DNA of 64,000 nucleotides from positions 4,184 to 68,183 of IMG/VR virus record IMGVR_UViG_3300022562_000870. One strand, given 5' to 3'. The position numbers and the translations under genes were made by a program. This DNA comes from a virus. Its lineage: Duplodnaviria > Heunggongvirae > Uroviricota > Caudoviricetes. Of this stretch, positions 1-64,000 are shown piece after piece. The stretch's first letter is position 1; the number at the start of each line of letters is the position of its first letter. The notes under the pieces were generated by a model. The model did not search any database, was not told the origin of the DNA, and was given only the letters and a program-made list of their open reading frames with translations.

Positions 1-4
1 ATTT

Positions 5-349
5 ATGATTGAAATATTGATGACTTTCGCTCTAGCGTTTTATTTTCTTGCGTTTTGGCTTGCACGAAAATATAAAAAAGAACGATGGAAACATATTTCT
101 ATAGCATGTTTCGCTTTTGCGCTCGATGTTGCAGCAACTTATCAAATGTGGTTGATGGATTTACACCTAGATAATTGGGTAGTAAAGTTACACACAATTT
201 TAGGTTTAGTAGCAATAAGCTTATTCCTAGTGCAAGGTACATTAGGCATTATGCGCAAGCGTAAATTACACATTTTCTTCGCCAAATACATCTTTTTGCC
301 ATTTTGGGTGATATCTTATTCAAGTGGATTTCTTTTCTTTTTAGTCTAA
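5..349 (+). CDS. hypothetical small membrane protein (may begin upstream of the window)
   Basis: Hydrophobic N-terminus with transmembrane-like stretches. The ORF starts at the window edge. Confidence 0.35.
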   Translation: MIEILMTFALAFYFLAFWLARKYKKERWKHISIACFAFALDVAATYQMWLMDLHLDNWVVKLHTILGLVAISLFLVQGTLGIMRKRKLHIFFAKYIFLPFWVISYSSGFLFFLV

Positions 350-377
350 GTTATTGTTTTTAAACGATAATTAATTG

Positions 378-406
378 TTGACAAATTTCTACAATTAGGT
401 TACAAT
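378..406 (+). promoter_or_regulatory. sigma70-like promoter (TTGACA-17-TACAAT)
   Basis: TTGACA at 378-383, a 17-nt spacer, then TACAAT at 401-406, upstream of the 429 ORF. Confidence 0.5.
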
Positions 407-428
407 TTATTCATCAAGTCAACGAAAG

Positions 429-1673
429 GTGAAGAAAATGTCAACAAATGAAGAGCGTACATACCTAATACCTTCTTGGAACGTAGGTAAATTGCGCGAT
501 AAAATTTTTAAAATGAATAGTAAGGCTGCTAAGTTGGGTTGTCCTGAAGTCCACATTGAAATCATCGAGCAATTCCAACAAAAGGCACCTGGTTATGAAG
601 ACGCGGTGCTTGCACCCATGATAACAATTTATAAAGTTGCTATCCGTGGTGAAGGCCCAAAAATTAATGGTTGGAAATTTGTTGGTACTTTAGATCATTA
701 TTCATTACCCGGATCGGTGATTGTTAACACAGTACCGGGTGAATGTGTTCCCCAAGAATATTACAACAGTGAAGCTATTTGTGACCATTGTGGTAAGATT
801 CGTCGTCGCATAGAAACCTTCATTGTAGAAGATGAAGATGAACATTTCAAACAAGTTGGCCGCCAATGTTTAAAAGATTTTCTTGGCCACGATCCTAAAG
901 CAGTAGCAAACCATTTAACTGGTTTAATGCGTTTTCTTGGTGAACTTGAAGATGAAGAATGGGCACGCGGTGGATGTGGCCGTGAACAATTCGTATATGA
1001 CCATCTTGAAGTTTTACAAACAGCCGCTGCTGTTATTCGTAAGGAAGGTTGGTTATCGCGTTCAAATGCGCAGGCTGATTTAGATGGAAAACCTGCAACT
1101 GCTGACCTTGTGATGGATGTTTTTCTTCCACCTTCTTTTGGTGGTGATTCGCGACGGGCACATGAGCATTGGGTAGATGGACTTGAAATAGACAACCCGC
1201 GTAATCAGAAAGACGCAGAAGATGCTTTAGCGTGGTTAAACGAACAACCACAACCTTCAACCAATGAATATATGCATAATTTACATGCTATCGCTGGTGC
1301 TGATGGTGTGCCAACTAAAATGTTTGGTTATTGGTGTTCATTAGTTTCATCATATTATCGTGCACAGGAAAAGCTGGCCGCTGATAAAGCATCTAACAAA
1401 TTAAATGAACATTTTGGTAACGTTAAAGAACGTGTAGAACTTGCAGTAGAAGTAGCAACTATACGAAACGTATCTGGTGAATTTGGTGGATATAGCATTG
1501 TAAAAATGCACGACGTGGATGGACACACGTTTATGTGGTTCACAAGTTCTTATGTTGACATGGAAATTGGACATAAGTATAATATCAGAGGTACCATCAA
1601 GAAACATGAAGAATACAATAACTGGAAACAGACACATCTGGCACGTGTTGCCGTAATAGGTGAAATAAGTTAA
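429..1673 (+). CDS. hypothetical protein (414 aa) with a CxxC pair
   Basis: Long ORF preceded by a promoter and a GAAAGGTGAAG RBS-like stretch. Contains CDHCGK; no recognised family. Confidence 0.5.
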   Translation: MKKMSTNEERTYLIPSWNVGKLRDKIFKMNSKAAKLGCPEVHIEIIEQFQQKAPGYEDAVLAPMITIYKVAIRGEGPKINGWKFVGTLDHYSLPGSVIVNTVPGECVPQEYYNSEAICDHCGKIRRRIETFIVEDEDEHFKQVGRQCLKDFLGHDPKAVANHLTGLMRFLGELEDEEWARGGCGREQFVYDHLEVLQTAAAVIRKEGWLSRSNAQADLDGKPATADLVMDVFLPPSFGGDSRRAHEHWVDGLEIDNPRNQKDAEDALAWLNEQPQPSTNEYMHNLHAIAGADGVPTKMFGYWCSLVSSYYRAQEKLAADKASNKLNEHFGNVKERVELAVEVATIRNVSGEFGGYSIVKMHDVDGHTFMWFTSSYVDMEIGHKYNIRGTIKKHEEYNNWKQTHLARVAVIGEIS

Positions 1674-1712
1674 AAAAGGGTGCATTTAACCAATCTATCT
1701 ACTAATTTTCCC

Positions 1713-1741
1713 TTGACTTAGAAATCACTTTACCATATAAT
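1713..1741 (+). promoter_or_regulatory. sigma70-like promoter (TTGACT-17-TATAAT)
   Basis: TTGACT at 1713-1718 and TATAAT at 1736-1741 with a 17-nt spacer. Confidence 0.5.
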
Positions 1742-1757
1742 AATATATGGAATTCAA

Positions 1758-2396
1758 ATGATGAGATGTGAAAATTGTAACCAAAAACATGATGGAAAAT
1801 ATGGTTCGGGGAGATTTTGCTCGTGTAAGTGTGCACGCGCATTTAGTACAAAACATAAAAGACTGGAAATAAATGAAAAAGTAAGCAGGATGTTATCTGG
1901 GCGTAAGGGACCACCATCACCTACAAAAGGAAAGAAATTACCACATCATGGCGAGAAAGTTCGCGACGGATGGGAGCGGCGGCGCGAACAACGAATTGCA
2001 ATGCTACCATTCGAACAACTTAATAAACCTGAACAGCGTGCTATAATTCTCAAGGAACAAAATAATGTATGTTGTGAATGTGGTATTCCTGAAGTCTGGA
2101 ATGATAAACCATTAAAATTTGAACGTGATCATATCGATGGTAATAAAAATAATAATAACCGCAAAAATTTAAGACTAATATGCCCAAATTGTCACCAACA
2201 AACCCCTACTTATAAAGGTCGAAACAATTTACAAGCAACGCGTGTTAACGATAAAGATGTAATAGCAGCACTGTTAGAAAGTAAAAGTGGGTTCGAATGC
2301 CTTAAACGGTTAGGCATGAACATGCATGGTAAAAACTATGAAAAACTAAGAAAAGTTATAAAAAAATATAATCTTGACCTTGATTATATTGTTTAA
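1758..2396 (+). CDS. HNH endonuclease with N-terminal zinc-ribbon
   Basis: N-terminal CENC...CSCKC cysteines, then CCECG..ERDHIDGNKNNNNRKNLRLICPNCH, the HNH-N pattern. It ends 2 nt before a tRNA. Confidence 0.6.
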   Translation: MMRCENCNQKHDGKYGSGRFCSCKCARAFSTKHKRLEINEKVSRMLSGRKGPPSPTKGKKLPHHGEKVRDGWERRREQRIAMLPFEQLNKPEQRAIILKEQNNVCCECGIPEVWNDKPLKFERDHIDGNKNNNNRKNLRLICPNCHQQTPTYKGRNNLQATRVNDKDVIAALLESKSGFECLKRLGMNMHGKNYEKLRKVIKKYNLDLDYIV

Positions 2397-2397
2397 T

Positions 2398-2472
2398 GGG
2401 AGTGTAGCAAATTTTGGTATTGCACCTGGCTCTTAACCAGACTACAAGTGGGTTCGATTCCCACCGCTCCTA
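2398..2472 (+). tRNA. tRNA, anticodon tentatively CUU (Lys); CCA encoded at 2473-2475
   Basis: Acceptor GGGAGTG/CGCTCCT. D-stem GCAA/TTGC. Anticodon stem CTGG/CCAG with loop CTCTTAA. T-arm GTGGG-TTCGATT-CCCAC. Confidence 0.6.
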
Positions 2473-2493
2473 CCAAATTTACGAGGTAATAAT

Positions 2494-2967
2494 ATGTTGT
2501 TTGATATTGATAAAGCAGAAAGGATAATTAAGCAAAATTTTACAGCAATAGTAAACTGTGCTATTTGGATTGCTTTAGGGTGTGGTGCATTTCTTCATTT
2601 CAACCAATTTACAGAAGCACCTAAAATATATGCAGAATTTATTTTTTACGTTTTAGTCGGTTTTACTATTGGATGTTTTATATCGTGGTCGTATAGAAAA
2701 ATAAAACGCCATTTAGCAACAATTAATCACAGAGGTAATTTTACTTTTAGAGCTTATCCTGAAGCAGAATTAATATTCAATCATCTTATTGACCAACCAG
2801 AATATGGAGATTGGGTTAAAGTAGACAATAGTAGTATGGGAATGTATGAAAACCTGGCAAAACTCGACTTTCTTGTGATTCTTAATGGAAAGTTAGAATA
2901 TGATGGGTTGCATTGGTACGTTAAATTAAACCCATGGACTATTAAAAGATTTTCTAAACAAAAATAG
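2494..2967 (+). CDS. hypothetical membrane protein
   Basis: ORF with two hydrophobic segments; no family recognised. Confidence 0.4.
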   Translation: MLFDIDKAERIIKQNFTAIVNCAIWIALGCGAFLHFNQFTEAPKIYAEFIFYVLVGFTIGCFISWSYRKIKRHLATINHRGNFTFRAYPEAELIFNHLIDQPEYGDWVKVDNSSMGMYENLAKLDFLVILNGKLEYDGLHWYVKLNPWTIKRFSKQK

Positions 2968-3020
2968 TTGTAATCTAACAAATCCTATGGTATGATAAAG
3001 AAAACCATAGGATTTTAATC

Positions 3021-3440
3021 ATGTTAGATAAAGCCATAGCATTAGCGGCTGAAAACTTTGTAGGCAAATTTGACCGTGGCGGACAACCATATATTCTTCA
3101 TTGCTTATACGTAATGAATAAGATGAATCCCGATGACCACGAATTGATGTCCATAGCTGTACTTCATGATATTGTTGAAGATACGGATGTTACGCTTGAT
3201 GTTCTTAAAGATTTGGGGTTTTCAGAACGGGTAGTGTGGGGTGTTAAGATTTTAACACATGAAGAAGATGAGCCATATATGGATTATATTAAACGCATTG
3301 CGCTCAATCCCGATGCACGTCTTGTTAAAATGGCAGACCTAGATCACAATTCCCGCATCCTTCGCATGAAAGGTACCCGCAAGAAAGACTTTGATCGTCT
3401 TGAAAAATATTTCTCAGCATACAATTATTTAAAAGGTTAA
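3021..3440 (+). CDS. HD-domain (p)ppGpp hydrolase-like (small alarmone hydrolase, SpoT/MESH1-type)
   Basis: HxxxHDxxED-like signature (LHCLYV..., AVLHDIVEDTDVT) and a size of about 139 aa, typical of stand-alone RelA/SpoT HD hydrolases. Confidence 0.6.
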   Translation: MLDKAIALAAENFVGKFDRGGQPYILHCLYVMNKMNPDDHELMSIAVLHDIVEDTDVTLDVLKDLGFSERVVWGVKILTHEEDEPYMDYIKRIALNPDARLVKMADLDHNSRILRMKGTRKKDFDRLEKYFSAYNYLKG

Positions 3441-3445
3441 TTAAT

Positions 3446-3787
3446 ATGAAAAGAAAATATGTAATTGACCACAATGATGGCGAAACCAGTTCATATGAAA
3501 TGGAAGTAACTGCTAATCAGTTGAATAACCATAAAATCAAAATGTTTTTTGATAAAGATTCTGCTTCATGGACAGACTTGGTTCGTGGTAAAATTTGTGC
3601 AGAATTGAAAGATCATGGTAACGGGGTAAAAATAAAATTCCCATCCCATCACAATAAGAAAGACCATAAAATATCTGTTGATTATAGTGAAATTCTAGAA
3701 TTATATTTACTATTGGATTTTTATTTTAAGGGTAGTGATATTTTGAATATCGTTCCAAACATCAAAAAATATATAGAGGTTGATTAA
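3446..3787 (+). CDS. hypothetical protein
   Basis: ORF tightly packed with its neighbours. Confidence 0.4.
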   Translation: MKRKYVIDHNDGETSSYEMEVTANQLNNHKIKMFFDKDSASWTDLVRGKICAELKDHGNGVKIKFPSHHNKKDHKISVDYSEILELYLLLDFYFKGSDILNIVPNIKKYIEVD

Positions 3788-4109
3788 TATGTTTGCACTT
3801 TATTTAAATCCAGTTACGGCAAATGCGGAAAGTTACATTCCCGTGGCAATGGCCGATTCATTCGAACGTCTTGAACGTTTATTAGAAGAAGAACTGTGTG
3901 AAGGATATAGTGATGGCCGTTACTACAGAAATTTCAAAGAAGGTATACTTCACAACTTCAATCCACCATCAATGAATGGCTTAAACTGTTTTGGTGTAAA
4001 TGAAGGAATTGTTGAAGTTGTAAGTGATGAAGATCTAAAACGATGGCATCAGGAAGAACTAAATAATTGGTACTTTCATTTTGCATCTTCAACACGATTT
4101 TATGATTGA
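3780..4109 (+). CDS. hypothetical protein
   Basis: ORF overlapping the stop of the upstream gene. Confidence 0.4.
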   Translation: MINMFALYLNPVTANAESYIPVAMADSFERLERLLEEELCEGYSDGRYYRNFKEGILHNFNPPSMNGLNCFGVNEGIVEVVSDEDLKRWHQEELNNWYFHFASSTRFYD

Positions 4110-4119
4110 TTTTTGGATG

Positions 4120-4320
4120 TAGTAATGTCCACCGTGCTTTGACGGCAAGTAGGCGAGCAGTTTCTCAAAAGTACCTACGGCGTAGGGAAAATAAATCTGG
4201 CTTTAAAGGGTTGTAGCCCCGTAGTCGAATATACCTGAGCATATGACAATGAGTACAAAGGCCAAGGAAAGTTGTTGTCTGACTGACGAACAGACCATCC
4301 AAATTTATTAAAGGTGAAAA
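4120..4320 (+). ncRNA. candidate structured noncoding region (unassigned)
   Basis: About 200 nt between genes with no ORF and higher GC than the surroundings. Hairpins include GTCTGACTGACGAACAGAC. Not tRNA-like. Confidence 0.2.
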
Positions 4321-4439
4321 ATTATGTGGTTTTCTATGTTATTATTCTGTATACTGATTGTGTTGGTTGTAGTGCTTTCAGATGCCGATACAGAAAGAAT
4401 GTATAAGCGGCAAGAAAAAGACGATGAGAAAAATGAAAA

Positions 4440-4757
4440 ATGAGCTTATTTGTAAAACAAAATGTTTTTTGTTCCTGTTGTGGGAAGCCAATCAAGGAAA
4501 ATCTTGGTAAAAAACGAATCCTATGTAGTGATAAATGCTATGAAATTATGGAAAAGAAATACGTTTCTTATGTTATGGGTAAGGAATACGCGGGTGAAGA
4601 ACCAAATTCGCCACTTAACGCTTACATGGAAGCAATAAACGAAATCGACGACTTTTTTGAATATGCCAATGAGTCTAGAACGGATAGGAAGCGTGTACAT
4701 GAAATACTTGGCAGGCTTACAGAAAAATTAGTAAAAATTTATAACCATAAGGAATAA
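4440..4757 (+). CDS. hypothetical zinc-ribbon protein
   Basis: CSCCGK...CSDKC cysteine pairs. Confidence 0.4.
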   Translation: MSLFVKQNVFCSCCGKPIKENLGKKRILCSDKCYEIMEKKYVSYVMGKEYAGEEPNSPLNAYMEAINEIDDFFEYANESRTDRKRVHEILGRLTEKLVKIYNHKE

Positions 4758-5170
4758 AAAATGGAAGAAGAACAAATAAAAGAAATGCTTTCTGATATTG
4801 TTAGTGCTATTGACTATGATATTTGGAAAGATATATTCGAATTTCCAGAAGATCCAGAATTCGCCGAAGATTTAATTGATGAATTGACAACTATTGTCCA
4901 TCATCATCTTAATCAAGAATGAACGTTAAACTGATCTATTAGACGAAGTAATGGAAACAGTAGAAAATGAAAAAAATGTTTAACAATGCACCGTCCATTT
5001 ATACATTGAAAGGGCTTTGGCGTGCCACACAAGGTTGTGAAAAATGTATTAACGATAAATGGGTTCCAGCAAGACCTTGTGGATTTTATAGTATCGGAAA
5101 TAGATTTAAGGCTGCTTGGTTAGTTTTTTCTGGAAAAGCAGATGCAGTAAAATGGCCTGGTAATCAATAA

Positions 5171-5644
5171 ATGAATATTTTTATTTTAGATAATAATGTT
5201 GAAACATGTGCAAAGTATCACGTCGATAAACACGTGGTAAAAATGATACTTGAATCTGCACAATTGTTGAGTACAGCTGTTAGACTTTCAGGTATCGAAG
5301 CCGGATATAATGCTACACATGTTAACCATCCTTGCAGCAAATGGGTTAGAGAGTCACTATCTAATTGGCGTTGGTTAAAAAATCTTACAGATAAATTGAA
5401 CGTTGAATATATGTACCGCTATAATAAAAATAACGGTCACAAATCGCATGGAATAGCAATGGCATTACCCGAACCGAATATACCAGATATAGGGTTAACG
5501 GCGTTTGCTTTGGCTATGCCAAATGAACATAAAGATAATGATCCTGTCAAAGCTTACAGAGATTATTATATAAACTGCAAAGGACATATAGCAGTATGGT
5601 CTAAAAGGGAAATACCAGAATGGTGGAATAACAATGCCCGGTAG
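5171..5644 (+). CDS. hypothetical protein; weak N-terminal resemblance to T4 DenV-type pyrimidine-dimer glycosylases
   Basis: The N-terminus ILDNNVETCAKYHVDKHVVKMILESAQLL loosely resembles the LVSELADQHLMAEYREL region of the Pyr_excise family. Very tentative. Confidence 0.4.
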   Translation: MNIFILDNNVETCAKYHVDKHVVKMILESAQLLSTAVRLSGIEAGYNATHVNHPCSKWVRESLSNWRWLKNLTDKLNVEYMYRYNKNNGHKSHGIAMALPEPNIPDIGLTAFALAMPNEHKDNDPVKAYRDYYINCKGHIAVWSKREIPEWWNNNAR

Positions 5645-5878
5645 TGATGATAGTTTTGGTTATGATGATTCTTGGCAAACGTGCCACACTGTCGGCATAA
5701 GTGGTGGATGTGGATATGATTGCCCTGTTTTTCTTCGTGGCGATTGTGACATACAAGAAGAAATCATTGAAAACGGCCTTAATGAAGGCATGAAAGAACA
5801 TTTTATTGATTGGGGTTTAATCGATGAAGATCCGATAGATCCGATAGATCCGTTTGATGATGCGATGGAGATATTAAA

Positions 5879-6190
5879 GTGAAACCAATGTTTACAGATG
5901 AAGAGAATGCTACCATTGAAGAAATGAGAATCAAACTTGCCACGCAATTTGGTGTATCTATAATAGATGATGGTGTAATTCTACGTTTCAACGGTGATAA
6001 AAAGAAGAACCGTGAAGTGATAATGAAGTTTGATGAAATAGACACAGGTGAAAAAACAGAATATTGTTTTTTCTGCGGTGAACGACATTACAAAAATGAT
6101 TTATATGAAACTGATATGGAAATTAAAATGTGTGTAGGAAAGGATAAACGCAAAGTTCAGTTATGTTATGATTGCTATTGTCCAAAGTAA
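5879..6190 (+). CDS. hypothetical Cys-rich protein
   Basis: CFFCGERH...CYDCYCPK at the C-terminus. Confidence 0.35.
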   Translation: MKPMFTDEENATIEEMRIKLATQFGVSIIDDGVILRFNGDKKKNREVIMKFDEIDTGEKTEYCFFCGERHYKNDLYETDMEIKMCVGKDKRKVQLCYDCYCPK

Positions 6191-6218
6191 GAATAGAAAA
6201 TTAAAATAGTGTTATCTG

Positions 6219-6344
6219 TAGTTTAACGGGTAAAACATCCGGGCGAGGGCAGCTGTGGTTCGATTCCACTTAACAACGGTTACGTAAGTCCGCACTGGAA
6301 GAAGATTGGTTCGATGCCAACCAGACGACACTTTATGCTTTGGT
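6219..6344 (+). tRNA. two tRNA-like elements (T-loops at about 6268 and about 6319); cloverleaf not resolved by hand
   Basis: GGTTCGATTCC and GGTTCGATGCC T-loop motifs. Acceptor pairing could not be established manually. Confidence 0.35.
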
Positions 6345-6346
6345 AG

Positions 6347-6418
6347 GTTAACAGGCAAACCACAACCCTGGTACGGTTGAATTGTGGGTTCAAGTCCCAT
6401 CCAAAGCTCCAATAAAAG
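6347..6418 (+). tRNA. tRNA-Thr (GGU); CCA encoded
   Basis: Acceptor GCTTTGG/CCAAAGC. Anticodon stem CAACC/GGTTG with loop CTGGTAC. T-arm GTGGG-TTCAAGT-CCCAT. Confidence 0.7.
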
Positions 6419-6424
6419 GTTATT

Positions 6425-6688
6425 ATGACAGCTAAGATTATACAATTTCCTACAAAAGAAAAGAAAACCAAAGAACCGAAAAATAGTTTTCTTAAAAGCC
6501 CTGTAGCTGTCGTAAAATGTGGTGAAAATTTGTTTCTTATGATAGAAACTGACAGCAAAGAATTCAAAAATTATGAATTGGTAGACCACATTCAAAGTTA
6601 TTTTAAAGACTGTGTAATAACATTCAATGGACGTTGGTTCGAACGTCATGGTGAAAATATATTAATCCCAATGGAGGCGCAATTTTAA
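6425..6688 (+). CDS. hypothetical protein
   Basis: ORF immediately downstream of a tRNA group. Confidence 0.35.
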   Translation: MTAKIIQFPTKEKKTKEPKNSFLKSPVAVVKCGENLFLMIETDSKEFKNYELVDHIQSYFKDCVITFNGRWFERHGENILIPMEAQF

Positions 6689-6690
6689 TT

Positions 6691-7578
6691 ATGTTGTGGG
6701 TAGTTCAAAATAATTTATATAATGAAGATGGTTATACGCGCTTTATTGGCGCGTTGGAACGTCTTGGCTGCGATTATTTAGTGGTTAAACCAGTTCCTTT
6801 CACCAACATACTTCTTCCTGCCGATTTTGATTCTATGACACAAGAAGTAGATGACGTTGAAGAACCATATATCGATCCAGACCAAAGAATTATAGTCATG
6901 GGTGCTACATCTTTATCGCGCATTGCTAAAGCACGTGGATGGAATCCTGGTACATTCCTTAATGACAATTTTGATTTCTCCGTTTGGCGTGAAGGATTTG
7001 GACCAGAAAATATTTTAAATTCGGATTCTATTGTCGCGAAGATTTGTGATCCTATCAACGTTACTGAAATGTCTGATACATTGTTTGTTCGTCCTGTACA
7101 CGATACCAAAGCATTTACTGGACTTACTATGAGCAAACACGATTTTCATGATTGGATATTACAACATTCCGTTATTGAGGAAGAAGAATTTCAACCACTG
7201 CACAAAAATACTGAAATAGCTATAGCAAGCTACAAAGAAATATATGCCGAATATAGATTTTTTGTTGTTAATGCACAGGTTGTAACTGGAAGTATGTACA
7301 AACGCGGCTCAATGGTTCAATATAGTAATCATATTGACGACCATGTTTTAAAATTCGCACAAAGCATGGTTCGATATTGGCAGGAAAAGGTAGATAGTAC
7401 ATTAGCCATTTATCCAGAAGCGCACGCGCCTGCGCAAGCATATGTATTAGATATAGCCGATACACCAGATGGTTTAAAAGTAATAGAAATAAACAACATT
7501 AATTCGGCGGGTTTTTATGATGCCGATCCAATGCTAATAATTACAGCCCTAGAAGATTTGGTGCGATATTATGACTAA
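6691..7578 (+). CDS. ATP-grasp-like domain protein
   Basis: C-terminal YVLDIADTPDGLKVIEINNINSAGFY resembles the ATP-grasp Mg/ATP-binding region. Confidence 0.4.
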   Translation: MLWVVQNNLYNEDGYTRFIGALERLGCDYLVVKPVPFTNILLPADFDSMTQEVDDVEEPYIDPDQRIIVMGATSLSRIAKARGWNPGTFLNDNFDFSVWREGFGPENILNSDSIVAKICDPINVTEMSDTLFVRPVHDTKAFTGLTMSKHDFHDWILQHSVIEEEEFQPLHKNTEIAIASYKEIYAEYRFFVVNAQVVTGSMYKRGSMVQYSNHIDDHVLKFAQSMVRYWQEKVDSTLAIYPEAHAPAQAYVLDIADTPDGLKVIEINNINSAGFYDADPMLIITALEDLVRYYD

Positions 7579-7861
7579 AAGCGATTGGAGAAGAATCCTT
7601 CGTGAACTAAAGGCGATGCGTTCTACGGATAAATTTAAAACTAAAATCGTATATTATGAAAGGCCAATTCCACTTTATATGGATGATGCTGAAGGTATGC
7701 TTGAAATAGATAAGATTGATGTGGATGAACTTTATATTAGATTTCAACATAGGGTTTATTTGAAACATGCCGACGTAATAGATATAACACCATCGGAAAT
7801 GCGCTCACGATTTTTCGTAACGATGAATGTTTTTAATATTGATAAAGTAAATTTTAAATAG
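7571..7861 (+). CDS. hypothetical protein
   Basis: ORF overlapping the stop of the upstream gene. Confidence 0.35.
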   Translation: MTKSDWRRILRELKAMRSTDKFKTKIVYYERPIPLYMDDAEGMLEIDKIDVDELYIRFQHRVYLKHADVIDITPSEMRSRFFVTMNVFNIDKVNFK

Positions 7862-7869
7862 GATATGAT

Positions 7870-8781
7870 ATGATAAAAAGATTTAAGGGTTGTTTGCTTG
7901 GATTGGCGGTAGGTGATGCTGTTGGAACGACAGTAGAATTTAAAAATCCAGATTCCTTTTTTCCAGTGGACGACATGACAGGCGGCGGTCCTTTCAAATT
8001 AGAAGCTGGACAGTGGACAGATGATACATCAATGGCGCTCTGTTTAGCTACTAGTTTAATTGAAAACGGATATGATGTAAAAGATCAAATGGACAGATAT
8101 GTTCGTTGGATGGATGAAGGATACATGTCCAGCAATGGAAGATGTTTTGATATTGGGTTCACTACACGCAATGCTTTAAATGATTATAAAGATTCTGGTG
8201 ATCCTTATAGCGGCGATAGTGGTGGATCGTTGAAAGGTAATGGTTCATTGATGCGTTTGGCACCAGTACCAATGTATTACGCAGAAGATACTGTCTTGGC
8301 CATAGAAAAATCTGGTGATAGTTCTAAGACTACACACGGCGATACGACTTGTGTAGATGCTTGCAGATTTTTTGGTGCGTTGATTGTTGGTGCGTTATTT
8401 GGTGTTGATAAAGAACGGCTATTGCGTCCATATGGTTGGATACCAGAACAGTATTGGAAGGATTCTCCTCTACATCCAGAAATAGATGAAGTCGCGGCGG
8501 GGTCTTTTAAAGTTAAAGAACCACCCTTTATTAAAGGTTCTGGATATGTTGTTAGGAGTTTAGAAGCCGCTCTGTGGGCATTCTATCATACAGACAACTT
8601 CAAAGACGCAATCCTTGATGCTGTTAACCTTGGCGATGATGCAGATACTACAGCCGCTATATGTGGTCAAATTGCTGGTGCTTATTATGGCGTTGACGAT
8701 ATACCTGAAGATTGGTTGAATAAATTAACCATGAAAGAAGAAATTGAAGAAATGGCAGTGAAGTTACATGAACACAGATAA
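7870..8781 (+). CDS. ADP-ribosylglycohydrolase family protein (DraG/ARH-like)
   Basis: N-terminal GCLLGLAVGDAVG and C-terminal DDADTTAAICGQIAGAYYG are hallmark ARH motifs. Confidence 0.7.
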   Translation: MIKRFKGCLLGLAVGDAVGTTVEFKNPDSFFPVDDMTGGGPFKLEAGQWTDDTSMALCLATSLIENGYDVKDQMDRYVRWMDEGYMSSNGRCFDIGFTTRNALNDYKDSGDPYSGDSGGSLKGNGSLMRLAPVPMYYAEDTVLAIEKSGDSSKTTHGDTTCVDACRFFGALIVGALFGVDKERLLRPYGWIPEQYWKDSPLHPEIDEVAAGSFKVKEPPFIKGSGYVVRSLEAALWAFYHTDNFKDAILDAVNLGDDADTTAAICGQIAGAYYGVDDIPEDWLNKLTMKEEIEEMAVKLHEHR

Positions 8782-9076
8782 AAAGTTCGGTGGAACTATT
8801 GAAAACTGGACATTAAACAAGCTTACAATTACAAAGGAAAAATTAAAAGAACTTCGTCCAGATATCGTAGTTGATGAAGCTATGATACTATCTGGTTATG
8901 TGGTTGAAGATCCGCTTGGCAGATGGCAACCAGGATTTCATATGCGTTCTTCGATAATAATTGACATTGACCGCGAAAATGGTATAATTGAAACGGAAAA
9001 CACTATATACCATGTGCAAGGTGAAGAAAAGCCCGAAAACGATATGGGTGATTCAATCTTGCGTGTTTTTTACTAG
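8768..9076 (+). CDS. hypothetical protein
   Basis: ORF with no recognised family. Confidence 0.35.
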   Translation: MNTDKKFGGTIENWTLNKLTITKEKLKELRPDIVVDEAMILSGYVVEDPLGRWQPGFHMRSSIIIDIDRENGIIETENTIYHVQGEEKPENDMGDSILRVFY

Positions 9077-9086
9077 GAGAAATACC

Positions 9087-9770
9087 ATGAAAAAGATAGT
9101 TGAAATACGTGCCGCAGAGGGCGGACAGGATAGCAAATTATTTGTCAATGATTTGGCAATCGCATACGAAAAAACCTTTTCTAAACTAGGCTGAAAGTCT
9201 ACACGCTCGTCCGAGCGAGATGGCTTCGTGTCTATTGAAGTCATCGGCAAAAATCTTAACCAATTAAAAAATGAAGCAGGCGGACATCGCATACAACGCG
9301 TTCCACCAACAGAACGTCGTGGTAGGGTGCATACGTCTACTGTAACTGTGGCTATTTTAGATGAAGCATACACAGCCAATTCTAAATATATGCTTCGTGA
9401 AGATCATCATTACTATTTTGAACCTTTTAAATCAACGGGTGCGGGTGGACAGCATAAGAACAAAACCCTTAGTGCTATCAAATGTATCCATATTCCTACT
9501 GGAATTAAGCAGGAAAGGTCAAGTAGGGATCAGCATAAAAACAAACGCGAAGCGCGGATTGCAGTCGATAAAATGCTGGATTCTTTGATAATTGAAGAGC
9601 AAAATGCTAATCAGAACACAGAACGCAGTGATATGGTGGGAAGCGGTATGCGTGGTGATAAAATCAGAACATACCGTTTTCAAGAAGATATCATAATTGA
9701 CCATATTTCTGATAAAAAAGTTAATCTAAAACAAGTATTTAGGGGTAACATGGATGTGTTCTGGAAATAA
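9087..9770 (+). CDS. peptide chain release factor homolog (RF1-type PxT motif, lacks domain 1; PrfH-like) interrupted by an in-frame TGA at 9192-9194
   Basis: - RBS AGGAGA upstream of ATG at 9087.
- IRAAEGGQDSKLFVNDLAIAY matches the start of RF domain 2.
- GGHRIQRVPPTERRGRVHTS carries the PxT motif.
- STGAGGQHKNKTLSAIKCIHIPTGI carries the GGQ motif.
- Both parts are in the same frame, separated only by TGA. Confidence 0.6.
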
Positions 9771-9781
9771 GGTTGACAATA

Positions 9782-9808
9782 ACCTAATAATGGTATAAAC
9801 TTGTGGCT
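9782..9808 (+). promoter_or_regulatory. possible sigma70-like promoter (TTGACA-15-TATAAA)
   Basis: TTGACA at 9782-9787 and TATAAA at 9803-9808. The spacer is short. Confidence 0.3.
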
Positions 9809-10277
9809 TTGATAGTTATGATCCATTTATAGGATAAATATTTCATGTATACAGACCCCGAAGACATTACATACCATGAATGTCCGCGTTGTCATCAAAA
9901 ATATCTTTTCACAAAGTCTGGATTGTGTAAGCTTTGCCTTGAACACGAAATAGAAAATGAAGATGTTAACGATGAAGAATATCCAGAAGACTACTTGGAG
10001 CATAACGGATGGCAATCAGAACAATAGAAATAAGACGCGTAAAAAACGATCAATATATTATTAAAATTGATGGTGAACGTGCGCGTGCAACATGGAATCA
10101 ATCATCGGTTGAATCTGCGGAAGATTATGGTTGTAGCGTTAGAGAAAGTGTTGCATCTATGATTCTTCAAGAATTGGATTCGCAATTTACATTAACGGAT
10201 GATGAACACAAAGACTATAAAAAGAAATTAAGAGAAATAATCGGTACTTAATATCATAATAAAAAGAGGTAAAATAT

Positions 10278-10622
10278 ATGCCAATGCAAGGAAAAGTATG
10301 GGGTAAAACCCAATTAATCGAACGTAATGCAAACTTTGAAGTTCATCGTATCGAAGCAAAGAAAGGTGGATTTTGTTCTAAGCACAAACATGAACACAAA
10401 TTCAACAAGTTCTTCGTTGAAAGTGGTAGATTTCAAATTGATGTTTGGCAAACAGATTACGATCTTGTAGATACTACCATTGTTGAAGCTGGTCAAAGCA
10501 CAACAGTTAAACCCGGACGCTATCACATGTTTAAAGCACTTGAAGATTCCGTGGTATATGAAATTTATTGGGTACAACTTGAAGCTGATGATATTCAGCG
10601 CGAAAACGTTGGTGGTAATTAA
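10278..10622 (+). CDS. cupin-fold protein (possibly sugar ketoisomerase-like)
   Basis: [17 protein letters not shown] has the cupin His pattern. It sits immediately upstream of kdsA. Confidence 0.4.
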
Positions 10623-11440
10623 TGGATAATCTTTGCGGATTTGAAATCGGAGGCGATAAGCCATTTTTTCTTATTGCTGGGCCTTGTGTTATTGAAGGCG
10701 AATATATCACCATGGAAACCGCAGAAAAGTTAAAAGAAATTACTGATAAACTTAATATTGGATTCATATTTAAATCTTCTTTCGATAAAGCTAACAGAAC
10801 TTCTATAAGGGGGTTTCGTGGATTAGGTATGGAAGCAGGATTGAAAATATTAGAAAAGGTTCGTAACGAATTCAATGTACCAATATTAACAGATGTCCAT
10901 GAAGATACGCCCATTGATGAAGTAGCAAGTGTAGTTAATGTTTTACAAACGCCTGCTTTTCTTGCAAGACAAACGAATTTTATAACTCGTGTTGCAGCAA
11001 CAGGTAAACCTGTTAACATCAAGAAAGCGCAATTTATGGCACCGTGGGATATGATTAACGTTGTAGAAAAAGCCAAGTCTACTGGCAACAAACAAATCAT
11101 GGTTTGTGAACGTGGTACATCGTTTGGATATAATACGTTGGTTTCTGATATGCGCTCGTTAGTTGAATTGCGCAAAACCGGATGCCCTGTTGTATTTGAT
11201 GCTACACATTCTGTACAGATGCCCGGTGGTCAAGGAACGTCTTCTGGTGGACAGCGCGAACACGTGCCGACGTTGGCGCGTGCGGCAGTAGCGGTCGGAG
11301 TTGATGGTTTATTCATGGAAACACATCCAACGCCAGACAAGGCTTTATCTGATGGACCAAATATGGTACCATTGCATGAAATGGAAAATCTGTTGCAAGC
11401 TTTAACGTCGATAGATTATGCAGCAAAAGCATACTTATGA
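10622..11440 (+). CDS. kdsA: 2-dehydro-3-deoxyphosphooctonate aldolase (KDO-8-phosphate synthase)
   Basis: Matches bacterial KdsA across the protein: [52 protein letters not shown]. Confidence 0.85.
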
Positions 11441-11883
11441 TTACTAATCTACAACTTGGTGCCAAGCTTTTACAGAAACGTTTAAAACCAAAAGAAAACG
11501 ATGATATGTACTACGGTGCTATAGTTCAAGAAGGACAAACTGCTGTTTGGTGTAACCTAAACAATGATTATGATTTATTAGAATCAGATATAAAACAGTT
11601 AAAACATTTAGGTTTTGTAATAGAAACTGACGGCGATATTTCCTTTTATTTTGGTGACGAAAAAGAAATTTGTACATGATATTAAAACGTATTGATGAAA
11701 TACTACGGGCAAAGCAACTAATGAAAATTTTTCAGGAGTGTGTAAACAATCCTGAAGCATATTTGATGGAAAAGAATAGACTTGGGACAGAATTTTTCGT
11801 AAATTTTTGGAAAAGTGGATTCAACGATGCTGCGAATGTTTATAATAAAACAAAATTTTGGTTTATGCGAAAAGTAAAACTTT

Positions 11884-12276
11884 ATGAATGATACTAAACA
11901 AGTTATAGTTCTTAGAAAAGATTTAAACATGCGCAAAGGTAAAATGGTTGCCCAAGGTGCACATGCTTCTATGAAAGCTATATTTGACCGTGGTAGAATA
12001 CGTAATCCAGACAGCAACGTGTTTGTTGTCGAAATGACGCCCGAAATGAAAGCGTGGATGATGGGAATTTTCACAAAAGTTTGCGTGAGTGTTAACAGCG
12101 AAGAAGAACTTCTAAATATACACAAACAAGCAGAAGATGCCGGATTAATTTGTAGTTTGATACAAGATGCTGGCTTAACGGAATTTGATGGTGTACCAAC
12201 ATATACGGCTGTTGCAGTTGGTCCTGCGAAACGCGAAGATGTAGATAAAATAACTGGACATTTAAAGTTATTATAA
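11884..12276 (+). CDS. peptidyl-tRNA hydrolase, PTH2 family
   Basis: VLRKDLNMRKGKMVAQGAHAS matches the Pth2 signature (VVRxDLxMGKGKxAAQCxHAA). Size about 130 aa. Confidence 0.7.
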   Translation: MNDTKQVIVLRKDLNMRKGKMVAQGAHASMKAIFDRGRIRNPDSNVFVVEMTPEMKAWMMGIFTKVCVSVNSEEELLNIHKQAEDAGLICSLIQDAGLTEFDGVPTYTAVAVGPAKREDVDKITGHLKLL

Positions 12277-12285
12277 AGCCCGATT

Positions 12286-12357
12286 AGCTGAGTTGGTTTA
12301 GCAACGCACTTGTAATGCGTAGACGGTGGTTCGAATCCGCCATTGGGCACCAATACT
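12286..12357 (+). tRNA. tRNA-Thr (UGU); CCA encoded
   Basis: Acceptor GCCCGAT/ATTGGGC. Anticodon stem ACGCA/TGCGT with loop CTTGTAA. T-arm GGTGG-TTCGAAT-CCGCC. Confidence 0.7.
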
Positions 12358-12368
12358 ATAGGTGATAT

Positions 12369-12707
12369 ATGATACAAAACGGTATAATATTCCGTGATGA
12401 GGAAGACCAAATATGGCTTGGTAAGTACGAAGATGGTACTATCAAATCATTTGAAAGTTTAGCAGATTATGAAGGGTTTTATGACGATTTGCCGCTGGAA
12501 AGACTTGTTTTCGTGGAAATTGATGAACAAGGTGAACAATTGTGGATAAAAGATCTTTTTACTTTCACGGTTGGGAAAGATGACGGAACTAATGAAGATA
12601 TAGATCCTGTTGTCATAACGCAGGTTTTAGAAGATCTTGGATTTCCAAGCGAAGAAAGTAATGACATGTTTGCAAGCTTTCTTACAGCAGCAGGTAAGGC
12701 AAATTAA
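12369..12707 (+). CDS. hypothetical acidic protein
   Basis: ORF between two tRNAs. Confidence 0.35.
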   Translation: MIQNGIIFRDEEDQIWLGKYEDGTIKSFESLADYEGFYDDLPLERLVFVEIDEQGEQLWIKDLFTFTVGKDDGTNEDIDPVVITQVLEDLGFPSEESNDMFASFLTAAGKAN

Positions 12708-12711
12708 TTAT

Positions 12712-12784
12712 TGGTCTGTAGTTCAATGGTAGAACGCCACCGTGACATGGTGGAGAAGTGGGTCCGACTCCCTCCAGATCAACC
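12712..12784 (+). tRNA. tRNA-Val (GAC) with an unusual T-loop (TCCGACT); CCA encoded
   Basis: Acceptor TGGTCTG/CAGATCA. D-stem GTTC/GAAC. Anticodon stem CCACC/GGTGG with loop GTGACAT. Confidence 0.55.
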
Positions 12785-12884
12785 AAATGTATTAGGTAAT
12801 AAATAACTGATTATGAATACTATAATTTTATTTTTTCAAAAAGGACACGGCTTTCGATCTTAGTGAAACTAAGAGGAGAAAGCA

Positions 12885-13529
12885 ATGTACTATCAAAACG
12901 AACCTGGTATCTATGTATACTATCTTGAACGTGTTTATTATAAACATGAATTAGATGTTATCGGTGAATTAAAGCTTAAATGTGTTTATTATAAATCTAT
13001 AGAAGATTTTATCTGGAAACACAACGAAGATACACTAAAAAACTGCTTTGGATATTCACCATATGATAAAATTTGCCAAGGAACCGTAGATAATCTCTAC
13101 CGCCGTAGCAAATATCATAGAAGACTCTATAATTACAAAACCGTAAAATGCGGAAAAACTAATTGTAGCGATCCAGAACATAGACACAACTTCAATCGTG
13201 TACGTGTCGTTTATGACCACAATGGGAATTTATATACACCAGATAGACTTATAGGATTACGTCGTAAATGGCTTCGCGAAAGAAAAAGCCGTTACTGGTA
13301 TGGATTTTCTGGAAGAAAACGTCGTCGTTGTTCCAGCCATCGCTCTATGCGCACTTTCCAAGAACGCAAATGGGCACATGCTTGGGATGATGAAGAATTT
13401 GCACCACGAGTACGTGCTGCAAGACAAGGTAAAAATCTTCCAGACGCTTGGGATGATTGGCATCGTCACAATGACAAGTGCTGGAAAACACAAAGTAAAC
13501 GCAAACATCAGTGGAAGGAGAAGAAATAA
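12885..13529 (+). CDS. hypothetical basic protein
   Basis: AGGAGA RBS. Lys/Arg-rich C-terminus. Confidence 0.4.
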   Translation: MYYQNEPGIYVYYLERVYYKHELDVIGELKLKCVYYKSIEDFIWKHNEDTLKNCFGYSPYDKICQGTVDNLYRRSKYHRRLYNYKTVKCGKTNCSDPEHRHNFNRVRVVYDHNGNLYTPDRLIGLRRKWLRERKSRYWYGFSGRKRRRCSSHRSMRTFQERKWAHAWDDEEFAPRVRAARQGKNLPDAWDDWHRHNDKCWKTQSKRKHQWKEKK

Positions 13530-13855
13530 TGACACATATGTGGAAAAGTGAAGAAGTATATACATTTGATATGCCATTATCACGCATTGATGATGTATAT
13601 GGAAAAAATGCTCGCTATCCATTATGGGCTTACTTGAAATATTATAATCCAAAAATAACGGATATGAAATTTGATGCAAAGTGCCCGGGATTACACGTAA
13701 TAGTATCTGTTCCTAAATACCACGGAAGTCATCCGTATTTCACCAACGAAGATGTGAAGAAGCTACTTGACACATATATGGATTATGCAAATGCTTCATA
13801 TAAAGAAATTGAAGCATGGTATAAAACAAAAGGATCGAATAATGTCAAGCCGTGA
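13511..13855 (+). CDS. hypothetical protein
   Basis: ORF overlapping its neighbours. Confidence 0.35.
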   Translation: MEGEEIMTHMWKSEEVYTFDMPLSRIDDVYGKNARYPLWAYLKYYNPKITDMKFDAKCPGLHVIVSVPKYHGSHPYFTNEDVKKLLDTYMDYANASYKEIEAWYKTKGSNNVKP

Positions 13856-14080
13856 TGGATTTGATTTAGAATATTTTGTTGAAGATTCTTTCAGAAATAT
13901 TACTAAAGAACAAGAAGAAGCTATCGTCGAATTGTTGGAACCCGAAAGGGAATCAATTGAATACTTCATATTGTATGATTTTGATGAAGAAACCATGTCA
14001 TGGCGTGACTATCGTAATGGAATGTGGTATAATCTCGAACAGTACGAAGATCGTATAAACAATATCTTAAAGGATGAATA

Positions 14081-14365
14081 ATGTTAATAGCTTTAGACTT
14101 TGATGGAACATATACGGCAGATCCAGAACTGTGGGATATGTTTATAAAACAGTCGCGTGAACGCGGCCATGAAGTAATAATCGCAACAATGCGCTATGCG
14201 GATAGTCTGGAAAGTGTGGGTGTAGAATGCATCCTCAAAGATAAAGTAGATAGAATCATTTATACCAATCGAAAAGCCAAAAAATCTTCCGTTCGTGTGC
14301 AGTATAAAGACCCAGATATATGGATTGATGATAATCCTGATTGGTTATACGAAGACGCACTATAA
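14081..14365 (+). CDS. small HAD-like phosphatase-fold protein
   Basis: N-terminal LDFDGTYT matches the DxDGT motif I of HAD phosphatases. Confidence 0.4.
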   Translation: MLIALDFDGTYTADPELWDMFIKQSRERGHEVIIATMRYADSLESVGVECILKDKVDRIIYTNRKAKKSSVRVQYKDPDIWIDDNPDWLYEDAL

Positions 14366-14366
14366 A

Positions 14367-14439
14367 TGCTTGATAAACTTTGCTGGTGAAGCCTGCTCTC
14401 GTAAAGCAGTGGAAGGCGGTTCGAATCCGCCATCAAGCT
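14367..14439 (+). tRNA. tRNA-Thr (CGU); CCA encoded
   Basis: Acceptor GCTTGAT/ATCAAGC. Anticodon stem CTGCT/AGCAG with loop CTCGTAA. T-arm GGCGG-TTCGAAT-CCGCC. Confidence 0.7.
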
Positions 14440-14530
14440 CCATTCCCCCTTTAACCTAAAAAAATCATTGCAATTATGTTCAAAATGTCGTATCATCTTT
14501 GTGTTAAATTCTTTTTAGAAGGTTACAGAA

Positions 14531-15943
14531 ATGAACGAAGAAACGAATGAAGAACTTTTAGACAAAATAGTAGAAGCTGCTGAAAAAGAACCAGCACCAT
14601 TTGAATTAATCGTTGGGGGTGAGAGGGGCGAAATTACAAATGGTGATGTGCCTGTTAGATGGTGTGTTACACCAGAACTTGTAAAACAAATGGAAGATGC
14701 TGGTGTTAAAGACCCACATGTTCTATTAGTTACAGCAACGCCAAAAGCGCGGGAAATGCACAGGCAACTAATTCCACTTACCGAATTAAAAGCATATGTA
14801 CGCTTTTACAAAGCAGGCGAACAAAAACTATATGGTTTTATAATTAATGGTGCAAAGGGGCGCAGATTCCTTCATAGCGCGTATTTGCAAAAAACATACA
14901 GAGGTTATAATACGGATATATTCTGTACATGGGATGAACGAGCGTATGACGAAATCGATGAAGAATTTGCGCGAACAGAAATAACACTAGATATTCCTGC
15001 CAATGTTTTTGGTAAAGAACCAAGTCCTTGGATGAAATGGTACGTCAATCTTTGGCATCCAACCTATAATACTGTTGATGAATGTCATTATCGTAAGCGC
15101 TGGCTTCTAGCGTTTTCAATTAAATGGATCTTTGTTATAGCATGGGCTATATTGTACACCACGTTTCGCATCGGTGTTGCGGCGGTGATGTCATTAGGAG
15201 GATATTTTAAACAAATAGAATGGAAGCTATTATTAAGACCATATAAATGGCATAGCATGGATCATGTGTTTGGTGATTTTGATTTTTCGGATAGTTTTTT
15301 CTTTATCAAACGCGAGCAGGTAACTTCATATGGTGCAGTGTTTGAGCGGTTTATATTTTTTCCCTTTGTATTAAATCCATTAATTCTTACAGTGTTGGGA
15401 TTAATTTATCTAACAGTGCCCGAAACGGGACAGTTAGTAATGCAAATCCTGTTTGGAATAGCATTAGGTATGTTTCTAATATTCGATATATTCATCTTTC
15501 TCTGTGATTACTTTGAAAAACATGGAACTTTTGGAATAAATGGTACAGTTGGTAAATATATTAACAAATTACCAATGCCAGAATTTGAAGCTAAATTTTT
15601 CAAAATTGTTGGAATTATTGCATTAGTTGGAATAGTACTCGGAGCATTATTTCTTGTTTGCTTCAAATTCGAACTCTTATTGCAAGTATTTTTGCCAGTA
15701 GCAGTTGCGGCTGTGTTAGCATGGATATTTGTTAAATATGGATTGGATTTGTTGGACAGATTTGATAATTTTATTTCCGTATCACCGGCAAAGAACGATT
15801 ACACCGAAATACGAGAACTTTTATGTCCAAGGGATAAACTAAACCTATCAACAGATACGGCTTTTATTCCACCAGAAAAACGCACTATACGTTTATGGTA
15901 TAATGACATGAAGAACAAAGTTTGTAAACCTATGCAACGATAA
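14531..15943 (+). CDS. hypothetical multi-pass membrane protein (470 aa)
   Basis: Soluble N-terminal half and a C-terminal half with several hydrophobic helices. Confidence 0.5.
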   Translation: MNEETNEELLDKIVEAAEKEPAPFELIVGGERGEITNGDVPVRWCVTPELVKQMEDAGVKDPHVLLVTATPKAREMHRQLIPLTELKAYVRFYKAGEQKLYGFIINGAKGRRFLHSAYLQKTYRGYNTDIFCTWDERAYDEIDEEFARTEITLDIPANVFGKEPSPWMKWYVNLWHPTYNTVDECHYRKRWLLAFSIKWIFVIAWAILYTTFRIGVAAVMSLGGYFKQIEWKLLLRPYKWHSMDHVFGDFDFSDSFFFIKREQVTSYGAVFERFIFFPFVLNPLILTVLGLIYLTVPETGQLVMQILFGIALGMFLIFDIFIFLCDYFEKHGTFGINGTVGKYINKLPMPEFEAKFFKIVGIIALVGIVLGALFLVCFKFELLLQVFLPVAVAAVLAWIFVKYGLDLLDRFDNFISVSPAKNDYTEIRELLCPRDKLNLSTDTAFIPPEKRTIRLWYNDMKNKVCKPMQR

Positions 15944-15964
15944 GGGTTTTATAGATATAAATAC

Positions 15965-15994
15965 GAGGCGGATGCATCACGTATCCGCCTTTTT
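15965..15994 (+). terminator. rho-independent terminator
   Basis: GGCGGAT-loop-ATCCGCC hairpin followed by TTTTT. Confidence 0.6.
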
Positions 15995-16088
15995 ACTTTA
16001 TAGGAGACAATTATGAACATGAAAACGTGAAAGCCCATGCCGCTGCTGACAATATCGTCAGGTGCTGGATGTGGGCTAGGAGAAAGTC

Positions 16089-16385
16089 ATGTTCAAAAAT
16101 ATGTCCCGTGCGATTCGTCGCCACCATCGTGCTCGTTTAAAGAAAGCCCGTCAAAATTATTGGGGATATGGAAAATTCGGTTGGCGCAGTTACTGCCAAT
16201 TTGAAACCATAAAAATGTCACCCCAAGTCCATGGAAGTGTAGTAAATACCCCAACCCCTTGTTCTTGTTATATGTGTGGTAATCCACGTCGTAATACATG
16301 GCAAAGTGCAAAAGAATGCCTTACGATGCAAGAACGTCGAGCTTTTGAAGATTATAAATACAACATCGAAGAATTAATAAAATAA
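16089..16385 (+). CDS. hypothetical Cys-containing protein
   Basis: ORF after a terminator, with an AGGAGAAAG RBS. Confidence 0.35.
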   Translation: MFKNMSRAIRRHHRARLKKARQNYWGYGKFGWRSYCQFETIKMSPQVHGSVVNTPTPCSCYMCGNPRRNTWQSAKECLTMQERRAFEDYKYNIEELIK

Positions 16386-16407
16386 TTAAAACAGTAGGAT
16401 AATAAAA

Positions 16408-17121
16408 ATGATAAAGCCTATAATGCTTTGGATAACATCACGCAGTCGCTCTTCAATGGTATCAAGGATTTTTGCTGAACATGGAATTTTTTGGGGTAAT
16501 ACGCAAAGACAATCGGCGGGATATGATACTTATGAAAATCAAACTATAAAAAGCTTGCAACATAAATTTAAACCTAAATGGTGGGTAGATCATAGAAGTC
16601 CTATCCGCGCACCAGAAAGCGTATTTTTAGAATTTCAACGCGCATTAGAAAAAGTAATACCCGAAAATGTTATATGGTCTATGAAAACTGGAGTGGAATA
16701 TTTTCCTGCGTATGAAAGTTTGGAACCATATAATATATTCATTAAACGAAAACCTGAAGATGTTGCAAAATCGTTGATTGAAAAAAACTTTAGTGCTGCA
16801 TTTAATAGAACTAAAGATTCTGTTAATAAAACCAAAGCATTAACTAATGCAATTAGAGGCATATCACTCACCGAAATTCATGCGCTATTAGATAAAACCA
16901 ACCACGAATTAAATAAAAAATACAATTCGTTAATAGCGGAGGCGTTGGAAACTATAACAGCTAGATATGAATATATGGATATTATTCAAGCCAAACATGG
17001 TGGTATATTTGTAGATACTGATAAGATTGTTAATGGTGATTTTTCCGAAATTAAAATGGCCATGGAATATTGTGGTATAGAATACAATGAAGAATTAACA
17101 AAAAAGGCTATTGTAAAATGA
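16408..17121 (+). CDS. hypothetical protein (first gene of the sugar-modification cluster)
   Basis: ORF with ATGA overlap to the downstream gene. Confidence 0.4.
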   Translation: MIKPIMLWITSRSRSSMVSRIFAEHGIFWGNTQRQSAGYDTYENQTIKSLQHKFKPKWWVDHRSPIRAPESVFLEFQRALEKVIPENVIWSMKTGVEYFPAYESLEPYNIFIKRKPEDVAKSLIEKNFSAAFNRTKDSVNKTKALTNAIRGISLTEIHALLDKTNHELNKKYNSLIAEALETITARYEYMDIIQAKHGGIFVDTDKIVNGDFSEIKMAMEYCGIEYNEELTKKAIVK

Positions 17122-17918
17122 AATTTGAAGATGATGTAAAAGAAAAGATGGAAGATTTACCGGCTAAAGAAATTGCAAGAATAACCGACAAAACTCCGCC
17201 CAAAAACTGTCCCCTTGGCGATCCTATTGAACCAATCTATAAAGGCGAAACTGCTATCCTAATAGCAACTGGTCCAAGTCTTAACGATGATCAACTTGAA
17301 TTTGTAAAGAAGCAGCAAGACGCTGGCAAATGTCGTGTTTTTACTATAAACAATGTATACCAGCGCGTTCCATGGACAGATGCACATCTTTCTTGTGATG
17401 GTCCTTGGTGGAGATGGTATGGACCACGTTCACAAAAACTTAAAGACCTTAAATGTCCAAAATATACTTGGTACTATGATATTGCACAAGAATTAAAAGA
17501 GTTTGGTGTAAAATATATCCGGGCGATAGAAAAACCCGGATTATCGCTCGATCCACGCACAATACATATTAACCATGGCAGTGGTCCAATGTGGATTAAT
17601 TTAGCATTACATTTTGGTATTAAACGGCTGGTATTAATTGGACATGATATGAAATTTGCACCGGATTATAAGCCACATGAAAAAATGCCAGGTTCAACAC
17701 CACGACATTATTTTAATGAATATCCTGGTCCTTTACAACACTGGCCAAGTGTTAAAGTTGGTTTATCTAAACCCGGCGTTTTAGATGGATTAATAGAAGC
17801 GTATAAAAAGATGATTCCACAACTTGAAGAAGTTGGTATGGATGTTGTTAATTGTACTCCTGATTCTGCACTAACAATTTTTAGAATGTCAACATTAGAA
17901 GAAGAGTTTAAAGAATGA
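17118..17918 (+). CDS. DUF115/MptE-like (Maf-type glycosyltransferase-like) protein
   Basis: Architecture and motifs (ILIATGPSL, FTINNVY) resemble the 6-hydroxymethylpterin diphosphokinase MptE-like domain of Maf proteins. Tentative. Confidence 0.4.
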   Translation: MKFEDDVKEKMEDLPAKEIARITDKTPPKNCPLGDPIEPIYKGETAILIATGPSLNDDQLEFVKKQQDAGKCRVFTINNVYQRVPWTDAHLSCDGPWWRWYGPRSQKLKDLKCPKYTWYYDIAQELKEFGVKYIRAIEKPGLSLDPRTIHINHGSGPMWINLALHFGIKRLVLIGHDMKFAPDYKPHEKMPGSTPRHYFNEYPGPLQHWPSVKVGLSKPGVLDGLIEAYKKMIPQLEEVGMDVVNCTPDSALTIFRMSTLEEEFKE

Positions 17919-18601
17919 TAGATTATATGGATTTTGAATATGGATTTACATGGACAAGTAATACCAAATGGATGATGCCATCCGATGAAAAACTATTCCA
18001 AAATCAATTTGCTATTGTAGATGAATTTATAGATACAACATTAGCATATATTCCAAAAAACAACCGGGAGGTTTGTATACAGGCAGGTGCTTGTATAGGG
18101 CTTTGGCCTATAAAGTATTCAAACTTTTTTGAAAAAGTTATCACTTTTGAACCACTATTAGAAACCTACAATTGCGCGGTAGAAAATATTAAACGCTGCA
18201 ACGTAAACAATATTGATATATTTAATCGAGCACTAGGCCCTAATACAAAAGTAAAAATGAAATATTCTAAAGAAAAAAATCTATCTCGTTCATATGGTGC
18301 ATATCATGTAGTTGAAGCAACAGATGGCATGGAAACTATGCCTATAGATGATATCCCATTAAATGGAAAACGAGTAAGTCATATACAGCTCGATGTTGAA
18401 GGGTATGAACTTAAAGCTTTAAAAAGTGCACAAAATGTAATTAAAACTTTTAGACCCGTAATTGTAATCGAACAAAGATCTTTAAGCCATTTACATACCC
18501 TTGGTGTTAAAATTAATAGTGCAAAAGAATGGTTGGAAAATGAGCAAGGATATATAGTTAAGGAAAGAATCGGTAACGATTTTATAATGATATCAAAATA
18601 A
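17915..18601 (+). CDS. FkbM-family methyltransferase
   Basis: VCIQAGACIGLWP (the FkbM DxGAxxG-like motif) and C-terminal conserved blocks. Confidence 0.5.
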   Translation: MIDYMDFEYGFTWTSNTKWMMPSDEKLFQNQFAIVDEFIDTTLAYIPKNNREVCIQAGACIGLWPIKYSNFFEKVITFEPLLETYNCAVENIKRCNVNNIDIFNRALGPNTKVKMKYSKEKNLSRSYGAYHVVEATDGMETMPIDDIPLNGKRVSHIQLDVEGYELKALKSAQNVIKTFRPVIVIEQRSLSHLHTLGVKINSAKEWLENEQGYIVKERIGNDFIMISK

Positions 18602-18613
18602 TAAGGAAAAGAG

Positions 18614-19612
18614 ATGCCTATACCAGAGGATATACAAGTCCATGTACTTGATATGGAACTTAATGGTGGATGTAATTATAAGTGTAAAATGTGTCCCCAA
18701 TCAGTCAGCCGTGAAAAAGAATTTCTTAAAAAACTGCCGCTTGATGTATTTGAAAAAGTAATAGATGATGCTATGCAATATGGTTTAAAAACTGTTACAT
18801 TGCATGGAAGTGGCGAACCTACACTCAACAAAGATATGCCAGATTTTGTTCGTGCTGTAAAAAAACGCGGATTAACTTGTATTAGTTTTACAAATGGATT
18901 AAAACTTACCGAAAAACTTTCTAAAGAACTTATCGATGCAGGGATCGATATTCTTCGCCTCTCATGTATTGGATACGATAAAGAAACTTATGAAGAATGG
19001 ATGGAACGCGGAGATTATGATTTAGTTCGCGAAAATGCAAAACGTTTTGTTGAACTAGCTAAGGGCAAAAATACCGAAATGCATATTAATCATCTCATTA
19101 TTGATAAAGATAACATAGATTATGAAATAGCCATGTATCGTAAAAATTGGGGTGAATATACTGGTGCACGTTCTGAAATGTGGTTGATGCATAATTGGAG
19201 TCATAGTGATAAGGTTGAATTAAAATATCTACGTGAAGAATTCTTAAATAAGAAAAAACTTCGTACATGTGGTAGACCATTTGCGCCATTGCTCCAAGTT
19301 AGGGCTGGTGGTTTAGATGGACATAAAGCAGCTGTAGTAGCCTGTTGTATGGTATTAGGTAAAGATAGTCAAGGCGTACTTGGTCATCTTGATACAGATT
19401 CTATCGCTGATGTTGTTAATGGTGAATTATATACGGAATTGCGCAAGGCACATGAAGAAAAGCGGTTTGATGATATATCTTATTGTAAGGGATGTGACCA
19501 ATTAATTGATACGCCAGAGGCTTTAGTGTGGTGTGATATTCCCGGCCGTGAATATGGTCAAAGCAAAAACCTTGCTACACTTAATTTTTTAAATTATTCT
19601 AAGGATAAGTAA
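18614..19612 (+). CDS. radical SAM enzyme
   Basis: CNYKCKMCP is the CxxxCxxC cluster. Additional C-terminal cysteines are consistent with an auxiliary cluster. Confidence 0.65.
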   Translation: MPIPEDIQVHVLDMELNGGCNYKCKMCPQSVSREKEFLKKLPLDVFEKVIDDAMQYGLKTVTLHGSGEPTLNKDMPDFVRAVKKRGLTCISFTNGLKLTEKLSKELIDAGIDILRLSCIGYDKETYEEWMERGDYDLVRENAKRFVELAKGKNTEMHINHLIIDKDNIDYEIAMYRKNWGEYTGARSEMWLMHNWSHSDKVELKYLREEFLNKKKLRTCGRPFAPLLQVRAGGLDGHKAAVVACCMVLGKDSQGVLGHLDTDSIADVVNGELYTELRKAHEEKRFDDISYCKGCDQLIDTPEALVWCDIPGREYGQSKNLATLNFLNYSKDK

Positions 19613-20399
19613 ATTCATAAAGACGCTTACCACTTTGGGGATATAATTGTTCCCAAAATGTACCATCTTGAATTTCTGCATGATGCCATTGACAATGAGC
19701 TAAATGCTGCAACAGGGGTAAACGTTCTGGATATCTTATATCATCCAAAGAATGTCCCGTAATACCATATGCTGCATCACCAACATCCATAGAGATAACA
19801 GGTATTCCTTCCAATAACATATCTAATGAAACTGTAGAATTTAAAACTATAGCGGCTTTAACATTTACTAGATCATCTACTAATGGATTTTGCTTACCTT
19901 TTGTAGGATGAGGACGAAATTTAACAGGTTCCTTAACCATAGCCCTAACTTCAGAATACCAATTTTCTAAACTTTTATATTTCATACATCGCGCCAAATC
20001 CGCTTGACCGCAAAGTAAAAATTGCTCGCCGCTTTTTTTCCATGGTTTTATTTGTTCTTCAGGATTCATAAATTTATGAAGGCGTGACGGTAAAACTTCT
20101 TTTACGCAATGAAATCCTAATCCATTAAATCCCGTCCAACTTAAAGAAACAATATCACCAGCAACATGGTCTTCTTTGCCAAAAAATTTTCGGTTGACCA
20201 TAATTCTTGGTTTACCGGATGCTTCTACGCCTTTCCAATGATTGGGTCCAAATAATATTGCAACATCACAATCAGGAAGATATTTTCTTTCTGAAGTTAT
20301 GCGCACGGTTATATTGTGTTTTTTAAAACCACTAGTAAAAAATTCAGACCAACGGGCGTGCCACGGAATTGACTTGTTTGCGTGGATAACAATATTCAT
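19599..20399 (-). CDS. capsule-polysaccharide-synthesis family protein; KpsS/KpsC-like candidate beta-Kdo transferase
   Basis: FRPHP (HP motif) and downstream LNSTVSLDMLLEGIPVISMD resemble the Capsule_synth (KpsC/KpsS) family. Tentative. Confidence 0.35.
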   Translation of the reverse strand: MNIVIHANKSIPWHARWSEFFTSGFKKHNITVRITSERKYLPDCDVAILFGPNHWKGVEASGKPRIMVNRKFFGKEDHVAGDIVSLSWTGFNGLGFHCVKEVLPSRLHKFMNPEEQIKPWKKSGEQFLLCGQADLARCMKYKSLENWYSEVRAMVKEPVKFRPHPTKGKQNPLVDDLVNVKAAIVLNSTVSLDMLLEGIPVISMDVGDAAYGITGHSLDDIRYPERLPLLQHLAHCQWHHAEIQDGTFWEQLYPQSGKRLYEFTYP

Positions 20400-20402
20400 T
20401 GT

Positions 20403-20975
20403 TTATATAACTTTTTTTCTACACCATGCGTTATCTGGGCCTATGATATAACCGGGTAAGAGTTCATCTGCTACTACTTTAACCGTAGGCCAGTTAATGT
20501 CGTGTCCTATTATGGTGCCAGTATCTTTAACTTTTGGTGACCATGTTAAAATATCATTGCGAACTGCTTCCGTAGAATGGTCTGCATCTATGAAAATAAA
20601 ATCCAAACTATTATCTTCTACTAATTTGGAGGCTTCTGTTGTTGTCATTCTATGAATAACTGCGCGATCCCCAAATTGTTTGGCACCCATAACTACACGC
20701 TGATAATTTTGTTCATGTGGCCACTCAATATAATTTTCTGGGCCTTCATTTTCTGGTTGCGGTTCCCACAGATCAACGCCAATCATCTTTACATCTGGAC
20801 AATTAGCAAGAACATGCAAAAATGTTCTACCTTGCCAGACACCCAATTCAGCACCAAGTTTCCAATTATTTGCCTTAACCATACTAGCTATCCATTGTTC
20901 CCTGCGCCAATGTGGTGGTACTTTTACTTGTGATTTGGCTGGATTTTTATTCCATGTTTCTATATCGTATTTCAT
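20403..20975 (-). CDS. class I SAM-dependent methyltransferase (TylF/macrocin O-methyltransferase-like)
   Basis: GAELGVWQGRTF SAM-binding motif and FIFIDADH. Confidence 0.5.
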   Translation of the reverse strand: MKYDIETWNKNPAKSQVKVPPHWRREQWIASMVKANNWKLGAELGVWQGRTFLHVLANCPDVKMIGVDLWEPQPENEGPENYIEWPHEQNYQRVVMGAKQFGDRAVIHRMTTTEASKLVEDNSLDFIFIDADHSTEAVRNDILTWSPKVKDTGTIIGHDINWPTVKVVADELLPGYIIGPDNAWCRKKVI

Positions 20976-21061
20976 TATTGTTCTTCTCCTGTGGTAATCT
21001 TGACCTTTGTCTATTTATATGATATAAATACGACCGATAATAATAACAAAAAGGTGAAATC

Positions 21062-21802
21062 ATGTCAAGAATGATCACACAATCTACATTAACTATTAAT
21101 GGGATTGATCTTAAAACCCCCAATTTACTAGAACCGCCGCCACGCGTAACTGTTGGAAAAGCTCCAGAAAAATTAATTGTTGCATGTGTGTGGTGGGGAA
21201 CATTATATCCGATTGAATATGTTAAAAGGTTATATAATTCTGTTAAACGTAACCTAACTATTCCACACGAATTCGTCTGTATAACGGATAATGAAGTTCC
21301 TGAAGGAATAACCAAAATAAAACCTCCTTTGTCAGATTCTAAAAAGGGATGGTGGCAAAAGGTAGGTTTATTTCATCCAGATTTATTTCCAACAGATGCA
21401 CGTATCCTTTATCTTGATTTAGATGTGGTAATTGTCGGATCATTAAACAATATTGCTAAGGTGCGCGAACCTTTTTGCATGATTGAAAATTATGGTCCAA
21501 ATAAAGGACATGCTGCGCACAATTCATCTGTTATGGTTTGGACACCTTCGGAAAATACATATAATATCTACAATAAATTTTCAGAAGATGTTATGCAGCA
21601 ATTGCATGGCGATCAATGTTATATTTGGCGTGTTCTTCGTGATAATATACACGATTATCCAAAAAGTTGGGTAGTATCATACAAATACGAAAAATATCCA
21701 CAATGGAATCATGCTGACAAAAATACTGCAATTTATGTATTTCATGGACAGCCCAAACCACATGAAGTAAAAGATCCACTTATAGTAGAAAATTGGAGAT
21801 AG
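21062..21802 (+). CDS. glycosyltransferase with DXD motif
   Basis: YLDLDVVIVGSL is a DxD-type nucleotide-sugar transferase signature. Confidence 0.45.
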   Translation: MSRMITQSTLTINGIDLKTPNLLEPPPRVTVGKAPEKLIVACVWWGTLYPIEYVKRLYNSVKRNLTIPHEFVCITDNEVPEGITKIKPPLSDSKKGWWQKVGLFHPDLFPTDARILYLDLDVVIVGSLNNIAKVREPFCMIENYGPNKGHAAHNSSVMVWTPSENTYNIYNKFSEDVMQQLHGDQCYIWRVLRDNIHDYPKSWVVSYKYEKYPQWNHADKNTAIYVFHGQPKPHEVKDPLIVENWR

Positions 21803-22362
21803 GAATGGTAGGGCTACCAGAACAGGAAGTACGTGCGCTTGGCGAATTACCTGAAGGAATTAGATTGCTAGAATTGGGAAATAAGAAAAATTCTGGTGGG
21901 TTATATAGAAATTGGTATATAGATAAAAATGTAAACTATTGGTGTACAGACATTAATGGTCGGGATGGTGCTATACCATGGGATATACGTGAAGAAATTC
22001 CACAAGAATTATTAGATCTTGCTCCCTTCGATTTTATAACGAATTTTGGATTTACAGAACACGTTCAAACAGATCATGGACAAGAAATGGCATGGAAAAA
22101 CATACATCTACTTTTAAAACTTGGTGGAAAATTATGTTGCACTTTGCCACAACCAGGATATAGAAAAGATCATGGAAAGGCTAGAGGATTTCCAGGCATT
22201 TATTATCCACATCCAGAATTCTTTGAAAATTATGCGGAACTAAATAGTTATATTATTGAAGACTTATGGATATCTCAAAACCATCTAGTCTGTTGTAGAA
22301 TGATTAAAAAACGAGATGGTGATTTTATAATGCCAGCAACAGGAATGTTTAAAAATGTCTGA
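21793..22362 (+). CDS. hypothetical protein
   Basis: ORF inside the cluster. Confidence 0.35.
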   Translation: MEIGMVGLPEQEVRALGELPEGIRLLELGNKKNSGGLYRNWYIDKNVNYWCTDINGRDGAIPWDIREEIPQELLDLAPFDFITNFGFTEHVQTDHGQEMAWKNIHLLLKLGGKLCCTLPQPGYRKDHGKARGFPGIYYPHPEFFENYAELNSYIIEDLWISQNHLVCCRMIKKRDGDFIMPATGMFKNV

Positions 22363-23167
22363 GTTAAAATTAACTAGCGATGAATATAAATTAACTAAAG
22401 AACAGCCGCAGCCAGAACAGGCTAACAAATTACAGCAGCGCAGAATACGGGCACAGCAACAAGCACGACAGCAGCAGCGGCGAGAACCATCAACATCTAA
22501 TAGAATTAATAAGGTGTTGGAATTCGACCCTGCGGATTATGATTATGCTTGTTATATTGTAGGCAGCGGCACGTCGATGAAAAACTTTGATTGGTCTTTA
22601 CTTGACGATCCTAAAAAATTTATCGTCGCCATCAACAACAATTATACTAAGTTACCAAGTGCGCAGATATTATATTGTACGGATGAACCATGGGTAAAAG
22701 AACATGCTGAAGATATAGAAAATTTTAACGGTGTTATATATCAGGGCGTTCTTAATTTGACTAACCCACCCAAACATCCAGTTGTTGACAAGCGTTGGCA
22801 TTTAACAGGATTTGATGGGTATGAAACAAAAGAAGGATGTTTGAAGCATGGCTCGAATTCGGCGTATGCGGCATTAAACATGTGTGCGGCGCATCTTGGA
22901 TTTAAGAAAATACACTTAGTAGGTATCGATATGAAATGGGGGCAAAAGGGAAACAGAAAAACCTCCCACTGGCATTCCGACGTTCGACCACATAAACGCA
23001 TAGACCACGAAGCAGTATACGATAAAATGATGTCTGCCTATAAAACTATAAGGCAACCCTTACTTGATGCTGGTGTTGAAGTTATAAATGTCAATACTGC
23101 AACAGGTACGGATTTGCGCGAATTCCCAATAAAATCAATAGAATCTGTATTTGGTAAGAAGACTTGA
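22355..23167 (+). CDS. DUF115/MptE-like protein (second copy) with Gln-rich N-terminus
   Basis: Core YIVGSGTSMKNF resembles the 17118 ORF. CAG-repeat-encoded QQRRIRAQQQARQQQRR stretch. Confidence 0.4.
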   Translation: MSELKLTSDEYKLTKEQPQPEQANKLQQRRIRAQQQARQQQRREPSTSNRINKVLEFDPADYDYACYIVGSGTSMKNFDWSLLDDPKKFIVAINNNYTKLPSAQILYCTDEPWVKEHAEDIENFNGVIYQGVLNLTNPPKHPVVDKRWHLTGFDGYETKEGCLKHGSNSAYAALNMCAAHLGFKKIHLVGIDMKWGQKGNRKTSHWHSDVRPHKRIDHEAVYDKMMSAYKTIRQPLLDAGVEVINVNTATGTDLREFPIKSIESVFGKKT

Positions 23168-23199
23168 CTTTAACCCCCTAATTACTATACAATTAACCT

Positions 23200-23667
23200 A
23201 TGGATATTAGCTCGAAAAAATCTGGGCCTGCTGGACAGTTATCTAATTTTACACCACGGCCATTTATGTTTAAAGGTGTTGAATGTAATTCTATGGAAGG
23301 ATTATTGCAGTCTTTTAAATTCAAAGATCCTGAAATGCAAAAGCACTGTTGCACATTAGTAGGATTTAAGGCCAAAAAATTTGGTTCAAAAAAGAACTGG
23401 CAAACCACACAAACGCTTTGGTGGCAAGGTCAACCCATTAAACGCGATTCTGAAGAATATCAAAAGCTCTTAGATGAAGCGTATGAAGCGCTTTATACTA
23501 CTAATGAAAAAGCAAAGAAAACGTTGCTTTCTACAGGTAATGCTAATTTAACACACAATATTGGTAGAACAAAAACCAGTGAAACGGTTTTAACACGGCA
23601 AGAATTTTGTTCACGTTTAATGAAAATTCGCGCTAAACTAAAGGCAGAGGAATATATAAATTTTTAA
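23200..23667 (+). CDS. NADAR-domain protein (YbiA-like; candidate ADP-ribose-removing enzyme)
   Basis: SNFTPRPF...GVECNSMEGLLQSFKF...WQGQP is the NADAR/DUF1768 pattern. Confidence 0.55.
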   Translation: MDISSKKSGPAGQLSNFTPRPFMFKGVECNSMEGLLQSFKFKDPEMQKHCCTLVGFKAKKFGSKKNWQTTQTLWWQGQPIKRDSEEYQKLLDEAYEALYTTNEKAKKTLLSTGNANLTHNIGRTKTSETVLTRQEFCSRLMKIRAKLKAEEYINF

Positions 23668-24152
23668 TGAAATCTATTAAACCACCACAAAAATACAACC
23701 CTGAAGAAGACGAGGGCTTATCAATTTTTCTAGCAGGTTCAATATCGCAAGATACAGCCGAAAGATGGCAAGAATATGTAGAACGGCGATTCGAAAATTA
23801 TGACCATATTACATTTTTAAATCCACGACGCGATGAATGGAAAGTCTCGAAGGAAATGGAAGATGCTGCATATAAAAGATATTTTACCGAACAGGTCACG
23901 TGGGAAACAGAAAATCTTGAAGCCGCCACGAGTATTTTTATGTACTTTGATCCAAATACGGTTTCACCGATATCATTATTGGAATTGGGAACATACGGAA
24001 AAAGTGAAAAAATGATGGTTTGCTGCCCAAAAGAATATTTTAGATATTACAATGTTGAATTTTTTTGTAATTATAATGGTATAACATTTTTTGATGACTT
24101 AGAAAAATCGTTGATACATTTAGAAGATTTAATCAAACTTTATATAATATGA
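23667..24152 (+). CDS. nucleoside 2-deoxyribosyltransferase-like protein
   Basis: IFLAGSISQD Rossmann-like motif, typical of the NDT/Rcl fold. Confidence 0.45.
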   Translation: MKSIKPPQKYNPEEDEGLSIFLAGSISQDTAERWQEYVERRFENYDHITFLNPRRDEWKVSKEMEDAAYKRYFTEQVTWETENLEAATSIFMYFDPNTVSPISLLELGTYGKSEKMMVCCPKEYFRYYNVEFFCNYNGITFFDDLEKSLIHLEDLIKLYII

Positions 24153-24448
24153 ACGATAAAATATGTAAATTATGTGGTAGACCTATGCCAGAAGGTTCGT
24201 TTAATACGCACCATTTGGTTCCAGCTACATTCAAAGGAAAAGAAACAATAGATTTACATATCGTTTGTCATGATAAGCTACATCATACGTTTTCGGAACG
24301 TGAAATGTTTCAATGGTATAATACGATTGAAAGAATCAAGGAACATGAAGAAATTAAAAAATTTGTAAAATGGGTTAAGAAGCAACCGCCCGAATTTTAT
24401 GCAAAACACAAAGATACACGCGATAGAAAGCGTCAACGAAAGAGGTAA
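24149..24448 (+). CDS. HNH-like nuclease
   Basis: CKLCGRP...HHLVP...CHDKLHH. Confidence 0.45.
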   Translation: MNDKICKLCGRPMPEGSFNTHHLVPATFKGKETIDLHIVCHDKLHHTFSEREMFQWYNTIERIKEHEEIKKFVKWVKKQPPEFYAKHKDTRDRKRQRKR

Positions 24449-24453
24449 AAACA

Positions 24454-25092
24454 ATGAAAGAAGTAAATTTGATAGAAAATAATATATTAACACTTATTAC
24501 TAGTGTGGCCTGTGTCACGCTTGCAAGAGAAATATTTGGAAAGCTAACTATAAACGATTACAAAACTATTCTTGAAATAATGGATAAATTTAGTGCGCAT
24601 GATGTTTTATATGATCCATCAGACGATGCTATTGTTAAAATGGTGCCAGAAGTATTACACGCGTGGATGGCTGAAATCGTACAAGAATTTGATGATAAAA
24701 CAGTTAATAATATATTAAAACGCGCTCATCCAAAAACTATAATTTTAGAAAATGGTGGATTTTTTGGTGAAAGATTGGCTCCAATTGGTACTGCTATTGA
24801 TGAATTCAAAGAAAAATACAAAGATAAAGATGGTGAAATGTTTATTATATCTAGTCCAATGTTTATATCTATTTTACAAGCGTGTATAAAAAACATTTTT
24901 GCTCCTGCTTTACAAGGTGAGTTTAAGGGACCGAATAACACAATGCTCGTTGGAACAACCGATGGTATTCCTGTTTATTCATATATTTTCAATCCGTCTT
25001 GTAAACTAGATGCGATTTTAGGATTTCGTGATTATGAAACCAACCGCATGGATATTACACCATTAGTGATAGAAAACTTAACGTTTGCTTAA
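24454..25092 (+). CDS. hypothetical protein
   Basis: ORF with no recognised family. Confidence 0.4.
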   Translation: MKEVNLIENNILTLITSVACVTLAREIFGKLTINDYKTILEIMDKFSAHDVLYDPSDDAIVKMVPEVLHAWMAEIVQEFDDKTVNNILKRAHPKTIILENGGFFGERLAPIGTAIDEFKEKYKDKDGEMFIISSPMFISILQACIKNIFAPALQGEFKGPNNTMLVGTTDGIPVYSYIFNPSCKLDAILGFRDYETNRMDITPLVIENLTFA

Positions 25093-25324
25093 TATGATAC
25101 CTACTAACTGTGCAACCTGTGGAAAACCTGTGTTTTTACCAGAAAATCCAGACGAGGAATGGCGGGATTCGCGAACCACCAAATACTGGTCTTTCGACGA
25201 AAATGGTGAAAAAAGACCCTATTGTGATGCTGCCTGTGGCCTAAAAGATTACAAAAAATAACTTGTCATTAGATTATTTTTATGCTATATTATAAAAGCT
25301 AATAATATAATAAGGATAATAATA

Positions 25325-25783
25325 ATGAAAAGTTTAATTTATCTTGCTGGGCCTATTTCTGGTCTAAGCTATGGCGAAAGCACGGATTGGCGTCAATATG
25401 TTATGGATAATTTACATGATGATGTAGAAGGATTGTCACCTTTAAGGGCAAAAGGATATTTGAAAGGAATAGAAACATTAGCCGATCAATATCGCGATTG
25501 GCCACTTTCTACACAAAAGGGAATATATGCACGCGATAAATGGGATTGTGAACGTGCGGATGTAGTTTTAGTCAACCTCTTGGGGGCTAAAACCGTTAGT
25601 ATAGGTACGGTTATGGAAATTGCATGGGCTGCACAGAAGAATACACCAATTGTTCTGGTTATGGAAGAAGATAATATCCATCAGCACGCCATGTTAAATG
25701 AAGCATGTCCGTTTATCGTAGATAGTTTGGAAAAGGCAATAGATGTTCTACACGCATTATTAATTGCGTACGATCATGAATGA
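25325..25783 (+). CDS. nucleoside 2-deoxyribosyltransferase-like protein (second copy)
   Basis: IYLAGPISG motif. Preceded by a TTGTCA-17-TATATT promoter-like sequence at 25263-25291. Confidence 0.45.
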   Translation: MKSLIYLAGPISGLSYGESTDWRQYVMDNLHDDVEGLSPLRAKGYLKGIETLADQYRDWPLSTQKGIYARDKWDCERADVVLVNLLGAKTVSIGTVMEIAWAAQKNTPIVLVMEEDNIHQHAMLNEACPFIVDSLEKAIDVLHALLIAYDHE

Positions 25784-25893
25784 TCGATTGGGCGAAATCA
25801 ACGACCTAGCAAAGCAAATTTTTGCTAATATAATTGCTAAATCTAATGATTTCGATAGGCAAACAGTATTAAAGGCGGCAATAGATTCATTTT

Positions 25894-26274
25894 ATGCTGC
25901 TGAGATGTTTTACGAATATGAAAATACTCGGAAAAATACAAAATAAGATACGTGGTTGGCACCTAAGCACGTGGTTAATAATATCCCTTATTCCACTTAA
26001 TTACCTTGATTTCAGAACTACACTTTGGTTAATGGATCATAAGGAAATGGGCGAATTTAATCCATTTTTGGATCATTTCATTTCTTTATTAGATACACCA
26101 TGGGTTATTTTTTGGTATAAACTTATTGCGTTGGCGGTGTTGTTTATACCTTACATATTGTTCTTGCGCTGGCGGCACTGTTGTCAGAAGAACTGGATGG
26201 TCTGGACTTTGGGATTTGTAAATGTTTATTATATTTCTATTGTTATTTTTAACACCTACTTAATTTTACTATAA
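25894..26274 (+). CDS. hypothetical membrane protein
   Basis: Several hydrophobic segments. Confidence 0.35.
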   Translation: MLLRCFTNMKILGKIQNKIRGWHLSTWLIISLIPLNYLDFRTTLWLMDHKEMGEFNPFLDHFISLLDTPWVIFWYKLIALAVLFIPYILFLRWRHCCQKNWMVWTLGFVNVYYISIVIFNTYLILL

Positions 26275-26552
26275 ATACTTTTATGGATGATATTGAAAAA
26301 CTTAAAAAAACTGTTAAAGAACAAAATACGCAGATTGAAAGCATGAAAAAGGCAATTAGCGTGTTACAACAGCAACTTATAGCAGTTTCAAAGAAACTTA
26401 ATCGCACATACGAATCTGGTCGTAGAAATACCAACGATATTAATACTGTATCTAGAACCCTCCAAACATTAACGCGAAGAAATTCATAGGGGTATCTAAT
26501 ATTCTTCTGATAAATAACTATAGATCATAGTTTTTATCAAGGAAATTAGAAT

Positions 26553-26999
26553 ATGCCATTTTTCGGATTTTTAAGCGCTCTTTTTAATATTAAAAAGATA
26601 TTACCATTTGTGTTACAATATTGGCGCGAATGTATGGTAGTAGGCATGGCAGCCTTGATTTGGTATCAAAATTTTAATGAAACCAGATGGTTTTTTGGTG
26701 CAGAAACAATTCCTAGCCTTGAAAAGCGCCTTGCTGGTGCAACAGACGCTGTAAGAATTTGTGAAGCCGGGAATAAAACATTATCGGCAACGATTGATAA
26801 GCGTAATGAAGAAGTAAAAAGATGGAAGGAAATCTCCGATGGACTTGAAAAAGATATAGAAAACTTACAAGTCACCATTTCTGGAATGCGCACTAAAACT
26901 AAAACGGAAGTTATAACAATTTTAAAAGACCCAACTCCACAGACGTGTGAAAAGTCAATAGATTACTTGCGCGATAGTGTAAAGGATTTAACATGGTAA
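26553..26999 (+). CDS. hypothetical membrane-anchored protein
   Basis: N-terminal transmembrane segment followed by a coiled-coil-like region. Confidence 0.4.
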   Translation: MPFFGFLSALFNIKKILPFVLQYWRECMVVGMAALIWYQNFNETRWFFGAETIPSLEKRLAGATDAVRICEAGNKTLSATIDKRNEEVKRWKEISDGLEKDIENLQVTISGMRTKTKTEVITILKDPTPQTCEKSIDYLRDSVKDLTW

Positions 27000-27352
27000 G
27001 AATAGTATTTTTAACATTATTCCTTATATTCGTAACAGGATGTGCGGAAACCATTAGGGTTAAAACCGAGGTTCAGGAAAGTATGGTGCCCGTCCTATAC
27101 TGTCCTGCTCCGCCTAAAATTGAAAGACCTGAACTACCTATTCAACAAATGACACAAGAGCAAATAGAAAAGGACGGTGAAGTTGTTAAACACTATAAGG
27201 CGACTGTTAAAACCCTTTTAGGCTATGGTAAAGAACTAGAAGCAGCTCTTATTAAATATGAAGAAATTAATAAAAAATACGAAGAAGAAAAGAAAAAGGT
27301 AGAACACGGAATTGAAATGCGGAAGAATGAAAATAAAAAGGAGCAGCAATGA
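26993..27352 (+). CDS. putative lipoprotein
   Basis: Signal peptide with a lipobox-like LIFVTGC. Confidence 0.4.
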   Translation: MVRIVFLTLFLIFVTGCAETIRVKTEVQESMVPVLYCPAPPKIERPELPIQQMTQEQIEKDGEVVKHYKATVKTLLGYGKELEAALIKYEEINKKYEEEKKKVEHGIEMRKNENKKEQQ

Positions 27353-27612
27353 AATTTATAGAATACTTACTTTCAGAAGAAATGGTTCCTGTTGCAACGG
27401 GAAATGTTCCTGGACCAAAAATGAGAGAGCGTGGAAGTGTTGAAGCATCTATACAACAAGGATTAGCAGGTATTAACGATGCTGTTGCTAAAGGTAACTG
27501 GAAATATGCGGAAAGTTTACTTGCACACATGCTTAAACAAGTTCAAACATTGGGTGCAGAATCTACTGCTCCTAATTTAGAAAAACCATCTTTCAAAATA
27601 TAAGGTATTATT

Positions 27613-27993
27613 ATGAACTTGTTAAAGGAATTGACGAGCGAATATGATTCTGAAACTATCGATGTTATAGCTATTATAACAGAAGCGGTTAAAGAATTAT
27701 ATGAAAAACGTGGAAGTTCTGGTGTAGATAATAAAACTATTAAAGATTTTATTACTGGTAATCAAGAATTAACCACGGCAGCTGCCGTAAAAGCATTTGC
27801 TGCACATGAAATGTATAAAACCAATAAACGAAATTTGGTAACATTATTTGCAAAAACACCATATGAGAAACGTATGGTTCGTAAGATTGTAGACGCGATG
27901 ACAAAATCTGGTGCTTTCAAACTACATCGTTCGCGCTATGCGGAAGGTGGTGGAAGATATTTCGAACTTAAAAAAGTTAAAGCGGGATTTTAA
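27613..27993 (+). CDS. hypothetical protein
   Basis: ORF with no recognised family. Confidence 0.35.
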   Translation: MNLLKELTSEYDSETIDVIAIITEAVKELYEKRGSSGVDNKTIKDFITGNQELTTAAAVKAFAAHEMYKTNKRNLVTLFAKTPYEKRMVRKIVDAMTKSGAFKLHRSRYAEGGGRYFELKKVKAGF

Positions 27994-28276
27994 TGATTAC
28001 TTTTAAGGAGTTTCTGATTGAAAAAACCAAAAGTGACTTTCAAAAATTGAAAGACAATCAGGTTCCGTTAACTCCAGAAGAGCGCAAAGAAGTTATGGAT
28101 AGAAAGGCGGTTTGGCATAAAGCACCTGATGGTGAAGAAAGCGTAGCCGTTTGGAAAAGTGTTAATAAGGATGGTAAGACCACTTATGTAACGCATACAC
28201 ACCGTGCGTATAATACAGCACCGACACTTAAAGGTGCAATTGGTCGTTTCCACGATTTTATTAAAGGAACCGCATA

Positions 28277-28831
28277 ATGAAGTTTTTAAAAGACCTTATG
28301 ACAATATCAGAAGCGCAAGGAAATGGTAAGAAAAAAGACTTGTCTTCACTTCCTGCTGATGTTATAAAAGAAATAAAGAAACTTATTAAAGATGGCGCAC
28401 AAGATTTAGAACATAAATGGATGAACGCCCTCGAATTGGTTCAACAAGCATACAAAGTTGCTGGTGTTGAACGCCCTACACCCGCTGAACGCAGTGCATG
28501 GGAAGAATATGAAGAAATGCTCGTGGTCGGTGTAGAAGAACTGGCCAAAGCGCGAAAAGGTCAAACGGATTGGAAAATGTCTTCAGATGTTTTTCATGAA
28601 GCCATGGAAAAGCGTATGAAAATCCGTGTATTCGAAATAGGTGATCAGTTCGCTAAAGGTCACACAGTAGAAGCTAAAAACCTTGCAGAAATCATTGAAA
28701 TGGTAAGAAAGCAAGCAGGCGAAGCTGGTTACGAAATGAATGTTGAAGAACACGATCCAAGCTGCGTCACATGTCATTTCACTATGCATGGTATAAAACG
28801 TCCATACCACGTTAAACTCCAAAGACTATAA
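28277..28831 (+). CDS. hypothetical protein
   Basis: ORF with no recognised family. Confidence 0.35.
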   Translation: MKFLKDLMTISEAQGNGKKKDLSSLPADVIKEIKKLIKDGAQDLEHKWMNALELVQQAYKVAGVERPTPAERSAWEEYEEMLVVGVEELAKARKGQTDWKMSSDVFHEAMEKRMKIRVFEIGDQFAKGHTVEAKNLAEIIEMVRKQAGEAGYEMNVEEHDPSCVTCHFTMHGIKRPYHVKLQRL

Positions 28832-28860
28832 AGTAATTTTATTGCATTTATTGACTATCA

Positions 28861-28889
28861 CTATTATAAGTGATATACTGTCTTAAGAA
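28861..28889 (+). promoter_or_regulatory. sigma70-like promoter (TTGACT-17-TATACT)
   Basis: Canonical spacing, upstream of the methyltransferase gene. Confidence 0.5.
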
Positions 28890-28954
28890 TATATTATAAG
28901 AATAGTTTATTTGTATCCAAATACTATAATAAAAATAAAAAATAGGTTACATTC

Positions 28955-29803
28955 ATGTCGATTATAAAACATGGTGATTGTCTTGATGTTTTAAAAGAAT
29001 ATCCAGACGATTATTTTGATTTGATATTAACATCACCACCATACGCCGATGCACGCGTAAAAACTTATGGTGGCGTTCCCCCAGATGAATATGTAGAATG
29101 GTTCCTACCACGCTCTGAAGAATTTTTGCGCGTATTAAAACCCACAGGAACTTTTATTCTTAATATTAAAGAAAAGACGGTCAATTCAGAACGAAGCACC
29201 TATGTTATAGAACTAATTCTTGAACTACGCAAACAAGGATGGTTATGGACAGAAGAGTTTATCTGGCATAAAACAACAGCATTTCCTGGAAAATGGCCAA
29301 ACAGATTTCGAGATGCATGGGAAAGATGTTTACAGTTTAATAAAAATAAAAAATTTAAAATGAATCAAGAAGCTGTAATGGTGCCAATCGGTGATTGGGC
29401 AACAAAAACTTCAAGACTTACATCTTTAACAAAAAACGATAAAGTACGCCATGATTCTTCAACCAATAGTGGTTTTAGTAAAAAAACCGCCAATTGGGTT
29501 AATAGGGATATGGTATATCCAACCAATGTTTTACATTTAGCACCAGAAACTGGAAATCGTAAACATAGCGCAGTATTTCCTAAGAAAATACCAGAATGGT
29601 TTATTAAATTATTTACCGATGAAGGTGATATGGTATTAGACCCATTTGTTGGTTCTGGAACTACATGTCACGTAGCAGATGAACTTAACCGTGAATCTGT
29701 TGGTATAGATATTCTTGAAGAAAATATAGAATTAGCTGACAATAAAATGAAAAATTGTGATCTCTTAACATTTGACATAGAAGAAAAAGAAAATGAAAAT
29801 TGA
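28955..29803 (+). CDS. DNA methyltransferase (N6-adenine or N4-cytosine, beta-class)
   Basis: TSPPYAD (motif IV) precedes DPFVGSGTT (motif I). Confidence 0.75.
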   Translation: MSIIKHGDCLDVLKEYPDDYFDLILTSPPYADARVKTYGGVPPDEYVEWFLPRSEEFLRVLKPTGTFILNIKEKTVNSERSTYVIELILELRKQGWLWTEEFIWHKTTAFPGKWPNRFRDAWERCLQFNKNKKFKMNQEAVMVPIGDWATKTSRLTSLTKNDKVRHDSSTNSGFSKKTANWVNRDMVYPTNVLHLAPETGNRKHSAVFPKKIPEWFIKLFTDEGDMVLDPFVGSGTTCHVADELNRESVGIDILEENIELADNKMKNCDLLTFDIEEKENEN

Positions 29804-30641
29804 TAAAAAACGAGTTGACTTGCGGTTGCAAGAATTCAGAATGAATAGAATAGCAGCAATTGAAAAATTTAATATTGAAGAAAAATTAGCAAGGGTAGAT
29901 ATGAGTTTATACAGAATCAACGGTATACTTACTATAAAAGACTTTGCTAAAAAAATGGTAAAAGACTGGTACGCAAGGAATACAGAAACAGAACATGGAC
30001 ATGTTATGGAACATATTGCAACATTGACAGTGGAAGAAAATTTTAAAGTTTTGGATGTTCCACAAAGTGAAAAATGTAGTTTTGATATTTTATTCACCGT
30101 AGAAGATAGTAATGGTCGAACAATGTTAACTGGCTTACAAGTTAAAGCAGGTGAAAATAGTCAAAATTGTCAAAACATGGATGGATATAAGGGTGATGTT
30201 ATTAAATTTAACAAAAAATATAAACACGAATATGATAATGTAATGTGCATAAAAGGATCTTGTCGCGGTACTTCTAACGGGTTCATATTAGTAGACGGTA
30301 TACCTAAACATTTAAGTATAAAGTTGGCTGGACAGGAATTCTGGAAGAAAATAAGTGGTGGCAGTGATGACTTCTTTGAAAAAGTGTATGGTCTTGTAGA
30401 TTATTTTTTCGCAGAACATGAAGAAGTAATCGACGAAAAGTTAAATGAATTAATTTCTAATGTTTGTAACTATTTAAGTGCTAACTGCTCAAACGATGGT
30501 GTACATATAGATCCATTAAAAGTTTTATCATACACATCAGTTAGTAAATTACCCAACCCCGCACTATTAGATAATGCGCTTGCGGCTATTGAAAACCCCG
30601 ACGCATTTTATGAAAGAGAAAGTCTTATTTCATATGAATAA
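29793..30641 (+). CDS. hypothetical protein between two methyltransferases (nuclease or anti-restriction function possible)
   Basis: Position only. Weak D...E.K spacing (FDILFTVED...LQVK). Confidence 0.35.
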   Translation: MKIDKKRVDLRLQEFRMNRIAAIEKFNIEEKLARVDMSLYRINGILTIKDFAKKMVKDWYARNTETEHGHVMEHIATLTVEENFKVLDVPQSEKCSFDILFTVEDSNGRTMLTGLQVKAGENSQNCQNMDGYKGDVIKFNKKYKHEYDNVMCIKGSCRGTSNGFILVDGIPKHLSIKLAGQEFWKKISGGSDDFFEKVYGLVDYFFAEHEEVIDEKLNELISNVCNYLSANCSNDGVHIDPLKVLSYTSVSKLPNPALLDNALAAIENPDAFYERESLISYE

Positions 30642-31212
30642 ACCCACCATACAAGATTTTATAGATATCGACGACCTTCCACCAAACGAAGAACAAATGA
30701 TGAAGGCGGCTGGTTTCACACATGATAGTGTGGACAATCAGTCTGTAGATTGGTATACACCTAAATGGATATTTGATGAATTAGATATAAAATTTGATCT
30801 CGATCCTTGTCATCCAAAACAAAGAATTCCATGGATTCCCGTAGAAAAGCATTATAGTTTAGAAGATGATGGATTAAAATCACCATGGTTTGGAAACGTT
30901 TGGTTAAATCCTCCATATGGTAAGGAAACTAGTATATGGTTAGAAAAGATGCATAACCATCGTAATGGTATAGCATTAGTTTTTGCCAGAACGGATTGTC
31001 AATGGTATCACAATTATGTTACACGGGCAGATGGATTACTTTTTCTTAAAGGTAGAATTAGGTTCGTAGATGGTCTTGGTGTTACAAAGGGTGGTGGTGC
31101 TGGCAGTGGATCTATGCTCATATCATGGGGTGAAGCTAATACTAATAGGTTAAAACAAATATCCGACCGGGGTCATTTTATACCCCTTGACGAATTGAAA
31201 AAAATAAGGTAA
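30634..31212 (+). CDS. DNA N6-adenine methyltransferase, phage Dam-like
   Basis: DWYTPKWIF and NPPYG motifs. The start was refined to ATG at 30634, overlapping the upstream stop. Confidence 0.65.
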   Translation: MNKPTIQDFIDIDDLPPNEEQMMKAAGFTHDSVDNQSVDWYTPKWIFDELDIKFDLDPCHPKQRIPWIPVEKHYSLEDDGLKSPWFGNVWLNPPYGKETSIWLEKMHNHRNGIALVFARTDCQWYHNYVTRADGLLFLKGRIRFVDGLGVTKGGGAGSGSMLISWGEANTNRLKQISDRGHFIPLDELKKIR

Positions 31213-31286
31213 ACTCTGCGAAACTTAAAATTATAAATTTACAATAATGATAAATTTATAACAACTATAATTCTGAGGGGAATAAA

Positions 31287-32750
31287 ATGAGTTTATTTTT
31301 AATTGGTGGTATAGCCGCCAGTGCAGTAGTACTATTAGCTTTAGTGGTTTCTTTGATTTGGCGCGTCGTAGTTGAACCGAATGAAGTACATATCGTTCAA
31401 TCTGGTAAGACGACTAAGGTTTATGGTCGCCCATCGGCAGACTTATCAAATGAAGAAGGATTGAAAATATATGGTAACAGTTATTATAACTGGCCAGCAT
31501 GGATTCCATGGATTGGTGTTCAATCAAAAGTTTTTCCTTTGGCGGTGTTTGATGAAGCATTGGAAGAATATGAAGCATATGATGTTGGTCGTGTTCCATT
31601 CGTAGTTGACATCGTAGCTTTCTTTCGTATTTCCGATCCTGCGGTGGCAGCGAAGCGCGTTGATACAATTCCCGAATTGCGCGAACAGCTTAAGCTGATT
31701 CTGCGTGGTGCAGTTCGTACTATCTTAGCAAAACATGATATCGAAGAAATTATGGGTGAACGCTCAAAATTTGGTAAAATGTTTACAGAAGAAACAGAAA
31801 TGCAACTTAAAGAATGGGGCGTTTCAAACGTAAAAAGTATTGAATTGATGGATGTGCGCGACGGCAAAACCTCAAAGACCGTTTCAAATATCATGGCTAA
31901 GAAAGAATCTTTCATAGAAATGGAATCGCGTAAAGAAGTTGCAGTCAACCATAAGAATGCACAATTGGCAGAAATTGATGCAGCCCGTGAAGCTGAAGTT
32001 CGTAAACAAGAAGCTGAACAATTGGTTGGCCAAAGGACTGCTGAAAAAGACCAAGCAGTTGGTATTGCAACAGAAAAGGCACAACAAGAAATTAAAGAAC
32101 AAGCAAAAGTTACAGCCGAAAAAGATATGGCTGTTAAACAAGTTCAACAAGTACGTCAAGCAGAAATTGATAAAAATGTACAAGTCGTTAAAGCACAACA
32201 GGATAAAGAAGTTGCTATTACTGTTTCAGAAGGTACGCGTGAACAAACACGTATCGTTGCTGAAGGTAATTTGAAAGAAAAGCAATTACAAGCAGAAGGT
32301 ATACTCGCTGTTGGTACTTCTGAAGCTGAAGCAAAACGTCTGGCTGAAATGGCGCTGGTCACACCACAAATTGAACTTGCTAAAGAAATCGGTGAAAATG
32401 AAGGATATCAAACATATCTTATCAAAATCCGCGCAGTTGAAAAGGATGAAGTTGTTGGTGTTGAACAAGCTAAAGCACTACAAGATGCTGGTATTAAAGT
32501 CATTGCTAACACGGGTAATGTTTCAAACGGCGTTGATAGTGTAATGGATTTATTCTCATCAAAAGGCGGTACGGCAATTGGTTCAACTTTAGAAGCAATG
32601 GCAAACACTGAACAAGGACAAGCACTTTTAGCTAAACTTGGTCTTAAGCAAACCGATGATAGTATAGAAGATATAGCTTCTAAAATGACTAAATCAGTAA
32701 AACGCAGTTCTAAACCTAATGGAAAAGGTAACGGCGCTGCACTTCAATAA
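31287..32750 (+). CDS. SPFH/band-7 (flotillin-like) membrane protein with a long coiled coil
   Basis: N-terminal transmembrane segment, an SPFH core (VVEPNEVHIVQSGK...), then a Q/E/K/A-rich repeat region. Confidence 0.65.
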   Translation: MSLFLIGGIAASAVVLLALVVSLIWRVVVEPNEVHIVQSGKTTKVYGRPSADLSNEEGLKIYGNSYYNWPAWIPWIGVQSKVFPLAVFDEALEEYEAYDVGRVPFVVDIVAFFRISDPAVAAKRVDTIPELREQLKLILRGAVRTILAKHDIEEIMGERSKFGKMFTEETEMQLKEWGVSNVKSIELMDVRDGKTSKTVSNIMAKKESFIEMESRKEVAVNHKNAQLAEIDAAREAEVRKQEAEQLVGQRTAEKDQAVGIATEKAQQEIKEQAKVTAEKDMAVKQVQQVRQAEIDKNVQVVKAQQDKEVAITVSEGTREQTRIVAEGNLKEKQLQAEGILAVGTSEAEAKRLAEMALVTPQIELAKEIGENEGYQTYLIKIRAVEKDEVVGVEQAKALQDAGIKVIANTGNVSNGVDSVMDLFSSKGGTAIGSTLEAMANTEQGQALLAKLGLKQTDDSIEDIASKMTKSVKRSSKPNGKGNGAALQ

Positions 32751-32764
32751 GTAACTACAATAAA

Positions 32765-32800
32765 AAGCGGGTAAGTTTATCTTGACTTACCCGCTTTTTT
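32765..32800 (+). terminator. rho-independent terminator
   Basis: AGCGGGTAAG-loop-CTTACCCGCT followed by TTTTTT. Confidence 0.65.
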
Positions 32801-32819
32801 ATATTAGGATATATGTATT

Positions 32820-33215
32820 ATGCTAGACACGGATCACACTGCAAAACGCATTACTGAAACTGAACGCCTTTTAAATAAAGGCATTTGGGTTACAGCCGGA
32901 ACCATTCTCTTAATAATGTTAATGATGACAACATGCACGATGCATAGCAATACTTATGATGGTGAACGTATTCGTGAAGAAGCGGCTGCTCAAAAGAACG
33001 AAATAGAATTAGCCAAACAGAAAGCAATAGTTAGACAAGCAGAAATACAGGCGGACAAAGAAAGATTGGAAATCATCGAACGATTGATAAAATCTGGAAT
33101 CAATCCCGTAGCTGCAAGGTGTGGAATTAATGGTTGGACTGTTGTACATGATGATCCAACGTGTTTGGTTGCCGCAGGAATTAATAATAATTCACAAAGA
33201 AAAACTGAAGAATAA
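32820..33215 (+). CDS. hypothetical membrane/coiled-coil protein
   Basis: ORF with no recognised family. Confidence 0.35.
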   Translation: MLDTDHTAKRITETERLLNKGIWVTAGTILLIMLMMTTCTMHSNTYDGERIREEAAAQKNEIELAKQKAIVRQAEIQADKERLEIIERLIKSGINPVAARCGINGWTVVHDDPTCLVAAGINNNSQRKTEE

Positions 33216-33243
33216 AAAATATTAAATATGGGGATATAATTTT

Positions 33244-34329
33244 ATGAAAAATATAGCTGTCTTGGGCGCTGGAAACATAGGCTCACTAATTTCAATTTTA
33301 CTTGCAACAAATGAATACAATGTTCACCTATTAAGTGATAACTTTCCTGATATAGATTTTGAAACTCATGGGATTCATCTTTGTATAAGTGATGTATCAG
33401 ACACGGATTCGCTTCAACGATTCGTAAAAGACAACGCAATTGATGTGATAGTATCGGCATTACCATATTATTTAAACATAGGTGTTGCTACTATCGCGAA
33501 TGAAAACAACATTAATTATTTCGACCTAACTGAAGATGTAGGTGTAAAAAATCATATCCTTAACCTTGTTGAAACATCCTCTCAAAACAATATTCTAATG
33601 CCACAATGTGGTCTAGCACCAGGATTTATTAATATTGTGGGTGCAGATTTAATGCGTCAATTTGATAGCATACATGAAGCAAAGCTACGCGTTGGTGCAC
33701 TGCCGCAAACAATTAGTAATTCTTTAAAATATAATTTAACATGGTCTACTAATGGTTTAGTCAATGAATATGGCAATCCGTGTGAAGCGATTGTCGAAGG
33801 ACGATTTGTAGATGATTTGATGCCATTGGAAGGGGTAGAAACAACACTTATTGATGGTGTTGAATATGAAGCATTTAATACTTCTGGTGGATTAGGCACG
33901 TTAGCAGAAACATTTGCTCAAAAAGCACGCAATCTTAATTATAAAACGCTGCGCTATCCAGGGCATTGCGAAAAAATTAAATTCCTGATGTTTGATTTGC
34001 GCTTAAATGAAAAAAGACATGTCTTAGAAAATATCTTAGAACAAGCTGTACCAATGACCAAACAAGATGTTATTGTTATATACTCTGCTGTTTCTGGTAA
34101 TGTTGCAGGTAAATTTAAGGAATTGTCTTATGTCAATAAAGTATATCCACGTGAAATCGCCGGACAGGTGTGGGCAGGAATACAAGTGACTACCGCTGCT
34201 GGTGTATGTGCTGCATTGGATATCACTATAAATAATCCCGAAAAATATAATGGGTTTGTTAGACAAGAAGATATTAATCTTGATGAGTTTATCAATAACA
34301 GATTCGGTGAATATTACTTAGAACCATAA
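33244..34329 (+). CDS. saccharopine-dehydrogenase-family NAD(P)-binding oxidoreductase
   Basis: N-terminal IAVLGAGNIGS Rossmann motif and a length of about 360 aa. Confidence 0.5.
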   Translation: MKNIAVLGAGNIGSLISILLATNEYNVHLLSDNFPDIDFETHGIHLCISDVSDTDSLQRFVKDNAIDVIVSALPYYLNIGVATIANENNINYFDLTEDVGVKNHILNLVETSSQNNILMPQCGLAPGFINIVGADLMRQFDSIHEAKLRVGALPQTISNSLKYNLTWSTNGLVNEYGNPCEAIVEGRFVDDLMPLEGVETTLIDGVEYEAFNTSGGLGTLAETFAQKARNLNYKTLRYPGHCEKIKFLMFDLRLNEKRHVLENILEQAVPMTKQDVIVIYSAVSGNVAGKFKELSYVNKVYPREIAGQVWAGIQVTTAAGVCAALDITINNPEKYNGFVRQEDINLDEFINNRFGEYYLEP

Positions 34330-34359
34330 TAGTAATTAATCTTCAAGTAAAGCATAATA

Positions 34360-34629
34360 ATGACTAACGAATTTCTCTTAGAAATTGCTGGTTGGATCGG
34401 TGCGTTTCTATTCTGTGTATCCGGATTACCACAAGCGTGGCAATGTATAAAACAAGGGCACAGTGAAGGTCTATCAAAGTCTTTTTTACAGATGTGGATT
34501 TGGGGTGAAATTCTTACTTTGATATACGTTTTACCCAAATGGCATTGGCCACTTATAGCCAATTATGCTATCAATATAGTTATTATCGGAATTATAATTT
34601 GGTACAGATACCTGCCACGCAAGTCTTGA
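34360..34629 (+). CDS. PQ-loop (SemiSWEET-like) small membrane protein
   Basis: GLPQAWQ PQ-loop motif and three predicted helices in 89 aa. Confidence 0.4.
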   Translation: MTNEFLLEIAGWIGAFLFCVSGLPQAWQCIKQGHSEGLSKSFLQMWIWGEILTLIYVLPKWHWPLIANYAINIVIIGIIIWYRYLPRKS

Positions 34630-34660
34630 CTTTAACCCCCAAATAACCTATACTGCTGGT

Positions 34661-35869
34661 ATGAATGAATATCAGCAAAAAATATATGACGATTTAATGC
34701 AACTTGTTGAAAACAATGAAGCATTTTACTACGTTGACCAACACATATTTGATGGTTTATCATCATCTATTGATACAGTATATCGTATTTTCTTATATCG
34801 ATTAGCTTCTTACACAGACTTTCTGAATCCATCGGCGCTGGAATGTCGTGGTATTACTTTTGAAGTAACTGAAGAAGGTAAGAATGCACAACCAATTCGC
34901 TTGGCGGCAATGCCAATGGAAAAGTTTTTCAATTTACATGAAAATCCATTCACTATGGATTTAGATCTTTCCGCTGTTGAAAGTGTAATGTTGAAAGCTG
35001 ATGGTAGTTTAATATCGGCTTTCAAACACAATGGTTATCTACGGCTTAAGACGAAAGGTTCGTTGTGGTCTGACCAAGCAATGGCGGCAATGGGGTGGTT
35101 ACACGATCATGAAAATCAACCACTACTTAATGAAATAACATTATTAGTTAACCATGGCTTTACCGTCAATATGGAATGGTGTGCGCCAGATAATCGTATT
35201 GTTATCAATTACCAAGAACCAAAGTTAGTAATTCTTAATATCCGCAATAATGAAGATGGTAGTTATGTTCGCTATCCTGATCGCGTAGATGAAGGTTTTG
35301 TTGAAATACACAAACATTGGATAGAATTGGAACAACCAAAAGATATCAATGAATTTGTTAAGCAAATACCTTCTATGAAAGATGTGGAAGGTTATGTTGT
35401 ATGCATCAGTTCTGGTCAACCTCATGCCAAAACTCAATTGGCTAACGGTGATTGTTGCATTGGTATCCAGCATGTTAAAATAAAGACTGAATGGTACTTG
35501 ACACAACATCGTGCAAAAGATTCTATCGATAGCCCACGGCGTTTGTTCGAAGCTGTCTTGGAAGAAGCTACTGATGACTTAAAATCTTTATTCCATGATA
35601 ATCCATATGTCTTGAATAAAATCGACGAAATGGAAAAATTCGTTGAAGTACGATACAACCACTTGGTTGATACTGTCGAACGTTTCTATGAACGCAATAA
35701 AGGATTAGAACGCAAAGAATATGCTATTCTTGGACAACAGGAAATGGATCGTATGCAGTTCGGTTTAGCTATGATGAAGTATTTGGATAAGCCTGTTTCT
35801 TACAAAGATGCTATGAAAAAGGCTTGGAAACATTATGGCCTTAAAGATGCAGTAAAGGAAGAAGAATGA
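34661..35869 (+). CDS. RNA ligase, T4 Rnl1-like
   Basis: Nucleotidyltransferase motif I in LKADGSLI (KxDGSL as at T4 Rnl1 K99). Size about 400 aa. Confidence 0.6.
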   Translation: MNEYQQKIYDDLMQLVENNEAFYYVDQHIFDGLSSSIDTVYRIFLYRLASYTDFLNPSALECRGITFEVTEEGKNAQPIRLAAMPMEKFFNLHENPFTMDLDLSAVESVMLKADGSLISAFKHNGYLRLKTKGSLWSDQAMAAMGWLHDHENQPLLNEITLLVNHGFTVNMEWCAPDNRIVINYQEPKLVILNIRNNEDGSYVRYPDRVDEGFVEIHKHWIELEQPKDINEFVKQIPSMKDVEGYVVCISSGQPHAKTQLANGDCCIGIQHVKIKTEWYLTQHRAKDSIDSPRRLFEAVLEEATDDLKSLFHDNPYVLNKIDEMEKFVEVRYNHLVDTVERFYERNKGLERKEYAILGQQEMDRMQFGLAMMKYLDKPVSYKDAMKKAWKHYGLKDAVKEEE

Positions 35870-36390
35870 GTATTGATTTGCCGCAAGGCCCAATATCTTG
35901 GGAAGCTGCGGCTGCCCTCGATGAAGAATATGCAAAGGTTCTTGAACGTGAAGAACTAGGATATGACCTTTATATTGACAATGCTAATGTTCTTAGATGG
36001 GTACCAAATCCAGAACGCGTGGAAGAAATCATGAATGAATTTGGTGCAAAAGATCTTAATGATTTATTTGGTAGATGTAATGCGGATAAAAACGATCCAA
36101 AGATTCGCGAACTTTACAAAGCTATGGGTTACAGTTTATCTGGATTTTGGGAAATATTTTATTGGGAAGTAAACAATGAAGACGCATGGGCGTATCAAGG
36201 AAGATTGAAAACTCCTGTTGATAAAAAACGATTAGGATTTGAAGTGCAATTTGAAGTCAACGGTGATATTGATCCAGAAAAATTTAAGAAAGCATTCGAA
36301 TCCTTCCTTGAGTTTGGTGCCGATGAAGCAGAAAATATTGAAGGTGCTTACGAACATAAAATAATTTCAGTTGAAAGACTTTTATATTAG
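35866..36390 (+). CDS. hypothetical protein
   Basis: ORF overlapping the upstream stop. Confidence 0.4.
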   Translation: MSIDLPQGPISWEAAAALDEEYAKVLEREELGYDLYIDNANVLRWVPNPERVEEIMNEFGAKDLNDLFGRCNADKNDPKIRELYKAMGYSLSGFWEIFYWEVNNEDAWAYQGRLKTPVDKKRLGFEVQFEVNGDIDPEKFKKAFESFLEFGADEAENIEGAYEHKIISVERLLY

Positions 36391-36402
36391 GAGAAAAATA
36401 AT

Positions 36403-36891
36403 ATGAGTACACAAGACGTACCGGGTTACGGTAGTGCATCCAGCGACAAGCTCGCTATGGGTGTTTGGGGTGAACATAACGATGGTAGTTTACTATTAGT
36501 TGAATCTACAGAAGGTGGAAGGATAGTTTATTCTATTTTTGATATGGCACAAGATCCTATCGTAGAATACCGCGATGCGATGCCAGAAGCGGGTTTCAAA
36601 GAAACATTTTCTTTTAGTAGTAAAAAATCAAAAGTAGATAGCGGTTGGGTATTCCATGATAAAACACCATTCCCATGGGATAAAGTTATGAAAAGTGGTG
36701 GCAAAGATGGTATGCGTTATGCCTCTGCTAATGACCAACTTAATGCCGCACAGCGCGTAGCACAGTCTATGGAACTTCGCAAACAAACATTTAATGGAGA
36801 TAAGTGGTCGCACATGCTCGGAGTAGTTGGTAAAAAGGGTAAAGTTATCGTTGATAAGCTGCAACGCGCAATTAACGAATTAGGAAGATAA
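36403..36891 (+). CDS. hypothetical protein
   Basis: ORF with no recognised family. Confidence 0.4.
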   Translation: MSTQDVPGYGSASSDKLAMGVWGEHNDGSLLLVESTEGGRIVYSIFDMAQDPIVEYRDAMPEAGFKETFSFSSKKSKVDSGWVFHDKTPFPWDKVMKSGGKDGMRYASANDQLNAAQRVAQSMELRKQTFNGDKWSHMLGVVGKKGKVIVDKLQRAINELGR

Positions 36892-37407
36892 CATGCCAAA
36901 ATTTAAAGAAGGTGATAAGGTTGTTGTCAAACATCAGCGTGAAATGGGTGAATGTATTGTTACAAATCCTTGTGAACAAACAGACATGACACGCATCGGT
37001 GGTGAACCTGTTGGTTTTTATGTTCGCATTGACACACCAAAAGCCAAGAATCAAGGATACCACGAAGAAAATCTAGAAAAGGTATAACATGGCGGAACAA
37101 ATATCAGAAGACGGTCGTGCAACAGGCATTGTACGTACAGATATGCATTGTCATGATTGTAGTAAACAATTCTACGCTTCTATAGATTTTGAGATTGACG
37201 GCAATCATATAATAATTTGTCCAAATTGCGGACATAATCATTGTCGCGTTATTGTGAACGGGCAAGTTACTGGTGAACGTTGGGATAGTAAATGGGGCAG
37301 CGTTAATGATAGGACTGAACGAATTTGGAATCACCAGACATTGAAAATGGAAACTAGCTCCGCTGCGCAATTTTTAAGAAATAAGTGGATAAAGAAGTCA
37401 ACATGAC

Positions 37408-38067
37408 ATGAGCTATATAACAATTGCCAACAACACTAGTAGCGGTAATTATTATATTGCTGGTACCGCAGGTGGAACAGTTACCAGTAATACATGGGCA
37501 ACGACATCAAGTACGTATCCTTCAACAGGTTCTGGTTTAACTGTAGGTAGTGGTGGGATAGCAGTATCTGGTAATAATAATGTAGTAATATCAAATTTGG
37601 TTGTCGATGGAAGCCTCGGTGCCATAGAAGTTTCACCAAACACTACATTAAAACTACCAGACGGCCATATAATTGAGGTTGACGATCTTGGTAATTTTGA
37701 AATACTTGATGATGATGCGCAAGTAACATACAAAGCAAATAATGTATTAGAATTTAACAAATATATTAATGCTAGTGATTTACTTGAAGCGTTCATTAAA
37801 GATTTGGGGCATATAGGTATCAAACAGGGTGAAGTATTAAACGTTCCAATCGAACTTTTTATTAATTGGATTATTCTTAAAGCTGCTGAACAAGATGGTG
37901 ATAATGCACCAGCAGATGTTCCACGTTTAGAATCTTCTGTTAAACCTACCAAGCATCCAAAATGTTTATGTTGTGGAAAGTTTATTAAGAAGAAGTTGGT
38001 GGAACATAAAATACATTTTTGCAACCCCGAACATCATCATTTATATTTACATAAGGTAGGAATATGA
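37408..38067 (+). CDS. hypothetical protein (Gly/Ser/Thr-rich N-terminus)
   Basis: ORF with no recognised family. Confidence 0.4.
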   Translation: MSYITIANNTSSGNYYIAGTAGGTVTSNTWATTSSTYPSTGSGLTVGSGGIAVSGNNNVVISNLVVDGSLGAIEVSPNTTLKLPDGHIIEVDDLGNFEILDDDAQVTYKANNVLEFNKYINASDLLEAFIKDLGHIGIKQGEVLNVPIELFINWIILKAAEQDGDNAPADVPRLESSVKPTKHPKCLCCGKFIKKKLVEHKIHFCNPEHHHLYLHKVGI

Positions 38068-38633
38068 AAAATCTTTACCCAAAAATATATGAAATATTAA
38101 GGTTAACATATGATACTATGGAGGAGGATGAAATTCCTTTAAACGATTTTCTTATGTTTGCGCAATATAATTTTTTCAACGAGCACGGAAAAGAAGTAAA
38201 TGATTTTGAAATATATGCTGCATTTGTTACATTACAAGCGGAAGAAGTTTTTAGGCTTACATCAGACAAAATGGTTTGCGCGGGTGAACAATATGAGTAG
38301 ATGAATAAATGGATTATAACGTAGAAATAATAGCAGGTACAGGTAAAGAAGCATTGGGTAATGTCTGTATTCCTGACAGAGGTGATATAGTTACAAAAGA
38401 TAGCATTATTATTATTCCTCACGGCGGTCAAAAGTACCACGTTGAAGGAATGATATGTAAGGCCATTATTACTGAGATAGGTAATAGAATGTGCCATTTA
38501 GCTATCGTAACCCGCGAACAAGGAAAACTATTAGTTCGTATGGAAAACGCAATGGAACAATTAAAAAATGCTAAACGTGTTTGGATAGATTGCTCAGGCG
38601 AAACACCAACCGTTGTAGTTAGAGGAGAATAAT

Positions 38634-39539
38634 ATGGGTTGTTGGAACCATACATGTGCAATAACAAATTTGCCAATTTATGAAGATGAAGATGTTGTAG
38701 TAATACTTTTAAAAGCAAGAAGTGAACCGAACGAAGATTCCTTTTGTTATCCTACAGCTTATTATGCACCATTACCCTTCTATTTTGAAGGGAAATATAA
38801 TGATTATGGTGCTGTAAAAGATTGTCATGGGGCGGCGCTTGATATAATAGTAGATAAATTACGCGAAAAACTTTTTGAATTAGAGCAAGGTGAAAATCAA
38901 TTTCATGATATTCCTGCAAAGCGGAATGAATTTGATATAGATATGCTTTTTAGTCTAGATCATGAAAATCGTTTGTTTATTCACAATCCAGTAAAATCAC
39001 CATACGATATGCGTGAAAAGATATACATTAAACATATTGTTATTCGCAAAGAAGTTTTCGATGGGATTGTAGATGGGATTGTCATAGACAGTTGCCTTAC
39101 TGGTCTTGTAACTTATAAAGACCTTGTTAATCAATTTCCATTATTTACAAAAGATGTTGATGATATTGTATCGCTTGATAAAGACCATTTCGCACGCACG
39201 TTTTGGAGAATGACCCATAAAATAGGAGATACAACTGTCGCTGAATTTTTAGCATACAATGGACAGGGAAGTTATGGCATGAACCATCCGTTGGACGCGA
39301 ATGAAACACTATTTTCATTACGCGAAAAGGCCGATAAAAGGTATTGGGATGTACTCGATAATGCTGTACGGATGTCACTATTGATGACATTCATGGTGAA
39401 TTCGAGAAAATCTTGGCATATACCATCCGGTGTTGGTTCGCAAGAGGATAGTACTAATTGTCAAGAACTATGTGCAACGTTGACTTTATCATCGGCTAAT
39501 AAACTTAAGAAATATTTTGAAGAAAGGTGGGAAGATTAA
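38634..39539 (+). CDS. hypothetical protein
   Basis: ORF with no recognised family. Confidence 0.4.
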   Translation: MGCWNHTCAITNLPIYEDEDVVVILLKARSEPNEDSFCYPTAYYAPLPFYFEGKYNDYGAVKDCHGAALDIIVDKLREKLFELEQGENQFHDIPAKRNEFDIDMLFSLDHENRLFIHNPVKSPYDMREKIYIKHIVIRKEVFDGIVDGIVIDSCLTGLVTYKDLVNQFPLFTKDVDDIVSLDKDHFARTFWRMTHKIGDTTVAEFLAYNGQGSYGMNHPLDANETLFSLREKADKRYWDVLDNAVRMSLLMTFMVNSRKSWHIPSGVGSQEDSTNCQELCATLTLSSANKLKKYFEERWED

Positions 39540-40245
39540 AATGGGTATAAGAATCCACAAAATGATTGGATATGGGTTACAGGATATTGCCAACGAAGAT
39601 TATGAAATAACCGATTCAAGAATTAATCCAGATGGGTGGCTTGGTGAACGTGACGAAGACAAATTCAACCTTGAGGGTTTTAGTAACCACATAAATGAAA
39701 CACTGGCAACCATGGACGAAGACCACATCGATCATTTCAGCTTAATGCTTCTTCAAAGAACGCTTAAAGATATGCGTGAATATGAATTTTATCATTCTGT
39801 CTTTTATGATAGTGAATATGGTAATCCCAATGTGTTATTGTTCATTCCGCCGGGATGTAAACATTGGAGCAGATATGATGACATGATTGATTATTACGAT
39901 CCTGTTAATTCAAACGATGACGGGATAGTTAATAGTGTCATTCCCATTAACAGAACGCTTTATCCATATGAATCGTGGATCAACATCAAAGAAATGCCGC
40001 CAAAGCGTATTGTTGGTGAAGAATGGCAAGCCCTTTACTTTTATAGAAACATGGTGCGCGAAAATCAAGATTTGCGCAATAAATTAGCACGAGACTTGGG
40101 TTTGGAAAATGAAGAAGAAATAAAGACTTACATAGTCCCGATTATACCAGTAGAACTAGTAGAATTGATAAAATACCTTAAAATCTTCACCAACGAGCGC
40201 CACATTTATGAACTTAGACCAATGATTTACGGATATTGGGGTTAA
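39517..40245 (+). CDS. hypothetical protein
   Basis: ORF with no recognised family. Confidence 0.4.
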   Translation: MKKGGKIKMGIRIHKMIGYGLQDIANEDYEITDSRINPDGWLGERDEDKFNLEGFSNHINETLATMDEDHIDHFSLMLLQRTLKDMREYEFYHSVFYDSEYGNPNVLLFIPPGCKHWSRYDDMIDYYDPVNSNDDGIVNSVIPINRTLYPYESWINIKEMPPKRIVGEEWQALYFYRNMVRENQDLRNKLARDLGLENEEEIKTYIVPIIPVELVELIKYLKIFTNERHIYELRPMIYGYWG

Positions 40246-40312
40246 ATTTGGTACTCCATGGTAAAGACGTATAAATACAATAGAATATACGTTTTTATCA
40301 TGGAGTTCACCA

Positions 40313-41518
40313 ATGAAAGAATTGAATAGAATGCGGCTTGCGGCTGGTATACCAATAGATCCAAGCATCGAAGTAACTGAAAAGCAAATAGTTACCGGAA
40401 AACAAATTACCGAAGCACGCGATACCCCAAAGCGCAAAGCAGATTTGCGTGTAAAAGATAGTAAATCCCTCAAAGCCAGAAAGCGCGGTCTTGAACAAGC
40501 TGTTAAGCATGTTCGTCAAGCCGTAGCAATCCTCGAAAAAATTCCAGCTACAGATTTTGGTGGTGAAATCCCACGCTTTATCGGTGAACTGGAAGATATC
40601 TTAGGTGTGGATAATGATGATGGAATGGAAGATTATCTCGAACGTGTTATTTCTGATTTTCGTAAAATTGAAGGTGCCGAATCCAAAGAAAAACGTAAAG
40701 AAGAGGAAGAAGAAGCTTATGCAGAATTGGAAGCTGCCATGGATGAAGAAAATTTCAAACGTGAAATGACAGCAGATCAAGAACGTGTAGCTAATATGGC
40801 CGAAGACGAAGAACTTGGTAACTTTATTCAAAATCTTTCTGACATTCAACGCGATCAACTGATGGTTGCTATTAAAGCTTTACAGCTTGTTGATACGGAA
40901 GCTATGATTCGCGAAAGCGCCTATAAAACTGTCGCGAAGATTATGGGCGACAAGTTGGAAGAAGCCATGCATTACTATAATGTAAATTATGATAGCTTCG
41001 AAGTTGACAAAAATAAACCTATTAATGTTGCTGATGGAAACGCAAACGATGAACACGTTTGGGATGAAACAGAAGAACAAGAAGAAAAAAATGAAGGTCC
41101 AACACAATTAAAAACAATGGATCAACAAGACAATTCACCACAAGATAAATCAGGTGATGATTTAAGCACAATGTTTAAGGTACCTAACGGTATCAAACAA
41201 GCACTGCGAACTGAAATTGATAAAGCCGAACGCGAAGCAGAAAAACTAGACGTGCGCGATAAAGATGCCGCACTATTTTACAAAGACTTGGCTAAAGCAT
41301 TCAGTGACTTGCTTGGACACCTTGAAAAAGGTACGCGCTATGATTTTAAACAGGCGCAAATTTTTGCACAAACCCTTATGGGTCCAATGCTTCATAAGAT
41401 GCCGCATCAAGTATGGGAATTCTTAGCAAATGGTGGCGAAACCCGTTCACTAAAAAGCTACATGAAAAAAGTAGATAAGAAATTTCCAATTACAGGTCCG
41501 CGCAACACACTAAAATGA
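40313..41518 (+). CDS. hypothetical acidic protein
   Basis: Glu/Asp-rich central region. Confidence 0.4.
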   Translation: MKELNRMRLAAGIPIDPSIEVTEKQIVTGKQITEARDTPKRKADLRVKDSKSLKARKRGLEQAVKHVRQAVAILEKIPATDFGGEIPRFIGELEDILGVDNDDGMEDYLERVISDFRKIEGAESKEKRKEEEEEAYAELEAAMDEENFKREMTADQERVANMAEDEELGNFIQNLSDIQRDQLMVAIKALQLVDTEAMIRESAYKTVAKIMGDKLEEAMHYYNVNYDSFEVDKNKPINVADGNANDEHVWDETEEQEEKNEGPTQLKTMDQQDNSPQDKSGDDLSTMFKVPNGIKQALRTEIDKAEREAEKLDVRDKDAALFYKDLAKAFSDLLGHLEKGTRYDFKQAQIFAQTLMGPMLHKMPHQVWEFLANGGETRSLKSYMKKVDKKFPITGPRNTLK

Positions 41519-42096
41519 AGGTTGCAGAACTTTTAAGTGAAGAAATTTTCCATTTCAAGACTGAAATGGAAGTATATCTTACAAAGGTTGAAGATGAACT
41601 TACAGCACTTGGTGACGTGATGTCTACTAATGCCAGTAAGTTTGCTTTAGCAGCATGGAAAAAAGGCAACATTGAACCAAAAAGAGTAGCACAAATTATA
41701 GTTCAAAAGGGAATTTAAAATGAAAGTAGAAGAAATACTTTTTGAATATAAAAATAAGTACTACAAACCTGTACCCAAAAAACCAAAAGTTCGTCCTAAA
41801 AAGACCCTATGGCACGATAATTATGACCGTTGGGTAACCGATATAAAAGCACGTTTTCCCGATGCACATGCTTATTACGATGAAGAAAATGAAGAAATCG
41901 TAGCAGCATGTGAAAAATGTAAAGATGCATATGGGAAATGGTCTAAGAAAAAGGACAAATTCCCAGGTGTTTCATTTTACAAACCACGCCATGTTTCCAG
42001 TGTGACTAAGTTTTTACATAACTTACGTCAAATTAAGGATGACCCAAAAAAATAAGAATAAATACATTAAACTAACCTATATAAAGGATAATTATA

Positions 42097-42981
42097 ATGT
42101 ATAAAGAAACGCTCGACATCCTGTTGGAAGATATCAATGACCACAACGATGTAAAAACCCAACTTTTAAAAAACCAATTAGAATACCATTTTACTACAAA
42201 AGATATTGAGCGCCAACGCGTACTTGATTGTAGTGTTCCTATTGTACGTCGTGTAGTAGATAGATTTAGACTTGCAGATCTTATTGGTGTACAACCAATC
42301 ACTAATGAAAAAAATCCAACAGTTATTTCTGGTGGACTTAAATATGATGTCGCACTTCAAGATGAACCATACAAATGTTCTTATCCTGATCTGGCTGAAT
42401 ATAGTATGCTAGAGGGTGAAATAAACCAAGCTATAGGACATGAAATAGAAAGCGAAATAGTATCAACATACTTAAATATTATTGCAGAATATGCACCAGA
42501 AATTACATTTACTTTAACGGATTCGTGGGAACGGGAAAGTCTTGTAGCCTTAGCTGATACAATTGAAGAAGCTATATACGAAATTGGTGCAAATTGGATT
42601 GTAGTTTCACCATTGGTTCTTTCACTTATTCAATCAAATCCTGAAGCAGACTATAACCAAGATTCAACGGGTGAAAAGAAATTTACTATGGGTGATTTAC
42701 AACTTATAGGTTCATTTAATGGTGTTCCAACATATTGTAGTTTACACCTGCCTAATGATGGTGCTACTATTCTTATCGGTTATAAAGATCATGAAAGTGA
42801 AGACGCACCGATTGTATTCGCACCCAAAACATTAATTCAAGTTGGATTTAAAGCACGAAATGATTTTGATGATCCATATTATCCGCTATCTTCAAGACAA
42901 GCTAAATTCATTCATATACACAATGTGGAAGACCAATACAGAAAAATTACAATAAAATACGATGATGGGGTTGACATCTAA
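42097..42981 (+). CDS. hypothetical protein
   Basis: ORF with no recognised family. Confidence 0.4.
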   Translation: MYKETLDILLEDINDHNDVKTQLLKNQLEYHFTTKDIERQRVLDCSVPIVRRVVDRFRLADLIGVQPITNEKNPTVISGGLKYDVALQDEPYKCSYPDLAEYSMLEGEINQAIGHEIESEIVSTYLNIIAEYAPEITFTLTDSWERESLVALADTIEEAIYEIGANWIVVSPLVLSLIQSNPEADYNQDSTGEKKFTMGDLQLIGSFNGVPTYCSLHLPNDGATILIGYKDHESEDAPIVFAPKTLIQVGFKARNDFDDPYYPLSSRQAKFIHIHNVEDQYRKITIKYDDGVDI

Positions 42982-43033
42982 TTTTGGGTGATATATACTT
43001 CATGACCATGTAGAAAATAAGTAATATCATTTT

Positions 43034-43062
43034 TTGACAACGCTTATATATACATGTAATAT
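43034..43062 (+). promoter_or_regulatory. sigma70-like promoter (TTGACA-17-TAATAT)
   Basis: Canonical spacing. Drives a short locus that ends at the 43275-43306 terminator. Confidence 0.45.
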
Positions 43063-43274
43063 TGATTTAATTTAACGCCGAAAGGCAAAATACAAAAGGT
43101 TGGAATATGATTTCAATAGCAAGACAACAATGGCAAATACAACAGCCCGGTTTATGTGGGATGGGTTCATTGCGCCTAGGCTCTTTTAGTCATGATCCAC
43201 GTTATGAACGCGCACAGCCTTTTGCAGGGGGATCTACCGAAACAATGTAAGTAGAAACCAAAAAAGAAATCGCA

Positions 43275-43306
43275 AAAGGCTGGAACCAGAAGGAACCAGC
43301 CTTTTT
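43275..43306 (+). terminator. rho-independent terminator
   Basis: GGCTGG-loop-CCAGCC followed by TTTTTT. Confidence 0.55.
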
Positions 43307-43403
43307 TCGTTATAGGAGTTTGAAAATGTGGGAAAAATTTTTGAATTTATTGATAGGTGAATTTCAGGCTCCGAAAAAAGTTAAGAAAAAGTTAAAAAAA
43401 CCC

Positions 43404-43432
43404 TTGACACCTTATCAAAGACATGTTATAAT
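43404..43432 (+). promoter_or_regulatory. sigma70-like promoter (TTGACA-17-TATAAT) facing the tRNA array
   Basis: Consensus -35 and -10 with a 17-nt spacer, about 250 nt upstream of the first tRNA of the array. Confidence 0.55.
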
Positions 43433-43685
43433 ATTGGAATGGCGCGAAAAGCGTCGTAGATTTAAAGAAATGCAGAAGTAGTTAGCGGAACGCTTAGTGA
43501 CTAACCACTTTAAAGAAATACGGGTAGTAGAATGTTGATCAGGTTGAAATTCCTGTCCGAACACCTACTACGGAACTTACCTACCAGTAGCGATGGGATG
43601 GTACCAGCCACGCGATTAGAACCGTAAAATCGGTCACGCTGAAAGATAGGAAACGGTATAATATCGTTTAAAAAGTGTATATTAG

Positions 43686-43771
43686 CTGCGTGTAGCCGGG
43701 TAACTTGGTAGCCCCCCTCGCTTGGAACGAGGTGTCGAAAGACCTTGCTGGTTCGAATCCAGTTGCGCAGA
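43686..43771 (+). tRNA. tRNA, atypical type-II-like; anticodon loop CTTGGAA (UGG, Pro?); CCA encoded
   Basis: Acceptor CTGCGTG/TGCGCAG. Anticodon stem CCTCG/CGAGG. Long variable hairpin GTCGAAAGAC. T-arm GCTGG-TTCGAAT-CCAGT. D-arm not resolved. Confidence 0.45.
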
Positions 43772-43787
43772 CCAATATACATTTAAA

Positions 43788-43870
43788 TGGGAAGTAGGAA
43801 AATTGGCAACCCCACCTGACTTTGAATCAGGCGTCGAAAGACATTGTGCGTTCGAGTCGCACCTTCCCAG
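43788..43870 (+). tRNA. tRNA, atypical type-II-like; anticodon loop CTTTGAA (UUG, Gln?); CCA encoded
   Basis: Acceptor TGGGAAG/CTTCCCA. Anticodon stem CCTGA/TCAGG. Variable hairpin GTCGAAAGAC. T-arm GTGCG-TTCGAGT-CGCAC. Confidence 0.45.
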
Positions 43871-43884
43871 CCAATTAAAAATAT

Positions 43885-43967
43885 GGATCAGATGGGGAAA
43901 CTGGTATCCCTACCCGGCTGTAACCCGGGCGCTTCTAGCACTGTAGGTTCGAATCCTACCTGATCCA
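43885..43967 (+). tRNA. tRNA-Tyr (GUA), type II; CCA encoded
   Basis: Acceptor GGATCAG/CTGATCC. D-stem GGGG/TCCC. Anticodon stem CCCGG/CCGGG with loop CTGTAAC. Long variable arm. Confidence 0.65.
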
Positions 43968-43976
43968 CCAAATTAT

Positions 43977-44057
43977 GTAGCGGCTGAACATTGGCGAGTT
44001 CACCTGCCTGTAAAGCAGATGCCTATGGCTGTGGTGGTTCGACTCCACCTCGCTGCA
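43977..44057 (+). tRNA. tRNA-Tyr (GUA), second type II copy; CCA encoded
   Basis: Acceptor GTAGCGG/TCGCTGC. D-stem GAAC/GTTC. Anticodon loop CTGTAAA. T-arm GGTGG-TTCGACT-CCACC. Confidence 0.55.
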
Positions 44058-44111
44058 CCAAATTTTGTCTGACCTAACACATCGATCACTGTTAGGATTT
44101 ACACAAGTAGT

Positions 44112-44183
44112 AACCATGTGATGTACTTGGAAGCATGGCCCCCTCTAAAGGGGTTTGTATAGGTTCGAATCCTATTGTGGTAA
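44112..44183 (+). tRNA. suppressor-type tRNA with anticodon CUA (reads UAG); no CCA encoded
   Basis: - U8 present.
- D-stem ATGT/GCAT with loop ACTTGGAA.
- Anticodon stem GCCCC/GGGGT with loop CTCTAAA.
- 4-nt variable loop.
- T-arm ATAGG-TTCGAAT-CCTAT.
- Acceptor AACCATG/TGTGGTA with an A1/A72 mismatch. Confidence 0.6.
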
Positions 44184-44246
44184 AAAATGTATTAGTTGGT
44201 ATTCATTCGCGATGAAAAATCCAACCGACAAAATTCAAATTCTATG

Positions 44247-44323
44247 GATTTCTCCCTTGGAAGGCGGCTGACCTGTGCGGTCGGTAATACTAGTTTAGAA
44301 GGGTTCAATTCCCTTGGAAATCC
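44247..44323 (+). tRNA. tRNA-like element with a non-canonical core (no anticodon arm found); CCA encoded
   Basis: Perfect acceptor GATTTCT/GGAAATC and T-arm AAGGG-TTCAATT-CCCTT. The middle forms CTGACC-TGTGC-GGTCGG, a hairpin with a 5-nt loop. Confidence 0.35.
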
Positions 44324-44334
44324 CCAAATAATAT

Positions 44335-44415
44335 ACAGTGGTATGCAAATGGTTAAAGCAGCTGGGCCTTCAACCCAGTCCGTAAGGTTTGCGAGTTCGA
44401 ATCTCGTCCGCTGTA
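44335..44415 (+). tRNA. type II tRNA with ambiguous anticodon loop CCTTCAA (UUC or UCA); CCA encoded
   Basis: Acceptor ACAGTGG/CCGCTGT. 3-bp D-stem. Anticodon stem (G)CTGGG/CCCAG(T), resembling the selC GCTGGA-CTTCAAA-TCCAGT arm. Variable hairpin CCGTAAGG. Confidence 0.45.
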
Positions 44416-44468
44416 CCAACTTTCAACCATACATTGACATTGAAATCACAGTGTGATATAATAATTGC

Positions 44469-44924
44469 ATGAAATTATGTGGAAAATGTGGAAAAACAAA
44501 ACCGCTAACTGAATTTACCTTTAAAAAAGGTAAACATAAACCACAATCATATTGTAAGGACTGTAACCGCGAATATCAACGTGAACATTATCATAGGAAT
44601 AAAGAAAAATATTTTGATGATCGTAAACAGCGAAGAAAAGATAGTAAGGAAAAGGCGATTAAACTCCTTCTTGAATATGTTAAGGATGGATGTGTTGATT
44701 GTGGTGAAAAAGATTTCGAAGTTTTAGATTTTGACCATATTGAACAGAGCAATAAAGAATATACCATATCTTATATGATAAACAATGGTTTTGGTGTTGA
44801 AAAAATCAAAAACGAACTTGAAAAATGTCGAGTATTGTGTAGTAACTGTCATCGTCGAAGAACGGCGAAGCAATTAGGATGGTATTCAGAATATTTACAT
44901 TTACTTGAAACTACATCGCTGTAG
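44469..44924 (+). CDS. HNH endonuclease-like zinc-ribbon protein
   Basis: CGKCGK...CKDC, then VDCGEKDFEVLDFDHIEQ and CSNCHRRRT. Its 3' end overlaps the start of a tRNA. Confidence 0.5.
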   Translation: MKLCGKCGKTKPLTEFTFKKGKHKPQSYCKDCNREYQREHYHRNKEKYFDDRKQRRKDSKEKAIKLLLEYVKDGCVDCGEKDFEVLDFDHIEQSNKEYTISYMINNGFGVEKIKNELEKCRVLCSNCHRRRTAKQLGWYSEYLHLLETTSL

Positions 44925-44989
44925 TTTAACTGGAATAGAACGCAAGCCTTTCAAGCTTGAAAATGCGGGTTCGAGTCCCGTCAGCGATA
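44915..44989 (+). tRNA. tRNA-Glu (UUC); CCA encoded
   Basis: Acceptor ATCGCTG/CAGCGAT. D-stem GTTT/GAAC. Anticodon stem CAAGC/GCTTG with loop CTTTCAA. T-arm GCGGG-TTCGAGT-CCCGT. Confidence 0.65.
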
Positions 44990-45007
44990 CCAATAATGGA
45001 AGTGAAC

Positions 45008-45442
45008 ATGAAAAAAGTTAAAACTGCGATAAGTGAAATACAACGCCATGAAGAAATAAGTCTTTTTGGGTTTTTTGATAAACACCTTTTTGGTAATGGG
45101 TATTATTTTGAGTTCGTACGAGAAGAAATAGAAGGAAGGGCCGATAGAAAAATATTCATATTTTGGTGGTGGTGGGGCAGGAATCGCGGGGTTAAAACAA
45201 CTATTCTTGATTGGCTTGACCCGTTTTCAATAAACATAAGAAGAAATATCACCGAATCTGTTAAAAAGATACGGCTGAAATTTGAAAATAGTGGAATGAA
45301 TCATGATGAACAACGGTACTGGTCAAAAATTCTTTTACACGCGTATCATGACGCGCAAAACTTTTTGTTCGGTTGGTCATTATTTTTAAAAATAAGTTAT
45401 GGTTCTATAGCTTTATCAACTTTCGTATTTTCTTTCTTTTAA
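45008..45442 (+). CDS. hypothetical protein
   Basis: ATG refined to lie downstream of the tRNA. Confidence 0.35.
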   Translation: MKKVKTAISEIQRHEEISLFGFFDKHLFGNGYYFEFVREEIEGRADRKIFIFWWWWGRNRGVKTTILDWLDPFSINIRRNITESVKKIRLKFENSGMNHDEQRYWSKILLHAYHDAQNFLFGWSLFLKISYGSIALSTFVFSFF

Positions 45443-45462
45443 TAAGAATTCAACAAAATCTA

Positions 45463-45547
45463 TTGCGCGGTATACAAATGGTTAACGTGATGGGCCTCAT
45501 AAGCCTATGCTGAAAAGCTTTGCGGCGTTCGAATCCCGCCTGCGCTA
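45463..45547 (+). tRNA. tRNA-like, type-II-like; anticodon loop CTCATAA (CAU); boundaries approximate
   Basis: Anticodon stem TGGGC/GCCTA. Variable hairpin GCTGAAAAGC. 3' end CTGCGCT-A-CCA. The T-stem and 5' acceptor strand are imperfect. Confidence 0.35.
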
Positions 45548-45566
45548 CCAATTAAAGGTGAACATC

Positions 45567-45767
45567 ATGAGAAGATGTAAACAATGTAATAAAAGTATTG
45601 AACATAAGCATAAGAATGCTAAGTTCTGTAAACAAAAATGTAAAGATAAATATCATAACGTGAATAATCCACGTGGATATTTTGCACACTTGGCTGGTGA
45701 AAGTAACAACTTGCACGACTATGAAGATGCACATATCTTCAGTAGTGAAGCGTTGGGTCAAGAATGA
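45567..45767 (+). CDS. small zinc-ribbon protein
   Basis: RBS AAAGGTG upstream. CKQCNK...CKQKCKDKYH. Confidence 0.4.
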   Translation: MRRCKQCNKSIEHKHKNAKFCKQKCKDKYHNVNNPRGYFAHLAGESNNLHDYEDAHIFSSEALGQE

Positions 45768-45773
45768 AATAAT

Positions 45774-45846
45774 GCGGGTATAGTGTTTAACGGCAGCATA
45801 ATGTCCTTCCAAGTCAAAGGTGGGGGTTCGAATCCCCCTATCCGCT
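45774..45846 (+). tRNA. tRNA-like element (73 nt) without a resolvable D or anticodon stem; CCA encoded
   Basis: Acceptor GCGGGTA/TATCCGC and T-arm GGGGG-TTCGAAT-CCCCC are perfect. An exhaustive manual search found no anticodon stem of 5 bp with a 7-nt loop. Confidence 0.35.
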
Positions 45847-45947
45847 CCAAAATTTGTAGTCCAGTGCTATGCGGGAAAGAAGGTGCCTAAGCGATCATAG
45901 ACATGCACATCCTTTACTACAAATTTCTTATTATAAAATTTCTTATT

Positions 45948-46039
45948 GTGTTAGTGGCGAAATTGGCAGACGCTGCTGGTGAACCAGACGTGGGTAAACT
46001 GGCGATGACGATCTTGCAGGTTCGAGTCCTGTCTAATAT
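45948..46039 (+). tRNA. type-II-like tRNA with a Leu-like D-arm; anticodon unresolved; no CCA
   Basis: Acceptor GTGTTAG/CTAATAT. D-arm GCG-AAATTGGCAGA-CGC. T-arm GCAGG-TTCGAGT-CCTGT. The central 45 nt contain a 4-nt-loop hairpin. Confidence 0.35.
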
Positions 46040-46111
46040 GATAAGTTTTGGCAGTGGGGCAGATTGAATATGCGGCTGATTGTCTATCAGCATTAAGAGG
46101 GTTTGATTCCC
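46040..46111 (+). tRNA. tRNA, anticodon loop TTGTCTA (GUC, Asp?); CCA encoded
   Basis: Acceptor GGCAGTG/CACTGTC. Anticodon stem GCTGA/TCAGC. T-arm GAGGG-TTTGATT-CCCTT. D-stem poor. Confidence 0.45.
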
Positions 46112-46119
46112 TTCACTGT

Positions 46120-46187
46120 CGCCAAATATACTATTGTAGTTTAACAAAAATACCTGGAGTAGTCTGGGAGATGTGGGTGAAAATCCT
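46120..46187 (+). tRNA. tRNA-like element with an atypical T-loop (TGAAAAT) and unresolved anticodon; CCA encoded
   Basis: Perfect acceptor ACTATTG/CAATAGT. T-stem GTGGG/CCTGC formed with G-U pairs. Confidence 0.3.
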
Positions 46188-46382
46188 GCCAATAGTTCCA
46201 AATCAAATTAATCAACTAAGCACGCAAGTGTAGAACCACTAATCATCGTACCTCGCTCATACCTTGGGAAAATTAGTTGGTCTACCAAAGGCCAAGAGAA
46301 GGCAATTGGTTGTGGAGTCGAAGCCCATAGTTGATTTAACGGGGCGCAGGGCAGTAGTGTCCGTAAGTCGCAACGAATTCTA

Positions 46383-46456
46383 TGGTGACTGTAGCTTAAT
46401 TGGTAAAGCTCCAGACTGTGAATCTGAAAGATGGGGGTTCAAGTCCCCTCAGTCAC
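46383..46456 (+). tRNA. tRNA-His (GUG) with G-1; CCA encoded
   Basis: G-1 opposite C73. Acceptor GTGACTG/CAGTCAC. D-stem GCTT/AAGC. Anticodon loop CTGTGAA. T-arm GGGGG-TTCAAGT-CCCCT. Confidence 0.7.
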
Positions 46457-46465
46457 CCCAAATAA

Positions 46466-46543
46466 TGGAACCTTAGCTGAGTGGGAAATGGCCTAGCGTC
46501 TGGTTGAAGCCCAGAAGACATCCGTTCGAATCGGATAGGTTCT
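46466..46543 (+). tRNA. tRNA-Phe (GAA), 78 nt with an extended D region; CCA encoded
   Basis: Acceptor GGAACCT/AGGTTCT. Anticodon stem TCTGG/CCAGA with loop TTGAAGC. T-arm ATCCG-TTCGAAT-CGGAT. Confidence 0.55.
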
Positions 46544-46551
46544 ACCAATTA

Positions 46552-46624
46552 TGGAACTCTGGTGTAGTAGGTCTGCACACTTGTCTGAAGAACAGGGGGT
46601 CACGGTTCGAATCCGTGGGGTTCC
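46552..46624 (+). tRNA. tRNA with anticodon GAA (second Phe-type); CCA encoded
   Basis: Acceptor GGAACTC/GGGTTCC. D-stem GTGT/GCAC. Anticodon stem CTTGT/ACAGG with loop CTGAAGA. T-arm CACGG-TTCGAAT-CCGTG. Confidence 0.55.
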
Positions 46625-46639
46625 ACCAAAAAGAATAAT

Positions 46640-46713
46640 GCCCACTTAGCTTAACTGGACAAAGCACTTCACTACGAATGAAGGGGATGCAGGTTCGAAT
46701 CCTGTGGTGGGTG
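46640..46713 (+). tRNA. tRNA-Arg (ACG); CCA encoded
   Basis: Acceptor GCCCACT/GGTGGGT. Anticodon stem CTTCA/TGAAG with loop CTACGAA. T-arm GCAGG-TTCGAAT-CCTGT. Confidence 0.65.
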
Positions 46714-46720
46714 CCAATAT

Positions 46721-46793
46721 GGACTGTGCTCTGGGTTAAGCGGCTGTGGCTCCAAACTACGGCGTCTGCGGGGTTCGATTCCTTGACAGTCTG
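46721..46793 (+). tRNA. tRNA-Trp (CCA); CCA encoded
   Basis: Acceptor GGACTGT/ACAGTCT. Anticodon stem TGTGG/CTACG with loop CTCCAAA. T-arm CGGGG-TTCGATT-CCTTG. Confidence 0.6.
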
Positions 46794-49187
46794 CCAAATT
46801 CATATTATATTATCGAAATGGCTTCTTTAAGATTGCAATCATTTCTAGTACCCACGCTTAAGGTTGGCTTAGGTGGAAATTACTACGTTATTTGTGATGT
46901 AAAAGAACACCTTATCGAAATTTGTAACACAATTAGCAAAAGTGTCAATTCCATTTACTACAATAAAAAATATTGTTGTTGGGTAATTAGGGTAAAAAAC
47001 AAAGCTACCAAGCGAAAATTGTTGACATTAATGCCTATTAATACTACAATGTGTTATGCAAAAGAATAGGCACATAAAAACCATACCAGAAAAATATGGT
47101 ATTTGCGACATTGAATTGGAAGCAACCAAATATTTCAAGGATCATTATAACCGCGATAATTACGATGCCGAAAAAATGTTTGAAGGAATTCCATATATCG
47201 GCTATATGCGCATAGACACAAACGATCCATTGCTTCAACATTGGGGGTATAGTGACGATGATATTATAAATGCAAAAATACTCTCTGTTTCTGAAACGGA
47301 CGTACGTTTTTGTTATTACGATTCACATCATGATCGTCTAGCGTGGGCAACTAAAAAACATGAAAATTTTCATGTAGAAGGAAATGTTTTAAGGAAAGCA
47401 AATGATTAGCAATGACGACATTGATGACCTTCAAGTAAGCTTAGGTTTCTGCTGTTGTGGCAATCCAGAAGATAATTTAAAATATGTTCGCAATGGTTTG
47501 CATCATATCAATGAAATGCACAACATGGATGATGATAAAATGTCTTTTGAAGAATGGACTGAAAAAGGATTAGAAATTTTTGGTAGTAGAAAAGCGGAAT
47601 ATTTTTTTTATTATTGGGCAGACAAGGAAGGGCTGACCGAACATGGTGGTAGTGTGCCGGGATGGTTAGACACAAAAGGCCACGAACTTTTAGAAAATCT
47701 TAATATCATATTAGAGGATAAATGAAATGCCAAAAGGTCGTAAGATAACAAAAGTAGGTAACTACATTAAACGCCAAAACGTACAACGCAAGTTTCGTAT
47801 TGGTACGCGCAAGGCCGGAAAGCCAGCACATGAAATGACAACAGATGATTTGAAGGCCGTACTTGAACGCGAAAGTGATAAACGTTATCACAACAAAGTA
47901 CGTGCTGTTTTAGCATTGCGTGGAGTCGCTGCTTGAATATAGTGAACGTATTGAATAAACTCGCGGATGCACTTAGCGGTTTATCTTTCTATGAAAATAA
48001 CAACACCAGTAGAGGTATTGTGCACGATGAAGTATCTAAAATTTTAGACTTGTGGCTTAATGCTGGTACAATTTATGATTACGCGATAATCTGCGACGAT
48101 AGTAATAATAGTTATTATCTCAGCAATATCAATGTAGATGTTTTACTTAAAACACACATAAATGATGGATTTGTTTATGTGCCTATACGAAAACATTTAA
48201 ACTCGTAATATTACAAGAAACATTAACATGAAACATAGAATAGAAATTTGCAAGAATGGTGAATATAGTAAATTAGCATATATGGCACCAGTAAATGAAG
48301 ATGGTGAAATAGATTCTGGTTACAGAATTGCTGGTCCTAAAGGATGGGGCGGTACATCTACGATTGCAACAATAGACATTAGTGAAGAAAACTTGATAAA
48401 ATATATCAAGGAGTATGCACCAAATGTTCTTAAGGAATTGAGAAGTCGAAAGAAGAAAACAGTATGAGAATTGATATAATAAAAAAGGCCATATACGGAA
48501 TGATCAATGAAAGAATTAATATTACTGCGCTTGAAGAAAAGGATTCTACGGCTGATATTAAACAACAAATAGCAATGCATAGGGATAATTATAATTTCTT
48601 TGAAAAGGCGTTGGCAGAAGAGCTTCAATCAATTTCTGATAGGTTTGACGAACTTGATCATCGTACATCTAAGTTAAGAACATTGCGGTAGGATGGACAG
48701 GTTTCCAAAAGAAGGCGATCCTGTAAGGATTACTATGCAAATTGATAAAGACCTTGAAGCTAATAACGACAAGGTTGGAAAGGTTTTATGGCGTGATGGT
48801 GAATACATCATGGTAGAATTAGACAAAAGTAAAGTTCAAGTCGAATGTTACCTTTGTGAATTAGAGGAAGTATAAAATATGACAACTAAAGTAACAATAG
48901 AAGCTTGTTGTGCTGAAGATGAAGCTGTAAAAATTATAATAGGTGATAAGCTTGTAAGTGATACTTATGTTTTACAAAACGGTGATACTGAAACTTATTA
49001 TATTCATGGTGAAGTATCTTTACTAGTTAAAGAATTTAAAACAGATTAACGACGCGATAACGTATCCACCAGTAGGAGCATAAAGAATATCAAACCGTTC
49101 ATGATAAGGCTGATTCGCGATACTCACAGCTGTAAGTGTAATGTTTTGGGAACCATGTAATTATACTTGCCGTCGTTATTTAAATTA

Positions 49188-49269
49188 TTGCAAGTGTGTG
49201 GCGGTGGCATCTCCATGGGATGCAGTAGGGGTCGCTCCCCCACCATAGGTTCGAGTCCTATGCTTGCAA
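49188..49269 (+). tRNA. tRNA-like, type-II-like with a short D region; anticodon loop TCCATGG (CAU?); CCA encoded
   Basis: Acceptor TGCAAGT/GCTTGCA. Stem GCATC/GATGC. Variable hairpin GGGG-TCGCT-CCCC. T-arm ATAGG-TTCGAGT-CCTAT. Confidence 0.4.
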
Positions 49270-49278
49270 CCAAATATT

Positions 49279-49352
49279 CGGAGTGTAGCTCAGTTTGGCA
49301 GAGCGCGTGCTTTGGGAGCATGAGGTCCAAGGTTCAAATCCTTGTACTCCGA
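49279..49352 (+). tRNA. tRNA-Pro (UGG); CCA encoded
   Basis: Acceptor CGGAGTG/TACTCCG. D-stem GCTC/GAGC. Anticodon stem CGTGC/GCATG with loop TTTGGGA. T-arm CAAGG-TTCAAAT-CCTTG. Confidence 0.65.
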
Positions 49353-49671
49353 CCAATTAAAGGTGAAATATGATAGTTAACATTAATGAACTTCTTGAAC
49401 TGAAAGAAAAATTGAATGAAATTAATTCAATCCCGCTTGAAGAAATTGAATTTTATGAAAATGGTGAACTGGTGGAAATTCCCGAAGAACTATTAGAACA
49501 ATGGGATTACATTGGGCTAAACAATGTTGACTTTATAACCACTGGTTACTATAAAGAAAATCCCAACAAAGGATGGTTACAGAAACAAGCCGATGCAGCA
49601 CGCCTAACAGTTGAATCATGGCCAGAAGGTAAACAAGAAGCTATGAAGAATGCAATACGGAATAAAGACTG

Positions 49672-49920
49672 ATGGGATATCATAAACGACCAATTAAAAA
49701 AGGTGAAGTTGGTGAAATTTCTAAGATAGAAGAAGAAATTGATGAACTTAAAGAAGCTATAGAACAATATAACAGTATATTGGCACTTGTTGAACTATCA
49801 GATATCTATGGCGCAATCGAATGTTATTTGGAAAAACACTTTTCTGATTTTACCATGGAAGATTTAAAATCAATGTCCGATGCAACAAGACGCGCATTTG
49901 AAGATGGTAGCAGAAAATGA
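49672..49920 (+). CDS. MazG-like nucleoside triphosphate pyrophosphohydrolase (small)
   Basis: GEVGEISKIEEEIDELKEA...LVELSDIYGAIECYL resembles the MazG EExxE/helical motif. Confidence 0.4.
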   Translation: MGYHKRPIKKGEVGEISKIEEEIDELKEAIEQYNSILALVELSDIYGAIECYLEKHFSDFTMEDLKSMSDATRRAFEDGSRK

Positions 49921-50128
49921 CTTTTTTAACTGAAAATAATGCAATATTTTTAAAAGAATTGGGTGAATTACTTCATCAGCATAATGTTCAAATTGAATCA
50001 CACAATGATAAAATAGAAATTTTATTTTTCAATGGCGGTGGGTGGATGAGTAACAATATAGAATTTGGTAATCAACTTTGTGGTGATTATTGTAAAGACG
50101 CTGCCAAGAAGGTTCTTAAAAAGAAAAA

Positions 50129-50704
50129 ATGATTAGTTACGGTTTGCTTGCAGAAGCATTGGAATATTATCAAGACCAAGGTTATGAACTGGTTGACGTT
50201 CCTTGGACTGTTTCCAAACAATCGATGAATATAACCGCAGGCAAAAGCATCGATTTAGAAAAAAATAAATACATAGACGACTACTTGGTTGGAAGCGCAG
50301 AGCAATCTTTCTTGCACATGATCCGAGGAGGTGAACTTTCCGAAGGAAGATACTGCGCTATAACCCCGTGTTTTAGAAGCAACGATCCTGAAGATGAACT
50401 TCATCAGAAATATTTTATGAAAGTTGAACTTATTTCATACAATAAAAAATGGTGGCAATGGGTATCGGATATGGAATTATTAATCTATGATGCGCGACAG
50501 TTCTTCGAACAATGGGTTCCTACGACAGTAGTTAAAACGAAGGATGAACGTAGCGATGAAAGTTATGATATTGAATGTAATGGAATTGAATTAGGTTCAT
50601 ATGGTATTAGACACTTCGAAAATATTGATTGGGTTTATGGTACAGGATTGGCCGAACCTAGATTTTCAAATGTATTGAATAGAGAATTTTATGCCAACAG
50701 TTAA
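50129..50704 (+). CDS. minimal class II aminoacyl-tRNA synthetase core, SerRS-like (amino acid:carrier-protein ligase-like)
   Basis: - ITPCFRSNDPEDELHQKYFMKVE matches SerRS motif 2 (TPCFRSEA...HQFDKVE).
- YELVDVPW is motif-1-like.
- C-terminal IELGSYGIR...YGTGLAEPR is motif-3-like.
- Only 191 aa, with no N-terminal tRNA-binding arm. Confidence 0.55.
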   Translation: MISYGLLAEALEYYQDQGYELVDVPWTVSKQSMNITAGKSIDLEKNKYIDDYLVGSAEQSFLHMIRGGELSEGRYCAITPCFRSNDPEDELHQKYFMKVELISYNKKWWQWVSDMELLIYDARQFFEQWVPTTVVKTKDERSDESYDIECNGIELGSYGIRHFENIDWVYGTGLAEPRFSNVLNREFYANS

Positions 50705-50933
50705 TTGGAAATATGATATTGCGCCTTCACATAAATGTAAAATATGTGGGGCTTATTGGCGTTTATGGTTAAAAGAAGAAGTACCATATTCTGAAAATGA
50801 TAGTTGGAGTTTACTTTCAACATCTTGCGGTTCATGCTGTGATAATGTTCCCATGCGTGGACAAATAGAACCTTTAAAATTAGGTGACATGTTTAAATTC
50901 ATCTGCGAGGCCAGTTCTAACAAGAATAAATAA
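50691..50933 (+). CDS. small Cys-rich zinc-ribbon protein
   Basis: CKICGAY...CGSCC. Its start overlaps the end of the SerRS-like gene. Confidence 0.35.
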   Translation: MPTVNWKYDIAPSHKCKICGAYWRLWLKEEVPYSENDSWSLLSTSCGSCCDNVPMRGQIEPLKLGDMFKFICEASSNKNK

Positions 50934-50954
50934 AGTCATATAAGGATTAAAATA

Positions 50955-51725
50955 ATGATAATACCTATAGTGACATCAACCGATGATGGCTATTTGCCCG
51001 GTTGTATAGCTTTATATAATTCCTATTTAAAAAATTCAAAGGATGGGTTTAGTTTCCATGTTCTTGCTTATGGTGATGAAAGTTTAAAAGAAAAACTTCA
51101 TGCAGCCGGTATAGAAAATGTATATCTAAATGCGGCGGTTGGGGCTGAACGCATTCCTAAGAGTGTTAAATATGATTGGTATCGTCATGAAATCGAATCA
51201 AGTGCAATGTATGCGCGATTGATTATTCCAGACTTATTTCCAGATGTTCCATATTCTATTTACGTAGATGCGGATGCTATCATTCTTAAATCATTAAAAG
51301 GTTTATTAGTTAACATGAGTGACTACCCATGTGGTGGTACACAATCATGGTCAACAATGGTGGCAGATGTTCCAGATGCGGGATTAACAGAAAGGGGAAT
51401 AATGACGAGCTTTTTGGTTTTTAATCATAAAGCATGGAAAGAAAAAGATGTTTATGTGAAATGTATCGAACTAATGAATACGAGTAAGTTACATTTTAAA
51501 ACTGTGGTACAAGGTGTACTTCAAATGGTGATTCGTCAAGATTATTATATGTATCCTGAATTTCATCAAGTACAAGCAAGTCACGATACCACGATAGACA
51601 GAATTAAAGATGCATATATACTTCATTTCGTTGGGTATAATCCTTGGGAAAAAATACCACAAGAATTATTAGATAGAAAACCTGTTAGAAGGTTTACATT
51701 AGATATATGGAGAAAATACGCATGA
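50955..51725 (+). CDS. glycosyltransferase family 8-like
   Basis: IVTSTDDGYLPGCIAL and YVDADAIIL (DxD) resemble the GT8 LgtC/glycogenin fold. Confidence 0.5.
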   Translation: MIIPIVTSTDDGYLPGCIALYNSYLKNSKDGFSFHVLAYGDESLKEKLHAAGIENVYLNAAVGAERIPKSVKYDWYRHEIESSAMYARLIIPDLFPDVPYSIYVDADAIILKSLKGLLVNMSDYPCGGTQSWSTMVADVPDAGLTERGIMTSFLVFNHKAWKEKDVYVKCIELMNTSKLHFKTVVQGVLQMVIRQDYYMYPEFHQVQASHDTTIDRIKDAYILHFVGYNPWEKIPQELLDRKPVRRFTLDIWRKYA

Positions 51726-52621
51726 AAGTACTAGTTACGGGAGCCTGTGGGTTTATAGGACAATACGTTGTAGAAGAATTGAAACGCAGAGGTCATATCC
51801 CTGTACTTTTTGATCACTATGATAGAGGTGGTTACGACGATCCAGTAATATTGGGCGACGTACGTGATGATGTAGCTGTTACAGAAGCAATGGCACATGT
51901 TGATTCATGGATACATTTAGCAGCAGTACTTGGTACACAAGAAACGATTCAGAATCCAAGACCAGCAGCAGAATCAAATCTGTTGGGCGGTCTTAATATG
52001 TTAGAGGCGGCAGCACAATATAATTTGCCCGGTGTCTACATTGGTGTTGGTAATCACTGGATGAACAACACTTATTCGATTACTAAAACAATGATTGAAC
52101 GTTTTGTTGACATGTTCAACAAAAATCGTGGAACTAAAATTAATATCGTTCGGGCAATGAACGCATATGGTCCAAGACAGCGCCCTGCTCCGCCATTTGG
52201 TTCTTCAAAAGTTAGAAAAATTACACCGTCGTTTGTATGTCGAGCATTAACAGATATGGACGTGGAAGTCTATGGTGATGGTCAGCAAATTTCGGACATG
52301 ATTTATGTTACAGATGTGGCCAAGGCGTTAGTAACGGCCTTAGAAAAAGCCGCTTCTGGTATAGTATTTGATACTGCTGTAGAAGTTGGGCCTGCCGTAA
52401 ACAATACAGTTCAGGAAGTTGCTGAATTAATTATCAAATTATCAAATTCGAATTCAAAATTGGTTAATTTACCAATGCGCCCGGGTGAAATACCAAACTC
52501 AGTTGTTAGCGCAAATGTTGAAACTTTGAAGTTGGTTGACATGTCATCTGATGATTTGGTGTCATTAGAAGAAGGGATGAAAGCCACGATAGAATACTTC
52601 AAGGATTTTCTGGATAAATAA
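51707..52621 (+). CDS. NAD-dependent epimerase/dehydratase (SDR family)
   Basis: VLVTGACGFIGQY Rossmann motif and a YxxxK-type layout. Confidence 0.7.
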   Translation: MEKIRMKVLVTGACGFIGQYVVEELKRRGHIPVLFDHYDRGGYDDPVILGDVRDDVAVTEAMAHVDSWIHLAAVLGTQETIQNPRPAAESNLLGGLNMLEAAAQYNLPGVYIGVGNHWMNNTYSITKTMIERFVDMFNKNRGTKINIVRAMNAYGPRQRPAPPFGSSKVRKITPSFVCRALTDMDVEVYGDGQQISDMIYVTDVAKALVTALEKAASGIVFDTAVEVGPAVNNTVQEVAELIIKLSNSNSKLVNLPMRPGEIPNSVVSANVETLKLVDMSSDDLVSLEEGMKATIEYFKDFLDK

Positions 52622-52894
52622 AAATATGGGATTATTTGTTTTGTGTCTTGAAGAAGATCCAACACCAAAAGATTTGATAGAAACTGCAATGGCAAACATC
52701 GAACTTCATCTTGAACACGATGATACAGATTATTTGTTAGAAGCCTTTGCGTTACCCATGCTTAAAGAAGCATTAGAGAAATTAGAAAAATAAACATGGT
52801 TTTCGGAATTTTGCCATGGGGGTGAAAATTCCATTTTAACTGACTTTAAAATTTAACAGGTATCTAGTCAGTATGCCGTACAAAAGAGGTAATC

Positions 52895-53752
52895 ATGATG
52901 TACAATAATAAGCTTGCAGTAGCTCTAAAATCTGCCGGGAAAGTTCTCCGTGAATTCGGAGAGACAGTCTACATACCTTTCGGAAGTGAATATTCTGTTC
53001 TACTTAAAAACCTTAATAGCGTTCGTGCACTTGTCAAAGTTGAAATTGATGGTGTAGACGTTGGTGATGGCACAAGATTTGTTCTCGATGCAAACAGTAG
53101 TGTTGAATTAGAACGCTTCATAAAAAATGGCAACCTAAAAAAGGGTAATCGTTTCAAATTTATTGAACGTACTGGTGGTGTTGAAAAACATCGTGGTGTA
53201 GGTATTGAAGATGGTATCGTTCGTATTGAGTTTAATTACGAACAACCATTAACAATCACCACAACTAACTGGGATTGGCAGTGGAATAACAAACCTTACT
53301 ACTCTTTTTATAATACTACTGACGATGCGGGGTTTCGTGGACTGATTGGAAACAGTGTAAGTTCAAACTACTGTGCTAATGTTAGTGCAGGTGGTTCAAC
53401 TGCAAAAATGCCAGATGGTAATGTTACACTTACAAGCAGCGTAAATCTAGATTCAAATGCTAAGGGTATTGTTTCTAACGAAGCTAGTGTTGAAGATATT
53501 GTAAAGAATGAAGCTGGTATAACTGTAGCAGGTTCAGTTTCTGCACAACAATTCAAACAAGTGGATTCATTCCTAACGGAAGCAGAGACACATGTCATAG
53601 TTCTTCAAATGCTTGGACAGACAGAAGATAATCAACAAGTATTAAAACCTGTCACTGTTAAAGCAAAACCAAAGTGTATTACATGCGGTCGTACGAACAA
53701 AGCAACAGCTAAGTTCTGCACAGATTGTGGTACATCTTTACAAATAATCTAA
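52895..53752 (+). CDS. hypothetical protein with C-terminal zinc ribbon
   Basis: CITCGRTNKATAKFCTDCG at the C-terminus. Confidence 0.4.
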   Translation: MMYNNKLAVALKSAGKVLREFGETVYIPFGSEYSVLLKNLNSVRALVKVEIDGVDVGDGTRFVLDANSSVELERFIKNGNLKKGNRFKFIERTGGVEKHRGVGIEDGIVRIEFNYEQPLTITTTNWDWQWNNKPYYSFYNTTDDAGFRGLIGNSVSSNYCANVSAGGSTAKMPDGNVTLTSSVNLDSNAKGIVSNEASVEDIVKNEAGITVAGSVSAQQFKQVDSFLTEAETHVIVLQMLGQTEDNQQVLKPVTVKAKPKCITCGRTNKATAKFCTDCGTSLQII

Positions 53753-53803
53753 AATAGACTATACTAACGGGTAGGTGTTAACCATCTACCCGTTTTTATT
53801 ATG

Positions 53804-53883
53804 CCTCGGTGACTAATGTAAATCGGCACAGCTACTGCGCTTAAAACGCAGGTTTTTGTGGGTTCGAATCCCACCCGGGGTAC
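53804..53883 (+). tRNA. tRNA-Leu (UAA); CCA encoded
   Basis: Acceptor GCCTCGG/CCGGGGT. Anticodon stem CTGCG/CGCAG with loop CTTAAAA. T-arm GTGGG-TTCGAAT-CCCAC. Confidence 0.6.
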
Positions 53884-53892
53884 CAAATAATG

Positions 53893-53972
53893 CGTCGGTG
53901 GTTAATGTAAATCGGTACAGCTACAAGGCTCAAACCCTTGACTTTTGTGGGTTCGAATCCCACCCGGCGTAC
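53893..53972 (+). tRNA. tRNA-Leu (CAA); CCA encoded
   Basis: Paralogous to the 53804 tRNA. Anticodon stem CAAGG/CCTTG with loop CTCAAAC. Confidence 0.6.
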
Positions 53973-54270
53973 CAAATTTAAAGGTGAATTATGTTATTGC
54001 ATTTTGTATTAGATTCTGGTAAAATTGTTACATTGGGTACTTTGTTACCCGTTAGTAAGGATATTTTAAATCTATATGTTAAAAAATATCCGCGACACTG
54101 GATAACAGTATGACAACACCAGAAGAAGTAGATAAGCTACAAGAATTGGCTAAAGAGACTCTTATAGAAATGATTGAAAATAAGAATCATTTTATTACAC
54201 ACGTAAGATACAACTGGCTTGATGGTGATAAAACAAGTGTTACTTTCGAATATATTGATAAGGAATAACT

Positions 54271-54537
54271 ATGATACAACCAAAAACAATAAAAGAACGA
54301 TATGTCTTAGAATTTCTATATACAGATATGTGGAGCCGGTGGATAACAAACAGTGGCTTGCAACCATACATGTTTAAATCTGTTGAAAATGCTATCGAGA
54401 ATCTTAAAGAAGCGCTTGATGAAAATCGAAACGATAGTTATCGTTTTGATTACTTAAGAAACACAAAATATCGCGTACGTAAGATTTATCTCTTCGACGA
54501 TCTTTATACAGATGAAATTGAAGAAATAACCATCTAA
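54271..54537 (+). CDS. hypothetical protein
   Basis: ORF with no recognised family. Confidence 0.35.
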   Translation: MIQPKTIKERYVLEFLYTDMWSRWITNSGLQPYMFKSVENAIENLKEALDENRNDSYRFDYLRNTKYRVRKIYLFDDLYTDEIEEITI

Positions 54538-54716
54538 ATTGATTTCAAAACAGTAGAAGTGGTGGCTTTGAATAGTCATTCACTTCTATAGTCTATTGCC
54601 CGTAGGCGAAGCAGGTTGGGCACCTTGTGTGTTTTGAAATATCGGATGCCGCAATCCGCCAATCTTGAATTGGTGACCTACACAACTCGTAGGTCTGATA
54701 AATGTGTGGCACAATT

Positions 54717-54792
54717 CTGGAGCCGTAGCTTAATTGGCTAAAGCGCTTTCCTGTCAAGAAAGAAGATGGGGGTTCAAGTCCCCTCGGTTCCG
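54717..54792 (+). tRNA. tRNA-Asp (GUC); CCA encoded
   Basis: Acceptor GGAGCCG/CGGTTCC. Anticodon stem CTTTC/GAAAG with loop CTGTCAA. T-arm GGGGG-TTCAAGT-CCCCT. Confidence 0.65.
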
Positions 54793-54946
54793 CCAAATTC
54801 GGACATTGCATCGCGAATTGGGTTCGATTCCCAACGTTGAGGTAGGTTAACAATCTTATTATCAGTAAGCCGATGGATGTCCCGTTTTCAATGCCAGATG
54901 ATCCGCGTGTGTATCCACGTGCTGGCTCCAAACAATGCCTCGGTGA

Positions 54947-55015
54947 CTAATGTAAATCGGCACAGCTACCTGCCTTAGAAGCAGGGTTTTTGCGGGTTCG
55001 AATCCCGCCCGGGGT
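54947..55015 (+). tRNA. tRNA-Leu (UAG); CCA encoded
   Basis: Same scaffold as the 53804 tRNA. Anticodon stem CCTGC/GCAGG with loop CTTAGAA. Confidence 0.6.
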
Positions 55016-55038
55016 ACCAATTTAACATAAATAATATC

Positions 55039-55437
55039 ATGAAAAATACACTTTTAGAAGCGTTCATCAATGATGTTAGAATAGAAGCGGTGAAGTTTAG
55101 ACTTCAGACTTCCAATGTTCTCGAAGATGTTCAATATAATGACATTCTCGGAAATTTTGAAAACAATAAACAGGATAGTGCTACCGTTGCCACAATCCTT
55201 GGAAAAGCATTAAATGATTTAAAAGCTTTAAATTCTTCTGGTTATGTTCGCTTATTAGCAAGATTGGTTAAAAAATGGAATGAAACGCGAATAATCATCC
55301 AATATGAAGGTTATGGATGGGATGAAGAATCCTATAAGCGAAGAAGCGAAGCTTATTCATATGTTCTTTTATTGCGGATACTTAAGAAAAAACATAAAGA
55401 CTTGTATTCCTTTATTAAACCCCTAATAAATACATAA
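55039..55437 (+). CDS. hypothetical protein
   Basis: ORF with no recognised family. Confidence 0.35.
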   Translation: MKNTLLEAFINDVRIEAVKFRLQTSNVLEDVQYNDILGNFENNKQDSATVATILGKALNDLKALNSSGYVRLLARLVKKWNETRIIIQYEGYGWDEESYKRRSEAYSYVLLLRILKKKHKDLYSFIKPLINT

Positions 55438-55454
55438 TACATCTGGAGAAACAT

Positions 55455-55907
55455 ATGAAAGTTGGTGAAATATTTGAAGGTAATTATGATGATGCATCAT
55501 ATGATGCAAGCAACGAAGCTGCACAAGAATACTTCAATGAAAAGTATATTTCACTTCCAGCTGTTATGTCTTTAAGATTAGAAGAAATTGCAGACTATGC
55601 GCATAAGGCTAATCTTAGTAATGAAGCCGAATTCTTAAATAAGTTTGTTGATATGAATGATGATGATTTCTACGTTCCGAGAGATGTTGGCAAACATATA
55701 GATCAGTTGGATACTATGATTGGTAACGAAGATCCAAACATAGTGGACGCTATTGAACAGCTTGTTGCATTATTATCAAGTAATATGACAACAGAAGAAG
55801 AATGGATGAATTCAAAAGAAGCACATTCGGTTGCTGATGAAGCACGTGCGGAATATGAACCTGATGAACATAACCGTTACGGTATAAAACCAAGCGATTT
55901 TTATTAA
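55455..55907 (+). CDS. hypothetical acidic protein
   Basis: RBS GGAGAAACAT upstream. Confidence 0.4.
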   Translation: MKVGEIFEGNYDDASYDASNEAAQEYFNEKYISLPAVMSLRLEEIADYAHKANLSNEAEFLNKFVDMNDDDFYVPRDVGKHIDQLDTMIGNEDPNIVDAIEQLVALLSSNMTTEEEWMNSKEAHSVADEARAEYEPDEHNRYGIKPSDFY

Positions 55908-55984
55908 ACATTATGCAGGCATAGTATAATGGTCATTATGGGACGTTGCCAACGTTCGGATGCGGGTTCGATTCCCGCTGCCTG
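55908..55984 (+). tRNA. tRNA-Gly (GCC); CCA encoded
   Basis: Acceptor GCAGGCA/TGCCTGC. Anticodon stem GGACG/CGTTC with loop TTGCCAA. T-arm GCGGG-TTCGATT-CCCGC. Confidence 0.6.
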
Positions 55985-56333
55985 CTCCAAATAGTTAATG
56001 ATTCCATGGAGGGAAGCGCGTTGACAATGAAATTCAATATTATGAATATTGTTGGTGGGATTACTGCCGCATTAGCATTAATTAGTGCAATTATTGCTGC
56101 CGATGCAAGATATACAAAAAGTGATGACTTAACTACTGTTAAAAACGAAATCATCAATGAAATGCGCAACGAAGTTACCAAAAATAGAACAGTAATGATT
56201 TCAAGTATGCAGCGCGATGCAGACGACCTTGAATTTATGATGATGGAATTTGAACAAAAGAAAAAACCAGTTCCAAGATACATATTAGAAAAACACAAAC
56301 AAATCATACGTCAAATAGAAGAGTTAAAAAAAG

Positions 56334-56909
56334 ATGAAATTAGGGAAACTAAAAGTTCTAAGTAGTATATTATTCATTTCATTACTATTAACAGCTTCTG
56401 CCATTAGCAGTGGTGAAAGTTATATAGCAAAGAATTTAGCAGCGGCTCAATTTACAACACTTGTTAAAGAACGCGAACCCGTTGATAATATAAATGCGGT
56501 TGATACTTCTGCTAGTAGCGTTTACTTCTTTGTTGATGTTCGCGATTGTAAAGGATGTGTTGTTGAACACGAATGGTGGTATCGTGGTGCCAAAGTTAGC
56601 ACAATTAAAGCTTCAAAAATTAAATATGATAGGTATCGTTGGTGGTCTAAGAAAACTTTAGTTAAAGATTACTTAGGCGATTGGACAGTTAAAGTTGTTA
56701 TTAATGGAAAAGTCAGACTGACAAAAACCATAACATATGGCAAAACATCAACAAAACAAATACCCATTAAAAATCGTGTTTTTATGGAAGAAGCATCCGA
56801 ATGTGAATTACAATTAAGATACTTCAGTACACAATCAAAACAAAATCCCGAAGACGGCTATTTTAAGTTCATGTTAGATAAATGGACTAAACGTTGTTTA
56901 CCAGAATAA
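56334..56909 (+). CDS. hypothetical secreted protein
   Basis: N-terminal signal-peptide-like LSSILFISLLLTASAIS. Confidence 0.4.
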   Translation: MKLGKLKVLSSILFISLLLTASAISSGESYIAKNLAAAQFTTLVKEREPVDNINAVDTSASSVYFFVDVRDCKGCVVEHEWWYRGAKVSTIKASKIKYDRYRWWSKKTLVKDYLGDWTVKVVINGKVRLTKTITYGKTSTKQIPIKNRVFMEEASECELQLRYFSTQSKQNPEDGYFKFMLDKWTKRCLPE

Positions 56910-56988
56910 CTGGAAGCGTGCATGAGTGGTTTAAATGGGCACCCTGCTAAGGTGTTGGACGCGCAAGCGTCCCGTGGGTTCGAATCCC
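56902..56988 (+). tRNA. tRNA-Ser (GCU), type II; CCA encoded
   Basis: Acceptor GGAAGCG/CGCTTCC. Anticodon stem GCACC/GGTGT with loop CTGCTAA. Long variable hairpin. T-arm GTGGG-TTCGAAT-CCCAC. Confidence 0.65.
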
Positions 56989-57007
56989 ACCGCTTCCGCC
57001 AAAATTA

Positions 57008-57079
57008 TATCCCCGTAGCTTAATGGAAGAGCGATTGGTTTCGACCCAATTAGGTGCGCGTTCGAATCGTGTCGGGGGT
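57008..57079 (+). tRNA. tRNA-Arg (UCG); CCA encoded
   Basis: Acceptor ATCCCCG/CGGGGGT. D-stem GCTT/GAGC. Anticodon stem ATTGG/CCAAT with loop TTTCGAC. Confidence 0.6.
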
Positions 57080-57111
57080 GCCAATTTGTAACCTAAAATA
57101 TAAATACTTAA

Positions 57112-57456
57112 ATGTGGAAATATATTTGGGTTACATTATTATTTGGTTGCTTGGCTTTACCTGCTTGTGCAGGTAACTATCTGCCCATGGGCGAACCTAT
57201 AAAAACCGAAATAGTCAATAGTCAAGTTTATATTACTTGGATACGTTTTGAAGACCACGAACAAGTCAAAGAAGAATGTGAAAGAATGGGGGTAACAGCC
57301 AAAAAAGGTCATAGAGTTGTGGCGTGTGCGTCTTTTGATATTGAAAAACAAACATGTACGATATATGCCTTAAATCCACAAACGTTGAATGACCAAAGAA
57401 CGACGCTACTAGGACATGAGGTTAAGCATTGTTTTGATGGTTCATATCACGATTAG
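57112..57456 (+). CDS. small lipoprotein with HExxH motif
   Basis: Signal peptide with lipobox LPACAG. C-terminal LLGHEVKHCFDG. Confidence 0.4.
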   Translation: MWKYIWVTLLFGCLALPACAGNYLPMGEPIKTEIVNSQVYITWIRFEDHEQVKEECERMGVTAKKGHRVVACASFDIEKQTCTIYALNPQTLNDQRTTLLGHEVKHCFDGSYHD

Positions 57457-57497
57457 ATATAAATACCAGAAAAATTAACGATTTTAAGGGATTTACC

Positions 57498-57884
57498 ATG
57501 CTATTAGAACACATTAAAGGTATTAAACATGATACCGAACTTGCTGAAGAAATCGAGCAGTTGCAGGCCGAAACTATCAAAATAATGGAAGCTGTTGCCC
57601 GTCCCGGGGAGATTCCTGCTGAAGGAAATATGGATGAACTTATGATGGCTATGGATGCTGTAATGAAGCAATTAGATGCTGCTCGTCGTGGCCTTGGATT
57701 GGTTAATAAGTTGGGGGATAGCCCATCGCGTACCACCAACAGAAGCCGTATAATGGGTAACTTAAATAAAATTCGTGGAAATTTACGTCGTGTAGAAAAG
57801 ATGTTTTCCGCTGCTATTGATGAAGATCCTGAATTAAAAGCAGAATTAAATTACCAAAAAGGTGTTATGACTGGTAAATATTAA
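57498..57884 (+). CDS. hypothetical protein
   Basis: ORF with no recognised family. Confidence 0.35.
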   Translation: MLLEHIKGIKHDTELAEEIEQLQAETIKIMEAVARPGEIPAEGNMDELMMAMDAVMKQLDAARRGLGLVNKLGDSPSRTTNRSRIMGNLNKIRGNLRRVEKMFSAAIDEDPELKAELNYQKGVMTGKY

Positions 57885-57886
57885 AA

Positions 57887-57985
57887 AATGGAAGGGTAAG
57901 CCGAAAGAGTTTGGGTAGCGGCAACTGCCTTGAAAGCAGGGGGCCTGCGTAAGCAGGTGTCGGGGTTCGAATCCGCGTCCTTCCG
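57887..57985 (+). tRNA. tRNA-Ser (UGA)-like, unusually long (about 99 nt) with an oversized D region; CCA encoded
   Basis: Acceptor GGAAGGG/TCCTTCC. Anticodon stem CTGC/GCAG with loop CTTGAAA. Long variable hairpin. GCCG...CGGC encloses a 15-nt D-loop. Confidence 0.45.
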
Positions 57986-58048
57986 CCAAATAGTTGACAT
58001 AATATTAAAATCCTGCTATTCTAATAGTGGGATTTTTTATGTCCAAAA

Positions 58049-58140
58049 GGAAGATTGGCAGAGTCTGGTTTATTGCGCTTCGTTGGAAGCGAAGTGGGCG
58101 GTGTCAAAATCGCCCCGTGGGTTCAAATCCCACATCTTCC
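58049..58140 (+). tRNA. tRNA-Ser (GGA), type II; CCA encoded
   Basis: Acceptor GGAAGAT/ATCTTCC. D-stem GCAG/TTGC. Anticodon stem CTTCG/CGAAG with loop TTGGAAG. Variable hairpin GGGCG...CGCCC. Confidence 0.6.
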
Positions 58141-58145
58141 TCCAA

Positions 58146-58218
58146 TTGATCTATGGTGTAACTGGCAACACACATGACTCTGAATCATGAATTCTAGGTT
58201 CGAATCCTAGTAGATCAG
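58146..58218 (+). tRNA. tRNA-Gln (CUG); CCA encoded
   Basis: Acceptor TGATCTA/TAGATCA with G73. D-stem GTGT/ACAC. Anticodon stem CATGA/TCATG with loop CTCTGAA. T-arm CTAGG-TTCGAAT-CCTAG. Confidence 0.7.
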
Positions 58219-58236
58219 CCAAAATAGGTAAATTAT

Positions 58237-58797
58237 ATGAAAAAACTTTTAGCGATTTTTTTAACATTGTTTTGTATAGGTTGTGTAAATGCTGGACCAG
58301 TTATAGAAACTGAAAACGGCATAGAGCCTATAACTATAAATGAAAATGTAGAAGAACAGTTAAAGCAACTTAATGATGATTATTTAAAAGCAAAACTTGA
58401 TATAGTTTTTAGATGTGATCATGATGGTAAATGGGTACAACGTGTAGCAGAACGCCGCGATAGTGGAAGAACCTTTCGTGGGGCTAGTAATGATAATATA
58501 AATTCTTTACAAAGTGCAGCCGATGATAAAAATTCTGGACTTACAACAGCACTTGCTTTAAGACAAACGTTAACGGTTATTTGGATTTATAGCAATTATA
58601 AATCCACACCAGAAGAATTATATTCGATGATGTTTGAAGATTGCACAGAAGAGGCATTTGCAGAATTAGAATATGATTTTGCATATGCGAAACAATGGAT
58701 ATTACAACAAGTGCCAGATACATGGGGTACTGAACCTGGAACCGATTTTGAAGATCCTACGGCAACAGACCCGAACGACCCACATTCGCATAAATAA
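58237..58797 (+). CDS. putative lipoprotein
   Basis: Signal peptide with lipobox LFCIGC. Confidence 0.4.
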   Translation: MKKLLAIFLTLFCIGCVNAGPVIETENGIEPITINENVEEQLKQLNDDYLKAKLDIVFRCDHDGKWVQRVAERRDSGRTFRGASNDNINSLQSAADDKNSGLTTALALRQTLTVIWIYSNYKSTPEELYSMMFEDCTEEAFAELEYDFAYAKQWILQQVPDTWGTEPGTDFEDPTATDPNDPHSHK

Positions 58798-58803
58798 ATC
58801 ATT

Positions 58804-58886
58804 GCCGAAGTGGTGAAAAGGTATACACGCAGCTTTGAGGTGGCTGTGGATGAAAATCCATGCGGGTTCGAATCCCGCCTTCGGCA
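58804..58886 (+). tRNA. tRNA-Leu (GAG), type II; CCA encoded
   Basis: Acceptor GCCGAAG/CTTCGGC. Anticodon stem CAGCT/GGCTG with loop TTGAGGT. Variable hairpin. T-arm GCGGG-TTCGAAT-CCCGC. Confidence 0.55.
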
Positions 58887-58891
58887 CCAAT

Positions 58892-59302
58892 TTAACTAAG
58901 GTCAATCAACGCTTTTGTTTTAGTAACGTCTAAGTTATATTTCGTAGATAAAAATTCTGCAAACTTTCTAATAGAAGCTTTCTTATCCTGACAATACTTA
59001 AGTTGTATTCTATATGCTTCAACTTCTGCTTCATAGCGATACTTCTTAGAAAACTTATAAAGCAATCCATGAATGCCTAGGGTTCTATAAAATTGACGAC
59101 AATGCTGAAGTTCATGTTCTAATAATCCTTCATCGTCTTTATATTTTTCGACAACGCGAATAATAAAACCGTTTGATCTTCCTGCGGCGAAATCACCAAG
59201 CGTTTTTACATAAAAAATAAATGCTGGTAATATACCATAAACAAATTTTATCTTCATAATAATACTCCTTATCTTTGAATATTTATTGAAAATCCTTGAC
59301 AT
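58892..59302 (-). CDS. small HExxH-motif protein (possible ImmA/IrrE- or SprT-like metallopeptidase)
   Basis: GLLEHELQHCRQFY on the minus strand, in a region where nearly all other genes are on the plus strand. Confidence 0.4.
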   Translation of the reverse strand: MSRIFNKYSKIRSIIMKIKFVYGILPAFIFYVKTLGDFAAGRSNGFIIRVVEKYKDDEGLLEHELQHCRQFYRTLGIHGLLYKFSKKYRYEAEVEAYRIQLKYCQDKKASIRKFAEFLSTKYNLDVTKTKALIDLS

Positions 59303-59353
59303 TTAGGTTAAAATATGTCATGCTATTGATTTATGTAATATAAGGAATGAAAA

Positions 59354-59704
59354 ATGTCTAAAATTAAAAGTCGTATTCTTAAGGAATATACCAACATTTC
59401 AGATAATGATATATGGATGGGTACAACTAAATTATTACCCAAGCGCGTGGAGGTTCCTGAAGAATTTCAATGTGGATCGGCATCCAAGTGGAATAAGTTG
59501 TTTAATGATTTGTTTTATTTTGGACTTGCAGAACTTAATATTACACCGAAAGAAGGTGTTGATACCAATGCTGCACTTAAATGTATCAAAGCACATATGG
59601 CTTCATGGGAACCAAAACATCAAGATAAAGAATCTGGTGTTGCATATATGATGTCTATCTTATTCGAAGATGCTGTATGGACACGAGCTGAGCGTAGCGT
59701 TTAA
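59354..59704 (+). CDS. hypothetical protein
   Basis: ORF with no recognised family. Confidence 0.35.
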   Translation: MSKIKSRILKEYTNISDNDIWMGTTKLLPKRVEVPEEFQCGSASKWNKLFNDLFYFGLAELNITPKEGVDTNAALKCIKAHMASWEPKHQDKESGVAYMMSILFEDAVWTRAERSV

Positions 59705-59718
59705 AAAACAAATGTCAT

Positions 59719-60744
59719 ATGAACAAGCTATTAACACGTGATGATTTTCGCAATAGCGTCTTTGAACGTGATCGTCACACGTGTGTATTTTGTAAAAACC
59801 CTGCCGTAGATGCGCATCATATTATAGAACGACGCCTGTGGCCTGATGGTGGCTACTATTTAAATAACGGTGCTTCGGTTTGTGAAGAACATCACCTTGC
59901 TTGTGAAATGACAACAATGTCTGTTGAAGAAGTTCGTGAAGCATGTGGCATTGAAAAACCTATTATACCGCCACATTTATATGATGACCAAATTTACGAT
60001 AAATGGGGTAACATAGTATTACCTAATGGACAGCGCCTTAAAGGTGAATTGTTCTTCGATGAAAGTGTTCAAAAGATACTTGAAAAGGGTGGTGTATTAC
60101 CACTATTCACTGGTTACGTAAAATACCCAAGAACATATCACCTTCCTTGGTCACAAGGATTACACGATGATGATCGAATGATGAACAATGTAGATGCCTT
60201 CATTGGGCAGCGCGTAATCGTAACCGAAAAACTTGATGGTGAAAATACTACACTGTATTATGATCATAATCATGCGCGTTCTATCGATAGTGGTGGACAT
60301 GCTAGTCGTGATTGGGTTAAAAATTTCTGGTCACAATTTAATTTTGAAATTCCTGAAGATTGGCGCGTATGTGGTGAAAATATGTATGCGGAACATTCTA
60401 TACCTTATAACGACCTAAAATCTTATTTTTATGGATTCTCCATATGGAATGAAAAGAACATATGTTTATCGTGGGATGAAACCTTAGAATGGTTTAGGTT
60501 ATTACATCCTAAATTAGTCCATGTTCCAGTTTTATACGATGGTATATTCGATAAAAAGGTTATCGTTGACTTATGGAATGATTCGATGTATGATACTTGT
60601 GAAGGGTACGTTATGCGCGTAGCTGATTCTTTTTCTATGAATGAATTTAGGTTCAAAGTGGGAAAGTTTGTTCGCAAAGACCATATCAGAACTACACCGC
60701 ATTGGATGCACGGCAAACCCATAACAGTTAATAAATTGAAATAA
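59719..60744 (+). CDS. HNH nuclease domain fused to an ATP-dependent RNA/DNA ligase-like nucleotidyltransferase
   Basis: - N-terminus: HTCVFCKNPAVDAHHIIERR...CEEHH (HNH).
- C-terminus: motif I VIVTEKLDGEN (KxDGxN), motif IV EGYVMRV, motif V FKVGKFVRK. Confidence 0.55.
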   Translation: MNKLLTRDDFRNSVFERDRHTCVFCKNPAVDAHHIIERRLWPDGGYYLNNGASVCEEHHLACEMTTMSVEEVREACGIEKPIIPPHLYDDQIYDKWGNIVLPNGQRLKGELFFDESVQKILEKGGVLPLFTGYVKYPRTYHLPWSQGLHDDDRMMNNVDAFIGQRVIVTEKLDGENTTLYYDHNHARSIDSGGHASRDWVKNFWSQFNFEIPEDWRVCGENMYAEHSIPYNDLKSYFYGFSIWNEKNICLSWDETLEWFRLLHPKLVHVPVLYDGIFDKKVIVDLWNDSMYDTCEGYVMRVADSFSMNEFRFKVGKFVRKDHIRTTPHWMHGKPITVNKLK

Positions 60745-60746
60745 TA

Positions 60747-60938
60747 ATGGCACACGCAAGATTGCATATCATCTGTGGAAACTGCGGATGTAATGACATG
60801 TTTAAATTCAGAATCGAACCCGAAGGTCACGATATCACTTATATAGAACCAGAATTTGAACCTGCTGTATTCATTACATGTGAAAATTGTTCTACGTTAC
60901 ATGATTTAAGTGATACTATTGAAGAAGTGAAAAAATAA
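60747..60938 (+). CDS. small zinc-ribbon protein
   Basis: CGNCGC...CENC. Confidence 0.35.
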   Translation: MAHARLHIICGNCGCNDMFKFRIEPEGHDITYIEPEFEPAVFITCENCSTLHDLSDTIEEVKK

Positions 60939-60940
60939 AT

Positions 60941-61016
60941 GCATAGGTGGCGGAGCTTGGTCTAACGCGTGCGGTTGCAACCCGCAATTTCGTCGGTTCG
61001 AATCCGACCCTATGCT
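60941..61016 (+). tRNA. tRNA-Cys (GCA); CCA encoded
   Basis: Acceptor GCATAGG/CCTATGC. Anticodon stem TGCGG/CCGCA with loop TTGCAAC. T-arm GTCGG-TTCGAAT-CCGAC. Confidence 0.65.
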
Positions 61017-61036
61017 CCAAAAATAGGATAAAAAAT

Positions 61037-62080
61037 ATGAGAATTATAGAAGATACCAAATACGACTTTTCAGACTTACTAATTATTCCAAAACGTTCTT
61101 CATTAGTTTCAAGAAAAGCTGTCGAACTTGAAAAGGAATATACTTTTTTACATTCGCCTTACGTGTATCGTGGAATACCAATCGTGTCGTCAAATATGAC
61201 ACATACAGGTACATTTGAAATGGCGTATGCGTTAAACGAATTCGGGCTTTCTGCTGCGATTCATAAACACTATGAACCACGAGATGTGGCTAATTTCTTT
61301 AGTATGTCACATAAGGCATGGAACTTTTATTCCATGGGTATTCTTGATAAAGATTTTGAAAAATTTAAACTTGTAAATGAATTGATGACATATGGAAGCA
61401 TTAATTATGTTAATATCGATGTTGCCAATGGTTATTCGGAACAGTTTGCTGAAGTTGTCGCAAAAATGCGCGATTATCGTCCAGATATAGTTATAATGGC
61501 AGGAACCGTTGTAACACCCGAAATGACAGAACAACTTCTTATTTCTGGTGCTGATATTGTTCGCATTGGAATTGGTTCTGGTAGTGTTTGTACTACACGT
61601 AAGAAAACTGGCGTTGGATATCCACAAGCAAGTGCCGTTATTGAATGTGCGGATGCTGCACATGGTTTAAAAGGCCACGTCGTTTCTGATGGCGGTTGCA
61701 CAATGCCAGGTGATGTATCAAAAGCGTTTGGCGCTGGTGCAGACTTTGTAATGCTTGGTGGAATGTTTGCAGGTCACGAAGAGGGCGGTGGTGAAGAAAT
61801 TTGGCGTGATGGTGTGCAATTCAGAAGCTTCCACGGAATGAGTTCAAAAGCCGCAATGGACAAGTATGCGGGTGGTGTAGCTGATTATCGTGCAAGTGAA
61901 GGTAAGGAAGTTTTAGTTCCTTATCGTGGTAAAGTTGAAAACACGGTTAAAGAAATTCTTGGTGGTCTTCGCAGTACTTGCACATACGTTGGTGCAAAAA
62001 CATTGAAAGAACTTCCAAAACGAACTACCTTTATAAAGGTAAGTCGTACACATAACACGGTATTTGGAGATGAAAGATAA
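61037..62080 (+). CDS. guaC: GMP reductase
   Basis: Start refined to MRIIEDTKYDF, downstream of the tRNA. Co-linear with E. coli GuaC (IDVANGYSE, GIGSGSVCTTR, VGYPQASAVIECADAAHGL, VSDGGC, GADFVMLGG). Confidence 0.8.
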   Translation: MRIIEDTKYDFSDLLIIPKRSSLVSRKAVELEKEYTFLHSPYVYRGIPIVSSNMTHTGTFEMAYALNEFGLSAAIHKHYEPRDVANFFSMSHKAWNFYSMGILDKDFEKFKLVNELMTYGSINYVNIDVANGYSEQFAEVVAKMRDYRPDIVIMAGTVVTPEMTEQLLISGADIVRIGIGSGSVCTTRKKTGVGYPQASAVIECADAAHGLKGHVVSDGGCTMPGDVSKAFGAGADFVMLGGMFAGHEEGGGEEIWRDGVQFRSFHGMSSKAAMDKYAGGVADYRASEGKEVLVPYRGKVENTVKEILGGLRSTCTYVGAKTLKELPKRTTFIKVSRTHNTVFGDER

Positions 62081-62321
62081 TGACAATGTATATAGACCCT
62101 AAAACATTTCAACCATTTTTGGAAGTTGAACTAATTCCAAAAATAAATGGAAAATTAGAAGAAAGGTACGCGATTAAATCATATGTTCCTTTAGAACCAT
62201 TACAGGATGCTAATGTTTTAAATGAAGAAGATGCTGCTGAACTAGCAAGAAAAGTACTTATTGATGGAACTAGTCGTGATATTTCTACACTTGAAGAATT
62301 AGAACCAAAGGATATTCCATA

Positions 62322-62780
62322 ATGGGCATGTATCAAGAATTACACTTTGGTTGGTACTTCATAGCAAATGAACGCGTAATTGAAGATACTGAAATGGTTC
62401 GTGTATGTAGTAATGATATAGGACATGGAATTGCTGAAGGTGGATATTGTCCAGACTGTGGTTCTGAAGTTGTAGATCGTCCAAAATTAAAATCAACATC
62501 ACTTGACATATATGATTTCGAAGAAATGGGTGACCAATTTATTTTTCCTGAATTTTATGTTAATAATACAGAAGGAATGATTTTAGGAATTTCAAATTAT
62601 GGCGCTGGATGTATGCGCCTTGAAGATAGTGAAATCATTAATTTTAATGATATTGAATATACTAAACAAAAACTTTATCAAGAATTCATGCAAAAACATG
62701 AAAGTGATATTGAATTTTTAAAAGAACATCTTTACGATAATCTTCAAGTAAATTTTGGTATGTTCTTTTACTATATGTAA
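62322..62780 (+). CDS. hypothetical protein with CxxC zinc-binding pair
   Basis: ORF with no recognised family. Confidence 0.35.
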   Translation: MGMYQELHFGWYFIANERVIEDTEMVRVCSNDIGHGIAEGGYCPDCGSEVVDRPKLKSTSLDIYDFEEMGDQFIFPEFYVNNTEGMILGISNYGAGCMRLEDSEIINFNDIEYTKQKLYQEFMQKHESDIEFLKEHLYDNLQVNFGMFFYYM

Positions 62781-62784
62781 TACT

Positions 62785-62888
62785 GCCGCTGCTGAATAAG
62801 ATCAACAAAGGTCGTGGCGAATTCAGCCCTGTTGAATGGGTGTCACCGCTGGCTTCGGTGATTGCGGGTTCGAATCCTGTCGGCGGCA
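62785..62888 (+). tRNA. tRNA-like 3' module with a long non-canonical body (about 104 nt); no CCA
   Basis: Acceptor GCCGCTG/CGGCGGC and T-arm GCGGG-TTCGAAT-CCTGT. The body contains the hairpin ATTCAG-CCCTG-TTGAAT and no standard anticodon arm. Confidence 0.3.
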
Positions 62889-63075
62889 CTAGTTAAGGAA
62901 CTAAAATGAAACAATTATGTACTTCTAAAATTGATGCAGGTGAATATGATTCTATCATTTCCTTTATGATTAATCATGGTCTTTCAGATAGAACCATTTT
63001 ACACGAAATAATGAATTCTACTAAAGGAAAAGAGAATCCATCAACCGTTTTAAAACGAATTGAAGGTTTAAGAAA

Positions 63076-63309
63076 ATGAATAAGCTTCTTGACGATACAC
63101 CATTAACCTTTGGTAAACATAAGGGCGAAACGCCCAATGATATTGCTGTGGTTAATCCACAATATGTCGTTTGGATGTACGATAATATGAATAGAAAATT
63201 TTGTACGATGGAATTAAGAAACAAATGTGAAGATATGTCACATGGTAATGACGAAGAGTGGCATGAATTATCAAGCGTATATTTTGAGGATATAGATCCG
63301 TGGGGATGA
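63076..63309 (+). CDS. hypothetical protein
   Basis: Ends at TGA 63307-63309. The next ORF starts in the same frame one codon later. Confidence 0.35.
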   Translation: MNKLLDDTPLTFGKHKGETPNDIAVVNPQYVVWMYDNMNRKFCTMELRNKCEDMSHGNDEEWHELSSVYFEDIDPWG

Positions 63310-63312
63310 ACA

Positions 63313-63732
63313 ATGTGGCACACCAGTACTGGTATAATCAAATACGATCCGCCTCGACCGGGTATGAAGCGTCGTACAGATTGGTGGGCAATCCTTCAAA
63401 TTGATAGAGAGATTACTCGCTATTATCGTTGGTGGGTAATGAAAGAAAAATGGATTGACTTGTGTCAACCTTCATGGGATGCACACGTTTCAATTATCCG
63501 TGGCGAAAAACCCCCCGAAGATAAAATGCACCTTTGGAAGAAATATGACGGCCAACGGGTTGATTTTAAATACAAACATGACGTTCGTCGAAGTGGCGAT
63601 ACCACAGGTTGGGATAGACCAAGCCATTACTGGTTTGTTGAAGTAGATTGTCCCCTATTGATTGACATTCGCAAGGAATTAGGTTATCCTTGTAATTGGA
63701 AACTGCATTTAACAATCGGTAGAACGTGGTAA
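63313..63732 (+). CDS. hypothetical protein
   Basis: ORF with no recognised family. Confidence 0.35.
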   Translation: MWHTSTGIIKYDPPRPGMKRRTDWWAILQIDREITRYYRWWVMKEKWIDLCQPSWDAHVSIIRGEKPPEDKMHLWKKYDGQRVDFKYKHDVRRSGDTTGWDRPSHYWFVEVDCPLLIDIRKELGYPCNWKLHLTIGRTW

Positions 63733-63739
63733 TAACCAT

Positions 63740-64000
63740 ATGATTAAACATACAAAATTTTTTGGTGTGTCTTTGCCAAGGACGGGAACATCGTCCTTGG
63801 CTTATGCTGTTAAGCACCTTGGATTATATACAGCGCATTATCTGCCAGAAAGTACCTATGCGCATATCCATATGTATGATTTTGCTAATGATTTTCCCAT
63901 TCCGCTTCGGTATAAGGAACTTGATAAACGATTCCCTAATTCCAAATTCATTTATACGGATCGGCCTGTAGAAGATTGGTTGAAATCCTATGAAACGCAT
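63740..64000 (+). CDS. sulfotransferase-like protein (partial, continues past the window end)
   Basis: GVSLPRTGTSSL resembles the PAPS 5'-phosphosulfate-binding loop. Confidence 0.4.
   Translation, partial: MIKHTKFFGVSLPRTGTSSLAYAVKHLGLYTAHYLPESTYAHIHMYDFANDFPIPLRYKELDKRFPNSKFIYTDRPVEDWLKSYETH

Follow-up and report, generated by a model that had tools for sequence, protein, structure and literature searches.

An HNH nuclease module joined to a LigB-type ligase domain in a giant-phage protein, a candidate enzyme for processing nucleic-acid breaks

Background

LigB of Deinococcus radiodurans (DR_B0100, DdrP) adenylylates itself, and standard RNA and DNA substrates were left unsealed by it in two laboratories (PMC1997131, PMC5397189). 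Formation of enzyme-AMP is abolished in a K40A mutant (PMC1997131). Blasius et al. noted that LigB has no conventional DNA-binding motif and that a partner is probably needed. The ligB operon is radiation-induced and has been treated as a DNA repair operon, and one study reported the joining of DNA with DR_B0098 and PprA (review PMC6300522). What such ligases join has been asked since 2007 for the Deinococcus enzyme.

Similar behaviour was reported in 2018 for LIG of Runella slithyformis, which may or may not belong to the LigB family and which is adenylylated without sealing standard substrates (Munir & Shuman 2017; Munir et al. 2018, PMC6097658). Its ORF overlaps a downstream ORF for HD-Pnk, in a cluster that includes Tpt1 and a HIT-domain protein (PMC6097658). 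A functional analogy is offered by the tRNA repair pathway of phage T4, in which Pnkp and Rnl1 heal and seal broken RNA as a phage countermeasure.

N-terminal fusions of HNH domains to "Rnl2-family" ligases in jumbo phages were mentioned by Iyer et al. 2021 (PMC7824862) in one comparative-genomics sentence, citing Burroughs & Aravind 2016. The HNH-ligase architecture is thus already known from the jumbo-phage literature, from PHROGs and from NCBI, where the proteins are named 'RNA ligase family protein', and the gene is in itself ordinary for a giant phage. What is added here, from sequence comparison, is the kinship of the HNH-fused ligase domain with LigB, its non-membership in Rnl1, Rnl2 and Rnl5, and the end-healing genes in its neighbourhood.

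The gene lies in a 64,000-nucleotide stretch of a tailed-phage record (IMG/VR IMGVR_UViG_3300022562_000870, positions 4,184 to 68,183), the whole of which is called the window below. In the fusion, a LigB-type ligase comes with a nuclease-type module whose conservation is strict, and this offers a handle on the LigB question.

The fusion protein and its family

A preliminary description of the window had proposed that an HNH nuclease and a ligase domain are combined in one polypeptide chain. This fusion is real and conserved, and the ORF has the limits given there (Table 1). The reading frame is uninterrupted across all 341 residues in both the ORF listing and the sequence; the possibility that a frameshift or internal start hides two separate proteins, raised in the same description, is highly improbable. 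One predicted protein joins an HNH domain of the DNA-cutter type to an ATP-dependent ligase domain, and the scores of the domain matches far exceed chance. The predicted full-length structure is compact (pLDDT 91, pTM 0.85).

Table 1. Coordinates of the fusion gene, its parts and neighbouring features in the window
Feature	Position	Strand	Basis or remark
HNH/LigB-type ligase fusion gene, complete, 341 aa	59719..60744	+	ATG start, stop 60742-60744; ORF listing and sequence
HNH (beta-beta-alpha metal) nuclease module, aa 1-65	59719..59913	+	
Middle region, conserved, aa 66-134	59914..60120	+	Invariant columns, pLDDT >90
LigB/DR_B0100-type adenylyltransferase (ligase) domain, aa 135-341	60121..60741	+	PF09414, identity to DR_B0100, four-way alignment, Foldseek
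K171 codon, predicted AMP acceptor	60229..60231	+	Aligned with K40 of D. radiodurans LigB
2H-type phosphoesterase candidate, 139 aa, two H-x-S/T motifs (DAHVS, KLHLT)	63313..63732	+	Tentative, weak Pfam match
T4 Rnl1-type RNA ligase, separate gene	34661..35869	+	PF09511 E 5.9e-26, PF20819 E 1e-20
Upstream 116-aa ORF, function unassigned, 15 nt before the fusion gene	59354..59704	+	No Pfam family

The fusion is matched by at least 7,810 clusters at 90% identity, the 120 best of which cover 93 to 100% of the query. PHROG 24030 matches it from end to end (E 1.1e-140), with aa 3-339 aligned to positions 2-339 of the 342 in the profile. Among 205 confirmed relatives in IMG/VR, 80 loci were kept, with matches that mostly span aa 1-341 and start at aa 1-5. 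Full-length homologs with 46 to 63% identity occur in phages Salicola SCTP-2, Ralstonia RsoM2USA, Caulobacter CcrSC and its relatives, and Acinetobacter ME3, and the architecture is found in giant phages and megaplasmids alike. The copy in the window is a new sequence, its best protein identity among the matches listed being 84%, and no DNA nearly identical to the gene was present in the phage collection. Broken genes were seen in a few related contigs, for example three fragments in L022.

Alignment with 41 homologs (65 to 84% identity) places the N-terminus of the protein level with theirs. Invariant in all 41 are C22, C25, D31, H33, H34, N50, C55, H58 and H59 in the HNH module and K171, D173, G174, E175, R187, E220, E295, G296, Y297, K316 and R319 on the ligase side. 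Mean pairwise identity is similar across the HNH module (71%), the middle region (69%) and the ligase domain (64%), the HNH module being the most conserved part. A homing endonuclease was considered for the HNH module and rejected, as the module is not sporadic (present in 41 of 41 aligned homologs and in the 80 IMG/VR loci) and shows the highest conservation.

The ligase domain

The C-terminal part of the protein matches the Pfam family PF09414 (RNA_ligase) over aa 165-314, on profile positions 2-170 of 171, and scores 106.6 bits where the gathering cutoff is 27 (E 2e-30). The three ligase motifs named in the preliminary description are present and conserved in the 41 homologs: motif I (K171-LDGEN, nt 60229-60246), motif IV (E295-GYVMR, nt 60601-60618) and the motif V region (K313-VGKFVRK, nt 60655-60678; invariant K316 and R319). 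Motif Ia is represented by R187 and motif III by E220. Motif V here reads K-F-V-R as against the classic K-x-K.

Against LigB, 208 aa of the domain align at 46% identity (E 4e-61). The match spans residues 3-205 of 210, that is nearly the whole of LigB, and pairs K171 with K40. Both proteins have the KYPRTxHLPWS start (KYPRTYHLPWS in the fusion), and the domain has the K-x-VR-x2-H-x2-T-x2-HW end by which the LigB clade is recognized. A four-way alignment had 65% mean column identity, and fused and unfused forms were interleaved in a profile search. LigB itself also matches PF09414. By these comparisons the ligase domain is a fused variant of the LigB/DR_B0100 clade of minimal ligases. LigB consists of the adenylation domain alone, whereas the fusion protein adds 134 N-terminal residues (HNH module and middle region). 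Moreover, the operon of LigB holds genes for PARG and HD-Pnk, and the gene in the window has no such adjacent partners, although relatives of LigB and of the fusion alike are linked to HD-Pnk genes.

Comparison with Rnl2, Rnl3 and Rnl5 had been proposed for the domain; it lies outside these classes. The layout is like that of Rnl5 ligases (DraRnl, NgrRnl), in that an accessory domain at the N-terminus precedes the adenylyltransferase domain at the C-terminus, with nothing past motif V. NgrRnl of Naegleria was the top Foldseek match (E 1.9e-6). Membership in Rnl5 was nevertheless rejected: identity to DraRnl of Deinococcus (DR_B0094) was only 25% over 159 aa, the NCBIfam model TIGR02306 reached 16.2 bits where its equivalog cutoff is 151, and the fusion protein has an HNH fold at the N-terminus, where Rnl5 enzymes have an OB-like fold. 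With T4 Rnl2, the prototype of PF09414, the domain has in common the Pfam family and the nucleotidyltransferase fold. In enzymes of the T4 Rnl2 type a helical domain follows at the C-terminus, whereas the fusion protein stops 21 residues past the motif V region, and membership in Rnl2 was rejected. No sequence match at E ≤ 10 was obtained with solved ligase chains, Rnl2 included. Rnl1 was rejected too, neither PF09511 nor PF20819 being found in the fusion protein at E ≤ 1. The T4 pathway differs in using this other ligase family without a nuclease domain, and in the window an Rnl1 gene was found but no Pnkp among the 50 ORFs scanned.

No Runella protein was among the 120 best matches in two profile searches. 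Gene order is the same in one related locus (L130), in which the HNH-ligase ORF overlaps a downstream HD-Pnk ORF as in the Runella cluster, whereas the gene in the window has no HD-Pnk or Tpt1 neighbour. The PADLOC anti-phage defence models gave no match to the fusion protein at E ≤ 0.01.

The HNH module and the middle region

The HNH core comprises C22-x2-C25, D31-A-H33-H34, N49-N50 and C55-E-E-H58-H59 (nt 59782-59895), and the module has the HNH fold, complete with the Cys/His site for zinc and the conserved catalytic residues His, Asn and His. The structural zinc site is probably formed by C22, C25, C55 and H58, and the catalytic set is probably D31, H33, H34, N50 and H59. The module matched PHROG HNH families (best E 7.6e-7) and the NCBIfam IscB HNH model (E 0.006); among PDB sequences it matched IscB (E 1e-3). 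No Pfam HNH model (PF01844 and relatives) matched the fusion protein at E ≤ 1; a precomputed match to PF01844 is on record for one homolog (P0186). The structure search brought up only DNA nucleases as relatives of the module. The HNH nucleases of IscB, Cas9, McrA and phage GVE2 are DNA cutters set in other architectures, and none of them is fused to a ligase.

The middle region has no known homolog, the structure search having matched the HNH core only. Its invariant residues are P84, H86, Y88, D90, D94-K-W-G-N98, R106, G109 and E110. It constantly accompanies the HNH module and is missing from ligase-only relatives, which begin at aa 133-136. It is also kept in stand-alone HNH proteins, and one clade retains the HNH module and the middle region after loss of the ligase lysine. 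These two groups of proteins indicate that the N-terminal part has a function independent of ligation.

Gene neighbourhood

The tRNA-rich setting and the separate T4 Rnl1-like ligase of the preliminary description are borne out: the window has 28 tRNA genes, and the ligase matches both Rnl1 Pfam families (Table 1). A role in splicing intron-bearing tRNAs was considered and rejected as baseless, since what the unusually long tRNAs of the window (Pro, 89 nt; Gln, 86 nt) contain is a hairpin in a long variable arm and not an intron.

A candidate 2H phosphoesterase gene starts 2.6 kb downstream of the fusion gene. Its identity is 81% to a gene in the related locus L169 and 59% to one in L170; both of these genes lie 1.0 to 1.6 kb downstream of an HNH-ligase gene and carry weak or faint precomputed matches to PF22547 (2H-SAK). 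The candidate is syntenic in this phage lineage, and the protein is possibly an end-healing partner of the fusion.

No PNK, HD or HAD healing gene was found among the 50 ORFs of the window that were scanned, and tblastn of seven HD-Pnk proteins against the window gave chance-level matches only (E ≥ 0.33). In the species-representative genome collection, HD + AAA_33 genes of the HD-Pnk type lie immediately downstream in 7 of 69 loci, and ligase-only relatives in Deinococcus and Bacillus cereus show a pairing of this type too.

Clustering of the ORFs up to 6 kb away from the gene, over 88 viral loci, brought out no conserved partner; the commonest neighbour was present in 11 loci, and clusters of immediate neighbours recurred in at most five. 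DNA ligase genes lay shortly upstream in 19 of the 88 (ATP-type in 11, within 0.3 to 4 kb; NAD-type in eight). Genes related to RNA or translation in related loci include HAD_SAK, PTH2, TROVE, Thg1, RlaP and EF-Ts, as well as Rnl1. NUDIX, NADAR and ADP-ribosylglycohydrolase genes are found in some neighbourhoods and in the window, and genes for uracil-DNA glycosylase and DprA lie close to one copy that is carried on a plasmid.

Proposed role and alternative explanations

Repair of broken nucleic acid is the best reading of these data, and the nucleic acid is probably RNA. The explanation that we tentatively favour, giving it slightly less than an even chance, is a self-contained break-processing enzyme of giant phages and megaplasmids that acts in RNA repair; its substrate, RNA rather than DNA, and the coupling of its parts are what we infer, whereas the comparisons themselves show domain identities, conservation, family membership and gene contexts. 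K171 would react with ATP to give enzyme-AMP, after the aligned K40 of LigB, and the AMP would pass to a 5'-phosphate end that is then joined to a 3'-OH. Since a domain for binding nucleic acid is lacking in LigB-type ligases themselves, the HNH module and middle region may supply binding in cis. The invariance of the HNH catalytic residues indicates that the N-terminal part probably also cleaves, in a metal-dependent manner, and HNH chemistry would leave 3'-OH and 5'-phosphate ends, which are those needed by such ligases.

The enzyme may thus mend RNA, tRNA included, broken in the conflict between phage and host, and end healing may be helped by separately encoded enzymes (the 2H phosphoesterase here, HD-Pnk in relatives). 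A role in break repair is supported by gene context (HD-Pnk, 2H, RlaP, Thg1, Rnl1 and PTH2), and the lack of a conserved partner in the 88 viral loci agrees with a self-sufficient enzyme. Also in favour are the near-equal conservation of the three parts, the compact model and, as regards RNA, the 28 tRNA genes, the Rnl1 gene and the order of the Foldseek matches. Of the RNA or tRNA processing or repair suggested in the preliminary description, the break-repair part is the one that gene context backs; cleavage of tRNA by the HNH module is not indicated, as its structural relatives are all DNA nucleases. If the two activities are coupled, the fusion would be a new phage route for mending nucleic acids cut by host defences. 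Counted against the favoured reading are the failure of LigB, and of Runella LIG with its uncertain kinship, to seal standard 3'-OH/5'-PO4 RNA or DNA, so that the real substrate may be unusual, these DNase relatives, the radiation-induced LigB operon, the DNA ligase genes upstream in 19 of 88 loci, the lack of PNK, HD or HAD genes among the scanned ORFs and the ligation-independent function of the N-terminal part.

The two activities may instead be independent, as suggested by Iyer et al. 2021 (PMC7824862), with the HNH module attacking the DNA of the host or a rival phage, the ligase repairing RNA and the fusion serving co-expression only. The DNase relatives of the module would fit, as would the separate occurrence of ligase-only and HNH+middle proteins. 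Nonetheless this is unlikely, since the middle region that links the domains is as conserved as both of them, the predicted structure forms a single packed unit (pTM 0.85) and an unregulated DNase on a repair enzyme brings no evident gain. In addition, the pseudo-ligase clade keeps its dead ligase domain attached, which suggests that the ligase domain contributes to HNH function.

Equally unlikely is an enzyme directed at DNA, whose HNH module makes nicks in DNA or trims it while its LigB-type domain closes DNA breaks or breaks with ribonucleotide ends, for maintenance of the phage genome or mending of host-inflicted damage. Such a role is consistent with the radiation induction of the LigB operon and the reported joining of DNA with DR_B0098 and PprA (PMC6300522), with the ATP-type and NAD-type DNA ligase genes upstream in viral loci, with the nearness of the HNH fold to DNA nucleases and with the uracil-DNA glycosylase and DprA genes beside the plasmid-borne copy. 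However, sequence and fold group the ligase domain with RNA rather than DNA ligases (in Foldseek, RNA ligases at 1.9e-6 to 5e-5 rank above DNA ligases at 1.7e-3 and weaker), LigB alone sealed no DNA in two laboratories, carrier phages already own a DNA ligase and the neighbours are often RNA- or translation-related.

Somewhat less likely still is that the HNH module and middle region are the missing substrate-handling partner of orphan LigB-type ligases and the fusion a coupled cut-and-rejoin enzyme. It would then cut out a damaged or chemically blocked end, or else a short stretch, from a specific RNA or RNA-DNA substrate and reseal the latter without kinase or phosphatase. This would amount to nuclease-based end healing, which is undescribed for any ligase, and would account for the failure of LigB alone to seal in vitro.

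The clade with a dead ligase site and the stand-alone HNH+middle proteins are two natural controls. Together with the presence of the fusion in cultivable phages (Caulobacter CcrSC, Ralstonia RsoM2USA and Acinetobacter ME3), they provide concrete reagents and predictions for the substrate search.

A non-conventional ligase is doubtful. It would act on 2'-phosphate, ADP-ribosylated or otherwise blocked ends, or tag ends with AMP without joining them, and the HNH module would select or make the end. LigB, and Runella LIG with its uncertain kinship, form enzyme-AMP without sealing standard substrates. LigB shares its operon with a microbial PARG, and bacterial-type PARGs strip ADP-ribose from 5'-phosphate ends (PMC11833690); Tpt1 and the HIT-domain protein of the Runella cluster and the NUDIX, NADAR and ADP-ribosylglycohydrolase genes point the same way. 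But the motifs for the later steps of ligation are all conserved, the negative assays may reflect an absent binding partner, and the links to ADP-ribose are loose and not peculiar to the fused form.

Finally, an artefact that merges two proteins (by a frameshift or mis-called start), or an HNH homing endonuclease inserted before a ligase gene, is highly improbable. Large phages often carry free-standing HNH homing endonucleases, the window has another HNH ORF (1758-2396) and broken genes occur in a few related contigs. Against this, the frame is intact, full-length relatives abound, the PHROG profile is matched over its full length, the HNH residues are invariant and as conserved as the ligase, and the N-terminus lines up with those of the homologs.

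Other features of the locus

The short ORF immediately upstream (Table 1) is kept in the two closest relatives (L009 and L010), where it does not lie beside the ligase gene. Around the fusion gene, promoter-like sites were fewer than in shuffled sequences, and terminator-like sites fell inside the span of the shuffles.

Structure and spread of the HNH-ligase

The preliminary description read window positions 59719-60744 as one polypeptide combining an HNH nuclease with an ATP-dependent ligase, and the unbroken frame bears this out. The HNH core (C22-VF-C25, D31-A-H33-H34, N49-N50 and C55-EE-H58-H59) lies where it had been placed, as do ligase motifs I (K171-LDGEN) and IV (E295-GYVMR) and the motif V region (K313-VGKFVRK). 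Residues 165 to 314 match PF09414 RNA_ligase in Pfam (score 106.6 bits, cutoff 27; E = 2e-30) and the AlphaFold2 model of the full-length protein is compact and confident (pLDDT 91.3, pTM 0.85). Across 41 homologs, none of the putative catalytic or metal-binding residues varies in either the HNH or the ligase part; mean pairwise identity is 71% for the HNH, 69% for the middle region (residues 66 to 134) and 64% for the ligase, indicating similar constraint.

Features of the window and of loci carrying HNH-ligase or its relatives
Feature	Source	Position	Strand	Remarks
HNH-ligase ORF	Window	59719-60744	+	341 aa, ATG start, frame uninterrupted
Weak HNH match (PF01844, E 6e-4)	Window	1758-2396		212-aa separate ORF, directly upstream of tRNA-Lys
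denV-like pyrimidine-dimer glycosylase	Window	5171-5644
ADP-ribosylglycohydrolase	Window	7870-8781
PCRF + RF-1 domain protein	Window	9228-9770		180 aa
gp30.3/NADAR-like protein	Window	23200-23667
Two nucleoside 2-deoxyribosyltransferase-like proteins	Window	23667-24152, 25325-25783
N6_N4 DNA methylase	Window	28955-29803
EcoO109I-family endonuclease	Window	29793-30641
Dam-type methylase	Window	30574-31212
T4 Rnl1-type ligase	Window	34661-35869
tRNA-Pro(tgg), tRNA-Gln(ttg)	Window	43686-43873		89 and 86 nt (ARAGORN)
tRNA with anticodon CTA	Window	44111-44184		amber suppressor type; ARAGORN label Pyl
tRNA	Window	46050-46121		Rfam, 39.5 bits; uncalled by ARAGORN
Candidate 2H phosphoesterase	Window	63313-63732		139 aa; two H-x-S/T motifs (DAHVS, KLHLT)
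P0303, stand-alone HNH+middle protein	L168	3001-3402		133 aa; internal gene, 10.9-kb contig
P0142, dead-ligase member	L158	7001-7909		H. hydrossis
Other dead-ligase members	L142, L143, L146, L149, L139, L145
DNA-ligase neighbour, one lineage	L015, L016, L018, L020, L024, L033, L035, L058
DNA-ligase neighbour, other lineage	L051, L052, L060-L063, L066, L067

The fusion is genuine. Residues 3 to 339 match the 342-position profile of PHROG 24030 (E = 1e-140), and among 5.8 billion protein clusters searched at least 7,810 were related to it, the best 120 showing 64 to 84% identity over 93 to 100% of the query. IMG/VR holds 205 confirmed loci; matches are near full length in most of the 80 retained, and many of the contigs are 300 to 520 kb. 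Isolates with full-length copies are the phages Salicola SCTP-2, Ralstonia RsoM2USA, Acinetobacter ME3 and Caulobacter CcrSC, CcrBL9 and relatives, together with the archaeal virus HGTV-1, and the gene is carried by megaplasmids (0.4 to 1.3 Mb) of Variovorax, Pseudomonas, Erythrobacter, Bosea, Rhizobium and Miltoncostaea. A species-representative genome collection contributed 69 loci, mostly on MAG contigs but some in isolate genomes, including complete chromosomes. Because homologs are near full length, the three regions about equally constrained and the putative catalytic and metal-binding residues invariant, a frameshift artefact and an origin of the HNH part as a parasitic homing endonuclease are excluded for practical purposes.

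The architecture is already on record, as PHROG 24030 and under the NCBI name "RNA ligase family protein", and the N-terminal fusion is stated explicitly in the text of Iyer et al. 2021 (PMC7824862), citing Burroughs & Aravind 2016. The window protein is a new sequence: its closest relative among the best 120 of the at least 7,810 is 84% identical, and the phage collection holds no near DNA match.

Several carriers labelled as cellular, namely the L003/L004 contig (Comamonas thiooxydans), L136 (Pacearchaeota, 425 kb) and L114 (Pseudobdellovibrionaceae, 330 kb), have the look of giant-phage sequence that was binned or assembled together with a cellular genome. Neighbours in this set include TerC/TerD, thymidine kinase, Gp38-like, TROVE, PTH2 and HAD_SAK genes.

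Affinity of the ligase domain

The modelled fold of the C-terminal domain groups with RNA ligases. Foldseek placed Naegleria Rnl5 first among them (1.9e-6), followed by archaeal Rnl3 (about 1.4e-5), T4 Rnl2 (3e-5), Trl1 (5e-4) and Rnl1 (1e-3), with DNA ligases lower (1.7e-3 and weaker). By sequence no solved ligase chain matched HNH-ligase even at E ≤ 10. The comparison with Rnl2, Rnl3 and Rnl5 that the preliminary description had called for put the domain in no characterised class. Rnl5 membership was rejected on the TIGR02306 equivalog (16 bits, where the cutoff is 151) and on the Rnl5-type ligase DraRnl (only 25% identity over 159 residues), and Rnl2 membership because the Rnl2-type C-terminal domain is missing.

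A search of a plasmid collection with HNH-ligase revealed a closer relative. Residues 134 to 341 align with the entire 210-residue "RNA ligase family protein" of Deinococcus radiodurans megaplasmid MP1 (46% identity, E = 4e-61), which by position and operon is DR_B0100 (LigB, DdrP); K171 aligns with LigB K40. The ligase is first in its operon, followed by a microbial PARG and an HD + P-loop kinase; DraRnl is encoded a few kb from there. Ligase-only relatives in Bacillus cereus megaplasmids are closer still (57% identity); others are in phages XacN1, Atu_ph07 and Phosso, in several Firmicutes and, by a short partial match, in Lak phages. Profile searching interleaves the 210- and 340-residue forms by score, and LigB-type ligases with and without the N-terminal addition form one tight family. 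LigB is an adenylyltransferase lacking this addition, whereas HNH-ligase combines a LigB-type domain with the HNH and middle region.

Given ATP, DR_B0100 becomes adenylylated, and K40A abolishes the AMP adduct (Blasius et al. 2007, PMC1997131). In the assays described there, alone or with other operon proteins, it did not ligate nicked DNA, nicked DNA-RNA hybrids, ssRNA or dsDNA ends; it has no conventional DNA-binding motif, and those authors thought a partner or special substrate probably necessary. Failed attempts at end joining are restated by the Shuman laboratory (PMC5397189), and DNA joining is credited to one study, only with DR_B0098 and PprA present (review PMC6300522). A Runella ligase-like protein, encoded upstream of and overlapping HD-Pnk, also forms enzyme-AMP and left the tested substrates unsealed (PMC6097658); it behaves like LigB and may or may not belong to the same family.

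The HNH and middle region

The HNH core comprises a C-x2-C ... C-x2-H zinc knuckle and a D-A-H-H ... N ... H-H set, which aligns with HH and C-EE-HH of IscB. By analogy with other HNH enzymes, H34 would be the general base and H33, H59 and D31 metal ligands. The middle region is well predicted and has an invariant YDKWGN motif; structure comparison of the model gave no known match for it.

Residues 1 to 134, searched against 1.84 billion cluster representatives, matched 121 clusters at E ≤ 1e-30 and 377 at E ≤ 1e-10, some being complete stand-alone proteins of 127 to 136 residues. One of these, P0303, is flanked by a DprA/SLOG-like gene and, beyond one small gene on the other side, by an RlaP nucleotidyltransferase; PTH2 and EF-Ts are nearby and no ligase domain lies within 3 kb. 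In addition, about 26 clusters at 90% identity form a small clade, the named ones being Saprospiraceae with Haliscomenobacter hydrossis among them, in which the HNH and middle region remain conserved while the ligase lysine and motifs III to V are gone; KLDGEN, for example, has become QTNGLP. On these observations the HNH and middle region behave as one unit. Since stand-alone proteins and this dead-ligase clade exist, the N-terminal part has a function independent of ligation, and the ligase fold can survive as a scaffold serving it.

An HD-Pnk gene adjoins four dead-ligase members; the H. hydrossis copy stands alone and is annotated only 'HNH endonuclease'. In five homologs from the representative library (P0242, P0264, P0305, P0311 and P0294) an intein interrupts ligase motif I directly behind KMDGE; it begins with Cys and ends in VHN, and Cys follows. 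The hosts are several proteins of about 700 residues, with LAGLIDADG-type blocks (LLGDGSL, WYMDDGS), and one of 530 residues without them.

Gene neighbourhoods

Among 88 viral loci, with related loci counted individually, phage HNH-ligase has no fixed partner: the most frequent gene within 6 kb is found at 11, and no immediate neighbour at more than five. DNA ligases are commonest (ATP-type at 11 of the 88, NAD-type at eight), and come from two phage lineages in which HNH-ligase sits amid replication genes. The DNA ligase, 0.3 to 4 kb upstream, uses ATP in one lineage and NAD in the other, and this may reflect the exchange of one type for the other at a shared genomic site.

An HD + AAA_33 (HD-Pnk type) gene lies directly downstream at 7 of 69 genome-collection loci, related loci again counted individually; the ORFs overlap in L130 and are a few nt apart in L136. 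Ligase-only relatives in Deinococcus and B. cereus are paired likewise. No PNK, HD or HAD gene was found among 50 ORFs scanned in the window. The candidate 2H protein, encoded 2.6 kb downstream of HNH-ligase, is probably a 2H phosphoesterase; its orthologs (81% and 59% identical) have a weak Pfam 2H-SAK annotation and occupy a comparable place, 1.0 to 1.6 kb downstream of HNH-ligase, in two related phage contigs, L169 and L170. Related neighbourhoods include HAD_SAK + PTH2 + TROVE, Thg1 + Rnl1, NADAR + a small AAA_33 kinase, NUDIX + HAD, and ThrRS with peptidyl-tRNA hydrolases. Overall, the context leans loosely to RNA repair and translation rescue.

Proposed mechanism and alternatives

On the best-supported reading, itself tentative, HNH-ligase would be a self-contained break-processing enzyme, with RNA broken in phage-host conflict as the favoured substrate. 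ATP would adenylylate K171, a reaction known for the aligned LigB lysine, and AMP would pass to a 5'-phosphate end, to be joined to a 3'-OH. The HNH and middle part would supply in cis the nucleic-acid binding missing from LigB-type domains and, since its active site is invariant, probably cleaves in a metal-dependent manner. The products of HNH cleavage have 3'-OH and 5'-phosphate ends, as required by ligases of this class. A coupled break-and-seal action would be chemically coherent. Between them, the fused form, the dead-ligase clade and the stand-alone HNH+middle proteins give a concrete way to approach the question of what LigB acts on.

A break-and-seal activity on tRNA or RNA had been suggested on account of the tRNA-rich context and a separate T4 Rnl1-type ligase. 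Both are present, with 28 tRNA genes in the window, but tRNA cleavage by the HNH part is unsupported, its relatives being DNases, and so is tRNA maturation, since the long tRNAs owe their length to the variable arm and not to an intron.

That a single chain carries two unrelated activities, as suggested in print by Iyer et al., is unlikely. Just as doubtful is an enzyme directed at DNA that repairs nicks or breaks, for which the DNase relatives and the DNA ligase genes upstream speak, and against which stand the predicted RNA ligase fold and the RNA-repair lean of the neighbours. A non-standard adenylyltransferase, acting on blocked or ADP-ribosylated ends or tagging instead of sealing, would accommodate the LigB results; it is decidedly improbable. 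An artefactual fusion is scarcely credible given its conservation.

Other features of the window

The ADP-ribosylglycohydrolase, gp30.3/NADAR-like, denV-like and 2-deoxyribosyltransferase-like genes form an accessory set typical of T4-like giant phages. The N6_N4 methylase and the overlapping EcoO109I-family endonuclease are a type II restriction-modification pair (28955-31212 with the Dam-type methylase that follows). The ORF with the weak HNH match is possibly a free-standing homing endonuclease.

An identical GUCGAAAGAC hairpin occupies the variable-arm position in both tRNA-Pro(tgg) and tRNA-Gln(ttg), which is unusual for these types; the tRNA-Pro(tgg) call is below the Rfam gathering score. 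Together, the CTA tRNA and the PCRF/RF-1 protein may hint at manipulated stop-codon reading.
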